From assembly GCF_003985155.1 (NCBI RefSeq), contig NZ_ML133686.1, positions 1 through 32,000 of the forward strand: a DNA stretch of 32,000 bases, written 5' to 3'. Made by a program: the position numbers and the translations under genes. The notes beneath the pieces are model-generated. The model did not search any database, was not told where the DNA came from, and saw nothing but the letters and a program-made list of their open reading frames with translations. This document shows positions 1 through 32,000 of this stretch, piece after piece (within the stretch, counting starts at the first letter, position 1; each line of letters opens with the position of its first letter). Source of the DNA: Rhizobium vallis. GTDB lineage: Bacteria; Pseudomonadota; Alphaproteobacteria; Rhizobiales; Rhizobiaceae.

Positions 1-449
1 CCAAAGCCCTGAAGCTCGTGTCGCTGCACGCCAGGAGATCTCCGCAGCGATCGTCCGTGACCTCTTCACTCTCTGGCAGGCGACCCTGCCACGGGTCTCT
101 GGAAAATCCAAACTCGCCGAAGCTCTGCGGTATGCCATCTCGCGTCGAGACATCTTCGAGCGCTTCCTGACCGACGGCCGCATCGAACTCGACTCCAACA
201 TAGTCGAGCGAGCAATCAGACCCCAAGCGATCACGAGGAAAAATAGTCTATTCGCTGGAAGCGACGGTGGCGGCCGGACTTGGGCGACCATCGCGACGCT
301 CCTGCAAACGGCAAAGATGAATGCAGTCGATCCGCAAGCTTGGTTGACCCAGACGCTTGAGCGCCTTGCGAATGGATGGCCCAGCAGTGAAATCGACGCG
401 CTCATGCCATGGAACTACGCCGCCTGAACGGCCACGGCTTGTCGCTTAC
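1..449 (+). mobile_element. Right end of an IS66-family insertion sequence (the element continues left of the window)
   Basis: Carries the 3' end of an IS66-type transposase ORF. The terminus reads ...GTCGCTTAC at 441-449, the reverse complement of the 5'-GTAAGCG start typical of IS66-family terminal inverted repeats. Confidence 0.8.
2..427 (+). CDS. IS66-family transposase (TnpC), C-terminal 141 codons; the 5' part lies outside the window
   Basis: Open frame from the window edge to TGA 425-427. It is absent from the ORF track because it has no start in the window. The translation ...LAEALRYAISRRDIFERFLTDGRIELDSNIVERAIRPQAITRKNSLFAGSDGGGRTWATIATLLQTAKMNAVDPQAWLTQTLERLANGW... matches the conserved IS66 TnpC C-terminus as I recall it. 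Confidence 0.9.
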   Translation, partial: QSPEARVAARQEISAAIVRDLFTLWQATLPRVSGKSKLAEALRYAISRRDIFERFLTDGRIELDSNIVERAIRPQAITRKNSLFAGSDGGGRTWATIATLLQTAKMNAVDPQAWLTQTLERLANGWPSSEIDALMPWNYAA

Positions 450-662
450 CGTGCTATTCCTGACAAGAGCAAACTGGTAGCGGCCCAAAGAGCCCCATGG
501 CGAGAACTGCAGGACTAGCGCTCCGCCTATGACAATGCCCAGCGCGCTAAGCGCAACGATGGCAAGGGGTGATAGGGGGTTAGGTGTGGTCTGACTGGTG
601 GGGGTAGTCCCCGGGCCCTGACGGCGGACCTCAACTCGCTGCTCAAACGTATCTACACTCAT
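402..662 (-). CDS. Small single-TM ORF whose last ~15 codons and stop lie inside the IS66 terminus; probably disrupted by the IS insertion
   Basis: ATG at 662 preceded by AGGGGA 5 nt upstream. One clear hydrophobic helix (PLAIVALSALGIVIGGALVL). The frame crosses the IS end at 449/450. Confidence 0.3.
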   Translation of the reverse strand: MSVDTFEQRVEVRRQGPGTTPTSQTTPNPLSPLAIVALSALGIVIGGALVLQFSPWGSLGRYQFALVRNSTVSDKPWPFRRRSSMA

Positions 663-1350
663 CGGTTTCCCCTAGGCCGTCGCCTGCGGTACGCCCCCGC
701 ATGCCTGGCCATGACCCCTTGTGATCGGGGAGGTAGATAACAGAGCTTAGCCTGTCCCTGGGGCCTTTAGTTCGGTGAACCTGGACATACGCCACAGGCT
801 CCCCGACCTGGAGAAGGTCAAGGATCGGTATCCCTTCCGGTGGGAGACCATACCGCTAAGCTCAGGCTTTCTACGACCCGGAGCGCCGCGTCTGCGCTCT
901 ACATCTTCTTAGGCTATCCCTTGGAGGTTGCCAATATGCCCCCCTAAGAGTGGTGATCTGCCTCACCTAGGTATTGCTAGTCATGGTGCCATCCTAGGGT
1001 GTCCCGGGGTTGCGGTGCCATGGCGGGTGGAGGCAGTGGGGGCCTGAGGACGTGACCTGTGAGGTGTGAGAGCCAAAGGTGTTCGTGCTTGAGGGGGGGG
1101 TAGTATAGCCCTGCCTCCATCAGGTGATATAGTGCAAGGGGGTGGTCAATGGGGCGTAGGTCTGCCTTGATGATTGTATAGGCCAGTGATGTAGAGTGTA
1201 TATCAAGGGACAACGACCGTTGTTGGGGGGGTGAATTGGTGATACCCAAGTAGGGGGTATGTGATGTGTCCTTAACCTATGAAAATATATTATATAATAT
1301 TTTAGATAAACTGGTGACAAATGTCGCCGCTCGGATTATTTTAGTGCCGC
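663..1350 (+). other. ~690-bp ORF-free leader of the island operon: hairpin-rich 5' part, G-run/GTGAT-repeat middle, AT-rich 3' tract
   Basis: No plus-strand ORF of 60 aa or more; the minus-strand ORFs are P/H-rich artefacts of the C-rich complement. G runs of 4 or more occur only on the plus strand: 1006-1009, 1038-1042, 1093-1100, 1138-1142, 1151-1154, 1225-1231, 1253-1257. GTGAT occurs at 721, 953, 1124, 1187, 1239 and 1261, and GTGAC at 1314. Confidence 0.6.
1271..1310 (+). promoter_or_regulatory. AT-rich tract with a putative promoter for the island operon (or a DNA-unwinding element)
   Basis: The 33-nt stretch 1278-1310 contains only 2 G/C. TATAAT at 1293-1298 has CTTAAC at 1271-1276, 16 nt upstream. 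It sits ~50 nt before the first ORF of the operon. Confidence 0.35.
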
Positions 1351-1917
1351 TTGGGTGCCGCAGTGGTATCCGAGATCAACGAAAGGAATAAGCAAATATC
1401 CTACCAACCATCTCCGGCTGTTGACTGGGCTGTGCCAACGCATAAGCTCTTTCTCTCTGTGGCTGGAATCAAGAAGTCTCCGTTTCACGACTCGCAGCAT
1501 GTTTACGCTTGGCGTCTTTTCGCAATTAACGGAGAAATGATCGCGTCGAACGACAAGGCACCATGGGTCCTCTTCGATGGTCCCGATAATCTTGGGCTTT
1601 ACAGTGCTATTGCCGAGGCGCACGCACACCTTCCAAAAGACTCGACGTTAGCGATGTTTGCGCCACAGGAGGAACTACTCCATGTGTTCGGAGAAGGCCT
1701 GGTTAGCCTGAAGCGAAGAGACTTCAGAAAACGCGACAAGAAGCCTTACGTGCATCGTGACCAGATCAAAGCCGTCTACGATCTGGCGGTCGAAAGCGAG
1801 ATAGAACTTTTAGCCCTCAATCCACATTCGAGCGACGAGCACGAAAATCGCGGTTTGATTGGGGATTTCGCTAGGGATCGTTTGCGTGAAGCGATTAACC
1901 GAGACGTAAATGGCTGA
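1351..1917 (+). CDS. Hypothetical protein, RNase HI-like by motif order but with a degenerate active site
   Basis: 188-aa ORF with TTG start (start uncertain; GTG at 1363 is an alternative). Segments NLGLYSAIAEAHAHL, KRRDFRKRDKKPYVHRDQI and HSSDEHENRGLIGDFARD line up by eye with E. coli RnhA [36 protein letters not shown] and HAGHPENERCDELARA. The stop overlaps the next gene's start by 8 nt. Confidence 0.55.
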   Translation: MGAAVVSEINERNKQISYQPSPAVDWAVPTHKLFLSVAGIKKSPFHDSQHVYAWRLFAINGEMIASNDKAPWVLFDGPDNLGLYSAIAEAHAHLPKDSTLAMFAPQEELLHVFGEGLVSLKRRDFRKRDKKPYVHRDQIKAVYDLAVESEIELLALNPHSSDEHENRGLIGDFARDRLREAINRDVNG

Positions 1918-2665
1918 AGACTTACTCAGGGGGCGTCGCAGCAATGCGGCGCTTTCTCTGGAGATTACCCAACAGCGGCGATGTGCAGCGCTCGGATGCC
2001 GCCGGCAAGTGGAAGTAGCCGAAGGGACCGGCCTTGCTCGCTACCACTGCCGCTATCACGTCCAGCATAAGTCCCGGCACGGCTCTCATTGGCACGCGAC
2101 CTATAAGGCGTCTGAGCTGCGGCCCTACGTGCAGAGCGCGGAACGGTGGATTAAGGAACACCGGGAGGACTCGACTTATCGCGGGACCTATTGGGAGCTG
2201 GAGCACTTCATGGCGGGCGTGGGGCGTGCTGATGTGGCGATGAACTTGCGGGGACAGTCGGCAGAGTATCGCGCTCGGGTTGCCTTTGCGCGTCTGAGGG
2301 CGGCGGAAATTCCCACTCGGCGGCTCATAGCCATCTATCTCGGAGTCTCAGCTCTTATAGAGGATGATTTCGGCAGTCACCGCACCCGGGAGTTCCGAAT
2401 TGTGCAAGCCGCCAAGGCCGTGCACAGGCTGGCCAGCGGCACCCACCGCAAATGGGACGTTTGGGACCCTCGCACTGGCGGCACCCGCAAAGCCGAGCTT
2501 CACGCCTATCCTCGCTCATCAGGGCACGTCCTGAGGAAGATCGGGGAGGTGTTGGAAAAGGCATGCGACGAGCTAGCCCGCGCTGTGGTGCCCGAGGTCA
2601 TTGCAATGCGTACTGAGCGCTTCGGACCACATCCATCTCACCAGCCTGTCGCCAAGGCGTCCTGA
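1910..2665 (+). CDS. Hypothetical protein with an N-terminal Cys/His cluster (possible zinc ribbon)
   Basis: 251-aa ORF. ATG 1910 overlaps the upstream stop (ATGGCTGA), indicating translational coupling. Contains CAALGC-x17-HCRYH-x2-H. No family recognised. Confidence 0.6.
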   Translation: MAEDLLRGRRSNAALSLEITQQRRCAALGCRRQVEVAEGTGLARYHCRYHVQHKSRHGSHWHATYKASELRPYVQSAERWIKEHREDSTYRGTYWELEHFMAGVGRADVAMNLRGQSAEYRARVAFARLRAAEIPTRRLIAIYLGVSALIEDDFGSHRTREFRIVQAAKAVHRLASGTHRKWDVWDPRTGGTRKAELHAYPRSSGHVLRKIGEVLEKACDELARAVVPEVIAMRTERFGPHPSHQPVAKAS

Positions 2666-2707
2666 TTAACAGCAAAGTCCTCACCGCCGTCTGATCACCT
2701 GGCGGAG

Positions 2708-4033
2708 GTGGGGACGCACATGTTGGAGGCTACCTTGGATATTCGAACTCCATCTCGACGGATGCACCTGAAAGACGGCACCGCCAACCAAGCCGAGCGG
2801 GGAAAGGTCCAGCATTTCGACCCGTGGCTGGTGGCCAACGGGACTAACCTCGTAGAACTCGTAGATTGCCTCTTCTCTGTGTTGACCCCGCCGCCTATTA
2901 CCCCAGGCAGACGGCATAGGGCGGACGCGATTGCACGAAGGAAGGCGTGCGCTGAGGCGCTTATCGCAAACCTTGTAATGGCCGCGCTTGGGCCAAGCCG
3001 GAGTCCCGACCTCGTATTGCCGCTGAGGAAGCTGAAGCGTAGCCGTTATGATCGCGAGGACGTGAGCCCCAATGGCCTTCGCTGGGCAACGGCTGAGTTG
3101 GCAGCTTACGGCTACGTTGAGGTGGAAGCAGCGGTCTATAAGGAGGAAAGGACCAGGCTTATTCCCACGCTGAATTTCGTATCGTTGTTAAATCGGCACG
3201 GGGTCAAGAGAGAGGATGTCGGACGAGCTAGAGGCGACGAAACCATCGTGCTTCAAGCGGAAGTAGACCACGAAAAAGTCTTGGTTGACTACCGAGACAC
3301 ACCAGAGACCATAACGCTTCGGGGAGAGATGTCCGCGATAAACGAGGCCCTCGAGAAAGCCGATATCCGTTTCGATGGCGAGAAGCTGGGACCGATCCAC
3401 CTTAGCCGACGGTTCGATGCTGGGAACTCGGCCGCCCCCTACAGCTTCGATCAGCATGGACGGCTTTACGGTGGCCTCTGGGAAAGCCTGCCACGTGTGG
3501 AGCGTCATCGTCTGACCATCGGCGGTGAAACGGTGGCTGACCTCGATTTCTCGTCGATGTTCGTCCGTCTTGCTTATGTAAGGCGGGGCGTGGTTCCGCC
3601 GGACGAGGACCTCTACGCCATACCGGGGCTGGAGCATCATAGAGAAGGGGTCAAGCGCGTTATCGCTTCGCTGTTCTTCCGTGAATCGGAATCGAAGAGA
3701 CTTCCACGCGATGCCAAACCGCTGCTGCCCGAAGGCTGGACAATGGCGCGAGTTCGGAATGCAATTGCTCATGCACATCCTGCTATTGCCCCCTTATTAG
3801 ACACCGATGTGGGCTTTGAGCTAATGGCGACTGAGAGCAACCTGCTCGTGGCTATACTGCTCGATCTGTTCTCGCAAGGCGTCGTCGCGCTCCCAATGCA
3901 TGACGGCCTTATGGTGCCGGAAAGCAAAAAGGAAATTGCCGTCGAGACAATGAAAAGGGTTAGTCTATCGAAGCTCGGCGTTAGCCTTCCAGTGACGGAA
4001 AAGCAAATTCCTCAACCTAGCCAAGCGGCGTAA
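2708..4033 (+). CDS. Compact family-A DNA polymerase / T7-like RNAP-related palm-fingers protein (putative polymerase or replication protein)
   Basis: 441-aa ORF (GTG 2708, or ATG 2720 with GGAGG at 2704-2708). Ordered motifs: GRLYGG..SLPR, ADLD(280)FSSMFVRLAY (motif A-like), R(312)EGVK(316)RVIASLFF (O-helix/motif B-like), LPMH(398)D(399)GLMV (motif C-like). Confidence 0.6.
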   Translation: MGTHMLEATLDIRTPSRRMHLKDGTANQAERGKVQHFDPWLVANGTNLVELVDCLFSVLTPPPITPGRRHRADAIARRKACAEALIANLVMAALGPSRSPDLVLPLRKLKRSRYDREDVSPNGLRWATAELAAYGYVEVEAAVYKEERTRLIPTLNFVSLLNRHGVKREDVGRARGDETIVLQAEVDHEKVLVDYRDTPETITLRGEMSAINEALEKADIRFDGEKLGPIHLSRRFDAGNSAAPYSFDQHGRLYGGLWESLPRVERHRLTIGGETVADLDFSSMFVRLAYVRRGVVPPDEDLYAIPGLEHHREGVKRVIASLFFRESESKRLPRDAKPLLPEGWTMARVRNAIAHAHPAIAPLLDTDVGFELMATESNLLVAILLDLFSQGVVALPMHDGLMVPESKKEIAVETMKRVSLSKLGVSLPVTEKQIPQPSQAA

Positions 4034-4326
4034 ATAACTTGCCCCTATAGCCTCTGGGGCGGGCCTAGAGTAATGGCCTTCATGTTTAGACCCCATCATC
4101 ACCTTCAGCTTAGAGGCAAGCTTCAAACTGCATAGAGGACACTGGAGGCCCTATCTCAAAGTGACCAACTTAAAGCCGCCTCTTCGTTCCCTTGCTGCTC
4201 TGTCCCTGGGGGAGCAGATGATTGATAGGCGATCTACCATCCCGGCGATGGCGCAGGGTCAATCCTTGCGTCTGCCACTAGGAGCCTTAAAGTCTGGCCC
4301 ACAGGTGGCCATTGGCGGGGGGAGTG

Positions 4327-4686
4327 ATGGGGTCTAACGTTTACAGGAAACTACTGCTGGGATGGGCCGTGCTGCCCCTCGTAGGCGCACCACATGCTTA
4401 CGCCTGCGATCAGCCCATTGTGCTATCCAACTGGAAGTCATGCGCAGTGGGGCCTTTGAGCGAAACCGGAGGCGATGCCGATTGGAAAGCCGTCCCGAAG
4501 TGGACCCGAAGCAAAGACCTTAGGCCCTGGTTTATGGACGATCCCCGCCTGCTCGCCAATCATGGTCTGTGTAACGCCAAGTTCCATCGGGTCGTGCTTT
4601 GTGCGCCGGGATGGCAGGAGAGCGACGATAAGGACGCTTGCTGGTACACGATTTGCAGCGGCTACCAGGCATCATTGGGGAATTGA
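4327..4686 (+). CDS. Small secreted Cys-rich protein
   Basis: ATG 4327 after GGGGGGAG; the ORF track starts at TTG 4312. Signal-peptide-like N-terminus MGSNVYRKLLLGWAVLPLVGAPHAYA followed by 7 Cys in the mature part. No family recognised. Confidence 0.5.
   Translation: MGSNVYRKLLLGWAVLPLVGAPHAYACDQPIVLSNWKSCAVGPLSETGGDADWKAVPKWTRSKDLRPWFMDDPRLLANHGLCNAKFHRVVLCAPGWQESDDKDACWYTICSGYQASLGN
4552..4612 (+). repeat. Direct repeat copy A (inside the Cys-rich protein gene)
   Basis: 61 nt, ungapped, 50/61 identical to 5858-5918. Includes an exact 20-mer TTCCATCGGGTCGTGCTTTG at 4582-4601. Confidence 0.85.
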
Positions 4687-4744
4687 AGGCGGGCGTGATC
4701 CCGGCGACTAGACAAGCTTTGCTGTTGCTGCTCAACCTCGCGTT

Positions 4745-5815
4745 ATGTCCGACCGGTTGATTCTCCTTAGTAATGATGGTGCGCAGCTCAATGCCAACGT
4801 TGAGATGCATGAGAGAGGACTCATCCTGCATAGTCGAAGCGGGACGGACCGTAACCGCGATTACCGCGCGGCACTCGAATTGCTGCTGTCCCGGTTAGAT
4901 CAAGCGCAGATCGTCTACCGAGTTTATCTGGACAGCCGGCCGGTTCAGGGGGTCAATCTTTCCGACCGCGAGCTTTCCTTTGATCGTATGTCGCCTGTCG
5001 GAGCGCGTTTTGACGAACTTGTGCGGGCGATGAATAAGGGCAGCTCCAGCCGTGGCGCTTGGCGGCGGCTTTTGATCGAAACCCCCGGCACAGGGCCTGC
5101 GCGGCTCCGCGAAGTCGCAGAAGGCAAATCCAATATAATCCGCCTTCCTGCCACCGACTTGAGGAAGGTCCTACCGTCCCATATCCATAAGGCAGTCCAG
5201 AAGCTTCTTGACGGCGGTGATGCCCCTAACTTTGCTCCATCAAGGGACTATGACGCTTTGACCAGTACGGGCATACCCCTTGCACCAAAGAAAGTATTCG
5301 GTCTGGCTCTTGAGGAAGCATTGGGAATAGAAGCTCATCCTCGACACTTTAGCGCCGGATGGGGTCAAATCTGTTTCGAACTCCTCGAAGAGGCTGGCCT
5401 ATGGATCGTTCCGAAGAAGGAGGGAATTGCCCGGCCCAAGCCCAGCCATGTGGAAATTACGGCAGAGTTGGCCGATCTTGTACCGACCGATGAGGAGCGC
5501 AGTTGGATTGAGGGTAATCCGAAGATCGCATCCCATTTGAGACGTGAAAGACATCCTGGCTTGGCGAAGGAAAAGCGAGCGCAATTCATCGCAGAGCATG
5601 GGCGGCTCTTCTGTGAAGACTGCAAGCTCGATCCTGTCAAACTCTATGGCGAGGAAGCAGGCTCAGCGTGCATCGAGATGCACCACCATATAACGCACGT
5701 GGCAAAGATGCAGGCCGGCCACAGGACGAGGATGGAAGACCTGAAGTGCTTATGCGCGAATTGCCATCGCGTTTTGCACCGCAAGCTCGCTTTAGGGCTC
5801 ACGGTTACGTTCTGA
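4745..5815 (+). CDS. HNH endonuclease-domain protein (McrA-type HNH at the C-terminus, ~270-aa unassigned N-terminal region)
   Basis: 356-aa ORF. The C-terminus CEDCKLD...IEMHHHITHV...MEDLKCLCANCHRVLHRK is a CxxC...HH...CxxCH HNH/His-Me finger signature. Confidence 0.8.
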   Translation: MSDRLILLSNDGAQLNANVEMHERGLILHSRSGTDRNRDYRAALELLLSRLDQAQIVYRVYLDSRPVQGVNLSDRELSFDRMSPVGARFDELVRAMNKGSSSRGAWRRLLIETPGTGPARLREVAEGKSNIIRLPATDLRKVLPSHIHKAVQKLLDGGDAPNFAPSRDYDALTSTGIPLAPKKVFGLALEEALGIEAHPRHFSAGWGQICFELLEEAGLWIVPKKEGIARPKPSHVEITAELADLVPTDEERSWIEGNPKIASHLRRERHPGLAKEKRAQFIAEHGRLFCEDCKLDPVKLYGEEAGSACIEMHHHITHVAKMQAGHRTRMEDLKCLCANCHRVLHRKLALGLTVTF

Positions 5816-5857
5816 TGTGATGGGCAAAATCACCAAGTTGAGGATGGTCATGGGCTC

Positions 5858-5918
5858 CTCGCCAACGACAGTTTGTATAACGGCAATTTCCATCGGGTCG
5901 TGCTTTGAACGGCGGGAT
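5858..5918 (+). repeat. Direct repeat copy B (intergenic, 43 nt after the HNH stop); relic of a paralogous Cys-rich protein gene
   Basis: Same phase as copy A. It translates to LLANDSLYNGNFHRVVL* versus LLANHGLCNAKFHRVVLC in copy A. Exact 20-mer at 5888-5907. Confidence 0.85.
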
Positions 5919-5944
5919 CGTAACAAAAAGGTAGGGGAAGAAGG

Positions 5945-6595
5945 TTGAAGGCACAAATTCAAGCCAATTACGAAAAAAGGCTAAAGCGTTATGCCGCGCT
6001 TGTTCACGGGAATGAGCCGCTGGGGTTGGTTGCGAAGCTGGCGACATATTCATCTCTCTTGAAGCAGCATAAGCTCCATGGTGATGGGCTCCTCAAGATC
6101 GAACCATTGCTTTATCCACTTATCCAGGCTGTAGAGATTGATCTTCATCTTGCCGTGGCAAAGTTGCTCGAAGATCCAAAACGAAGCGACAGAAGTTTGT
6201 TTAAATTTCTCGAATTTTGCCTCACGAACCGGACAAACATTTCGTGGCAAGGAAAAGAGATTTCAGAGGACCTATTATTAAACCAACGTCAACAATTGGA
6301 AACGCATCGCACAACAATCAACAGCGTGATGGGCCGAAGAGATAAATTCTTTGCTCACCTCGACAAGCGTTACTTCAATGAGCCGTCGCGCATCTACACC
6401 GACTTTCCCTTGAGAGAAGAGGAAGTTATAGCTCTGGCGAACTGCGTGATTGGTGTCGTCTCATCTCACCAGACCAATCTCGGTTCGGCCGTCAGTTTCC
6501 ATGCCGGCGAGTTCTATACAATAGCTGTAGAAAATATGGTGCGAAATCTGGAAGCTGGGCGAAAAATGAACTTTCCGGGCCAACTTGAACAATAA
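5945..6595 (+). CDS. HEPN-like (Rx5H) Abi-type protein, putative RNase / abortive-infection effector
   Basis: 216-aa ORF with TTG start after GGGGAAGAAGG. Largely helical-looking. Motif GR(131)RDKFFAH(138)LD fits the R-x4-6-H HEPN signature seen in AbiU2-like families. This is the lowest-GC gene in the window. Confidence 0.45.
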   Translation: MKAQIQANYEKRLKRYAALVHGNEPLGLVAKLATYSSLLKQHKLHGDGLLKIEPLLYPLIQAVEIDLHLAVAKLLEDPKRSDRSLFKFLEFCLTNRTNISWQGKEISEDLLLNQRQQLETHRTTINSVMGRRDKFFAHLDKRYFNEPSRIYTDFPLREEEVIALANCVIGVVSSHQTNLGSAVSFHAGEFYTIAVENMVRNLEAGRKMNFPGQLEQ

Positions 6596-6626
6596 GAGTG
6601 TCAGCGACCACGGTGACGGCGTTGTT

Positions 6627-6893
6627 TTAGTCCGCAGCGTTCGCCTCACATCCGGGGCACTCGTCACCGTAGTCATTCAGCACATTCTGCAACTTATGTC
6701 GAATGGCCTCCTCATTCTCTGAGGACTCCTGGCGTCCTGCCAGTACAGCGTCTTCGAACGCCGAGGAGTCCATCTGATCAACAAGATAGCCATGAAGTTC
6801 GCATTCTTTGAGAGCGCCCGCATCCAACAGCATTGATTCCGCCCACTGGCGGTCAGCTTCGAGGTCCTCCAAAAGCCTTTTTGATCCGCTCAT
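6627..6893 (-). CDS. Small acidic hypothetical protein (88 aa) ending in CPGC
   Basis: Internal ATG 6893 was chosen over the 175-aa ORF-track version. The N-terminal extension of the longer version is Ser-rich and overlaps a better plus-strand ORF. Confidence 0.35.
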   Translation of the reverse strand: MSGSKRLLEDLEADRQWAESMLLDAGALKECELHGYLVDQMDSSAFEDAVLAGRQESSENEEAIRHKLQNVLNDYGDECPGCEANAAD

Positions 6894-7026
6894 TTCCGCA
6901 TCTCCAGGTTTAAAATCGCTATCGCTGAAACATAGGTTATTTCTAGGCGTTTTATAGTCACCATCTTCGATACTGGAAATACCAGAACGGTATTTGAGTT
7001 GTCGTTTCAAGGAATATGAGGATCGT

Positions 7027-7332
7027 ATGGAGCCAATCAAAGTTATCCGCAAAATTGCGGAAGCGATAGATAAATCAGTAGAAGAGACGTCTGACGTGCC
7101 GTGGAAAAATGCAGTCGAAGCTGGAGGCCTCATTTCGATGGGGGACACCGGCACAATTGGAATAGATGAGTGCTTCCAGCGCAGTTTCGGTCCATTGCTG
7201 CTTCAGTTCCAGTACAAGTGGTGGGATACCACGAAGACCTTTAGCCCCGGTCCGGACAGAACACGACTCACCCTTACTCTGCTACATGGAAGTCAGGAAA
7301 TTTCGAAGTACAGCGGAACATACGACACCTAG
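7027..7332 (+). CDS. Hypothetical protein (101 aa)
   Basis: ATG 7027 with GAGGA 4 nt upstream. Divergent from the 6893 gene across a 133-bp AT-rich spacer. No family recognised. Confidence 0.3.
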   Translation: MEPIKVIRKIAEAIDKSVEETSDVPWKNAVEAGGLISMGDTGTIGIDECFQRSFGPLLLQFQYKWWDTTKTFSPGPDRTRLTLTLLHGSQEISKYSGTYDT

Positions 7333-7374
7333 CGTGCAAAGGATGTCGGGCTCCTCCTGGAGTTGGGAAATCAC

Positions 7375-8742
7375 TTAGGCAGGCAGCCTAACAGCCTCGA
7401 CGCATCGGCGAGCCTGCTCAAGCAGCGGCCCCCCAGAGTACACTCCAAAGGTCATTCCTTGCCGCTTATGGCCAACAACGACAGCAATAGTGCTCTCCGG
7501 CTGCCCTGCCTGCTCTGCCTTGGTGATGAACCAGCGACGGAAGCTGTGGAAGTTTACGAGACCCCTACGCTTGCCCTCGCGCCTGTCCTCCACGCCAACA
7601 CTGCGACGATATGCTGTAAACTCGTTTGATGTCTTAAAGGACCGCTCACGCAGGGAATCCGATTTTTTTACGCCGGGCCACTCGGGGAAGATGTCATCCT
7701 CAGGTCCTTTGCCCTTCTTCCGGCGCTCAACGATTTCGACTAGGTCAGGGTGGATTGGGCAGAGACGTGGCCCCGGCTCTTTCTTTTGGGGCTTGAACAC
7801 GAACACCCCATCATCTCGGCAGTCCTTCACCTTGAGGCACACAATGGCATCCAGGCGGGCTCCGGAAAGGGCAGCGATCCTCATTAGGTCATCCATCGCC
7901 GGCTCGGCGGGCCCTTTCAGCAAAGTCTTGACTTCCTCGTCGGTAAACGGGCGCTCCTTCTGGTCGGTGGTCTGTCGAGGCTCACGCAAGCGCCGTCCTT
8001 GCCAAATGTTGGAATCGACCTCGTGCCGGTTCTCCAGCCAAGTCCAGTAGACCGAGAGGCGGCTAACGTATTTGTTGAGGGTGACAGGAGTAAGATTGGC
8101 GGTGAGGCTTGGAAGCTCATCACAGAACCGAACGGCCTCCTTCTTGGTCATCACCTGAAGATAGGGCGGCACACCTGCTTTGCTGCACCAATCCTTCAAG
8201 AGTTTTATTGCTCGCTTATCGTCCGCCAATGTGCGGGCCTTAACGTGCGAAGCCGCTAGAAACTTTTCATGGTGAAGGTCGATCGGCGTTCTGTCTCCGC
8301 GCGCTGACCGGGAGAAATCCTTAGCAAGGCGTAAGCGCTCGGGGTCGAAAACTTCATGGCCCTCCTCGTCGGTGGCAATGGGCTTGCCTGCGAGGGATTC
8401 CGCCTGCCAGTCGATCTCCTCATCAATCTCGTCTCGCCGCTCCGGATCGAACGCACTCTTGCGCTGCTCGGCAAATCGAACGGCCTGCTGCATTGCCTGC
8501 TCTCGGCTTATATATCGGGCGGTCTCCAACGATAGAGATGGATTTTCCGCGTGAGCAATGGTCGCTTTGAGGTCCGCTATGACATCCCATTTGAGGCGGT
8601 TTGCCTCCTTAAGGCTGTCAGTCCCCAACGATCTTTTAAGCTTCGTCCCAAGTTTGCCATGAAGCTCTTTCGGCACGTTGACGACAACGCGATACTGATT
8701 GCCGTGGCGTTCTAAAAACATGCGATCAGAAGAGAGGGCCAC
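7375..8742 (-). CDS. int: Tyrosine recombinase / integrase of the island
   Basis: C-terminal catalytic region with ...ALSGARLDAI...(R), HSFRRWF (H-x-x-R), VVGHKRQGMTFGVYS (H...Y). The N-terminal MFLERHGNQYRVVVNVPKEL arm-binding-type domain is common in alphaproteobacterial integrases. Start is ambiguous: GTG 8742 (GGAGG 5 nt upstream), ATG 8721 or TTG 8754. Confidence 0.9.
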   Translation of the reverse strand: MALSSDRMFLERHGNQYRVVVNVPKELHGKLGTKLKRSLGTDSLKEANRLKWDVIADLKATIAHAENPSLSLETARYISREQAMQQAVRFAEQRKSAFDPERRDEIDEEIDWQAESLAGKPIATDEEGHEVFDPERLRLAKDFSRSARGDRTPIDLHHEKFLAASHVKARTLADDKRAIKLLKDWCSKAGVPPYLQVMTKKEAVRFCDELPSLTANLTPVTLNKYVSRLSVYWTWLENRHEVDSNIWQGRRLREPRQTTDQKERPFTDEEVKTLLKGPAEPAMDDLMRIAALSGARLDAIVCLKVKDCRDDGVFVFKPQKKEPGPRLCPIHPDLVEIVERRKKGKGPEDDIFPEWPGVKKSDSLRERSFKTSNEFTAYRRSVGVEDRREGKRRGLVNFHSFRRWFITKAEQAGQPESTIAVVVGHKRQGMTFGVYSGGPLLEQARRCVEAVRLPA

Positions 8743-8752
8743 TAAAGCCTCC

Positions 8753-8773
8753 AAGTACCCAAGAAAGTACCCA
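8753..8773. repeat. Two direct AAGTACCCA 9-mers, 12 bp apart, at the integrase 5' end
   Basis: Exact copies at 8753-8761 and 8765-8773. TACCCAAG also occurs at 1243-1250 in the island leader. Confidence 0.6.
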
Positions 8774-8864
8774 TATCTAGTCCCGCAGGTGGCTGAATTT
8801 CAATAAGGATTTGACGCAGAAGAGAAATTATTCGGACAAGGTTGTCTCCCGCTTAGCTCCACCA

Positions 8865-8969
8865 GCCTACGCTCTTCGAGCTTCGGCTCGGCAAGCCGGA
8901 AGGCTTGACGTGACGAAGGCGAGAAGGAAAGCGGAGGCTGCCGCGCCGAAGTTGCGAAGCAACGTAGGC
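8865..8969. repeat. ~105-bp imperfect palindromic element between the integrase and the GIY-YIG gene
   Basis: Outer arms GCCTACG (8865-8871) / CGTAGGC (8963-8969), CTTCG/CGAAG and CTTCGGC/GCCGAAG. Inner hairpins CAAGCC-GGAA-GGCTTG and GCGG-AGGCTG-CCGC. Confidence 0.6.
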
Positions 8970-8985
8970 GGGCTATGATCCTTCC

Positions 8986-9225
8986 ATGAAGTATGTGTAC
9001 ATTCTCTGTAGTGTCGAATTTCCGGATCGCTATTACGTCGGCGTGACCGGTGACCTGAAGTCGCGCTTGGCAAAACACAATGCCGGTGAAGTCTCACATA
9101 CCTCGAAATACGTCCCCTGGTCTCTCAAGACCTACCTCGCTTTCTCCGATGAAGCGCAGGCCTTTGCTTTCGAGAAGTATTTGAAATCGGCGTCGGGCAG
9201 GGCATTCGCAAAGAAAAGACTCTAA
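8986..9225 (+). CDS. Small GIY-YIG nuclease-superfamily protein
   Basis: 79 aa. KYVYILCS...RYYVGVTGDLKSRLAKHN is the GIY-(x)-YVG...R..H motif set of stand-alone GIY-YIG (UPF0213-like) proteins. Confidence 0.8.
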   Translation: MKYVYILCSVEFPDRYYVGVTGDLKSRLAKHNAGEVSHTSKYVPWSLKTYLAFSDEAQAFAFEKYLKSASGRAFAKKRL

Positions 9226-9278
9226 CCCTCCCCATCAACGCCGGCAGGCCGCCCCCACAGCCCGCCGGCGCTTGCGCC

Positions 9279-9515
9279 TCACATCTCGACGATAGCAGCC
9301 GTCACCCGCTTTACCACCGGCAGCACCAATAGCAGAACGGGAAAGGCGATAGCCCAGGACAGCGCCCATGCGGAAGGCCACATGGCGAGTGCGGGCGCGG
9401 TCAGGCCTTGTGCTCTCAGAATGCTGATCGCCGAGACGACTGATGTCATCAGCAGCGAGAGGATGAGCGGCATGACGATTGTATTATAGCGTTTGGGGAG
9501 TTTGCCTTTGGGCAT
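9279..9515 (-). CDS. DUF2798-type small membrane protein
   Basis: ATG 9515 (GGAG 7 nt upstream) gives MPKGKLPKRYNTIVMPLILSLLMTSVVS... with two TM helices. The ORF track extends to 9545. Confidence 0.65.
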   Translation of the reverse strand: MPKGKLPKRYNTIVMPLILSLLMTSVVSAISILRAQGLTAPALAMWPSAWALSWAIAFPVLLLVLPVVKRVTAAIVEM

Positions 9516-9689
9516 TTTGATCTCCGTAAGATGCCGATCAGACAACTGCGCAGCGCCGACCGGCGGGTTGCGCGTTGATTGACGTAAACGCTTACGGAGC
9601 TTCGATCTGAAGCGACGCCGTTCTTATGGCCGAAAACATGTTGCCGTTCAAGTCCGCCGGGCCGCATCCCGGATCGCCCTCATCGAACT

Positions 9690-9863
9690 TGTTGCCGCGA
9701 TCCCAGCGATTCGCCTTCCTCAGCCGATGAGCAGAGCAGGACGCCGCCGTGTCATCCACACCGGACGAGCCGACGGGGCTTGCCTCGTCGGCTCGATCTC
9801 GTTTCTCGCGGCGTGACAGATGCGTCCGGTCTTCTGCTCACCGGCGATTTTAGATCCCTCAAG
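9690..9863 (+). pseudogene. Frameshifted fragment duplicating the 5' UTR and first ~45 codons of the DUF1275 gene
   Basis: About 80% identical by eye to 11605-11788. ATG 9727 corresponds to ATG 11648. The frame is broken after ~29 codons and homology ends at the PEBP gene 3' end. Confidence 0.75.
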
Positions 9864-9901
9864 ACAATCCGATGGACCGCAACCGCGATCCAAAACCGGC
9901 C

Positions 9902-10444
9902 TCAGCGGCCGTAGGTGACCTCGACGGAGGCTTTGCCGAGTGTATTGGCCCTGACATAGAAGCCGACCATGGCGGCAGGCGCCGTATTCGGCAGCGGAAG
10001 CTTGTCGACCGACAGCGCGTAGACCGTGAACTGATAGTGGTGCGGTTTGTCGCTGGCCGGCGGGCATGCGCCGCCATATCCTGAGGTGCCGAAGTCGGTG
10101 CGGCCTTCCACGACGCCTTCGGGAAGCTTCTTGTCGCCGCTTGCGCCAGTGGCAATCTTCGAGACGTTCGCCGGGATGTTGAAGACCGACCAGTGCCACC
10201 AGCCCGAGCCGGTCGGGGCATCCGGATCGTAGGCCATGACGGCGAAACTCTTGGTGCCCTCGGGAGCGCCGGACCAGGCGAGGTCAGGCGAGATGTTCTT
10301 GCCGGAGCAGCCGAAGCTGTTGAAGACCTGCGCGTCGGCCATGGGCTTGCCCGCGGTCAGATCCGTCGAAGTGAGCTTCATTTCCGCCTGTGCGGCCGTG
10401 GCGCCGATAAGGGACGTTGCGAGAAGTGCTGTGATGAAACGCAT
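9902..10444 (-). CDS. YbhB/YbcL-family PEBP (Raf kinase inhibitor-like) periplasmic protein
   Basis: ATG 10444 (AGGAAAG upstream) gives signal peptide MRFITALLATSLIGATAAQA. Contains the motifs YDPDAPTGSGWWHW and PPASDKPHHYQFTVYAL. Confidence 0.85.
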   Translation of the reverse strand: MRFITALLATSLIGATAAQAEMKLTSTDLTAGKPMADAQVFNSFGCSGKNISPDLAWSGAPEGTKSFAVMAYDPDAPTGSGWWHWSVFNIPANVSKIATGASGDKKLPEGVVEGRTDFGTSGYGGACPPASDKPHHYQFTVYALSVDKLPLPNTAPAAMVGFYVRANTLGKASVEVTYGR

Positions 10445-10482
10445 GTTGCTTTCCTGCGGTTGATGATGCCGCAGAGCTATCG

Positions 10483-11337
10483 TCACGGGGAAAGCACGTC
10501 TGCCCCGCTATGCTCAACTTCTGCCCCGATCCGCTCAACTGGCTCGGATCCGCTGCGCACATGGCGCGGACTGACCCCGAACCGCTCCTTGAAGCGCGCC
10601 GCGAATTGAGACGGCGAGTCGTAGCCGACTTCGAGAGCAACCTGCGCCATGGAAAGGGCCGTCATCTGAACGAGGCCCAAGGCCCGGTTCATCCGTGTAT
10701 CGCTCAGGATCTCGCTGAAGCCGGTATTCTCGGCCGCGAGTCTGCGCCTGAGCGTCGCTTCACTCATGTTGAACGAGCGTGCCGCATGCCGCAGCGTCCA
10801 GCCGAAGGCCGGATCGGTTTCAATCATCTGTCGGAGTCGGTCTTCGAGCCGAGGGCTTCGGCTTTGGCCCAACACCGCCCCGCACAGTGCAAACCAGGTG
10901 ATGAGCTCCATCAAGCGAGCCCTGGCGATGGCGCCGGGAAGCCTGGCGAGATTGCCGGGCTGACAGCAATATTCGAACAAAACAGCCGCTTCATCGGGCA
11001 TGTGGGAAGACCGCGCGGGAAGGGGTGTCGACGGGACGGCGATCGAGCCCATGCGGGCATAGGCTTCCTCGAACAATTGTCTGGGAACAGGGAGCGCCAC
11101 GGTCTGATACTGTTGCGGAGCCTTTGGAATGTTTTCCATCGTCAGCGGTTGATAATCGGGCAGCAGGCCATATGCGCCGGCATCCAGCCGCAAAGGCTTG
11201 TCGTCTGCCATGACGATCTTCGTTCCCGATTGCACCCGTATCAACAAGGGGCTCGTATTGACGATGCGACGAAAACAGGCCCGCCCGCCCTGTCGGATCA
11301 GGGCTCCGGTTGGAATGAGAAAATTCTGATGCTCCAT
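10483..11337 (-). CDS. AraC-family transcriptional regulator
   Basis: C-terminal double HTH (...FNMSEATLRRRLAAENTGFSEIL...MAQVALEVGYDSPSQFAARFKERFGVSP). ATG 11337 (GGGGAA upstream) is preferred; the ORF-track start is 11427. Confidence 0.85.
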   Translation of the reverse strand: MEHQNFLIPTGALIRQGGRACFRRIVNTSPLLIRVQSGTKIVMADDKPLRLDAGAYGLLPDYQPLTMENIPKAPQQYQTVALPVPRQLFEEAYARMGSIAVPSTPLPARSSHMPDEAAVLFEYCCQPGNLARLPGAIARARLMELITWFALCGAVLGQSRSPRLEDRLRQMIETDPAFGWTLRHAARSFNMSEATLRRRLAAENTGFSEILSDTRMNRALGLVQMTALSMAQVALEVGYDSPSQFAARFKERFGVSPRHVRSGSEPVERIGAEVEHSGADVLSP

Positions 11338-11444
11338 ACTTTCCCCAGCTATACGGGATGGCGGCTCATAAGCTCCGTCTGCCAGATCGCGCGACCGAAG
11401 CCAAGATGGCGAATAGCACAAGGCCATTCTGGCAATTCGCTAGC

Positions 11445-11516
11445 GCATGCCACGCAAAAGTGTGCAGCGGTTTGCGATTACGGCATGCGGGAACCAAAAG
11501 CCCCTAAAGCGCGGCA
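11445..11516 (+). repeat. Intergenic hairpin element, copy E1
   Basis: GCATGCC (11445-11451) pairs with GGCATGC (11482-11488). Inner stem CGCAAA/TTTGCG. Conserved loop AGTGTGCAGCGG. The tail ...CCTAAAGCGCGGCA is shared with E3. Confidence 0.7.
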
Positions 11517-11647
11517 AGCGAACAGGAAAGATCGCGGCGCGCTTTCAAATATTTTCTGCCCATTCCATCGCCTTTGCCAATTCCTCAATGAGAGGATCTA
11601 TCCTTATTGCCGCAATCTCAGCGATTCGGCTTCAGGACCTTCAGCCA

Positions 11648-12370
11648 ATGACCAGAGCAAGACGCCGCCGCATCATCCGTACCCGGCGAACCATGACCGG
11701 AGTGGCACTCGTCGGCGCGATCTCGTTTCTCGCTGGCATGACGGATGCGACCGGTCTTCTTCTGACCGGCGATTTCGTGTCCTTCATGACGGGCAACACG
11801 ACGCGGGCCGCATTGGCCCTGAGCGAGGGCAATCTCCATCACGCCGCGGTTCTGATCTCGGCCATCCTCGTTTTTGTGCTCGGCAATGCGGCGGGCATCG
11901 TCGTCGCTCATGTCTCGCAGCGCCGTATCTTCGTGGTGCTCGGCTGCGTCGGCCTCGTTCTGGCGCTTGCCTCGATGCTGACGATGCAGAACCTGCTGCC
12001 GGCGCGGTTCTACTCGATCGTTTTCGCCATGGGCATGGTGAATGCCGCCGTCGAGCACATCGAAGGCCTGCCGATCGGCCTGACCTATGTGACCGGCGCG
12101 CTGTCGCGGTTCGGCCGCGGCATCGGCCGCTGGATCATCGGCGACCGCCATGTCGAATGGACGATCCAGATCGTGCCCTGGGGCGGCATGGTGCTCGGCG
12201 CGATCGCCGGCGCCGTCCTGACGCAGCTGGTGGGCGCCCATGCGCTGTGGCTGGTCTCCCTGTTCGCCATGGTGCTTTCGCTTGCCGCCATGCTGATCCC
12301 GCGGCCGCTCCAGCGGCGCTTCAACCAGAAGATCACATCGACCCGATCGGGCATTGTCCGCGCGAAATAG
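11648..12370 (+). CDS. DUF1275 (YoaK-family) membrane protein
   Basis: ATG 11648 gives MTRARRRR...FLAGMTDATGLLLTGDFVSFMTGNTT, the family-typical motif, plus multiple TM helices. The ORF track starts upstream at 11447, over repeat E1. Confidence 0.8.
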   Translation: MTRARRRRIIRTRRTMTGVALVGAISFLAGMTDATGLLLTGDFVSFMTGNTTRAALALSEGNLHHAAVLISAILVFVLGNAAGIVVAHVSQRRIFVVLGCVGLVLALASMLTMQNLLPARFYSIVFAMGMVNAAVEHIEGLPIGLTYVTGALSRFGRGIGRWIIGDRHVEWTIQIVPWGGMVLGAIAGAVLTQLVGAHALWLVSLFAMVLSLAAMLIPRPLQRRFNQKITSTRSGIVRAK

Positions 12371-12438
12371 AACCGTCGCATTCCTGTTACCGTCGAATCG
12401 GATAGGAAGGACCGCCGCCCATCCTCAAGGAGTAGGTC

Positions 12439-13227
12439 TTGTTCGTCATTTCGAAGCTCGTCTGGATTTTCGCTCAGCCGCTGTCGCTGGCATTCTTCCT
12501 CGTCTTCTCAGCCCTCATTGCCGGCCTTCTCCGCTGGCGCACCTTAAGCATTCTCGGCGCAGCCGGTTCGGCCCTCATCCTTTTCGTCACGCTCTACACC
12601 ACGACCGGCAACCTTCTGATGCAGGATCTGGAGGAGCGGCTCGCCAAGCCGGCGGCCGATCCCGACAACCTGCAATGCATGATCGTGCTCGGCGGCGCCT
12701 TCGAAAGCGAAGTAAATACGGCGCGTCACGGCATAGAATTCAGCAGCGCCGCCGACCGCTTCGTCGAAGCGCTGCGGCTCGCGCAGAAATTTCCGCAGTC
12801 ACGGATTCTGGTATCGGGCGGCGACGGCTCCATTTCGGGCATCTACGAGGGCGATGCGGCGGCATCGGAGCGTTTCTTCCCGCTCTTCGGTATCGGCAAG
12901 GATCGCCTGATCGAGGAGCGGCAATCGCGCACGACCTTTGAGAATGCCGTCAACACGAAGGAATTCCTGGCGAGCCAGGGCCTTTCCAATTGCCTGCTGA
13001 TCACCTCGGGCTTCCACATGCCGCGCTCCGTCGGCATCTTCCGCAAGCTCGGCATCGATATCGTGCCCTGGCCGACCGATTATCGCACCGACGGCAAGGT
13101 GAAGCCCGGGCTGGATTTCACCCAGCCGAATCTCAACGCACAGAATATGGCGACGGCGATCCGCGAATGGTACGGCCTAGTCGGTTATTATCTCGCCGGA
13201 CGGACGTCGGAACTTTATCCGCAATAG
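12439..13227 (+). CDS. YdcF/ElyC-family (DUF218) protein
   Basis: TTG start with AAGGAG 6 nt upstream. Two N-terminal TM helices followed by the DUF218 pattern IVLGG...ILVSGG...SRTTFENA...ITSGFHMPRS. Confidence 0.8.
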   Translation: MFVISKLVWIFAQPLSLAFFLVFSALIAGLLRWRTLSILGAAGSALILFVTLYTTTGNLLMQDLEERLAKPAADPDNLQCMIVLGGAFESEVNTARHGIEFSSAADRFVEALRLAQKFPQSRILVSGGDGSISGIYEGDAAASERFFPLFGIGKDRLIEERQSRTTFENAVNTKEFLASQGLSNCLLITSGFHMPRSVGIFRKLGIDIVPWPTDYRTDGKVKPGLDFTQPNLNAQNMATAIREWYGLVGYYLAGRTSELYPQ

Positions 13228-13282
13228 AGCGCCAGGCGTCCGACAGGATGCGCCGAAGACGCTCCATCACTTTGAATTTGCG

Positions 13283-13311
13283 CCTAACCCAGAAAATCTT
13301 TCGGGGTTAGG
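13283..13311. terminator. Hairpin between convergent genes (weak bidirectional terminator candidate)
   Basis: CCTAACCC-N13-GGGTTAGG. No clear U tract. Confidence 0.3.
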
Positions 13312-13319
13312 TGCCAAGC

Positions 13320-13793
13320 TTATTTCTTCGAGATGGTGACGAATTTCGTGCCGCGGACGCGGGCCGTCACGATGCAGGGATCACCCTCAGTGCGGTCGCA
13401 GAAACGCGGATGCATCTTCATTGCCAGCACCATGTTGCCGAAACGCTGGACGAAGTCGTAGCCATAGATCTGCGCCGTCGCGATCATGAAATAGCCGCCC
13501 TCGGCAACCTGCAGATAGAAATTATAGGTGCAGCCGTCGTCATTGCATTGCGGCCCCTTCTGCCCGTCGCAGGTCAGCTGGCCCTCGTTGACCACGGCAT
13601 CGATCAGGCCGTCATTGTTGATGTCCTGCCTGATAACGAAGCCGTCGGCGAATTCGGCCGTCTTGCACTGCTCCTGGAAATGTTTCTTCTCGTAGATCTC
13701 CGGATCGGAAATCAGCGATTGCTGGCCGAAGGCGACAGCCGGCATGACAAGCAGCAGGACGATATTCAGAACGGCGAGCACCAGCTTTTTCAC
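13320..13793 (-). CDS. Secreted hypothetical protein
   Basis: 157 aa. Signal peptide MKKLVLAVLNIVLLLVMPAVAFG. Cys-containing mature part. No family recognised. Confidence 0.7.
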   Translation of the reverse strand: MKKLVLAVLNIVLLLVMPAVAFGQQSLISDPEIYEKKHFQEQCKTAEFADGFVIRQDINNDGLIDAVVNEGQLTCDGQKGPQCNDDGCTYNFYLQVAEGGYFMIATAQIYGYDFVQRFGNMVLAMKMHPRFCDRTEGDPCIVTARVRGTKFVTISKK

Positions 13794-13830
13794 GGCTTTC
13801 CTCTTTTGGATAAAGGCTCTCTAGCCTCAC

Positions 13831-13895
13831 GCATGTCGTCCAAAAGTGTGCAGCAGTTTTGGGACAACGACATGCATCAAATAAAGACTCCAGCT
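13831..13895 (+). repeat. Intergenic hairpin element, copy E2
   Basis: GCATGTCGT (13831-13839) pairs with ACGACATGC (13867-13875). Inner stem CCAAAA/TTTTGG. Loop AGTGTGCAGCAG. Confidence 0.7.
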
Positions 13896-13971
13896 TTATG
13901 GCGCCGCCGCCTTGCGCCGCCCTTGCCGCCGTGGTTTTTTCCTAAAACATCTGCCGGTTTCCGAGGTTCGC

Positions 13972-14607
13972 ATGTCTCTGCTCGTCTATCTCGATTATGC
14001 CGGCATTGCGCTGTTTGCCGCCACAGGCGCGCTCGCTGCCTCGCGCAAACAGCTGGACCTGATCGGTTTTCTGTTTTTCGCCATGGTGACGGGAACGGGC
14101 GGTGGCACCGTGCGCGATATCGTGCTCGGCCGCGTACCGGTCTTCTGGGTGCTGAACCCTGCCTATATCCTTGTCTGCTGCATCATGGGCGTCATCGTGT
14201 TTTTCACCGCCCATCTGCTGGAATCGCGCTATCGCCTGTTGATCTGGCTGGATGCGATCGGCCTTGCCGCCTACTGCGTGCTTGGCGCGGCCAAGGGGCT
14301 GGCCGCCACCGGCTCACCGACCATCGCCATCGTCACCGGCACGCTGACGGCGACCTTCGGCGGCATTCTGCGCGATCTGATGGCAAATGAGCCGTCGGTG
14401 CTGTTGCGGCCGGAAATCTACGTGACCGCCGCCCTCGTCGGCGCCAGCGTCTTCACGCTCGCCAATGGATTGGGAATGCAGCTCTATCTGGCGTCCGCCT
14501 GCGGCGTCGTGGCGGCTTTTGCCGTGCGCGGCGGCGCCCTTTGGTTCGGTTGGACCTTCCCGACCTACAGGCACAAGCCCGGCCGGCATCCCGACGATGT
14601 CATGTGA
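13972..14607 (+). CDS. TRIC / UPF0126 (YadS/YicG-like) membrane cation-channel family protein
   Basis: ATG 13972 gives MSLLVYLDYAGIALFAATGALAASRKQLD...GTGGGTVRD. A second repeat half carries FGGILRD. Confidence 0.8.
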   Translation: MSLLVYLDYAGIALFAATGALAASRKQLDLIGFLFFAMVTGTGGGTVRDIVLGRVPVFWVLNPAYILVCCIMGVIVFFTAHLLESRYRLLIWLDAIGLAAYCVLGAAKGLAATGSPTIAIVTGTLTATFGGILRDLMANEPSVLLRPEIYVTAALVGASVFTLANGLGMQLYLASACGVVAAFAVRGGALWFGWTFPTYRHKPGRHPDDVM

Positions 14608-14620
14608 GGCGGCTGTGGCG

Positions 14621-15040
14621 TCAGCTCTGCTTCGCTCGCAGGCGGATCACCACGTCGACATGGGCGATCTCCATGCCCTCGGGCGGCTCCGGCAGATTGC
14701 CGATCGTCAGGTTGCTGACGGGAATGTCGAGCACCTCGTTGTGACCTTCGATGAAGAAATGGTGATGGTCGGAAACATTGGTATCGAAATAGGTCTTGGC
14801 GCTCTCGACAGCGAGAACGCGGATGAGACCGGCTTCCGTGAACTGGTGCAGCGTGTTGTAGACCGTCGCCAGCGAAACCGGAACGCCGGCGGCAACCGCC
14901 TCCTCGTGCAGTTCCTCGACGGTCAAATGCCGGTCACCCTTGGCAAACAGGAGGTCGCCGAGCGCGACACGCTGGCGGGTGGGGCGCAGGCCCGCGCCGC
15001 GCAGCCTTACCTCTATTGCGATCGGGGATGCACCCGTCAT
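14621..15040 (-). CDS. irr: Fur-family iron response regulator Irr
   Basis: RPTRQRVALGDLLF...TVYNTLHQFTEAGL winged helix. The DHHHFF (HHH) motif is typical of Irr. Divergent from fabA, as in other Rhizobiales. Confidence 0.85.
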   Translation of the reverse strand: MTGASPIAIEVRLRGAGLRPTRQRVALGDLLFAKGDRHLTVEELHEEAVAAGVPVSLATVYNTLHQFTEAGLIRVLAVESAKTYFDTNVSDHHHFFIEGHNEVLDIPVSNLTIGNLPEPPEGMEIAHVDVVIRLRAKQS

Positions 15041-15341
15041 CAAGACCAACTCCGATTATTCCTGCATAAAGCAATCATGTTTCTTCAAGCGGTATAACTT
15101 TTGCACCGGAGCCTTTCAATAGTTCAATGGGGACAAGAGCCTGATAAACGCGGCAAAAACGGGCTTTCGACGCAAATAGGTCTGGTCGCAGCCCTAGCCT
15201 TCCTGTATGCGACCACCAAATAAAGGCGAAAGCCTGGTCCGGAGCCAAGAATGAAGCTGCCTTGCTCGTGCTTCATTTTCTGGAGAACTTGGACTACACG
15301 TTCACATCCATCGGCTTCACGCGGGGGGAAAAAGAAACTTT

Positions 15342-15857
15342 ATGACCACCAGACAGTCCAGCTTCTCGTACGAAGAACTCATCGCTTGCGCGCATGGCGA
15401 GCTGTTCGGACCCGGCAATGCGCAGCTGCCGCTGCCGCCCATGCTGATGGTTCACCGCATCACCGAGATTTCCGAAACGGGCGGAGCCTTCGACAAGGGT
15501 TATCTACGCGCCGAATACGACGTGCGTCCCGACGACTGGTATTTTCCCTGCCATTTCGAAGGCAACCCGATCATGCCGGGCTGCCTCGGCCTTGACGGCA
15601 TGTGGCAGCTGACCGGCTTTTTCCTCGGCTGGCTCGGCGAAGAAGGCCGCGGCATGGCGCTTTCAACAGGCGAAGTGAAATTCAAGGGCATGGTGCGACC
15701 GCACACGAAGCTGATCGAATACGGCATCGACTTCAAGCGCGTCATGCGCGGTCGCCTGGTGCTTGGCACCGCCGACGGCTGGCTGAAGGCGGACGGTGAG
15801 ACAATTTATCAGGCGGCCGACCTTCGCGTCGGCCTATCGAAAGACAAGACGGCCTGA
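15342..15857 (+). CDS. fabA: 3-hydroxydecanoyl-ACP dehydratase/isomerase
   Basis: 171 aa. [15 protein letters not shown]...[23 protein letters not shown] matches the FabA hot-dog active-site region. Confidence 0.95.
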
Positions 15858-15902
15858 ACCGCATTTTTTAGCGGCTGACGAAAACAACAGAGGTTTGATC
15901 AG

Positions 15903-17135
15903 ATGAGACGGGTAGTTGTTACGGGTCTGGGTATCGTGTCCTCGATCGGAAACGACGCGGCCGAAGTCACCGAATCCTTGCGGCAGGCAAAGTCGGGTAT
16001 TTCCTTCTCCAGCGATTTCGCCGAACACGGCTTCAAGTGCCAGGTTTGGGGCAGCCCCAAGCTCGGCGCCGCCGAGCTGGCCGAATTGGTCGATCGCCGT
16101 GCCATGCGCTTCCTGTCGCAGGGCGGCGCCTGGAACCATGTGGCCATGAAGCAGGCACTCGCCGATTCCGGCCTGGAAGAGAAGGACTACGGTCAGAACG
16201 AACGTGTCGGCATCATCATGGGCTCCGGCGGCCCGTCGACCCGCACCCTCATCGAGGCGGCCGAAATCACCGTCAAGAACAACAGCCCGAAGCGCATCGG
16301 CCCCTTCGCCGTGCCGAAGGCGATGTCTTCGACCGCGTCCGCCACGCTCGCCACCTGGTTCAAGATCCACGGCGTCAACTATTCGATCTCGTCGGCCTGC
16401 TCGACGTCTGCGCATTGCATCGGCAATGCCGCCGAGATGATCCAGTGGGGCAAGCAGGACGTGATGTTCGCCGGCGGCCACGAAGATCTCGACTGGACGA
16501 TGTCCAACCTCTTCGACGCCATGGGCGCCATGTCCTCCAAGTACAACGACACGCCCGACAGCGCCTCGCGCGCCTATGACGTCAACCGCGACGGTTTCGT
16601 CATCGCCGGCGGCGCCGGCGTACTGGTCCTCGAAGAACTGGAGCGCGCCAAGGCCCGCGGCGCCAAGATCTACGCCGAAATCGTCGGCTACGGTGCAACC
16701 TCGGACGGTTACGACATGGTCGCTCCGTCGGGCGAGGGCGCGATCCGCTGCATGCGCCAGGCGCTTGCCACGGTCAAGGGCGACGTCGACTACGTCAACA
16801 CCCACGGCACGTCGACCCCGGTCGGCGACAGCAAGGAAATCGGCGCCATCCGCGAAGTATTCGGCTCCAAGATCCCGCACATTCAGTCGACCAAGTCGCT
16901 CACCGGCCATTCGCTCGGCGCTGCCGGGGTGCAGGAATCGATCTATTCTCTGCTGATGATGCAGCAAGGCTTCATCGGCGAAAGCGCCCATATCACCGAA
17001 CTCGATCCGGAATTCGAAGGCGTGCCGATCGTGCGCAAGCGTATCGACGATGCGAAGATCGATATCGCCCTCTCCAACTCCTTCGGCTTCGGCGGCACCA
17101 ACGCCACGCTGGTCTTCCAGCGTTATAACGGATAA
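15903..17135 (+). CDS. fabB: Beta-ketoacyl-ACP synthase I
   Basis: 410 aa. [17 protein letters not shown]..., the active-site [25 protein letters not shown] and [13 protein letters not shown]. Located downstream of fabA. Confidence 0.95.
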
Positions 17136-17139
17136 CAAC

Positions 17140-17946
17140 ATGACGGGAATCATGCAGGGTAAGCGCGGCCTCATCATGGGCGTCGCAAACAACCACTCGA
17201 TCGCCTGGGGGATTTCAAAAGCTCTCGCCGCACAGGGTGCGGAACTCGCCTTCACCTACCAGGGCGATGCACTCGGCAAGCGCGTCAAGCCGCTTGCTGC
17301 CGAGGTCAATTCGGATTTCGTGCTGCCGTGCGACGTCGAAGACATCGCCTCGGTCGATGCCCTGGTCGACGCGATCAGCGAGCGCTGGGGCAAGCTCGAT
17401 TTCATCGTCCATGCCATCGGTTTTTCCGACAAGAACGAGCTGAAGGGTCTTTACGCCGATACGACGCGTGAGAATTTCAGCCGCACCATGGTCATTTCCT
17501 GTTTTTCCTTCACCGAGATCGCCAAGCGTTGCGCTCCGCTGATGGAAGACGGCGGTGCAATGCTGACGCTGACCTATAATGGCTCGACGCGCGTCATCCC
17601 GAACTACAACGTCATGGGTGTCGCCAAGGCAGCGCTCGAGGCTTCGGTGCGCTATCTCGCTGCCGACTACGGCCCGCGCGGTATCCGCGTCAACGCCATT
17701 TCCGCCGGCCCGATCCGCACGCTTGCCGGCGCCGGCATCTCCGATGCGCGCGCGATCCTCTCCTGGAACCAGCGCAATGCGCCGCTGCGCAAGACCGTCA
17801 CCATCGATCAGGTCGGCAATTCGGCGCTTTACCTGCTCTCAGATCTCTCCGCCGGCGTCACCGGCGAAATCCATTTCGTCGACGCGGGCTTCAACGTCAC
17901 GTCCATGCCGACACTGGAAACGCTGCGCAGGGCGGACGTGGAGTAA
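17140..17946 (+). CDS. fabI: Enoyl-ACP reductase (NADH)
   Basis: ATG 17140 gives MTGIMQGKRGLIMGVANNHSIAWGI... with YNVMGVAKAALE and the SAGPIRTLA motif. The ORF-track start at 17050 overlaps fabB. Confidence 0.95.
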   Translation: MTGIMQGKRGLIMGVANNHSIAWGISKALAAQGAELAFTYQGDALGKRVKPLAAEVNSDFVLPCDVEDIASVDALVDAISERWGKLDFIVHAIGFSDKNELKGLYADTTRENFSRTMVISCFSFTEIAKRCAPLMEDGGAMLTLTYNGSTRVIPNYNVMGVAKAALEASVRYLAADYGPRGIRVNAISAGPIRTLAGAGISDARAILSWNQRNAPLRKTVTIDQVGNSALYLLSDLSAGVTGEIHFVDAGFNVTSMPTLETLRRADVE

Positions 17947-17968
17947 ACGCTGTCCCAGATTTGAAACT

Positions 17969-18003
17969 AAAAGGCCGTGCGCAGATGCTGCGCACGGCCT
18001 TTT
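17969..18003. terminator. Bidirectional intrinsic terminator between fabI and the convergent methyltransferase gene
   Basis: AAAA-GGCCGTGCGCAG-ATG-CTGCGCACGGCC-TTTT: a 12-bp perfect stem flanked by A and T runs. Confidence 0.8.
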
Positions 18004-18048
18004 AGTTCTATCGATAGAATGATCGGATGGATCGAGGCTGCGGAAAGC

Positions 18049-19065
18049 TTATTTCTTCGCCCACAGCACCTTGAAGCGGGCGTTACGGCAGGTTTCGCCG
18101 CTTTCCCGGAAATTTGCCGCCAGAACCGGCTCGTAGGGCAGGCCGCGATTGGCGACGAGCATGAGACGGCCGCCGCCGCGAAGGGCGGATGCGGCAGCCT
18201 TGATCATTGCCTGGCCGAGCGACGGTTCGGCCGCATGGCCCTCGTGGAAGGGCGGGTTCATGATGACGAGATCGTACTTGTCCTTGACCTGCTCGCCCGC
18301 CAGATCGTGCCAGAAGAAGCGCGCAGGCGCGTTCGGGCAGTTCTCCGCTAGATTGTCCCTGGCAGCTTCCAGGGCCGCGTGATTGGCCTCGTAGAGGTCA
18401 AGGCGCGTAAGTCCGCGTGATCTCCGCGCCATCTCGACGGAGAGATAGCCCCATCCAGCGCCGAAATCGGCAACGTCGCCGGTGAAATCCTCAGGCAGGC
18501 GGGACGCGAGCAGTTCCGACCCGGCATCGATCCGGTCGTGCGAGAACATGCCGGCGGTGGCATTGAAACGACCGTCGACGCGTACCGGCGCTTTTGCCAG
18601 CTTGGAAATGATCTCGTCGGCATCGGCAGGGCGGCCGAACCAGAAGGCGACGCCATGATATTTCGGCATATGGTCGATCGCGAGGCCGAAACCTTCCAGG
18701 CGCTTGCGCAGCGGTTGGATGCCGTCTTCCTTGGCGCCGGCAACGACGATCAGGCCGCCGAGCCGCGTGCGGGCGATCGCCGCGGCCAGATTGGCCTCGT
18801 TTTCGCCCTTGTGCTTCGTGCAGAGCACCAGCGCCGCGTCATAATCCTCGCCGTCGACCTCAGGCGTCGCTTCGATGCGCTGCGCCAGCAACTGCCGATA
18901 GAGCGGACGGAAGCCCTGGACGGCGCTGAGGGAGGCGGCAAAGCCTTCCGGCAGGGCAAAGCCCGCTTCGGCGCCGAGGAAGAGCACGCGCTCGCCCTCA
19001 CCGGGCGCCTGGACTCTGCCGCTGGCAAAGGGATGGAACAGGGTCTTCAGCGTCTCGCTGCTCAT
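18049..19065 (-). CDS. Class I SAM-dependent methyltransferase, RsmC/RsmD-like (16S rRNA m2G type)
   Basis: VADFGAGWGYLS (SAM motif I) and DLVIMNPPFHEG (NPPF/Y catalytic motif). Confidence 0.8.
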   Translation of the reverse strand: MSSETLKTLFHPFASGRVQAPGEGERVLFLGAEAGFALPEGFAASLSAVQGFRPLYRQLLAQRIEATPEVDGEDYDAALVLCTKHKGENEANLAAAIARTRLGGLIVVAGAKEDGIQPLRKRLEGFGLAIDHMPKYHGVAFWFGRPADADEIISKLAKAPVRVDGRFNATAGMFSHDRIDAGSELLASRLPEDFTGDVADFGAGWGYLSVEMARRSRGLTRLDLYEANHAALEAARDNLAENCPNAPARFFWHDLAGEQVKDKYDLVIMNPPFHEGHAAEPSLGQAMIKAAASALRGGGRLMLVANRGLPYEPVLAANFRESGETCRNARFKVLWAKK

Positions 19066-19083
19066 GGGTCTCGTCTCGTTAAA

Positions 19084-19157
19084 GTATGTTGAGCAAATCT
19101 GTTCAGCGGTTCTGCTGCCACGACATGCGCAAAACCGAAGACCTAAAGTGTGGCAGG
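19084..19157 (+). repeat. Intergenic hairpin element, copy E3 (more diverged)
   Basis: GTATGTTG (19084-19091) pairs with CGACATGC (19121-19128) if two G-U pairs are allowed. Loop TGTTCAGCGG. Tail AAACCGAAGACCTAAAGTGTGGCA resembles the E1 tail. Confidence 0.55.
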
Positions 19158-19191
19158 CAAATCTGAAAGATCACGCCACGCTTTAGGATAC

Positions 19192-19223
19192 AAAAAAGGG
19201 CGCGGAAGCATTCCCCCGCGCCC
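19192..19223 (-). terminator. Intrinsic terminator of pnp
   Basis: The minus strand reads GGGCGCGG-GGGAATGCTT-CCGCGCCC followed by TTTTTT, 24 nt after the pnp stop. Confidence 0.85.
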
Positions 19224-19246
19224 CGACTTAAATCTGGAAGGGCGGC

Positions 19247-21385
19247 TTATTCGGCCGCTTCTTCCTTCTTCTTCTCGTTCGGGATTTCCTGGCCGGTTGC
19301 CTGGTCGACGACCTTCATCGACAGGCGGACCTTGCCGCGCTCGTCGAAGCCGAGCAGCTTGACCCAGACCTTGTCGCCTTCCTTGACGACGTCCTGGGTC
19401 TTGGCAACACGCTCGGAAGCAAGCTGCGAGATGTGCACGAGACCGTCACGGGCGCCGAAGAAGTTGACGAAGGCGCCGAAGTCGGCGGTCTTGACAACAG
19501 TGCCTTCATAGATCTGGCCGATCTCAGGCTCGGCGACGATCGAATGGATCCATTTGCGGGCCGCTTCGATTTCCTTGCCGGAGGAGGAGGCGATCTTGAC
19601 GGTGCCGTCGTCCTCGATGTTGATCTTCGCGCCGGTCTTTTCGACGATTTCGCGGATGACCTTGCCGCCGGAGCCGATGACTTCGCGGATCTTGTCGACC
19701 GGAATGTTCATGACTTCGATGCGCGGAGCGAATTCGCCGAGCTGGCCACGGCTTTCGGTGATGGCCTTGGCCATTTCGCCGAGAATGTGGGCGCGACCAC
19801 CCTGCGCCTGGCCGAGAGCGACCTTCATGATCTCTTCGGTGATACCGGCAATCTTGATGTCCATCTGCAGCGAGGTGATGCCGTCGGCGGTACCTGCGAC
19901 CTTGAAGTCCATGTCGCCGAGGTGATCTTCGTCACCGAGAATGTCGGAGAGGACGGCGAAGCGCTCGCCTTCCAGGATCAGGCCCATGGCGATACCGGCA
20001 ACCGGCTTGGCAAGCGGTACACCTGCGTCCATCAGAGCGAGCGAGGTGCCGCAGACGGTCGCCATCGAGGATGAGCCGTTCGACTCGGTGATCTCGGAAA
20101 CGACGCGCAACGTGTAGGGGAACTGCTCAGCCGACGGCAGCATCGGACGGATCGCGCGCCAAGCGAGCTTGCCATGACCGATTTCACGACGACCCGGGGA
20201 GCCCATACGGCCGGTTTCGCCAACCGAGTAGGGAGGGAAGTTGTAATGGAGCAGGAAGCGCTCCTTGTACATGCCCGTCAAGGAGTCGACATACTGCTCG
20301 TCTTCGCCGGTGCCGAGGGTGGCAACCACGATCGCCTGTGTTTCACCGCGGGTAAACAGGGCCGAACCGTGCGTGCGCGGCAGAAGGCCGACTTCCGAAA
20401 CGATCGGACGAACGGTTTCGAGGTCGCGGCCATCGATGCGGCTCTTGGTGTCGAGGATGTTCCAGCGGACGATCTTGGCCTGCAGGTGCTTGAAGATCGC
20501 GCCGACTTCCTCGGCCGTGTACTTGGCTTCGCCTTCCTCGGGGAGGAAGTGGGCCTTCACCTTCGCCTTGACGGCGTCGACGGCAGCGTAGCGATCGGCC
20601 TTCTGGGTGATCTTGTAGGCTTCGCGAAGTTCACCTTCGGCAAGGCCGAGCATTTCGCTTTCGAGAGCGGAGTAGTCTTCCGGCTGGAAGTCGCGCGGCT
20701 CCTTGGCGGCCACTTCGGCGAGCTTGATGATCGCGTCGAGAACCGGTTGGAAGCCCTTGTGGCCGAACATGACGGCGCCGAGCATGACGTCTTCGTTGAG
20801 TTCCTTGGCTTCGGATTCAACCATCAGCACGGCGTCGTAGGTGCCGGCGACGACGAGGTCGAGGCTCGACTCGTCCATCTCGTCGAGATGCGGGTTGAGA
20901 ACGTATTCGCCGTTGATGTAGCCGACGCGTGCGCCGCCGACCGGGCCCATGAAGGGAACGCCTGACAGCGTCAGCGCAGCCGAGGTCGCAACCATCGACA
21001 GGACATCGGGATTGTTTTCAAGGTCGTGCTGGATGACGGTGACGACGACCTGCGTGTCGTTCTTGTAGCCTTCCGGGAAGAGCGGGCGGATCGGGCGGTC
21101 GATCAGGCGGGAAACGAGGGTCTCGTTTTCGCTCGGACGGCCCTCACGCTTGAAATAGCCGCCGGGGATCTTGCCGGCTGCGTAGGTCTTTTCCTGATAG
21201 TTGACGGTGAGGGGAAAGAAGTCCTGGCCCGGCTTCGGCGCCTTGGCCGAAACGACGGTGGCGAGAACGACGGTTTCACCGTAGGTGGCGAGAACGGCGC
21301 CGTCGGCCTGACGGGCGATCTTGCCGGTTTCGAGCTTCAGCGGGCGTCCGGCCCACTCGATTTCCACTGTATGTGTATCGAACAT
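19247..21385 (-). CDS. pnp: Polyribonucleotide nucleotidyltransferase (PNPase)
   Basis: ATG 21385 (AAGGAC upstream) gives [31 protein letters not shown]... Two RNase PH domains, then KH, then S1 ([20 protein letters not shown]). Confidence 0.97.
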
Positions 21386-21692
21386 GTCTTGTCCTTCAAT
21401 GCGGGAGCACGCGCCATCGCCGATATCAAGGCGCAGCGCACAGTCGACCGCAATCAATGTGACGTATCACGGGCAAGACAACGGGAGGCTTTTCATCCTC
21501 GGTTCCCTCCGGCGGGGGAAACCGGGCCAAAGCTCTTTGACAAGCCTTGGCCGAAAGCATCCGGCAATCCTGCCCCATGACAGGTCAGCGGTTGGTTTGG
21601 CAGATCCGGCCCATCCGGGTCCGCCGGTCGTTCCACCGCATGAGATAGAGCGCGGCTGGAACATTTCATCGGGAACGTCGTCCCGAAACAGA

Positions 21693-21722
21693 TCCGGCGG
21701 ACGCTCGGAAGCGCCCGCCGGA
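21693..21722 (-). terminator. rpsO terminator/attenuator hairpin in the rpsO-pnp spacer
   Basis: 13-bp stem (TCCGGCGGGCGCT/AGCGTCCGCCGGA, one G-U pair) with a 4-nt loop, starting 6 nt after the rpsO stop and followed by UCUGUUUC. Confidence 0.6.
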
Positions 21723-21727
21723 CAATC

Positions 21728-21997
21728 TTAGCGGCGGATACCCAGGCTGCCGATCAGCTTGGAATAGCGGCCTTCATCCTTCTTCTTGAGATAGTCAAGA
21801 AGCGAGCGGCGGCTCGAAACCATCGTCAACAGGCCACGGCGGGAATGGTTATCCTTCTTGTGGTCCTTGAAGTGTTCGGTCAGGTTGTTGATGCGTTCGG
21901 TCAGGATCGCGACCTGAACCTCGGGAGAACCGGTGTCGCCTTCGGCGGTTGCGTATTCCTTGATCAGCGCAGCCTTGCGCTCAGCAGTGATCGACAT
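21728..21997 (-). CDS. rpsO: 30S ribosomal protein S15
   Basis: ATG 21997 gives [16 protein letters not shown]...[43 protein letters not shown]. Confidence 0.97.
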
Positions 21998-22030
21998 CGG
22001 ATGATCCTTTCTATGAGAGGAGATTGAAGT

Positions 22031-22061
22031 CGCCAAAAGCCGGGATGCCGTCCAGCTTTGG
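22031..22061 (-). promoter_or_regulatory. Hairpin in the rpsO 5' leader (candidate S15 autoregulatory structure)
   Basis: GCCAAAGC-N14-GCTTTTGGC on the minus strand, ending ~33 nt upstream of the rpsO ATG. Confidence 0.3.
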
Positions 22062-22147
22062 CCGTGAATGCGAGCAGGCGGACCTGACGCTGGCGCTGCC
22101 TATAAACCAAATAAGCACCGATGGAAAGAGGGAGTATTCCCAGCGCC

Positions 22148-22996
22148 TCAACGGCCCGCCATGGCATCCCGGATCATCCCGTTATAACCTTCGGGATCCT
22201 GCAGCATGGCGAAATGGCTGGCATTCTTCAGGATCACGAGTTTGGCCCCGGGAATCTCTCTTGCCATCATTTCCGTATGGTCGAGCTTGACGGCTTCATC
22301 GTGATCGCCGATCGCAAGTGTGACCGGAACCGAGATCGTCGCAAGATCGGCCGCAGTCCAGGCCGGCTGGGTCGCCCACATCTCAGAGATCTGCGTGACG
22401 AAGGCCTGGTATTCGGTCGGCGTCGGCGAAAGCTTCCTGTACTGGTCGCCGGCAACGTCGATGTAGTGGCTGAAGGTCTTGTTCTCCAAGACGTCGGGCT
22501 TGACGCCATCAGTCGTGACGTTGGCCGCCTGGGCGATGATGCGGGTGAGCTTCTCCGGATGTTTCATCGCCATGTCGATGCCGATGATGCCGCCGTCCGA
22601 CCAACCTACAAGCGTCACCTTGCCGATCTTCAGATAGTCGAGCAGGGCGACGTAATCCGAGGTCATCAGATCGTAGCCGAAAGGCTGCCCGCTGCGTGTC
22701 GAACGGCCATGACCGCGGCTGTCGGCGACGATGACCCGATGATCCCTTGCAAACTCGGCCACCTGATGGCCCCAGACGTCGGCATTTCCAAGGCCGCCAT
22801 GGATGAAGAGGATCGGATCGCCTTCGCCAAATTCGGCGTAATACATCTTGATGTCATTCACATCGGCCATGCCGCTCGTCTTCGGCGCCGGCATCGAAGG
22901 AAAGGCCGGAAGCTCGGCCCAGCGTTCGGCGGCTTGCGCGCCGGCAGCGATCAGGAACAGCGAAAAGAACGTCAGTATTCCCGCAATTCTGCGCAT
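22148..22996 (-). CDS. Secreted alpha/beta-fold hydrolase
   Basis: Signal peptide MRRIAGILTFFSLFLIAAGAQA, HGG oxyanion motif (ILFIHGGLG), and nucleophile elbow GWSDGG. Confidence 0.85.
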   Translation of the reverse strand: MRRIAGILTFFSLFLIAAGAQAAERWAELPAFPSMPAPKTSGMADVNDIKMYYAEFGEGDPILFIHGGLGNADVWGHQVAEFARDHRVIVADSRGHGRSTRSGQPFGYDLMTSDYVALLDYLKIGKVTLVGWSDGGIIGIDMAMKHPEKLTRIIAQAANVTTDGVKPDVLENKTFSHYIDVAGDQYRKLSPTPTEYQAFVTQISEMWATQPAWTAADLATISVPVTLAIGDHDEAVKLDHTEMMAREIPGAKLVILKNASHFAMLQDPEGYNGMIRDAMAGR

Positions 22997-23084
22997 TGTT
23001 TTTCCCCTCGGGCCGCCATGGCCCGAGGGGAAGATATCGCATCGTTACCGGCTGACAATCGCCGCCGTCACAAACCGGGCAGGT

Positions 23085-24017
23085 TCAGGCAAAAACCCGC
23101 TTCGGGCGAAATTCGCCCTGGCCGATTTCGCCGATCGCGACCAGCCTGCCGCGGGCCGTCGCATAGGCTTCGCTTTCGGCGATCGGTGCATCGCGGCCGC
23201 GCACGAGGATCGGATTGCCCATCTTCAGCCGGTGCGCCTGGTCGTCGTTGATGACGAGGTGGGGCAGGGCGGAAAGAGCCTCGCAGGTATCGATCAGCAG
23301 CGCGTCGAGCGCGGCAAGCCGCTCGTCCATATCCTCGATTGCTTCGAGCGCCACGAGGTCCGCAAGCGGTACCATCGCCTCTTCCGCGAAGGGCGCGACG
23401 AAAGTGCGCCGCAGCCCGGAAACATGGCCGTAGCAGCCGAGCTCGCGGCCGAAATCGCGGGCGAGCGCCCTGACATAAGTGCCCTTGCCGCATTCCACTT
23501 CGAAATGCGCAGTATCGGCGTCCGGGCAGGCGAGCAGGGTCAGCCGGAAGATCTCGACTTCGCGCGAAGGGATTTCGACGGCTTCGCCTTCGCGCGCCAG
23601 ATCATAGGCGCGTTCGCCCGATATCTTGATCGCCGAAAACTGCGGCGGCACCTGGTTGATGGTGCCGATATATCGAGGCAGTATATCGCGGATCTGCTGT
23701 TCGCTCGGGCGCTTGTCCGAGCTTTGCGTGACCTCGCCCTCGAGATCGTCGGTGGCGCGCTCCTCGCCCCAGCTCACCGTGAATTCATAGATCTTGCGGC
23801 CGTCCATCACATAGGGAACGGTCTTCGTCGCATCGCCGAGCGCGATCGGCAGCATGCCGGAAGCGAGCGGATCGAGTGTGCCGGCATGGCCGGCCTTCTG
23901 CGCCTTGTAGAGCCACTTGATCTTGGAAACGGCTTCCGTCGAGCCGAAATCCACCGGCTTGTCGAGGATCAGCCAGCCGGAAATCGGCCGGCCCTTGGGT
24001 TTGCGTGGTTTGGACAT
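23085..24017 (-). CDS. truB: tRNA pseudouridine(55) synthase
   Basis: [11 protein letters not shown]...[21 protein letters not shown] is the TruB catalytic Asp motif. Located downstream of rbfA. Confidence 0.95.
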
Positions 24018-24029
24018 GCGTCTCTTCTG

Positions 24030-24434
24030 TTATCTCTCGTCATCATCGCCGTCGAGGTCGCGCTGGACCTCGGGCGAACGCAGCAGCTCGTCGATCTTCT
24101 TGTAGTTGTCGAAGCTGGTATCGTCGCGGAAGCGCACCTCCGGCATGTATTTCATCTGGCGAAGCTGTGGTCCCAGCCGACCGCGGATGAATTTCGCATG
24201 GCGGTTCAACGCCTCGATGACGATGCTGTGGTCGGAAACGCCGAGCGGCGTCACGTAGGCGGTGGCGATCTTGAGGTCAGGCGACATGCGCACTTCCGAG
24301 ATCGAGATCACGGTCGCCTCGATGACGTCGTCGCGCACCTCGCCTCGCTGCAGCACCTGGGTGATCGCGGCGCGGACCTGTTCGCCAACGCGCAGCATGC
24401 GCTGCGAAGGCGCGGAAGAAGTTGGTCTGGTCAT
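24030..24434 (-). CDS. rbfA: Ribosome-binding factor A
   Basis: 134 aa. [18 protein letters not shown]...DLKIATAYV... is the typical RbfA KH-like pattern. Located between infB and truB. Confidence 0.93.
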
Positions 24435-24528
24435 TGTTATCTCTATTTGCCGATGCGGCTGGGAATCGAACCCGTCAAAGGAGAGCGTCCATGACTCTTT
24501 TGGCCGAAAAGGTCAAGCCGGCAGGTGC

Positions 24529-24560
24529 AAAAGCCATCCGCCGGGTGGCGGATGGCTTTT
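24529..24560 (-). terminator. Hairpin (terminator/attenuator) between infB and rbfA
   Basis: AAAAGCCATCCGCC-GGGT-GGCGGATGGCTTTT: a 14-bp perfect stem including A/T runs, 27 nt after the infB stop. Confidence 0.55.
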
Positions 24561-24586
24561 GCAATAAGCTGCAGTGACGCCGAGGA

Positions 24587-27328
24587 TTAGAGCGTGCGCG
24601 TGATATGTTCCACGCGGAAGCACTCGATGATGTCGCCGACGCGCATGTCTTCGTAGTTCTCGAAGGCCATGCCGCATTCCTGGCCCATCGGCACTTCGGA
24701 GACTTCGTCCTTGAAGCGCTTGAGGGTCTTGAGCTTGCCTTCGTGAACGACGACGTCGTTGCGGATGAGGCGGACGCCCGCTCCACGCTCGACCTTGCCT
24801 TCGACGACACGGCAGCCAGCGACCTTGCCGACCTTGGTGATGTTGAACACTTCCAGGATCTCGGCATTGCCGATGAAGGTCTCGCGCCGTTCCGGAGACA
24901 GGAGGCCCGACATCGCCGCCTTCACGTCATCCACGAGGTCGTAGATGATGTTGTAGTAGCGGATTTCGAGGCCCTGGCGCTCGGCGAACTGGCGTGCCTG
25001 CGTGTTTGCACGAACGTTGAAGCCGATGATGGCCGCGTTCGAGGCTTCGGCGAGCGAGATATCAGACTCGGTGATGCCGCCTGCGCCCGAATGGACGATG
25101 CGGGCGCGGACTTCATCCGTGCCGAGCTTCTCCAGCGCGCCGGCAATCGCTTCGATCGAGCCCTGCACGTCACCCTTGATGACAAGCGGGAACTCCTTGA
25201 TACCGGCGCTCTGGCGCTGGATCATCATCTGTTCCAGCGAGCCGCGCTGGCTGGACTGGCGGGCAGCCGCCTTGTCGCGGGCAAGACGCTGACGGTATTC
25301 CGAGATTTCGCGGGCGCGGCTCTCGCTTTCGACGACGGCGAACTTGTCGCCTGCCTGCGGCGTGCCGGAAAGACCGAGGACCTCGACCGGGGTTGCGGGA
25401 CCAGCTTCCTTCACATGGTCGCCCTTGTCGGTGACCAGCGCACGCACACGGCCCCAGACATCGCCAGCGACAATGATCTGACCCGGACGCAGCGTGCCCT
25501 TCTGGACGAGCACGGTCGCGACCGAACCACGACCGCGGTCGAGCTGGGCTTCGATAACAGTGCCTTCGGCCGTCCGGTCGGGATTGGCCTTGAGGTCGAG
25601 AATTTCGGCCTGCAGCAGGATCGCCTCGAGCAGCTTGTCGAGGTTCTTGCCTGTCTTGGCCGAAACTTCGACGTCGAGCACTTCACCGCCCATGGTTTCC
25701 ACGAAGACTTCGTGTTGCAGCAGCTGGTTGCGGACCTTCTGCGGATCGGCCTCGTGCTTGTCGATCTTGTTGATCGCCACGATGATCGGAACGCCGGCCG
25801 CCTTGGCGTGGTTGATCGATTCGATCGTCTGCGGCATCACGCTGTCGTCGGCTGCGACGACCAGGATTGCGATGTCAGTCGCCTGCGCGCCGCGGGCACG
25901 CATCGCTGTGAAGGCAGCGTGGCCGGGGGTGTCGATGAAGGTGATCTTCTGGCCGTTCTGCTCCACCTGATAGGCGCCGATATGCTGCGTGATGCCACCG
26001 GCTTCGCCGGAAACCACGTTGGCATGTCGGATGGCGTCGAGCAGCGAGGTCTTGCCGTGGTCGACATGGCCCATGATGGTGACGACGGGCGGGCGCGAAA
26101 CCAGTTCGCCATCCTCGTCGGACACGTTGAAGATGCCGAGTTCGACGTCGGACTCCGATACGCGCCGGACAGTATGACCGAATTCGCCGGCGATGAGTTC
26201 GGCAAGGTCGGCGTCGATGACGTCGCCCGGCTTCATCATCTGGCCTTCCTTCATCAGGTACTTGATGACGTCGACGGCGCGTTCGGACATGCGCTGCGAC
26301 AGTTCCTGAATGGTGATGGTTTCGGGCAGAACGACTTCGCGGGAGATCTTCTCGCGCGTTTCCTGCATCTGGCTGCGGCGGAATTTCTCCTGCCGGCGGC
26401 GCATTGCCGAAAGCGAACGGCCGCGGGCATTGTCGTCGCCGTCCGAGTCGGCGGTGGTGATGGTCAGTTTGCCGCGGCGGCGCTCTTCATCTGTCTTCGG
26501 ACGCGTCGTCACCGGCTTTGCGGGTTCTGGGCGAACGACGCGGCCACGGGCCGGAGCGCCGCGTGCCGGGCCACGATCTTCGTCTTCCGTTTCAGGGCGA
26601 CGGCCACGGGCACCGGCCGGCGCCGCAGCGCCGGGCGCCGGACGGGCGGCAGCGGGTGCTGCGGCATCGGGACGGCGTGCAACTGCAGGCCGCGGAGCCT
26701 CCGAACGAGCTTCGGCGACGACGGGAGCCGGTGCTGCCTCAGCGGCTGCCGGTTCAGCGATAGCTGGTGCCTCGGCCTGACGGGCAGCCTCTTCGGCAGC
26801 CCTGCGAGCGGCTTCTTCCGCTTCGGCTGCCTTGCGGACAACCTCCTCGGCGGCACGGCGCTTTTCTTCCTCGGCACGGCGGATCGCATCCTGTGCGTCG
26901 CGCGCCTGGGATTCGGCCAGCGCACGGCGGCGGGCGTCCATCTCCTCAGGCGACAGATGGTTCAGCACCACGGGGCGCGGACGATCATTCTGGCGCGGCG
27001 GCTGATAGGGCTGCTGCGAACGCTGGTTGCTATTGTTATTGTTACCCTGGTGAACCCGCGGCGCCGGTGCGGGCTGCTGCGGACGCGCCTGTACGGGCGC
27101 CGGCGCCGGTTCGGGCGCGCGGACGGGAGCCGCGGAGGCAACAGGTGTGATCGGCTTTTCGTCTTCCGGACGCAACGGGCGCCGCTTGCGGGTCTCGACG
27201 ACAACCGCCTTGGTGCGACCTCGACCCATATCCTGGCGAACGGTGCCCTGGCTCATCCCCGATGGTTTCAGGGTAAGCGTCTTTTTGCCCGTCACGCTGA
27301 TTGTCTTGTCGTCGTTACTATCGGTCAT
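24587..27328 (-). CDS. infB: Translation initiation factor IF-2
   Basis: 913 aa. Ala/Pro/Arg/Glu-rich N-terminal region, then the GTPase [19 protein letters not shown] and NKID motifs, then the C-terminal IF2 domains. Confidence 0.97.
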
Positions 27329-27427
27329 TCGTTCCCGTTCCTTCGGACAGGGAGCGATGACTAGATCAGACCCTGTCGTTCAAATACTGTCGATCAATGA
27401 TGGGACCGGCCGATGCCGGTGACCGCT

Positions 27428-28120
27428 TCATTGTTTTTGCCGGCCAGCGCCGCCCGCTGCCCGGGACTGACCGCCAATACGGTACTGTTCGAGCATCTTT
27501 GCGCGCTTCACTACACCTTCACCCGCCTGCCCCGCAAGCACTGCGGCATGGATAAAAGCATTCTGGCCCATCAGGCCTTCCATTTCGCTCTCCGAGAAGA
27601 GACGGAAGGAAGGTATCTCCTCCTCGGTCTCCATTCCGAGGTGCCAGGCCTTGCGGGCCTGGTCGATTTTCCGGACGCCGTCGTCCGCTGCACCAGTCGA
27701 ATGGAACACCGCAAGGGCTGCTCCGCTCCTGACCGCGGCATCCACTTTCGCGGACCCGCTGACGAACTGGCCGGCTTTCCGCGCCATGTTCATCATCTGC
27801 ATCAGTTGTGCTGCGAGCAGCCGATCAACGCTTGCGCCGAGATCGTCCGCTGCCTTCACATCCGTCTTCAAAGCACGGGCGAAGAGCTTCTTCGCCACTG
27901 CCCTGTCGACCAGAGACCGGTCGAACTTTACCCAGCATCCGCGTCCCGGAAGCTCGCGCTTCAGGTCGGCGACGACGGTTCCATCGGGAGCGGCAACGAA
28001 GCGGATCAACTCATCCGGCGATCCGCTTTCGCGCGTCACGATGCACATGCGTCCATTCACGTCATAATCCGCAAGATCGTCGTCCTCTGGGAGAGCGTCC
28101 GGCTCATGCGCGGTCATCAT
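27428..28120 (-). CDS. YlxR (DUF448)-family RNA-binding protein with an L7Ae-like C-terminal extension
   Basis: RMCIVTRESGSPDELIRFV...DLKRELPGRGCWV is the YlxR signature. The start overlaps the nusA stop (ATGA). Position between nusA and infB is conserved. Confidence 0.85.
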   Translation of the reverse strand: MMTAHEPDALPEDDDLADYDVNGRMCIVTRESGSPDELIRFVAAPDGTVVADLKRELPGRGCWVKFDRSLVDRAVAKKLFARALKTDVKAADDLGASVDRLLAAQLMQMMNMARKAGQFVSGSAKVDAAVRSGAALAVFHSTGAADDGVRKIDQARKAWHLGMETEEEIPSFRLFSESEMEGLMGQNAFIHAAVLAGQAGEGVVKRAKMLEQYRIGGQSRAAGGAGRQKQ

Positions 28121-29718
28121 GCTTCTTGTTCGGCTTCGGTGACCTCTTCTTCGGTCCCCTTCGCCAGGTCCTCTTCGGTGATCCAGCCGGCCGAAAGGCG
28201 GGCCTGGACGATCATCTGTTCGGCCTCGACGCGCGAGACGTCGAACTTCGAGAACAGGCCCTCGAACTTCTTGGTTTCGCCGTTCTTGCGTTCCGTCCAG
28301 CCGACGAGGTCGTCAGCGGCGCAGCCGGCGAAGTCTTCGATCGTCTTGATGCCGTCTTCGCCGAGCGCGACCATCATCTGGGCGGTGATGCCGTCGATCT
28401 CACGCAGCTCATCCTGAACACCGAGCGCCTTGCGCTTCTCGTCCATCTCGGCTTCGAGCTTCTCGAGGAATTCGCGGGCGCGGGTCTGGATTTCCTGCGC
28501 CGTATCTTCGTCGAAACCGTCGATCGAAGAAATTTCGTCGAGATCGACATAAGCGAGTTCCTCGACGGCAGCAAAACCTTCCGACGCCAGAACCTGACCG
28601 ACCATCTCGTCGACGTCGAGCGAGTCCATAAAGAGGTTGGTGCGCTCGTTGAATTCCTTCTGGCGGCGCTCCGACTCCTCGGCCTCCGTCATGATGTCGA
28701 TGTCCCAGCCGGTCAGCTGCGATGCCAAGCGGACGTTCTGGCCGCGGCGGCCGATCGCAAGCGACAGCTGCTCATCGGGAACGACGACTTCGATGCGCTC
28801 GGCATCCTCGTCGAGAACGACCTTGGCGACTTCGGCCGGCTGCAGGGCGTTGACGACGAAGGTCGCCGGGTCCTGGCTCCACGGAATGATGTCGATCTTC
28901 TCGCCCTGGAGTTCGCCGACGACGGCCTGGACGCGCGAGCCGCGCATACCGACGCAGGCGCCGACCGGATCGATCGAACTGTCGTTCGAGATCACGGCGA
29001 TCTTGGCGCGAGAACCCGGATCGCGGGCGACCGACTTTACCTGGATGATGCCGTCGTAGATTTCAGGCACTTCCATGGTGAAGAGCTTCACCATGAACTG
29101 CGGATGCGTGCGCGACAGGAAGATCTGCGGGCCGCGCTGCTCGCGACGGACATCATATACGTATGCACGGACGCGATCGCCATAGCGGACGTTTTCGCGC
29201 GGGATCATTTCGTCGCGGCGGATGATGCCTTCGCCGCGGCCGAGATCGACGATGACGTTGCCGTATTCGACGCGCTTGACGGTGCCGTTGACGATTTCGC
29301 CGACGCGATCCTTGAATTCGTCGAACTGGCGGTCGCGCTCGGCTTCACGCACCTTCTGCACGATCACCTGCTTGGCGGACTGTGCGGCGATGCGGCCGAA
29401 ATCCATCGGCGGCAGCGGATCGGCGATGAAATCGCCGAGTGCGGCGTCCGGGTTGCGGTCGCGGGCGAGTTCCAGCGGGATCTGCGTCGAATAATCCTCG
29501 GCCTTGTCGACGACTTCGAGCAGGCGCTGCAGCCGAATTTCGCCGGTTTTCGGATTGATGTCGGCCCGAATGTTGGACTCGGTGCCGTAGCGCGAGCGCG
29601 CCGCCTTCTGAATGGCATCGGCCATTGCGGCAAGCACGATCTCGCGGTCGATGACCTTTTCGCGCGCCACTGCATCTGCAATCTGCAGAAGTTCGAGCCG
29701 GTTCGCACTGACTGCCAT
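28117..29718 (-). CDS. nusA: Transcription termination/antitermination factor NusA
   Basis: 533 aa. [12 protein letters not shown]..., S1 domain ([21 protein letters not shown]), KH domains ([33 protein letters not shown]), and a C-terminal acidic repeat region. Confidence 0.97.
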
Positions 29719-29777
29719 TGTCTTGTTTCTCCGTCTTTACACCAGGGTTCCCGTCCCTGGAGCGGTCTGTTGATCGG

Positions 29778-30374
29778 TTATTCCTGGTCGTCCGCTTCGT
29801 TCTGGTTGGCGGCCTGCGCTTTCGCCAGCTTGTCGGCGCGCAAGGCGTCGCGGATCAGGTCGTCGGTCAGAATGAGCTTCGCATCGCTGAGCGTCGTGAA
29901 GGGAATGACGACCTTCTGTTCTTCCCCGTAGGCAACCTGGTCACGCTCGAGCGTGAAACCATCTGCATTTGCTTCGACGATCTTGCCGCGGAAGCGCTTG
30001 CGATTATCGATCAGGATCGACGTCTCGCATTTCACAAGGTGGCCCTGCCAGCGGACGAAATCGGATTTCCGCACCATCGGACGGTCGATGCCGGGCGAAG
30101 ACACCTCGAGATGATACTCTTTCTCAATCGGATCTTCCACATCGAGGACCGGAGAAATCGCCATCGAGACAGCTTCGCAGTCCTGAACCGACATCGTGCC
30201 GTCGTTGCGTTCGGCCATGACCTGCATCGTCGCGCCGTTCTGGTTCAGCATGCGTACGCGGATGAGCCGGAAGCCCATGCCGACGAGAACGGGTTCGATG
30301 ATATCGGCTAGACGCTGGTCGAGCCCGGTTTCGGTAATCAGCCGCGGCTCAAGTTCGTTGTCTGCGTTTGTCAT
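29778..30374 (-). CDS. rimP: Ribosome maturation factor RimP
   Basis: ATG 30374 gives [30 protein letters not shown]...[14 protein letters not shown]. Located upstream of nusA. The ORF-track start is 30407. Confidence 0.93.
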
Positions 30375-30433
30375 GTCCGACAAGCGGTTCGCTCCTCGCA
30401 ATTTCATGCTTTCGGGCGATCGCGGTAATAAAA

Positions 30434-30460
30434 AAGAGCGGGTCCTTGCGGCCCACTCTT
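30434..30460 (-). terminator. Terminator-like hairpin plus U-tract in the rimP-nusA-infB leader (candidate attenuator)
   Basis: The minus strand reads AAGAGUGGG-CCGCAAGGA-CCCGCUCUU (9 bp, one U-G pair) followed by UUUUUAUUA. It ends ~50 nt upstream of the rimP ATG, and no minus-strand gene lies upstream of it. Confidence 0.55.
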
Positions 30461-30625
30461 CATCAAGCGATCAAGAATTTGAGAGCCATATAGTCGGGTT
30501 TTTCCGAAATTGCAAGGTCTGCGACCGATTCCGCCAATTCGCTTGCCGCGCGTCAACAGACCTATGGCCAGCGCCGGTCCTGCGCATATATTGCCGAGGA
30601 CACAAGAACAAAAGCGGGAGAGATC

Positions 30626-32000
30626 GTGGCGTATACTTCGTCGACATTGGCGCCTTTGCGGCACGACACCTACCGCGCCATCTGGTTTGCCAGCCTCTCC
30701 TCGAATTTCGGCGGCCTGATCCAGGCCGTCGGCGCGGCCTGGATGATGACGACGATCACACGCTCAGAGGACATGGTGGCGCTGGTGCAGACCTCAACGG
30801 CGCTGCCGATCATGCTGTTTTCCCTGATATCGGGCGCGCTGGCCGACAATTACGACCGCCGCCGGGTGATGCTGACGGCGCAGGGCATGATGCTGACGGT
30901 CTCGGCGCTGTTGACGATCTCGGCCCTTCTCGGCTGGATCACGCCCTGGCTTCTGCTCTTCTTCACCTTCCTGATCGGCTGTGGCACCGCGCTCAACAAT
31001 CCCTCCTGGCAGGCCTCGGTCGGCGACATGGTGCCGCGCGCCGATCTGCCGGGCGCCGTCACGTTGAACAGCATGGGCTTCAACATCACCCGCAGCGTCG
31101 GCCCGGCGATCGGCGGCGCCATCGTGGCGGCGGCCGGCGCCGCTGCGGCCTTCGCCGTAAACACCCTGAGTTACCTCCCCTTGATCTATGCCCTGCTGCG
31201 CTGGCGTCCCAGCACGCCGGTCTCGACCCTGCCGCGCGAGGCGCTCGGCAGTGCCATCTTCGCCGGCCTGCGTTATGTCTCGATGTCGCCCAATCTTGAA
31301 AAGGTTCTCGTCAGGGGCCTCATCTTCGGCATCGGCGCGAGTTCGATCCTGGCACTGCTGCCGATCGTCGCCCTCGATCTGGTTGCCGGCGGCCCGCTGA
31401 CCTACGGTTTCATGCTCGGCGCTTTCGGCATCGGCGCGATCGGTGGCGCGGTGCTGAATGCGAGGCTTCGCCAGGTGCTATCAAGCGAGGTCATCATCCG
31501 CCTTGCCTTTACCGGCTTCGCGTTGAGCGCCGTCATCGCCGCCTTCAGTCCGAGCGCCGTCCTGACCTCCGCCGGGCTGCTCGTTTCCGGCGCATGCTGG
31601 GTCTCAGCACTTTCGCTTTTCAATACCATCGTCCAGCTTTCGACGCCGCGCTGGGTGGTCGGCCGCGCCCTGTCGCTCTATCAGACCGTCACCTTCGGCG
31701 GCATCGCCGGCGGCAGCTGGCTCTGGGGTATCGCCGCCGATCGTTATGGCGTCTCAGACGCGCTCTTGATGTCATCCGTCATCATGCTGCTCGGCATTGT
31801 GATCGGCCTTCGTTTTTCCATGCCGGCCTTCGCCTCGCTCAATCTCGATCCGCTGAACCGCTTCACGGCACCGGCCTTGAGCCTCGACATCACGCCGCGC
31901 AGCGGCCCGATCGTCATCCAGGTCGATTACGAGATCGCCGATGCAGACCTTGCCGAATTCATGACGCTTATGGTGGAGCGGCGCCGCATCCGCATCCGCG
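30626..32000 (+). CDS. MFS transporter (enterobactin-exporter-like MFS_3 type), 3' end outside the window
   Basis: Open frame from GTG 30626 (GGGAGAG upstream) to the window edge; it is not in the ORF track because there is no stop. Translation VAYTSSTLAPLRHDTYRAIWFASLSSNFGGLIQAVGAAWMM...GALADNYDRRRVML... shows many TM helices. Confidence 0.85.
   Translation, partial: MAYTSSTLAPLRHDTYRAIWFASLSSNFGGLIQAVGAAWMMTTITRSEDMVALVQTSTALPIMLFSLISGALADNYDRRRVMLTAQGMMLTVSALLTISALLGWITPWLLLFFTFLIGCGTALNNPSWQASVGDMVPRADLPGAVTLNSMGFNITRSVGPAIGGAIVAAAGAAAAFAVNTLSYLPLIYALLRWRPSTPVSTLPREALGSAIFAGLRYVSMSPNLEKVLVRGLIFGIGASSILALLPIVALDLVAGGPLTYGFMLGAFGIGAIGGAVLNARLRQVLSSEVIIRLAFTGFALSAVIAAFSPSAVLTSAGLLVSGACWVSALSLFNTIVQLSTPRWVVGRALSLYQTVTFGGIAGGSWLWGIAADRYGVSDALLMSSVIMLLGIVIGLRFSMPAFASLNLDPLNRFTAPALSLDITPRSGPIVIQVDYEIADADLAEFMTLMVERRRIRIR

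Follow-up and report, generated by a model that had tools for sequence, protein, structure and literature searches.

Introduction

Mobile elements that carry minimal family-A polymerases of the TV-Pol family have been described computationally (Iyer, Abhiman and Aravind 2008, Biol Direct 3:39; PMC2579912). TV-Pols are proteins of 400-600 amino acids without nuclease domains, characterised by a hairpin arginine, two palm aspartates, a fingers aspartate and an RxxxK motif, and a primase-polymerase role has been predicted for them (PMC2579912). They are found in alphaproteobacterial mobile elements; in a subset, an all-helical module is fused to the N-terminus or encoded by an adjacent gene, with a resolvase or lambda-type integrase alongside. 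The only tested analogue of such a pair is CcPol-MP of SCCmec, a truncated family-A polymerase with a small partner, for which primer-independent DNA synthesis has been demonstrated (PMC7581432; PMC10061031; PMC10201439). MP, an OB-fold protein encoded downstream, converts the polymerase to a primase (PMC7581432; PMC10061031). Like the Bacillota PolA-SSB primases (Bebel 2020, PMC7581432; Rice 2023, PMC10061031), CcPol-MP belongs to the backbone of an integrative element and is encoded next to a recombinase; it is always accompanied by a helicase and serine recombinases, and the known examples are all from Bacillota.

Here, we analyse 32,000 nucleotides of Rhizobium vallis DNA (contig NZ_ML133686.1, positions 1 to 32,000; the window), for which an original prediction had proposed an undescribed module of three genes and a G-rich leader. 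A polymerase and a zinc-binding partner form the conserved pair of this locus and, together with a resolvase and a tyrosine integrase, fall into the TV-Pol element class of 2008 (PMC2579912). The pair is of an already known kind, predicted at that time to prime and copy mobile DNA; what is new is an apparently undescribed structured element on the 5' side of the operon.

Results and discussion

The integrative island and its borders

The region forms the conserved backbone of a Rhizobiaceae integrative island of 12-14 kb. The insertion site of the island is the 3' end of tRNA-Ala(GGC), and its recombinase is a DUF6538-type tyrosine integrase (Table 1). In the related islands L018, L140 and L002, the left end contains the whole tRNA, and there is a 21-nt repeat beside the integrase; in the window the left end has been lost to a copy of IS66 at the contig edge. 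The integrase occupies the same island end in L018 (90% identical) and in L002 and L003 (65%). Gene order is conserved among the related islands, a resolvase being located upstream in L018, L140 and L142. ORF124, for which no Pfam family was matched, is 87% identical and in the same position in L018, the closest relative.

Table 1. Features of the island in the window.
Feature	Position	Strand	Description
Structured element	656-903	.	Sharply bounded, conserved; putative RNA or single-stranded DNA structure
Leader	911-1350	+	G/T-rich, C-poor, non-coding
ORF188	1351-1917	+	Lineage-restricted accessory protein; overlaps ORF251 by 8 nt
ORF251	1910-2665	+	Conserved partner of the polymerase; zinc knuckle, helical body
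ORF441	2708-4033	+	Predicted TV-Pol-type minimal family-A (Pol I-like) polymerase
ORF124	4312-4686	+	Small Cys-rich protein, 3' of the polymerase
HNH / type IV restriction-like protein	4745-5815	+	Variable cargo (Pfam/PADLOC)
HEPN AbiU2 protein	5945-6595	+	Variable cargo (Pfam/PADLOC)
Lambda ea8.5-like protein	6627-7154	-	Variable cargo (Pfam/PADLOC)
Tyrosine integrase (DUF6538-type)	7375-8754	-	Pfam PF20172, PF00589
attR	8847-8864	+	18-nt copy of the tRNA-Ala(GGC) 3' end, TCCCGCTTAGCTCCACCA; right end of the island

The placement of the module in an island with an integrase, beside HNH and HEPN (AbiU2) genes, had been predicted correctly. The slot that these genes occupy (4745-7154) contains different genes in L018 (AbiJ and an HD protein), L140 (AAA_15/AAA_21) and L142. 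Such defence-type neighbours, and the size of the polymerase family, which is very large and spread across mobile elements and phages, could suggest that the pair is itself an anti-phage or anti-plasmid module, acting by infection-triggered nucleic-acid synthesis or by nucleotide depletion or modification, like the reverse-transcriptase-based systems. We consider this unlikely. The pair stays beside the integrase while the surrounding defence genes vary, which is the behaviour of backbone and not of cargo. Furthermore, none of ORF188, ORF251 and ORF441 matches a PADLOC model, phage genomes encode related minimal polymerases as full-length proteins, and CcPol-MP is a replication primase. The defence role put forward in the original prediction is unsupported.

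Structure of the polymerase

ORF441 starts at a GTG codon, the NCBI start being the ATG at 2762. It is predicted, from a structural model and conserved residues, to be a minimal family-A polymerase with all catalytic motifs conserved. In the AlphaFold2 model, which is of high confidence (pLDDT 86.4), an N-terminal domain that includes a winged-helix-like unit is followed by the thumb, palm and fingers; there are no exonuclease domains, i.e. neither proofreading nor 5' nuclease. A Foldseek search of the PDB gave 76 matches with E <= 1e-3, and the best 50, which were listed, are all family-A DNA polymerases, with no T7-type RNA polymerase among them. Of the motifs read in this protein from its sequence, the family-A assignment was thus borne out and the single-subunit RNA polymerase assignment was not. 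The best matches are the Pol I large fragments (Klenow, Bst, Taq) and the apicoplast polymerase. ORF441 shares with these enzymes the arrangement of palm and fingers as well as the catalytic motifs A, B and C, but it is 12-16% identical to them, about half the size, and lacks both exonuclease domains. At the position of the steric-gate glutamate of Pol I motif A, the alignment places Phe285.

In a viral structure library, the model is matched over its full length by phage proteins of 400-450 amino acids (E 1e-17 to 1e-22). The replication protein of the Zamilon virophage, a TV-Pol-helicase, also matches (E 1.2e-4), not more strongly than Pol I does. At the sequence level, ORF441 matches phrog_4756 (E 1.7e-24) and 9159 cluster representatives score at E <= 1e-3; some homologues are named 'DNA-directed DNA polymerase family A palm domain' in UniRef. 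Pfam and PDB sequence searches returned no match for ORF441, whereas CcPol is close to Pol I in sequence.

Residues Arg234, Asp280, Asp301, Arg312, Lys316, His398 and Asp399 are invariant in the alignment, as had been guessed for Asp280 and Asp399. They provide the TV-Pol-defining set of a hairpin arginine, two palm aspartates, a fingers aspartate and an RxxxK motif, the last formed by Arg312 and Lys316 (PMC2579912), and we count them in favour of TV-Pol identity. Membership is assigned by shared features and structure, and not by matching a published member directly.

The partner protein and its association with the polymerase

ORF251 consists of an N-terminal zinc knuckle of the CCCH type (C-x4-C-x16-C-x2-H), an RHGSHW motif and an all-helical body with one beta-hairpin. 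The Cys/His cluster proposed for this protein is indeed conserved, with Cys25, Cys47 and His50 invariant and Cys30 nearly so; the protein has 422 homologues and is functionally tied to the polymerase. Its AlphaFold2 model (pLDDT 81.6) is mostly helical and fits the description of the stand-alone TV-Pol partner (PMC2579912); PDB fold and sequence searches gave no significant match.

The three same-strand genes, the overlap of the first two and the spacing of the third (42 nt up to the GTG at which ORF441 starts, 54 nt up to its first ATG) are as originally predicted. A gene of the ORF251 family lies immediately 5' of the polymerase gene in 16 of 24 loci, locus tags of the two families neighbour each other in three genomes, and in a single metagenomic observation, P0255, the two proteins are fused. 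The conserved unit is the ORF251-ORF441 pair and not the trio, since only ten homologues of ORF188 exist, all from Rhizobium or the related Neorhizobium. The G-rich leader is present only where ORF188 is. Several features have not been described for TV-Pols: the partner's zinc knuckle, the winged-helix-like unit in the N-terminal part of the polymerase, tRNA-Ala as the target, ORF188 and the leader. The island also differs from TV-Pol elements in having no D5-like helicase.

Proposed function of the pair

We propose that ORF251 and ORF441 make up a two-protein polymerase, the functional core of the island, serving as a primase-polymerase of the TV-Pol kind for island DNA. We put the probability of this reading at roughly 0.6; a replication role is the most plausible one for the module. 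ORF251, probably co-transcribed with ORF441 and in complex with it, would supply template or origin recognition, as MP does for CcPol in SCCmec, and the modelled N-terminal extra domain of ORF441 is DNA-binding-like. The pair would act as a primase using dNTPs; on the island, either excised and circular or transferred as a single strand, it would start DNA strands and extend them, and in this way contribute to island replication, which enzymes of the host would afterwards continue. ORF188 and the leader, with its AT block and promoter-like site, have been added at the head of the operon in one subgroup.

Several observations count against a primase-polymerase. In the island we found neither a helicase nor any other replication gene, whereas for CcPol-MP-type primases and many TV-Pols a linked helicase is always present. 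The helical zinc protein ORF251 is encoded 5' of its polymerase, unlike MP, which is an OB-fold protein encoded downstream. Origin-like iterons were not found, the fusion was seen once, and the island contains defence genes.

The head of the operon

ORF188 is located 5' of ORF251 in the window, in L140/L141 and in L142, while in L002 and L003, which lack ORF251, divergent relatives lie directly 5' of the polymerase. Its translation may in fact begin with the GTG at 1432 or with the ATG at 1537; the NCBI product has 126 amino acids. The claim that this protein is RNase HI-like was not confirmed. There is a single partial RNase H match in NCBIfam (E = 0.0018), hhalign against RNase H gives probabilities of 1-3% across 21-37 residues, a Smith-Waterman comparison gives a z-score of 1.8, and Pfam and PDB searches gave no match, which amounts to weak evidence for a resemblance. 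One database annotation reads 'ribonuclease HI'.

The sequence between 663 and 1350 contains no plus-strand ORF of at least 50 amino acids, as predicted, but calling it repeat-laden was an overstatement: in the leader, we found only short two-copy repeats (<= 13 nt) and one AT-rich 12-mer in 2.2 copies, and no iteron family. The enrichment in G-runs and GTGAT was confirmed, with ten GGGGG (0.5 expected from the window density) and six GTGAT (0.9 expected). Overall, the leader has a G content of 0.34, a C content of 0.18 and seven runs of at least four G; in the part from about 950 to 1250, G amounts to 34-51% and C to 12-22%. Towards the 3' end follows an AT block (1271-1310), a 40-mer of 87.5% A+T, and the leader ends in the conserved TGGTGACAAA with a promoter-like GTGACA-17-TATTTT (1314-1342). 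L140 and L142, which both carry ORF188, have the same composition, AT block and TGGTGACAAA, the leader sequence itself being poorly conserved; leader, AT block and TGGTGACAAA are absent from L001, L018, L002 and L003. ORF188 and the G-rich leader are restricted to a narrow Rhizobium subgroup.

From this region, the original prediction had derived a self-priming replicon resembling ColE1 (RNA II, RNase H and Pol I) or mitochondrial CSBII, in which the leader would form an R-loop or G-quadruplex hybrid, ORF188 would process or hold it, and ORF441 would extend it or act as a T7-like RNA polymerase. The strongly G-rich coding strand followed by an AT-rich block, a composition retained in both other ORF188-bearing islands examined, would fit such a mechanism, as would the faint RNase H resemblance and annotation of ORF188; the only likenesses to ColE1 and CSBII are a G-rich stretch 5' of a polymerase gene and that faint resemblance. 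We nevertheless regard it as very improbable. Most relatives of the pair have neither the leader nor ORF188, which are therefore not core to its mechanism. The leader contains no four-run G-quadruplex motif, even when loops of up to 12 nt are allowed, and its folding energy is unremarkable (z = -0.58). The promoter-like site is 3' and not 5' of the G-rich stretch, profile and PDB searches lend RNase H homology no support, and the structural matches of ORF441 are DNA polymerases, not T7-type RNA polymerases. The model, with its primer transcript, R-loop, RNase H and RNA polymerase activities, is not supported.

A conserved structured element

The element at 656-903 directly borders the start codon of a minus-strand ORF (402-662) that points away from it; on the other side, about 450 nt separate it from ORF188. 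It is 78-90% identical across L001, L002, L003 and L018, even though the ORF441 proteins in L001-L003 reach just 44-52% identity. A covariance model, R1, locates it at 129 places. Of the alignment cells, 91.4% are paired, compensatory changes are present in 46 of 68 pairs, and 660 cells are changed on both sides, compared to 191 +/- 14 in shuffled alignments; pairing in slid controls does not exceed 49%. This strong covariation indicates a structured element. The counts of G-U (193) and A-C (212) do not favour either strand. There is no Rfam match, and the element is apparently undescribed so far.

The element was found on 152 alphaproteobacterial plasmids, of which 121 are conjugative, and of the 46 loci that contain it and have sufficient flank, only 7 encode the polymerase. 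It is a separate unit common to many conjugative plasmids and not specific to the module. On pAt1 and pMNOD01, it precedes a ParB-like gene of leading-region type on the same strand, followed further 3' on pAt1 by genes for an Antirestrict-family protein and DUF932; in loci from metagenomes, ArdC and ParB_N genes come after it. It also occurs beside plain host-type genes and away from transfer genes, and always adjoins a divergent gene, often of XRE type.

Plasmid-borne primases with an establishment role are known, such as Sog of ColIb-P9 and TraC of RP4. Placed 5' of the operon here and before leading-region-type genes elsewhere, the element might suggest that the pair is an establishment function and not a vegetative replicase, expressed early to prime and synthesise the complementary strand in the recipient after single-stranded mobilisation of the island by a conjugative plasmid. 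This appears rather unlikely, as the island was not seen to contain a relaxase or an oriT, host-type genes also neighbour the element, and few of its loci contain the polymerase; a primase-polymerase for island DNA remains our preferred reading of the pair.

Frpo/ssi sequences serve as promoters in single-stranded DNA and belong to the leading regions of enterobacterial plasmids (PMC11541004). Like the element, they are non-coding, 250-330 nt long and heavily base-paired (Masai and Arai 1997; Samuel 2024, PMC11541004), can recur on one plasmid, and lie 5' of antirestriction, ParB-like and similar early conjugative-plasmid genes on the same strand. In contrast to Frpo/ssi, with which it has no sequence similarity, the element has no recognised -35/-10 pair in its stems, occurs also outside transfer regions and is in every case neighboured by a divergent gene. 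It could equally well be a regulatory RNA. This element, which had been missed, accounts for the first 245 nt of what had been taken as the leader.

Layout and borders of the island

The left end of the window is also the end of a contig from Rhizobium vallis, and the remains of an IS66 transposase gene lie there (table). This IS66 copy cuts short the island described here and probably also the small minus-strand ORF next to it, the homologues of which in two related loci, L001 and L018, are 118–134 amino acids long. The three genes that follow, ORF188, ORF251 and ORF441, lie where the original prediction had placed them, and their positions bear out both the overlap of the first two genes and the gap ahead of the third. 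ORF251 and ORF441 are 100% identical to EFQ99_00015 and EFQ99_00020, respectively. The small conserved ORF downstream of ORF441 matches no family; its counterpart in L018, with 87% identity, is also located downstream of the polymerase gene.

Features of the window and copies of the structured element in related loci
Feature	Position	Strand	Remarks
IS66-family transposase, C-terminal part	1-427		At contig edge; DDE_Tnp_IS66, E 1.8e-25; IS66_C, E 5.5e-17
Small ORF	402-662	-	
Structured element	656-903		
G-rich leader	911-1350		Non-coding
ORF188	1351-1917	+	
ORF251	1910-2665	+	8-nt overlap with ORF188
ORF441	2708-4033	+	Preceded by a 42-54-nt gap
Small conserved ORF	4312-4686		124 aa; Cys/Trp-rich, hydrophobic N-terminus; downstream of ORF441
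Cargo slot	4745-7154		HNH / type IV restriction-like gene, HEPN AbiU2 gene, lambda ea8.5-like gene
DUF6538-type tyrosine integrase		-	Downstream of cargo
18-mer matching tRNA-Ala(GGC) 3' end	8847-8864		
Element copy in L001	6146-6405		
Element copy in L002	6599-6857		
Element copy in L003	2629-2887		
Element copy in L018	8266-8527		
Element copy in L142	6241-6500		

A complete tRNA-Ala(GGC) is present at one end in four related loci (L018, L140, L142 and L002), and in L018, L140 and L002 its 3' end is repeated over 21 nt at the opposite end, beside the integrase. Together with the matching 18-mer in the window, this places the trio within a tRNA-Ala island of 12–14 kb. No tRNA or tmRNA gene was found within the window, where the left portion of the island is lost to the IS66 copy and the assembly break. 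L018, L140 and L142 share one order: the tRNA, variable genes, a resolvase, the small minus-strand ORF, the structured element, the leader, ORF188 (not in every case), ORF251, ORF441, variable cargo, the integrase and the direct repeat. The slot between polymerase and integrase differs in gene content among the window, L018 and L140, and has the look of a hot spot for cargo or defence genes; in L018 (11600-13500) it encodes proteins of 117 and 442 residues and in L140 (9865-12335) proteins of 242, 394 and 198 residues, all without assigned function.

Beyond the island, the stretch from attR to the DUF1275 gene (8865-11620) is about 2.8 kb longer than in L018, where the DUF1275 gene directly follows the island. 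It holds genes for a PEBP-family protein and an AraC-type regulator, and nucleotides 9734-9865 duplicate the region upstream of DUF1275 with 73.5% identity. The extra DNA may have arrived by a second insertion at this site or arisen through a rearrangement there.

ORF441 is a minimal family-A polymerase

ORF441 is not matched by any model in Pfam, NCBIfam or PADLOC, and neither its sequence nor its profile gave a significant match in the PDB; it does match phrog_4756 (E 1.7e-24), a family without assigned function. In an alignment of 22 diverse homologues (38–82% identity), Arg234, Asp280 (in DLDFxSMFxRLAY), Asp301, Arg312 and Lys316 (RxxxK) and His398-Asp399 (in ALPMHDG) are invariant. AlphaFold gave a confident model (pLDDT 86.4, pTM 0.85), with Arg234 in a strand (residues 233-237) before the palm, which superposes on Pol I-type structures. 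Foldseek retrieved 76 PDB matches at E ≤ 1e-3; every one of the 50 listed is a Pol I-type DNA polymerase, such as those of Bst and Taq and the apicoplast polymerase, with no T7-type RNA polymerase among them. Of the two likenesses originally proposed for this protein, to family-A polymerases and to single-subunit RNA polymerases, the first is upheld by motifs and fold, and the second was dropped on the evidence of these 50 structures. The protein, 441 residues long, contains no exonuclease domain, the Pfam exonuclease and DNA_pol_A models both being unmatched, nor do the neighbouring genes encode one according to Pfam. The N-terminal 190 residues appear to include a winged-helix-like helix/strand unit, as suggested by the model, a phrog_35787 match and one homologue named as a MarR-family regulator.

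Among viral models, full-length matches were obtained to phage proteins of 400–450 residues (E 1e-17 to 1e-22, TM up to 0.70), and the replication protein of the Zamilon virophage also matches structurally (E 1.2e-4). A tblastn search of phage genomes gave only weak, partial matches in Vibrio phages. A match on a Thioclava plasmid is a copy truncated by IS21 and is uninformative. Searching 1.84 billion cluster representatives with the ORF441 profile yielded 1726 at E ≤ 1e-30 and 9159 at E ≤ 1e-3, the weaker of which may in part be ordinary family-A polymerases; the family is common in rhizobia.

ORF251, a predicted helical zinc-knuckle partner

The 422 homologues of ORF251 are from the same taxa as those of ORF441. 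The Cys/His cluster noted in the original prediction is conserved as C-x4-C-x16-C-x2-H, invariant or nearly so, and is followed by RHGSHW. The predicted structure is almost entirely helical (pLDDT 81.6), and neither sequence nor fold searches, the PDB included, gave a significant match; the best fold match, to the phage 21 Q protein (E 0.29), was taken as chance.

In an HMM census of the collected loci, 24 polymerase genes are preceded by 900 nt or more of sequence. An ORF251 homologue lies directly upstream on the same strand in 16 of them and 830 nt away in one more; in two (L002 and L003) an ORF188-like gene takes its place. A fusion was observed once, in the metagenomic protein P0255 (667 residues, on a Logan contig of 6560 bp), where a Ser/Glu-rich linker joins an N-terminus resembling ORF251 (37% identity, E 4e-39) to an ORF441-like C-terminus.

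The pair resembles TV-Pol modules

TV-Pol was defined by Iyer, Abhiman and Aravind in 2008 as a minimal polymerase of 400–600 residues related to family A, marked by a hairpin Arg, two palm Asp residues, a fingers Asp and an RxxxK motif, and lacking nuclease domains (PMC2579912). In a subset that includes alphaproteobacterial members, an all-helical module is fused N-terminally or encoded next door, and a resolvase, lambda-type integrase or transposase accompanies the pair; primase-polymerase activity for replicative mobile elements was predicted (PMC2579912). In ORF441, the two metal-binding residues of the RRM-like palm correspond to Asp280 and Asp399, the hairpin Arg to Arg234, the fingers Asp to Asp301 and RxxxK to Arg312/Lys316, and no exonuclease domain is fused or linked. 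The gene for the helical ORF251 is the neighbour in 16 of 24 loci, P0255 is a fusion of the two proteins, an integrase is encoded in the island, and a resolvase is located upstream in relatives. Every feature of the published definition is present here. As to homology with published members (Sputnik V13, CcPol and the Brucella and Loktanella proteins), the searches gave the structural match to the Zamilon virophage protein and, by tblastn against phages, the weak Vibrio phage matches only. Unlike in the TV-Pols linked to D5-like helicases, no helicase was found near ORF441. In the accessible parts of two recent surveys of bacterial family-A polymerases (PMC10201439, PMC12926913), the ORF441 group does not occur.

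The nearest systems with a dedicated partner differ in architecture. In CcPol-MP of SCCmec, a small partner makes a truncated family-A polymerase a primase, the two-protein complex synthesising DNA independently of a primer, and this is the only biochemistry in the area of such polymerases (PMC7581432; PMC10201439). The wider PolA-SSB set comes from Bacillota only, in every case with a linked helicase (PMC10061031). In both, an OB-fold, single-strand-binding partner is encoded directly downstream, together with a co-operonic COG3378 or DUF927 helicase, whereas ORF251 is upstream, helical and has a zinc knuckle; no OB-fold match was obtained for it, and no helicase family was detected among the ORFs of the window island or the tested ORFs of L018 and L140.

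As originally stated, the trio matches no named retron, DRT or defence system: no PADLOC model matches ORF188, ORF251 or ORF441, and none of the three has a reverse-transcriptase Pfam domain. The original prediction had it as a candidate undescribed module; it consists instead of a TV-Pol-type pair, a kind known by computation, plus a lineage-specific accessory.

ORF188 and the G-rich leader belong to a subgroup

Only 10 homologues of ORF188 were found, all in Rhizobium and the related Neorhizobium. Neither ORF188 nor its divergent relatives have Pfam or PDB sequence matches. A partial NCBIfam RNase H match (E 0.0018) was obtained; hhalign gave probabilities of 1–3% in two alignments, and all tests of RNase H identity (hhalign, Smith-Waterman with shuffles, Pfam on the divergent relatives) were sub-significant. 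Aligned by eye with E. coli RNase HI, blocks of secondary-structure size correspond and the residues opposite Asp10, Glu48 and Asp70 are non-acidic, which serves as a lead only. The ORF188-like proteins of L002 (7424-7969) and L003 (3475-4011) are divergent (about 30% identity) and encoded directly upstream of the polymerase. The islands of L002 and L003 contain no ORF251 homologue; occupying the ORF251 position, the ORF188-like proteins may be alternatives to ORF251 as partners of the polymerase.

The G-rich stretch upstream of the trio is real by composition, and the original observation as a whole is largely borne out. The description as repeat-laden is overstated: only two-copy repeats of at most 13 nt are present, with no set of three or more of 17–22 nt, and an iteron-type origin was rejected as no tandem-repeat or iteron family was found. 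A G-quadruplex was likewise rejected, the motif being absent. As single sequences, leader and element have unremarkable folding energies (z −0.6 to −1.5). L140 and L142, both of which carry ORF188, have the G-rich composition too, along with a 40-mer of 87.5% A+T and TGGTGACAAA with its promoter-like GTGACA-17-TATTTT; these features are missing in L001, L018, L002 and L003. This distribution makes ORF188 and the leader a subgroup-specific operon head, outside the conserved mechanism. A ColE1-like replicon primed through an R-loop had been proposed for the excised island; it is unsupported in each specific ingredient, with sub-significant RNase H matches, no G-quadruplex motif, no T7-type RNA polymerase among the 50 structures listed and a leader confined to the ORF188 subgroup.

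Possible roles of the pair

The best-supported prediction is that a two-subunit primase-polymerase of TV-Pol type would serve replication or establishment of the island, against which stand the lack of a helicase in the island and of recognisable origin repeats. The neighbouring genes make defence the main rival reading, since they are themselves defence genes; however, the pair is a fixed backbone while those genes vary, and no PADLOC defence model matches it. Nearly all known primases belong to the DnaG or AEP families. CcPol-MP extends this range in SCCmec, where a cut-down Pol I with a small partner can prime, and the family of ORF441 has a zinc-knuckle helical partner that differs from that of CcPol-MP, and no helicase. 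Once shown, the role of the pair would explain the maintenance or establishment of tRNA-targeted defence islands in bacteria associated with plants, and the pair could provide a compact, primer-independent DNA polymerase.

A conserved structured element upstream of the leader

The original prediction treated everything from position 663 as one leader, but a separate structured element lies at its start. It is non-coding, about 245 nt long and sharply bordered, and is the most novel feature of the interval, with strong covariation and no Rfam family. Copies in L001, L002, L003 and L018 are 78–90% identical (blastn), in contrast to the ORF441 proteins of L001 to L003, which are only 44–52% identical. 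For five copies, RNAalifold predicted 68 pairs, with compensatory changes in 10. The covariance model derived from these five matched 86 and 43 places in two locus sets fetched by a metagenome scan for the element's invariant 19-mer, which is present in at least 120 metagenome contigs. RNAalifold on a MAFFT alignment of 66 copies recovered only 14 pairs, and the covariance-model alignment was used instead; in it, 91.4% of cells are paired (at most 49% in slid controls), 46 of the 68 pairs show double changes and 660 cells are changed on both sides, versus 191 ± 14 in shuffles. Rfam gave no match to the element at E ≤ 1 over 1-10000, and at E ≤ 10 over 600-1350 only a spurious lncRNA match outside it (945-1049). 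A literature search for the core sequence and a search for the core 19-mer in viral contigs also gave no match.

The polymerase is present in only 7 of the 46 element loci with enough flank, so the element is not polymerase-specific. In all cases the element adjoins a divergent gene, whose start codon meets its left border and which often encodes a regulator of XRE-type HTH or RovC type; on the other side, the same-strand genes often encode ArdC, ParB-like proteins or the ORF251-ORF441 pair. In PLSDB it occurs on 152 plasmids of Rhizobium, Agrobacterium (mostly these two) and other Alphaproteobacteria, 121 of them conjugative, and merits a study of its own. On Agrobacterium pAt1 it is located between virB11 and genes for ParB-like, antirestriction and DUF932 proteins; a copy on a Rhizobium plasmid has an HTH regulator as its neighbour and is distant from the transfer genes.

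Two readings are considered. The element may act as a regulatory RNA in a divergent switch region; alternatively, like Frpo/ssi (PMC11541004), it may be a promoter or initiation signal in single-stranded DNA. The counts of G-U (193) and A-C (212) are equal and favour neither strand, so that it may act as RNA or as single-stranded DNA; for the Frpo idea, no −35/−10 pair was seen by eye in the stems. With a probability of roughly 0.2, we propose that the element represents a class of structured nucleic-acid signal not described before, carried by conjugative plasmids and islands of Alphaproteobacteria and of either of these two kinds, which here would drive early expression of the family-A-type ORF251-ORF441 primase-polymerase or be its site of initiation. 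If so, the module would on its own let the island 'arrive, prime and copy', as an establishment system that relies on a third kind of primase.

In two metagenome contigs, group II intron domains (Rfam RF00029, RF01999) are found on the opposite strand, 70–230 nt from the element (L083, 2360-4105; L091, 7485-7560), and the element may be an insertion target for such introns.

Follow-up and report, generated by a model that had tools for sequence, protein, structure and literature searches.

The 32,000-nucleotide stretch of Rhizobium vallis DNA analysed here (the window) encodes a protein of 441 amino acids whose motifs recall, in order, those of DNA polymerase I and T7 RNA polymerase. Is this protein related to such enzymes, to which family does it belong, and what would it do at this locus? 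Exactly one ORF was found at its position (Table 1). The NCBI entry for it (Rhizobium vallis EFQ99_00020, 100% identical) starts at M19 (ATG 2762), giving 423 aa. The motifs quoted in an earlier note on this DNA were all in place (HGRLYGG at residues 250-256, D280, R312, K316, H398, D399), and the protein is indeed, as that note had it, much smaller than canonical enzymes: 119 residues separate the catalytic Asp pair, versus 177 in Klenow, and there is no exonuclease domain. The family is large, with 9,457 cluster representatives at E<=1e-3 (about 9,500 50%-identity clusters), and among the 150 matches listed nearly all homologs are 400-490 aa long.

Table 1. Features of the polymerase locus. 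Positions are those of the window; residue numbers refer to the protein concerned.
Feature	Position	Strand	Description	Evidence
AT-rich palindromic stretch	1275..1342		Carries divergent sigma-70-like matches; shortly precedes orfA	
orfA	1351..1917	+	188 aa; variable third operon member	
orfB	1910..2665	+	251 aa; conserved partner; CCCH cluster (C25, C30, C47, H50)	
TV-Pol-type minimal family-A-like polymerase gene	2708..4033	+	441 aa; GTG start at 2708	
N-terminal region, aa 36-198	2813..3301	+	Helices 46-58 and 72-94, then alpha/beta segment	AF2 secondary structure
Possible winged-helix-like segment, aa 121-163	3068..3196	+	Includes GLRWATAELAAYGYVEVE, quoted in the earlier note	Model
HGRLYGG beta-hairpin	3455..3475	+	Invariant G251-R252	Model, alignment
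Motif A	3527..3583	+	Strand 274-281 ending at D280 (= Klenow D705), then helix 284-292	Model, hhalign, alignment
Fingers	3608..3682	+	D301, Y303, then O-helix-like helix 312-322 with R312xxxK316 (= Klenow R754/K758)	
Motif C	3887..3919	+	Beta-turn-beta (395-397 / 400-404) with H398-D399 (= Klenow H881-D882)	
Variable region	4312..7154		Between polymerase and integrase	
Small Cys-rich ORF	4312-4686		Also in 5 close loci	
HNH / type IV restriction-like gene	4745-5815			
AbiU2 HEPN gene	5945-6595			
ea8.5-like gene	6627-7154	-		
Tyrosine integrase	7375..8754	-	DUF6538 + Phage_integrase; right-hand island end	Pfam; cluster in 37/54 loci

The AF2 model of the protein was confident (pLDDT 90.3, pTM 0.88). 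When it was compared to the PDB with Foldseek, 63 matches were obtained at E<=1e-3, the best one being Bst polymerase (1xwl, E=3e-5, prob 1.0), and the best 50 of these 63 were all family A DNA polymerases. The earlier note had made its reading depend on a family A structural match of this kind and on the position of three residues, D280, K316 and D399; these aligned to Klenow D705, K758 and D882 in hhalign comparisons. There, the family profile, set against a 10-member PolA profile, had motifs A, B and C colinear with D705, R754/K758 and H881-D882, in the correct register (E=0.010-0.016), and the observed score was reached by 1 of 200 block-shuffled templates. Sequence by itself gives the PolA relationship weak support, with E about 0.01. 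Searches of Pfam, NCBIfam and PADLOC with the polymerase and 70 homologs gave no match, PF00476 (DNA_pol_A) being missed by all of them even at E<=10, and PDB sequences searched with phmmer and the family HMM returned noise only, with no polymerase sequence matched. The label "family A palm domain-containing" that UniRef gives to P0001 and others is a label of the source, and not the result of a test.

Viral proteins were matched as well. A fold search of BFVD returned full-length matches to phage proteins of 400-450 aa (E down to 1e-23, TM 0.5-0.70), matches to virophage replication proteins of about 780 aa, including that of Zamilon (Sputnik V13-type; E=4.9e-5, prob 1.0), and canonical phage PolAs; phrog_4756, a PHROG of unknown function, matched aa 108-417. 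A chance origin of the motifs is rejected because they are invariant in 100 sequences, are accompanied by these fold matches and map colinearly in hhalign. We conclude that this protein of 441 aa is a reduced relative of DNA polymerase I. The polymerase domains of Klenow, Bst and Taq are its best fold match among solved structures, with the Asp of motif A, the R...K of motif B and the HD of motif C colinear. It nevertheless differs from them in lying under every sequence-family threshold, in fingers about 60 residues shorter, in having no 3'-5' exo domain or vestige of one, in its N-terminal region, and in the replacement of E710 by Phe and of E883 by Gly, with F762 and Y766 not conserved.

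Conservation was examined in an alignment of 100 sequences reaching distant 50%-cluster representatives. Residues G251, R252, R266, D280, D301, Y303, R312, K316, S377, H398 and D399 were invariant in all 100. D280 and D399 would be the two metal-binding Asp of an RRM-like palm (topology in the model beta-alpha...beta-beta-alpha-beta), D301, R312 and K316 provide the Asp and RxxxK of the fingers, and strands 233-238 and 250-254 of the model form the beta-hairpin. All of these belong to the description of the TV-Pol family, predicted computationally by Iyer, Abhiman and Aravind (2008, Biol Direct 3:39, PMC2579912), and the invariant Arg of HGRLYGG is the "absolutely conserved arginine" of that definition. 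It is presumably equivalent to Klenow R668, a residue that hhalign did not align. Could the protein be a polymerase derivative that no longer polymerises, for instance an origin-binding initiator or a regulator? The possible winged-helix segment would suit such a role, and vestigial RRM-only relatives were noted in Firmicutes by Rice 2023 (PMC10061031). We consider this highly improbable, because inactive derivatives do not keep all catalytic residues invariant, and here none of the residues for catalysis or triphosphate binding varies in 100 divergent sequences. An active enzyme would use D280 and D399 for two-metal catalysis, and R312 and K316 for triphosphate binding.

In canonical family A polymerases, the motif A Glu (E710) and the motif B Phe/Tyr (F762, Y766) select dNTPs. 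This set, together with the HDE of motif C, was absent from the family over the 100 sequences aligned. The steric-gate position of E710, occupied by F285 in the Rhizobium vallis protein, was aromatic (F in 83, Y in 6, H in 4 and W in 2 sequences of 100) and never Glu. At the position of F762, S, A, N, V or L was found; the Y766 equivalent was variable (F in 45, S in 40), and the residue corresponding to E883, G400 in this protein, was Gly in 92 of 100. With an aromatic residue at E710, a variable Y766 position and Gly at E883, the choice between NTP and dNTP is not predictable, as the earlier note had held. Its lean towards T7 RNA polymerase, drawn in part from the HDG of motif C, found no support: HDG and HDS both occur within the family (HDS in the Thioclava and Vibrio-phage members), and no RNA polymerase was present in the best 50 of the 63 PDB fold matches.

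A single-subunit RNA polymerase of T7-like chemistry, transcribing island genes or making RNA primers, would account for the lack of a Glu steric gate and of conserved Y766/F762 equivalents. T7-like RNA polymerases belong to the same superfamily, have HD followed by a small residue in motif C (HDS in T7 RNA polymerase) and carry an extra N-terminal domain, as does our protein; T7 RNA polymerase was moreover the sole polymerase among the non-significant fold matches of the neighbouring orfB product, a match (E=2.7) that we rejected as noise. These enzymes can start chains de novo. Against this identity, no Pfam RNA_pol match was obtained, the best 50 of the 63 PDB fold matches were DNA polymerases without exception, and the 441-aa protein is half the size of the T7-like enzymes, with no recognisable specificity loop or promoter-binding domain. 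The hhalign comparison with the single T7 RNA polymerase sequence fell in a non-motif region (E=0.25-0.58), a type of test that was powerless for Pol I, T7 DNA polymerase and T7 RNA polymerase alike. An aromatic steric-gate residue would more likely exclude the 2'-OH, and CCPol-MP, the sole characterised relative, uses dNTPs exclusively (PMC7581432). Synthesis of RNA appears very unlikely to us, and the product would be DNA.

Conservation of the N-terminal region (aa 36-198) extends over the family and to the full-length phage structural homologs, and this region may consist of a thumb and an inserted DNA-binding module. The thumb of TV-Pols is described as N-terminal and formed around two antiparallel helices; the model has long helices at 72-94 and 199-217, in a part where the hhalign alignment is of negligible confidence. 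The winged-helix-like stretch proposed in the earlier note is plausible around residues 121-163. It is modelled as a helix (121-133) followed by strands (137-140 and 149-153) and a second helix (155-163), and phrog_35787 matches aa 122-171 (E=0.003). One homolog is annotated in its source as a MarR regulator. The HxlR and Rrf2 matches, by contrast, were weak and restricted to single family members.

With these properties the protein fits TV-Pol, a family already in the literature (PMC2579912) and not a new class, and more precisely its alphaproteobacterial subgroup tied to a resolvase/integrase and to an adjacent gene for a helical protein. In this subgroup, Iyer et al. describe an all-helical TV-PolN, encoded next to the polymerase or fused with it, recombinases of the gamma-delta resolvase and/or lambda integrase type, and hot spots rich in restriction-modification and mobile genes (PMC2579912). 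The likeness extends to a size of 400-600 aa, a minimal family-A-like core with a family A relationship detectable by structure and by profile, and the absence of fused or linked nuclease domains: the 441-aa protein has no Pfam or NCBIfam domain, and no conserved nuclease neighbour was found in the locus set. It extends also to the hosts, which are alphaproteobacterial, Methylobacterium being both in the list of Iyer et al. and among the loci studied here. The 2008 paper did not report the defence cargo, orfA, or a CCCH cluster in the partner protein. In the whole genome of Ma-LMM01, a named source of TV-Pol, no hmmsearch match at E<=0.1 and no convincing hhalign match were obtained; the "putative DNA primase" MAP_134 is of the DnaG/TOPRIM type, MAP_030 gave no match, and the best hhalign match in that genome was spurious. 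A tblastn search of phages returned partial matches in only three Vibrio phages, and a search of plasmids returned homologs in Neorhizobium and a copy truncated by IS21 in Thioclava, with uninformative neighbourhoods.

Upstream of the polymerase gene lie orfB and orfA. The orfB product is mostly alpha-helical (model pLDDT 82.9), belongs to no known Pfam family, and had no sequence or fold match in the PDB. In at least 37 of 54 related loci orfB is immediately upstream of the polymerase gene on the same strand, with a 4-nt overlap between the two genes in 5 loci; once, the two are fused, orfB being N-terminal (P0126, 667 aa). It is missing from about a quarter of the loci, and in some of those the gene that directly adjoins the polymerase gene is orfA-like. 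By its likeness to the published description only, orfB is probably the stand-alone TV-PolN of Iyer et al. As for orfA, it gave a sub-threshold RNase H match (E=0.0018, 18 bits), so far under the cut-off of 170 that the assignment was discarded. The AT-rich palindrome in front of orfA could be a candidate promoter/operator, or an origin unwinding element. The polymerase gene shares one operon with orfB and orfA.

The neighbourhoods of the same 54 loci were then compared. Of these, 39 had a serine resolvase and 37 had a tyrosine integrase; the Pfam Resolvase domain was confirmed in two loci (L001 and L002), and the integrase was 84-91% identical in the closest ones. The island region is low in GC (0.48-0.56, versus about 0.60-0.66). 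Between polymerase and integrase the content varies: one locus (L003) is without the genes found at 4745-7154. The cargo differs from locus to locus, with AbiJ, type I restriction-modification, SIR2 and AbiU2 genes. No helicase cluster was found among the 54 neighbourhoods, and no iterons, tandem repeats or origin near the operon. The orfB-polymerase pair stays constant and accompanies the recombinases, and it is the defence genes that vary, a pattern that marks the core of a mobile element and not its cargo. This integrative mobile island, present in Rhizobium and other alphaproteobacteria, has the polymerase as its core gene.

This same observation bears on a different proposal, in which the pair would be an anti-phage (or counter-defence) effector synthesising nucleic acid upon infection, as the AbiK and DRT reverse transcriptases do. 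The pair is always found among defence genes (AbiU2, AbiJ, type I restriction-modification, SIR2, type IV REase-like), forms a compact two-gene unit devoid of a helicase or recognisable origin, and has homologs in phages. Were the proposal true, the operon would lack a helicase and be confined to defence hot spots and phages because it is an effector whose CCCH helical partner acts as sensor or template holder, and it would be the first such effector with a family-A-type palm instead of a reverse transcriptase. However, its constancy and movement with recombinases form the pattern of a mobile-element core, no PADLOC match was obtained, and Iyer et al. had already read such a context as that of a mobile element (PMC2579912). 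That the orfA/orfB/TV-Pol operon is a self-contained defence or counter-defence effector rather than a replication module is, in our judgement, distinctly unlikely.

To our knowledge, only one distant TV-Pol relative, CCPol, has ever been assayed. CCPol-MP of SCCmec, the only relative tested experimentally, makes DNA primers de novo (PMC7581432), and it is a biochemical precedent for a primase-polymerase of the family A type carried by an island that recombinases mobilise (PMC7581432, PMC10061031). CCPol and the protein studied here are both family-A-type polymerases that lack an exonuclease, both are encoded on islands moved by recombinases, and each shares its operon with a small partner belonging to no known family. 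By analogy, we think it fairly likely that the polymerase is the replicative, and probably self-priming, enzyme of the excised island. It would replicate the island after excision, and its orfB partner would help to hold the single-stranded template, so that synthesis could start without a pre-existing primer, in a primase-polymerase mode modelled on CCPol-MP. The AEP prim-pols and piPolB would be its functional analogues, as self-priming replicases of small integrative elements, with a catalytic domain that is unrelated for AEP and of a different family (B) for piPolB, in contrast to the family-A-like palm found here.

The parallel has its differences. The sequence of CCPol can be recognised as PolA (CDD "PolA", 15-22% identity) and retains the equivalents of E710 and F762, whereas the 441-aa protein has no Pfam match and carries Phe in place of E710. 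The MP gene lies downstream and encodes an OB-fold SSB; orfB lies upstream, and its helical product has a CCCH cluster and had no fold match. The SCCmec operon includes the Cch2 helicase; neither the downstream OB-fold SSB nor the D5/Primase_Cterm helicase of that operon has its counterpart here, and the hosts are Firmicutes in one case and alphaproteobacteria in the other. A complete replication module is not evident at the Rhizobium vallis locus because no conserved helicase lies nearby, unlike CCPol-MP-Cch2 and the D5-linked TV-Pols (Sputnik V13 type). Also to be set against the replication model are the predicted nature of orfB, helical with a CCCH cluster and not an OB-fold like MP, and its absence from some loci.

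These points would favour a primer-dependent DNA polymerase, with no primase activity of its own, which would fill gaps or repair junctions during recombinase movement, or extend host primers. By their established mechanism, serine and tyrosine recombinases do not create gaps that need filling, which argues against this reading. CCPol alone only extends primers (PMC7581432), and orfB is not recognisable as an OB-fold or primase-type partner. Nevertheless, the tight operon and fusion link with orfB, a putative Zn-cluster protein, resembles that of accessory DNA-binding modules of primases, and Iyer et al. deduced the primase-polymerase function of TV-Pols from their displacement of prim-pol domains (PMC2579912). 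We regard a purely primer-dependent enzyme as unlikely, and retain the self-priming replicase as the preferred reading.

The whole superfamily of Pol I and T7 RNA polymerase is considered to have its minimal functional core in the TV-Pols. The present subgroup is central to islands by which anti-phage genes move among rhizobia; no Pfam model exists for it, and its members are annotated as "hypothetical". Our analysis improves this annotation and defines a three-gene unit (orfA, orfB, pol). If a polymerase of 420 aa and a small, putative zinc-binding partner do prime and extend DNA, they would make a compact enzyme for biotechnology, and would show a route from a primer-dependent fold to a primase.

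Finally, a structured leader RNA of roughly 250 nt, with strong covariation and no match in Rfam, was observed on the minus strand of the window at 655-910. A retron-like role for it, as template or partner of the polymerase, was ruled out because the RNA was present in only 16 of the 54 polymerase loci, and because only 3 of its 24 metagenomic copies had the polymerase nearby. The leader RNA is independent of the polymerase.

Searches of Pfam, NCBIfam and PADLOC gave no match for the polymerase or for 70 of its homologs, even at E<=10. The family HMM likewise found zero matches among PDB sequences, and the only library match to the polymerase was PHROG phrog_4756 (unknown function, E=1.7e-24). 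An AlphaFold2 model was built from a 70-sequence alignment (pLDDT 90.3, pTM 0.88) and compared to the PDB with Foldseek. There were 63 matches at E<=1e-3 (best E=3e-5, probability 1.0), the best 50 of which were all family A DNA polymerases (Bst, Taq, Aquifex, apicoplast Pol). Global TM was only about 0.3, in line with a core of ~240 aa of the 441-aa protein being shared with enzymes of 530-830 aa. Secondary structure in the model follows the PolA palm, with a strand at 274-281, a helix at 284-292, fingers helices at 312-389, a hairpin at 395-397/400-404 with HD at the turn, then a helix at 405-423 and a strand at 429-432.

Next, the family profile (100 sequences) was compared by hhalign with a PolA reference alignment made of E. 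coli Pol I, T7 DNAP and eight diverse phage PolAs. In this comparison all three motifs, A to C, were colinear with the PolA profile (see Table), at a modest E=0.010-0.016. The observed score was 26.7, compared to 16.5 (+/-3.2) for the shuffle null, and 1 of 200 block-shuffled templates attained it. On sequence alone the PolA relationship is therefore suggestive; it is the predicted structure that decides the family-A-type assignment, the fold match carrying the weight. The earlier note had read the protein as a diverged family-A-type polymerase, and this stands, given the fold match and the colinear motifs; the motif strings and numbering that it gave (HGRLYGG 250-256, D280, R312, K316, H398, D399) were found correct in the ORF translation and the 100-sequence alignment. 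It had also leaned to T7 RNAP, but nothing in the PDB fold matches or the hhalign comparisons favours T7 RNAP over DNA polymerases.

Eleven residues are invariant in the 100-sequence alignment: G251, R252, R266, D280, D301, Y303, R312, K316, S377, H398 and D399. We conclude that the polymerase has a PolA-like fold, with an intact and invariant two-metal active site and the triphosphate-binding R/K. The E710 steric-gate position is aromatic and never Glu (F83, Y6, H4, W2 of 100), and the residues equivalent to F762 and Y766 vary, which justifies the caution first expressed about sugar selectivity. At the E883 position, Gly is present in 92 of 100 sequences; the Thioclava and Vibrio-phage members have Ser there (HDS versus HDG at motif C). 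The gene itself is a single ORF with a GTG start in the ORF listing of the window, 100% identical to Rhizobium vallis EFQ99_00020, for which NCBI starts at M19 (423 aa). Conservation among homologs starts near residue 36, therefore both starts are possible.

Features of the window and motifs of the polymerase
Feature	Position or alignment	Strand	Details
86-aa ORF	402-662	minus	hydrophobic segment
Structured RNA	655-910	minus	~250 nt, 10 helices, 62 base pairs
orfA	1351-1917	plus	
orfB	1910-2665	plus	
Polymerase	2708-4033	plus	441 aa
Motif A	ADLD280FSSMFVRL = SAD705YSQIELRI		hhalign vs PolA profile
Motif B	HR312EGVK316 = QR754RSAK758		hhalign vs PolA profile
Motif C	LPMH398D399G = QVH881D882E		hhalign vs PolA profile
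Cys-rich ORF	4312-4686	plus	124 aa
77-nt direct repeat	4536-4612 / 5842-5918		77% identical
N-terminal type IV methyl-directed restriction-like region + C-terminal HNH	4745-5815		PADLOC mREase_IV E=1.9e-8; PHROG HNH E=4.9e-8
AbiU2 HEPN protein	5945-6595		Pfam E=1.8e-18
Lambda ea8.5-like protein	6627-7154		E=7e-5, below cut-off
Tyrosine integrase (DUF6538 + Phage_integrase)	7375-8754	minus	Pfam; 84-91% identical to closest loci
79-aa ORF	8986-9225	plus	
~180-nt direct repeat	9688-9865 / 11603-11790		80-96% identical

The features used in 2008 to define the TV-Pol family are a thumb formed by a coiled coil, a beta-hairpin whose Arg is absolutely conserved, a palm in which two Asp are conserved, and fingers that carry RxxxK as well as a conserved Asp (PMC2579912). 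The hairpin Arg, the two palm Asp, the fingers Asp and RxxxK were all found in the polymerase in the 100-sequence alignment. A subset of TV-Pols carries an extra all-helical domain, TV-PolN, which also exists as a stand-alone adjacent gene; this subset is linked to gamma-delta resolvase, lambda-type integrase or transposase, and is found at hot spots for mobile elements and R-M operons, with Brucella, Methylobacterium and Rhodopseudomonas among the hosts (PMC2579912). Judged by the published criteria, the polymerase fits this family, genomic context included. The outcome is a well-supported annotation of a predicted enzyme, rather than a new kind of system. The family is large: an exhaustive profile search gave 9,457 cluster representatives at E<=1e-3, of which 2,047 reached E<=1e-30, and among the matches listed almost all were 400-490 aa long.

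Of 54 loci, at least 37 have orfB directly 5' of the polymerase gene and in the same orientation, down to 29% identity; the two genes overlap by 4 nt in five loci, and one homolog protein, P0126 (667 aa), has orfB as an N-terminal fusion to the polymerase. In the orfB alignment C25, C47 and H50 are invariant and C30 nearly so, forming a CCCH zinc-type cluster, and the blocks RHGSHW, EFRIVQAAKAVHRLASGTH, HAYPRSSGxVLR and GPHPSH are very strongly conserved. Operon and fusion together link the polymerase to this zinc-cluster protein. The orfB model (pLDDT 82.9) has ten helices and one hairpin; it had no match among solved folds (best E=0.65), and the sequence none in the PDB or among Pfam families. 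These features fit the published description of TV-PolN. The other upstream gene, orfA, belongs to a small family found in the window and in loci L001, L003, L008, L009 and L011; in the last two it abuts the polymerase gene, without orfB.

The only tested relative is CCPol-MP, the SCCmec primase-polymerase, which makes DNA primers from dNTPs only when a small partner gives ssDNA binding (PMC7581432). Because of this analogy, and of the argument of Iyer et al. that TV-Pols displace prim-pol domains (PMC2579912), we infer that the polymerase is probably a self-priming DNA replicase of an excised island. It would make DNA, orfB (with orfA) would help it start chains de novo, and this synthesis would serve to replicate the excised island. 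The weak points of such a replication model are that no recognisable origin was found, that no helicase is conserved in the neighbourhoods of the 54 loci, and that orfB differs in fold from the MP partner of CCPol-MP.

Relatives were also found in viruses and plasmids. In BFVD, Foldseek found eleven matches over the full length, all phage proteins of 400-450 aa (TM 0.49-0.70, E 1e-16 to 1e-23), including those of Aeromonas phages 2L372X and 4L372D and Rheinheimera phage Barba31A. Virophage replication proteins of ~780 aa ranked next (among them Zamilon, E=4.9e-5), followed by canonical phage PolAs; Sputnik V13, a relative of the Zamilon protein, is a founding TV-Pol. The family HMM matched a protein of Vibrio phage K354 (E=5e-30; locus L058, 4224-5873) and, on a Thioclava plasmid, a truncated copy (E=3e-51). 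Homologs are also present in Vibrio phages K406 and K408, and the genomic neighbours of the phage homologs are all hypothetical. Iyer et al. report a TV-Pol in Microcystis phage Ma-LMM01 (PMC2579912). No ORF of that whole phage genome was detected by the family HMM, or convincingly by hhalign, therefore no direct sequence link to a 2008-named TV-Pol was obtained. One candidate, MAP_134 (L071, 33470-34663, 'putative DNA primase'), was rejected as a DnaG/TOPRIM-type primase; it adjoins an IS607-type resolvase and transposase pair.

To describe the island, 54 related loci were gathered and every neighbourhood ORF was clustered. A serine resolvase was found in 39 of them (Pfam Resolvase being recorded for L001 and L002) and a tyrosine integrase in 37. 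The resolvase is missing from the window. In L003, the closest relative of the window locus, it lies ~4.3 kb upstream of the polymerase; the equivalent position here would fall left of base 1, and locus tags 00015 and 00020 suggest that the contig begins thereabouts. The interval between polymerase and integrase varies between loci: the window cargo (HNH / type IV restriction-like, AbiU2 and ea8.5-like genes) is all missing from L003, and AbiJ, type I R-M or SIR2 genes occur at other loci. GC in the island region is 0.48-0.56, lower than in the remainder of the window. We conclude that the polymerase belongs to the core of a recombinase-borne island, the part that stays constant.

Several minor features were noted around this core. 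The Cys-rich ORF directly 3' of the polymerase has a signal-peptide-like N-terminus and is shared by the five loci closest to the window at 66-89% identity, with no family match. The 77-nt direct repeat flanks the HNH / type IV restriction-like gene, which suggests that the latter arrived as a cassette. Just outside the integrase, the 79-aa ORF, starting MKYVYILCSVEFPDRYYVGVTGDLKSRLAKHN, looks GIY-YIG (URI-type) nuclease-like, by eye only. Both copies of the ~180-nt repeat, about 1,920 bp apart, match the L001 host flank adjoining the integrase, where a DUF1275 gene begins, suggesting that an attachment or target region was duplicated and that a second small insert (about 9866-11602) sits in tandem with the island.

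Left of these genes, the structured RNA block is better conserved than the neighbouring genes. The minus strand folds at -74.5 kcal/mol, compared to -39.6 for the other, with many strand-specific G-U pairs. Covariation was strong: 16 island copies gave 17 compensatory pairs where shuffles gave 5.8 (+/-1.4), and 24 divergent metagenomic copies, in an alignment fitted to the model, gave 180 compensatory cells against 62.5 (+/-6.7). No Rfam match was found. The RNA always terminates at an SD-like stretch and ATG, followed by unrelated ORFs for small membrane proteins, XRE-type regulators and other products. Of the 54 polymerase loci, 16 carry the RNA; it also occurs on at least 24 metagenome contigs, for the most part without polymerase (which is near 3 of 24 RNA copies), and is independent of the polymerase. 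We propose it as a candidate for a new, riboswitch-like leader that would regulate mobile-element genes in cis. In the window, the ATG that ends the leader is the start of the 86-aa ORF, homologs of which, with motif SPLGSLGRYQ, follow the leader in ~13 loci (cluster 6). This ORF may encode a small membrane or toxin-like protein controlled by the leader.
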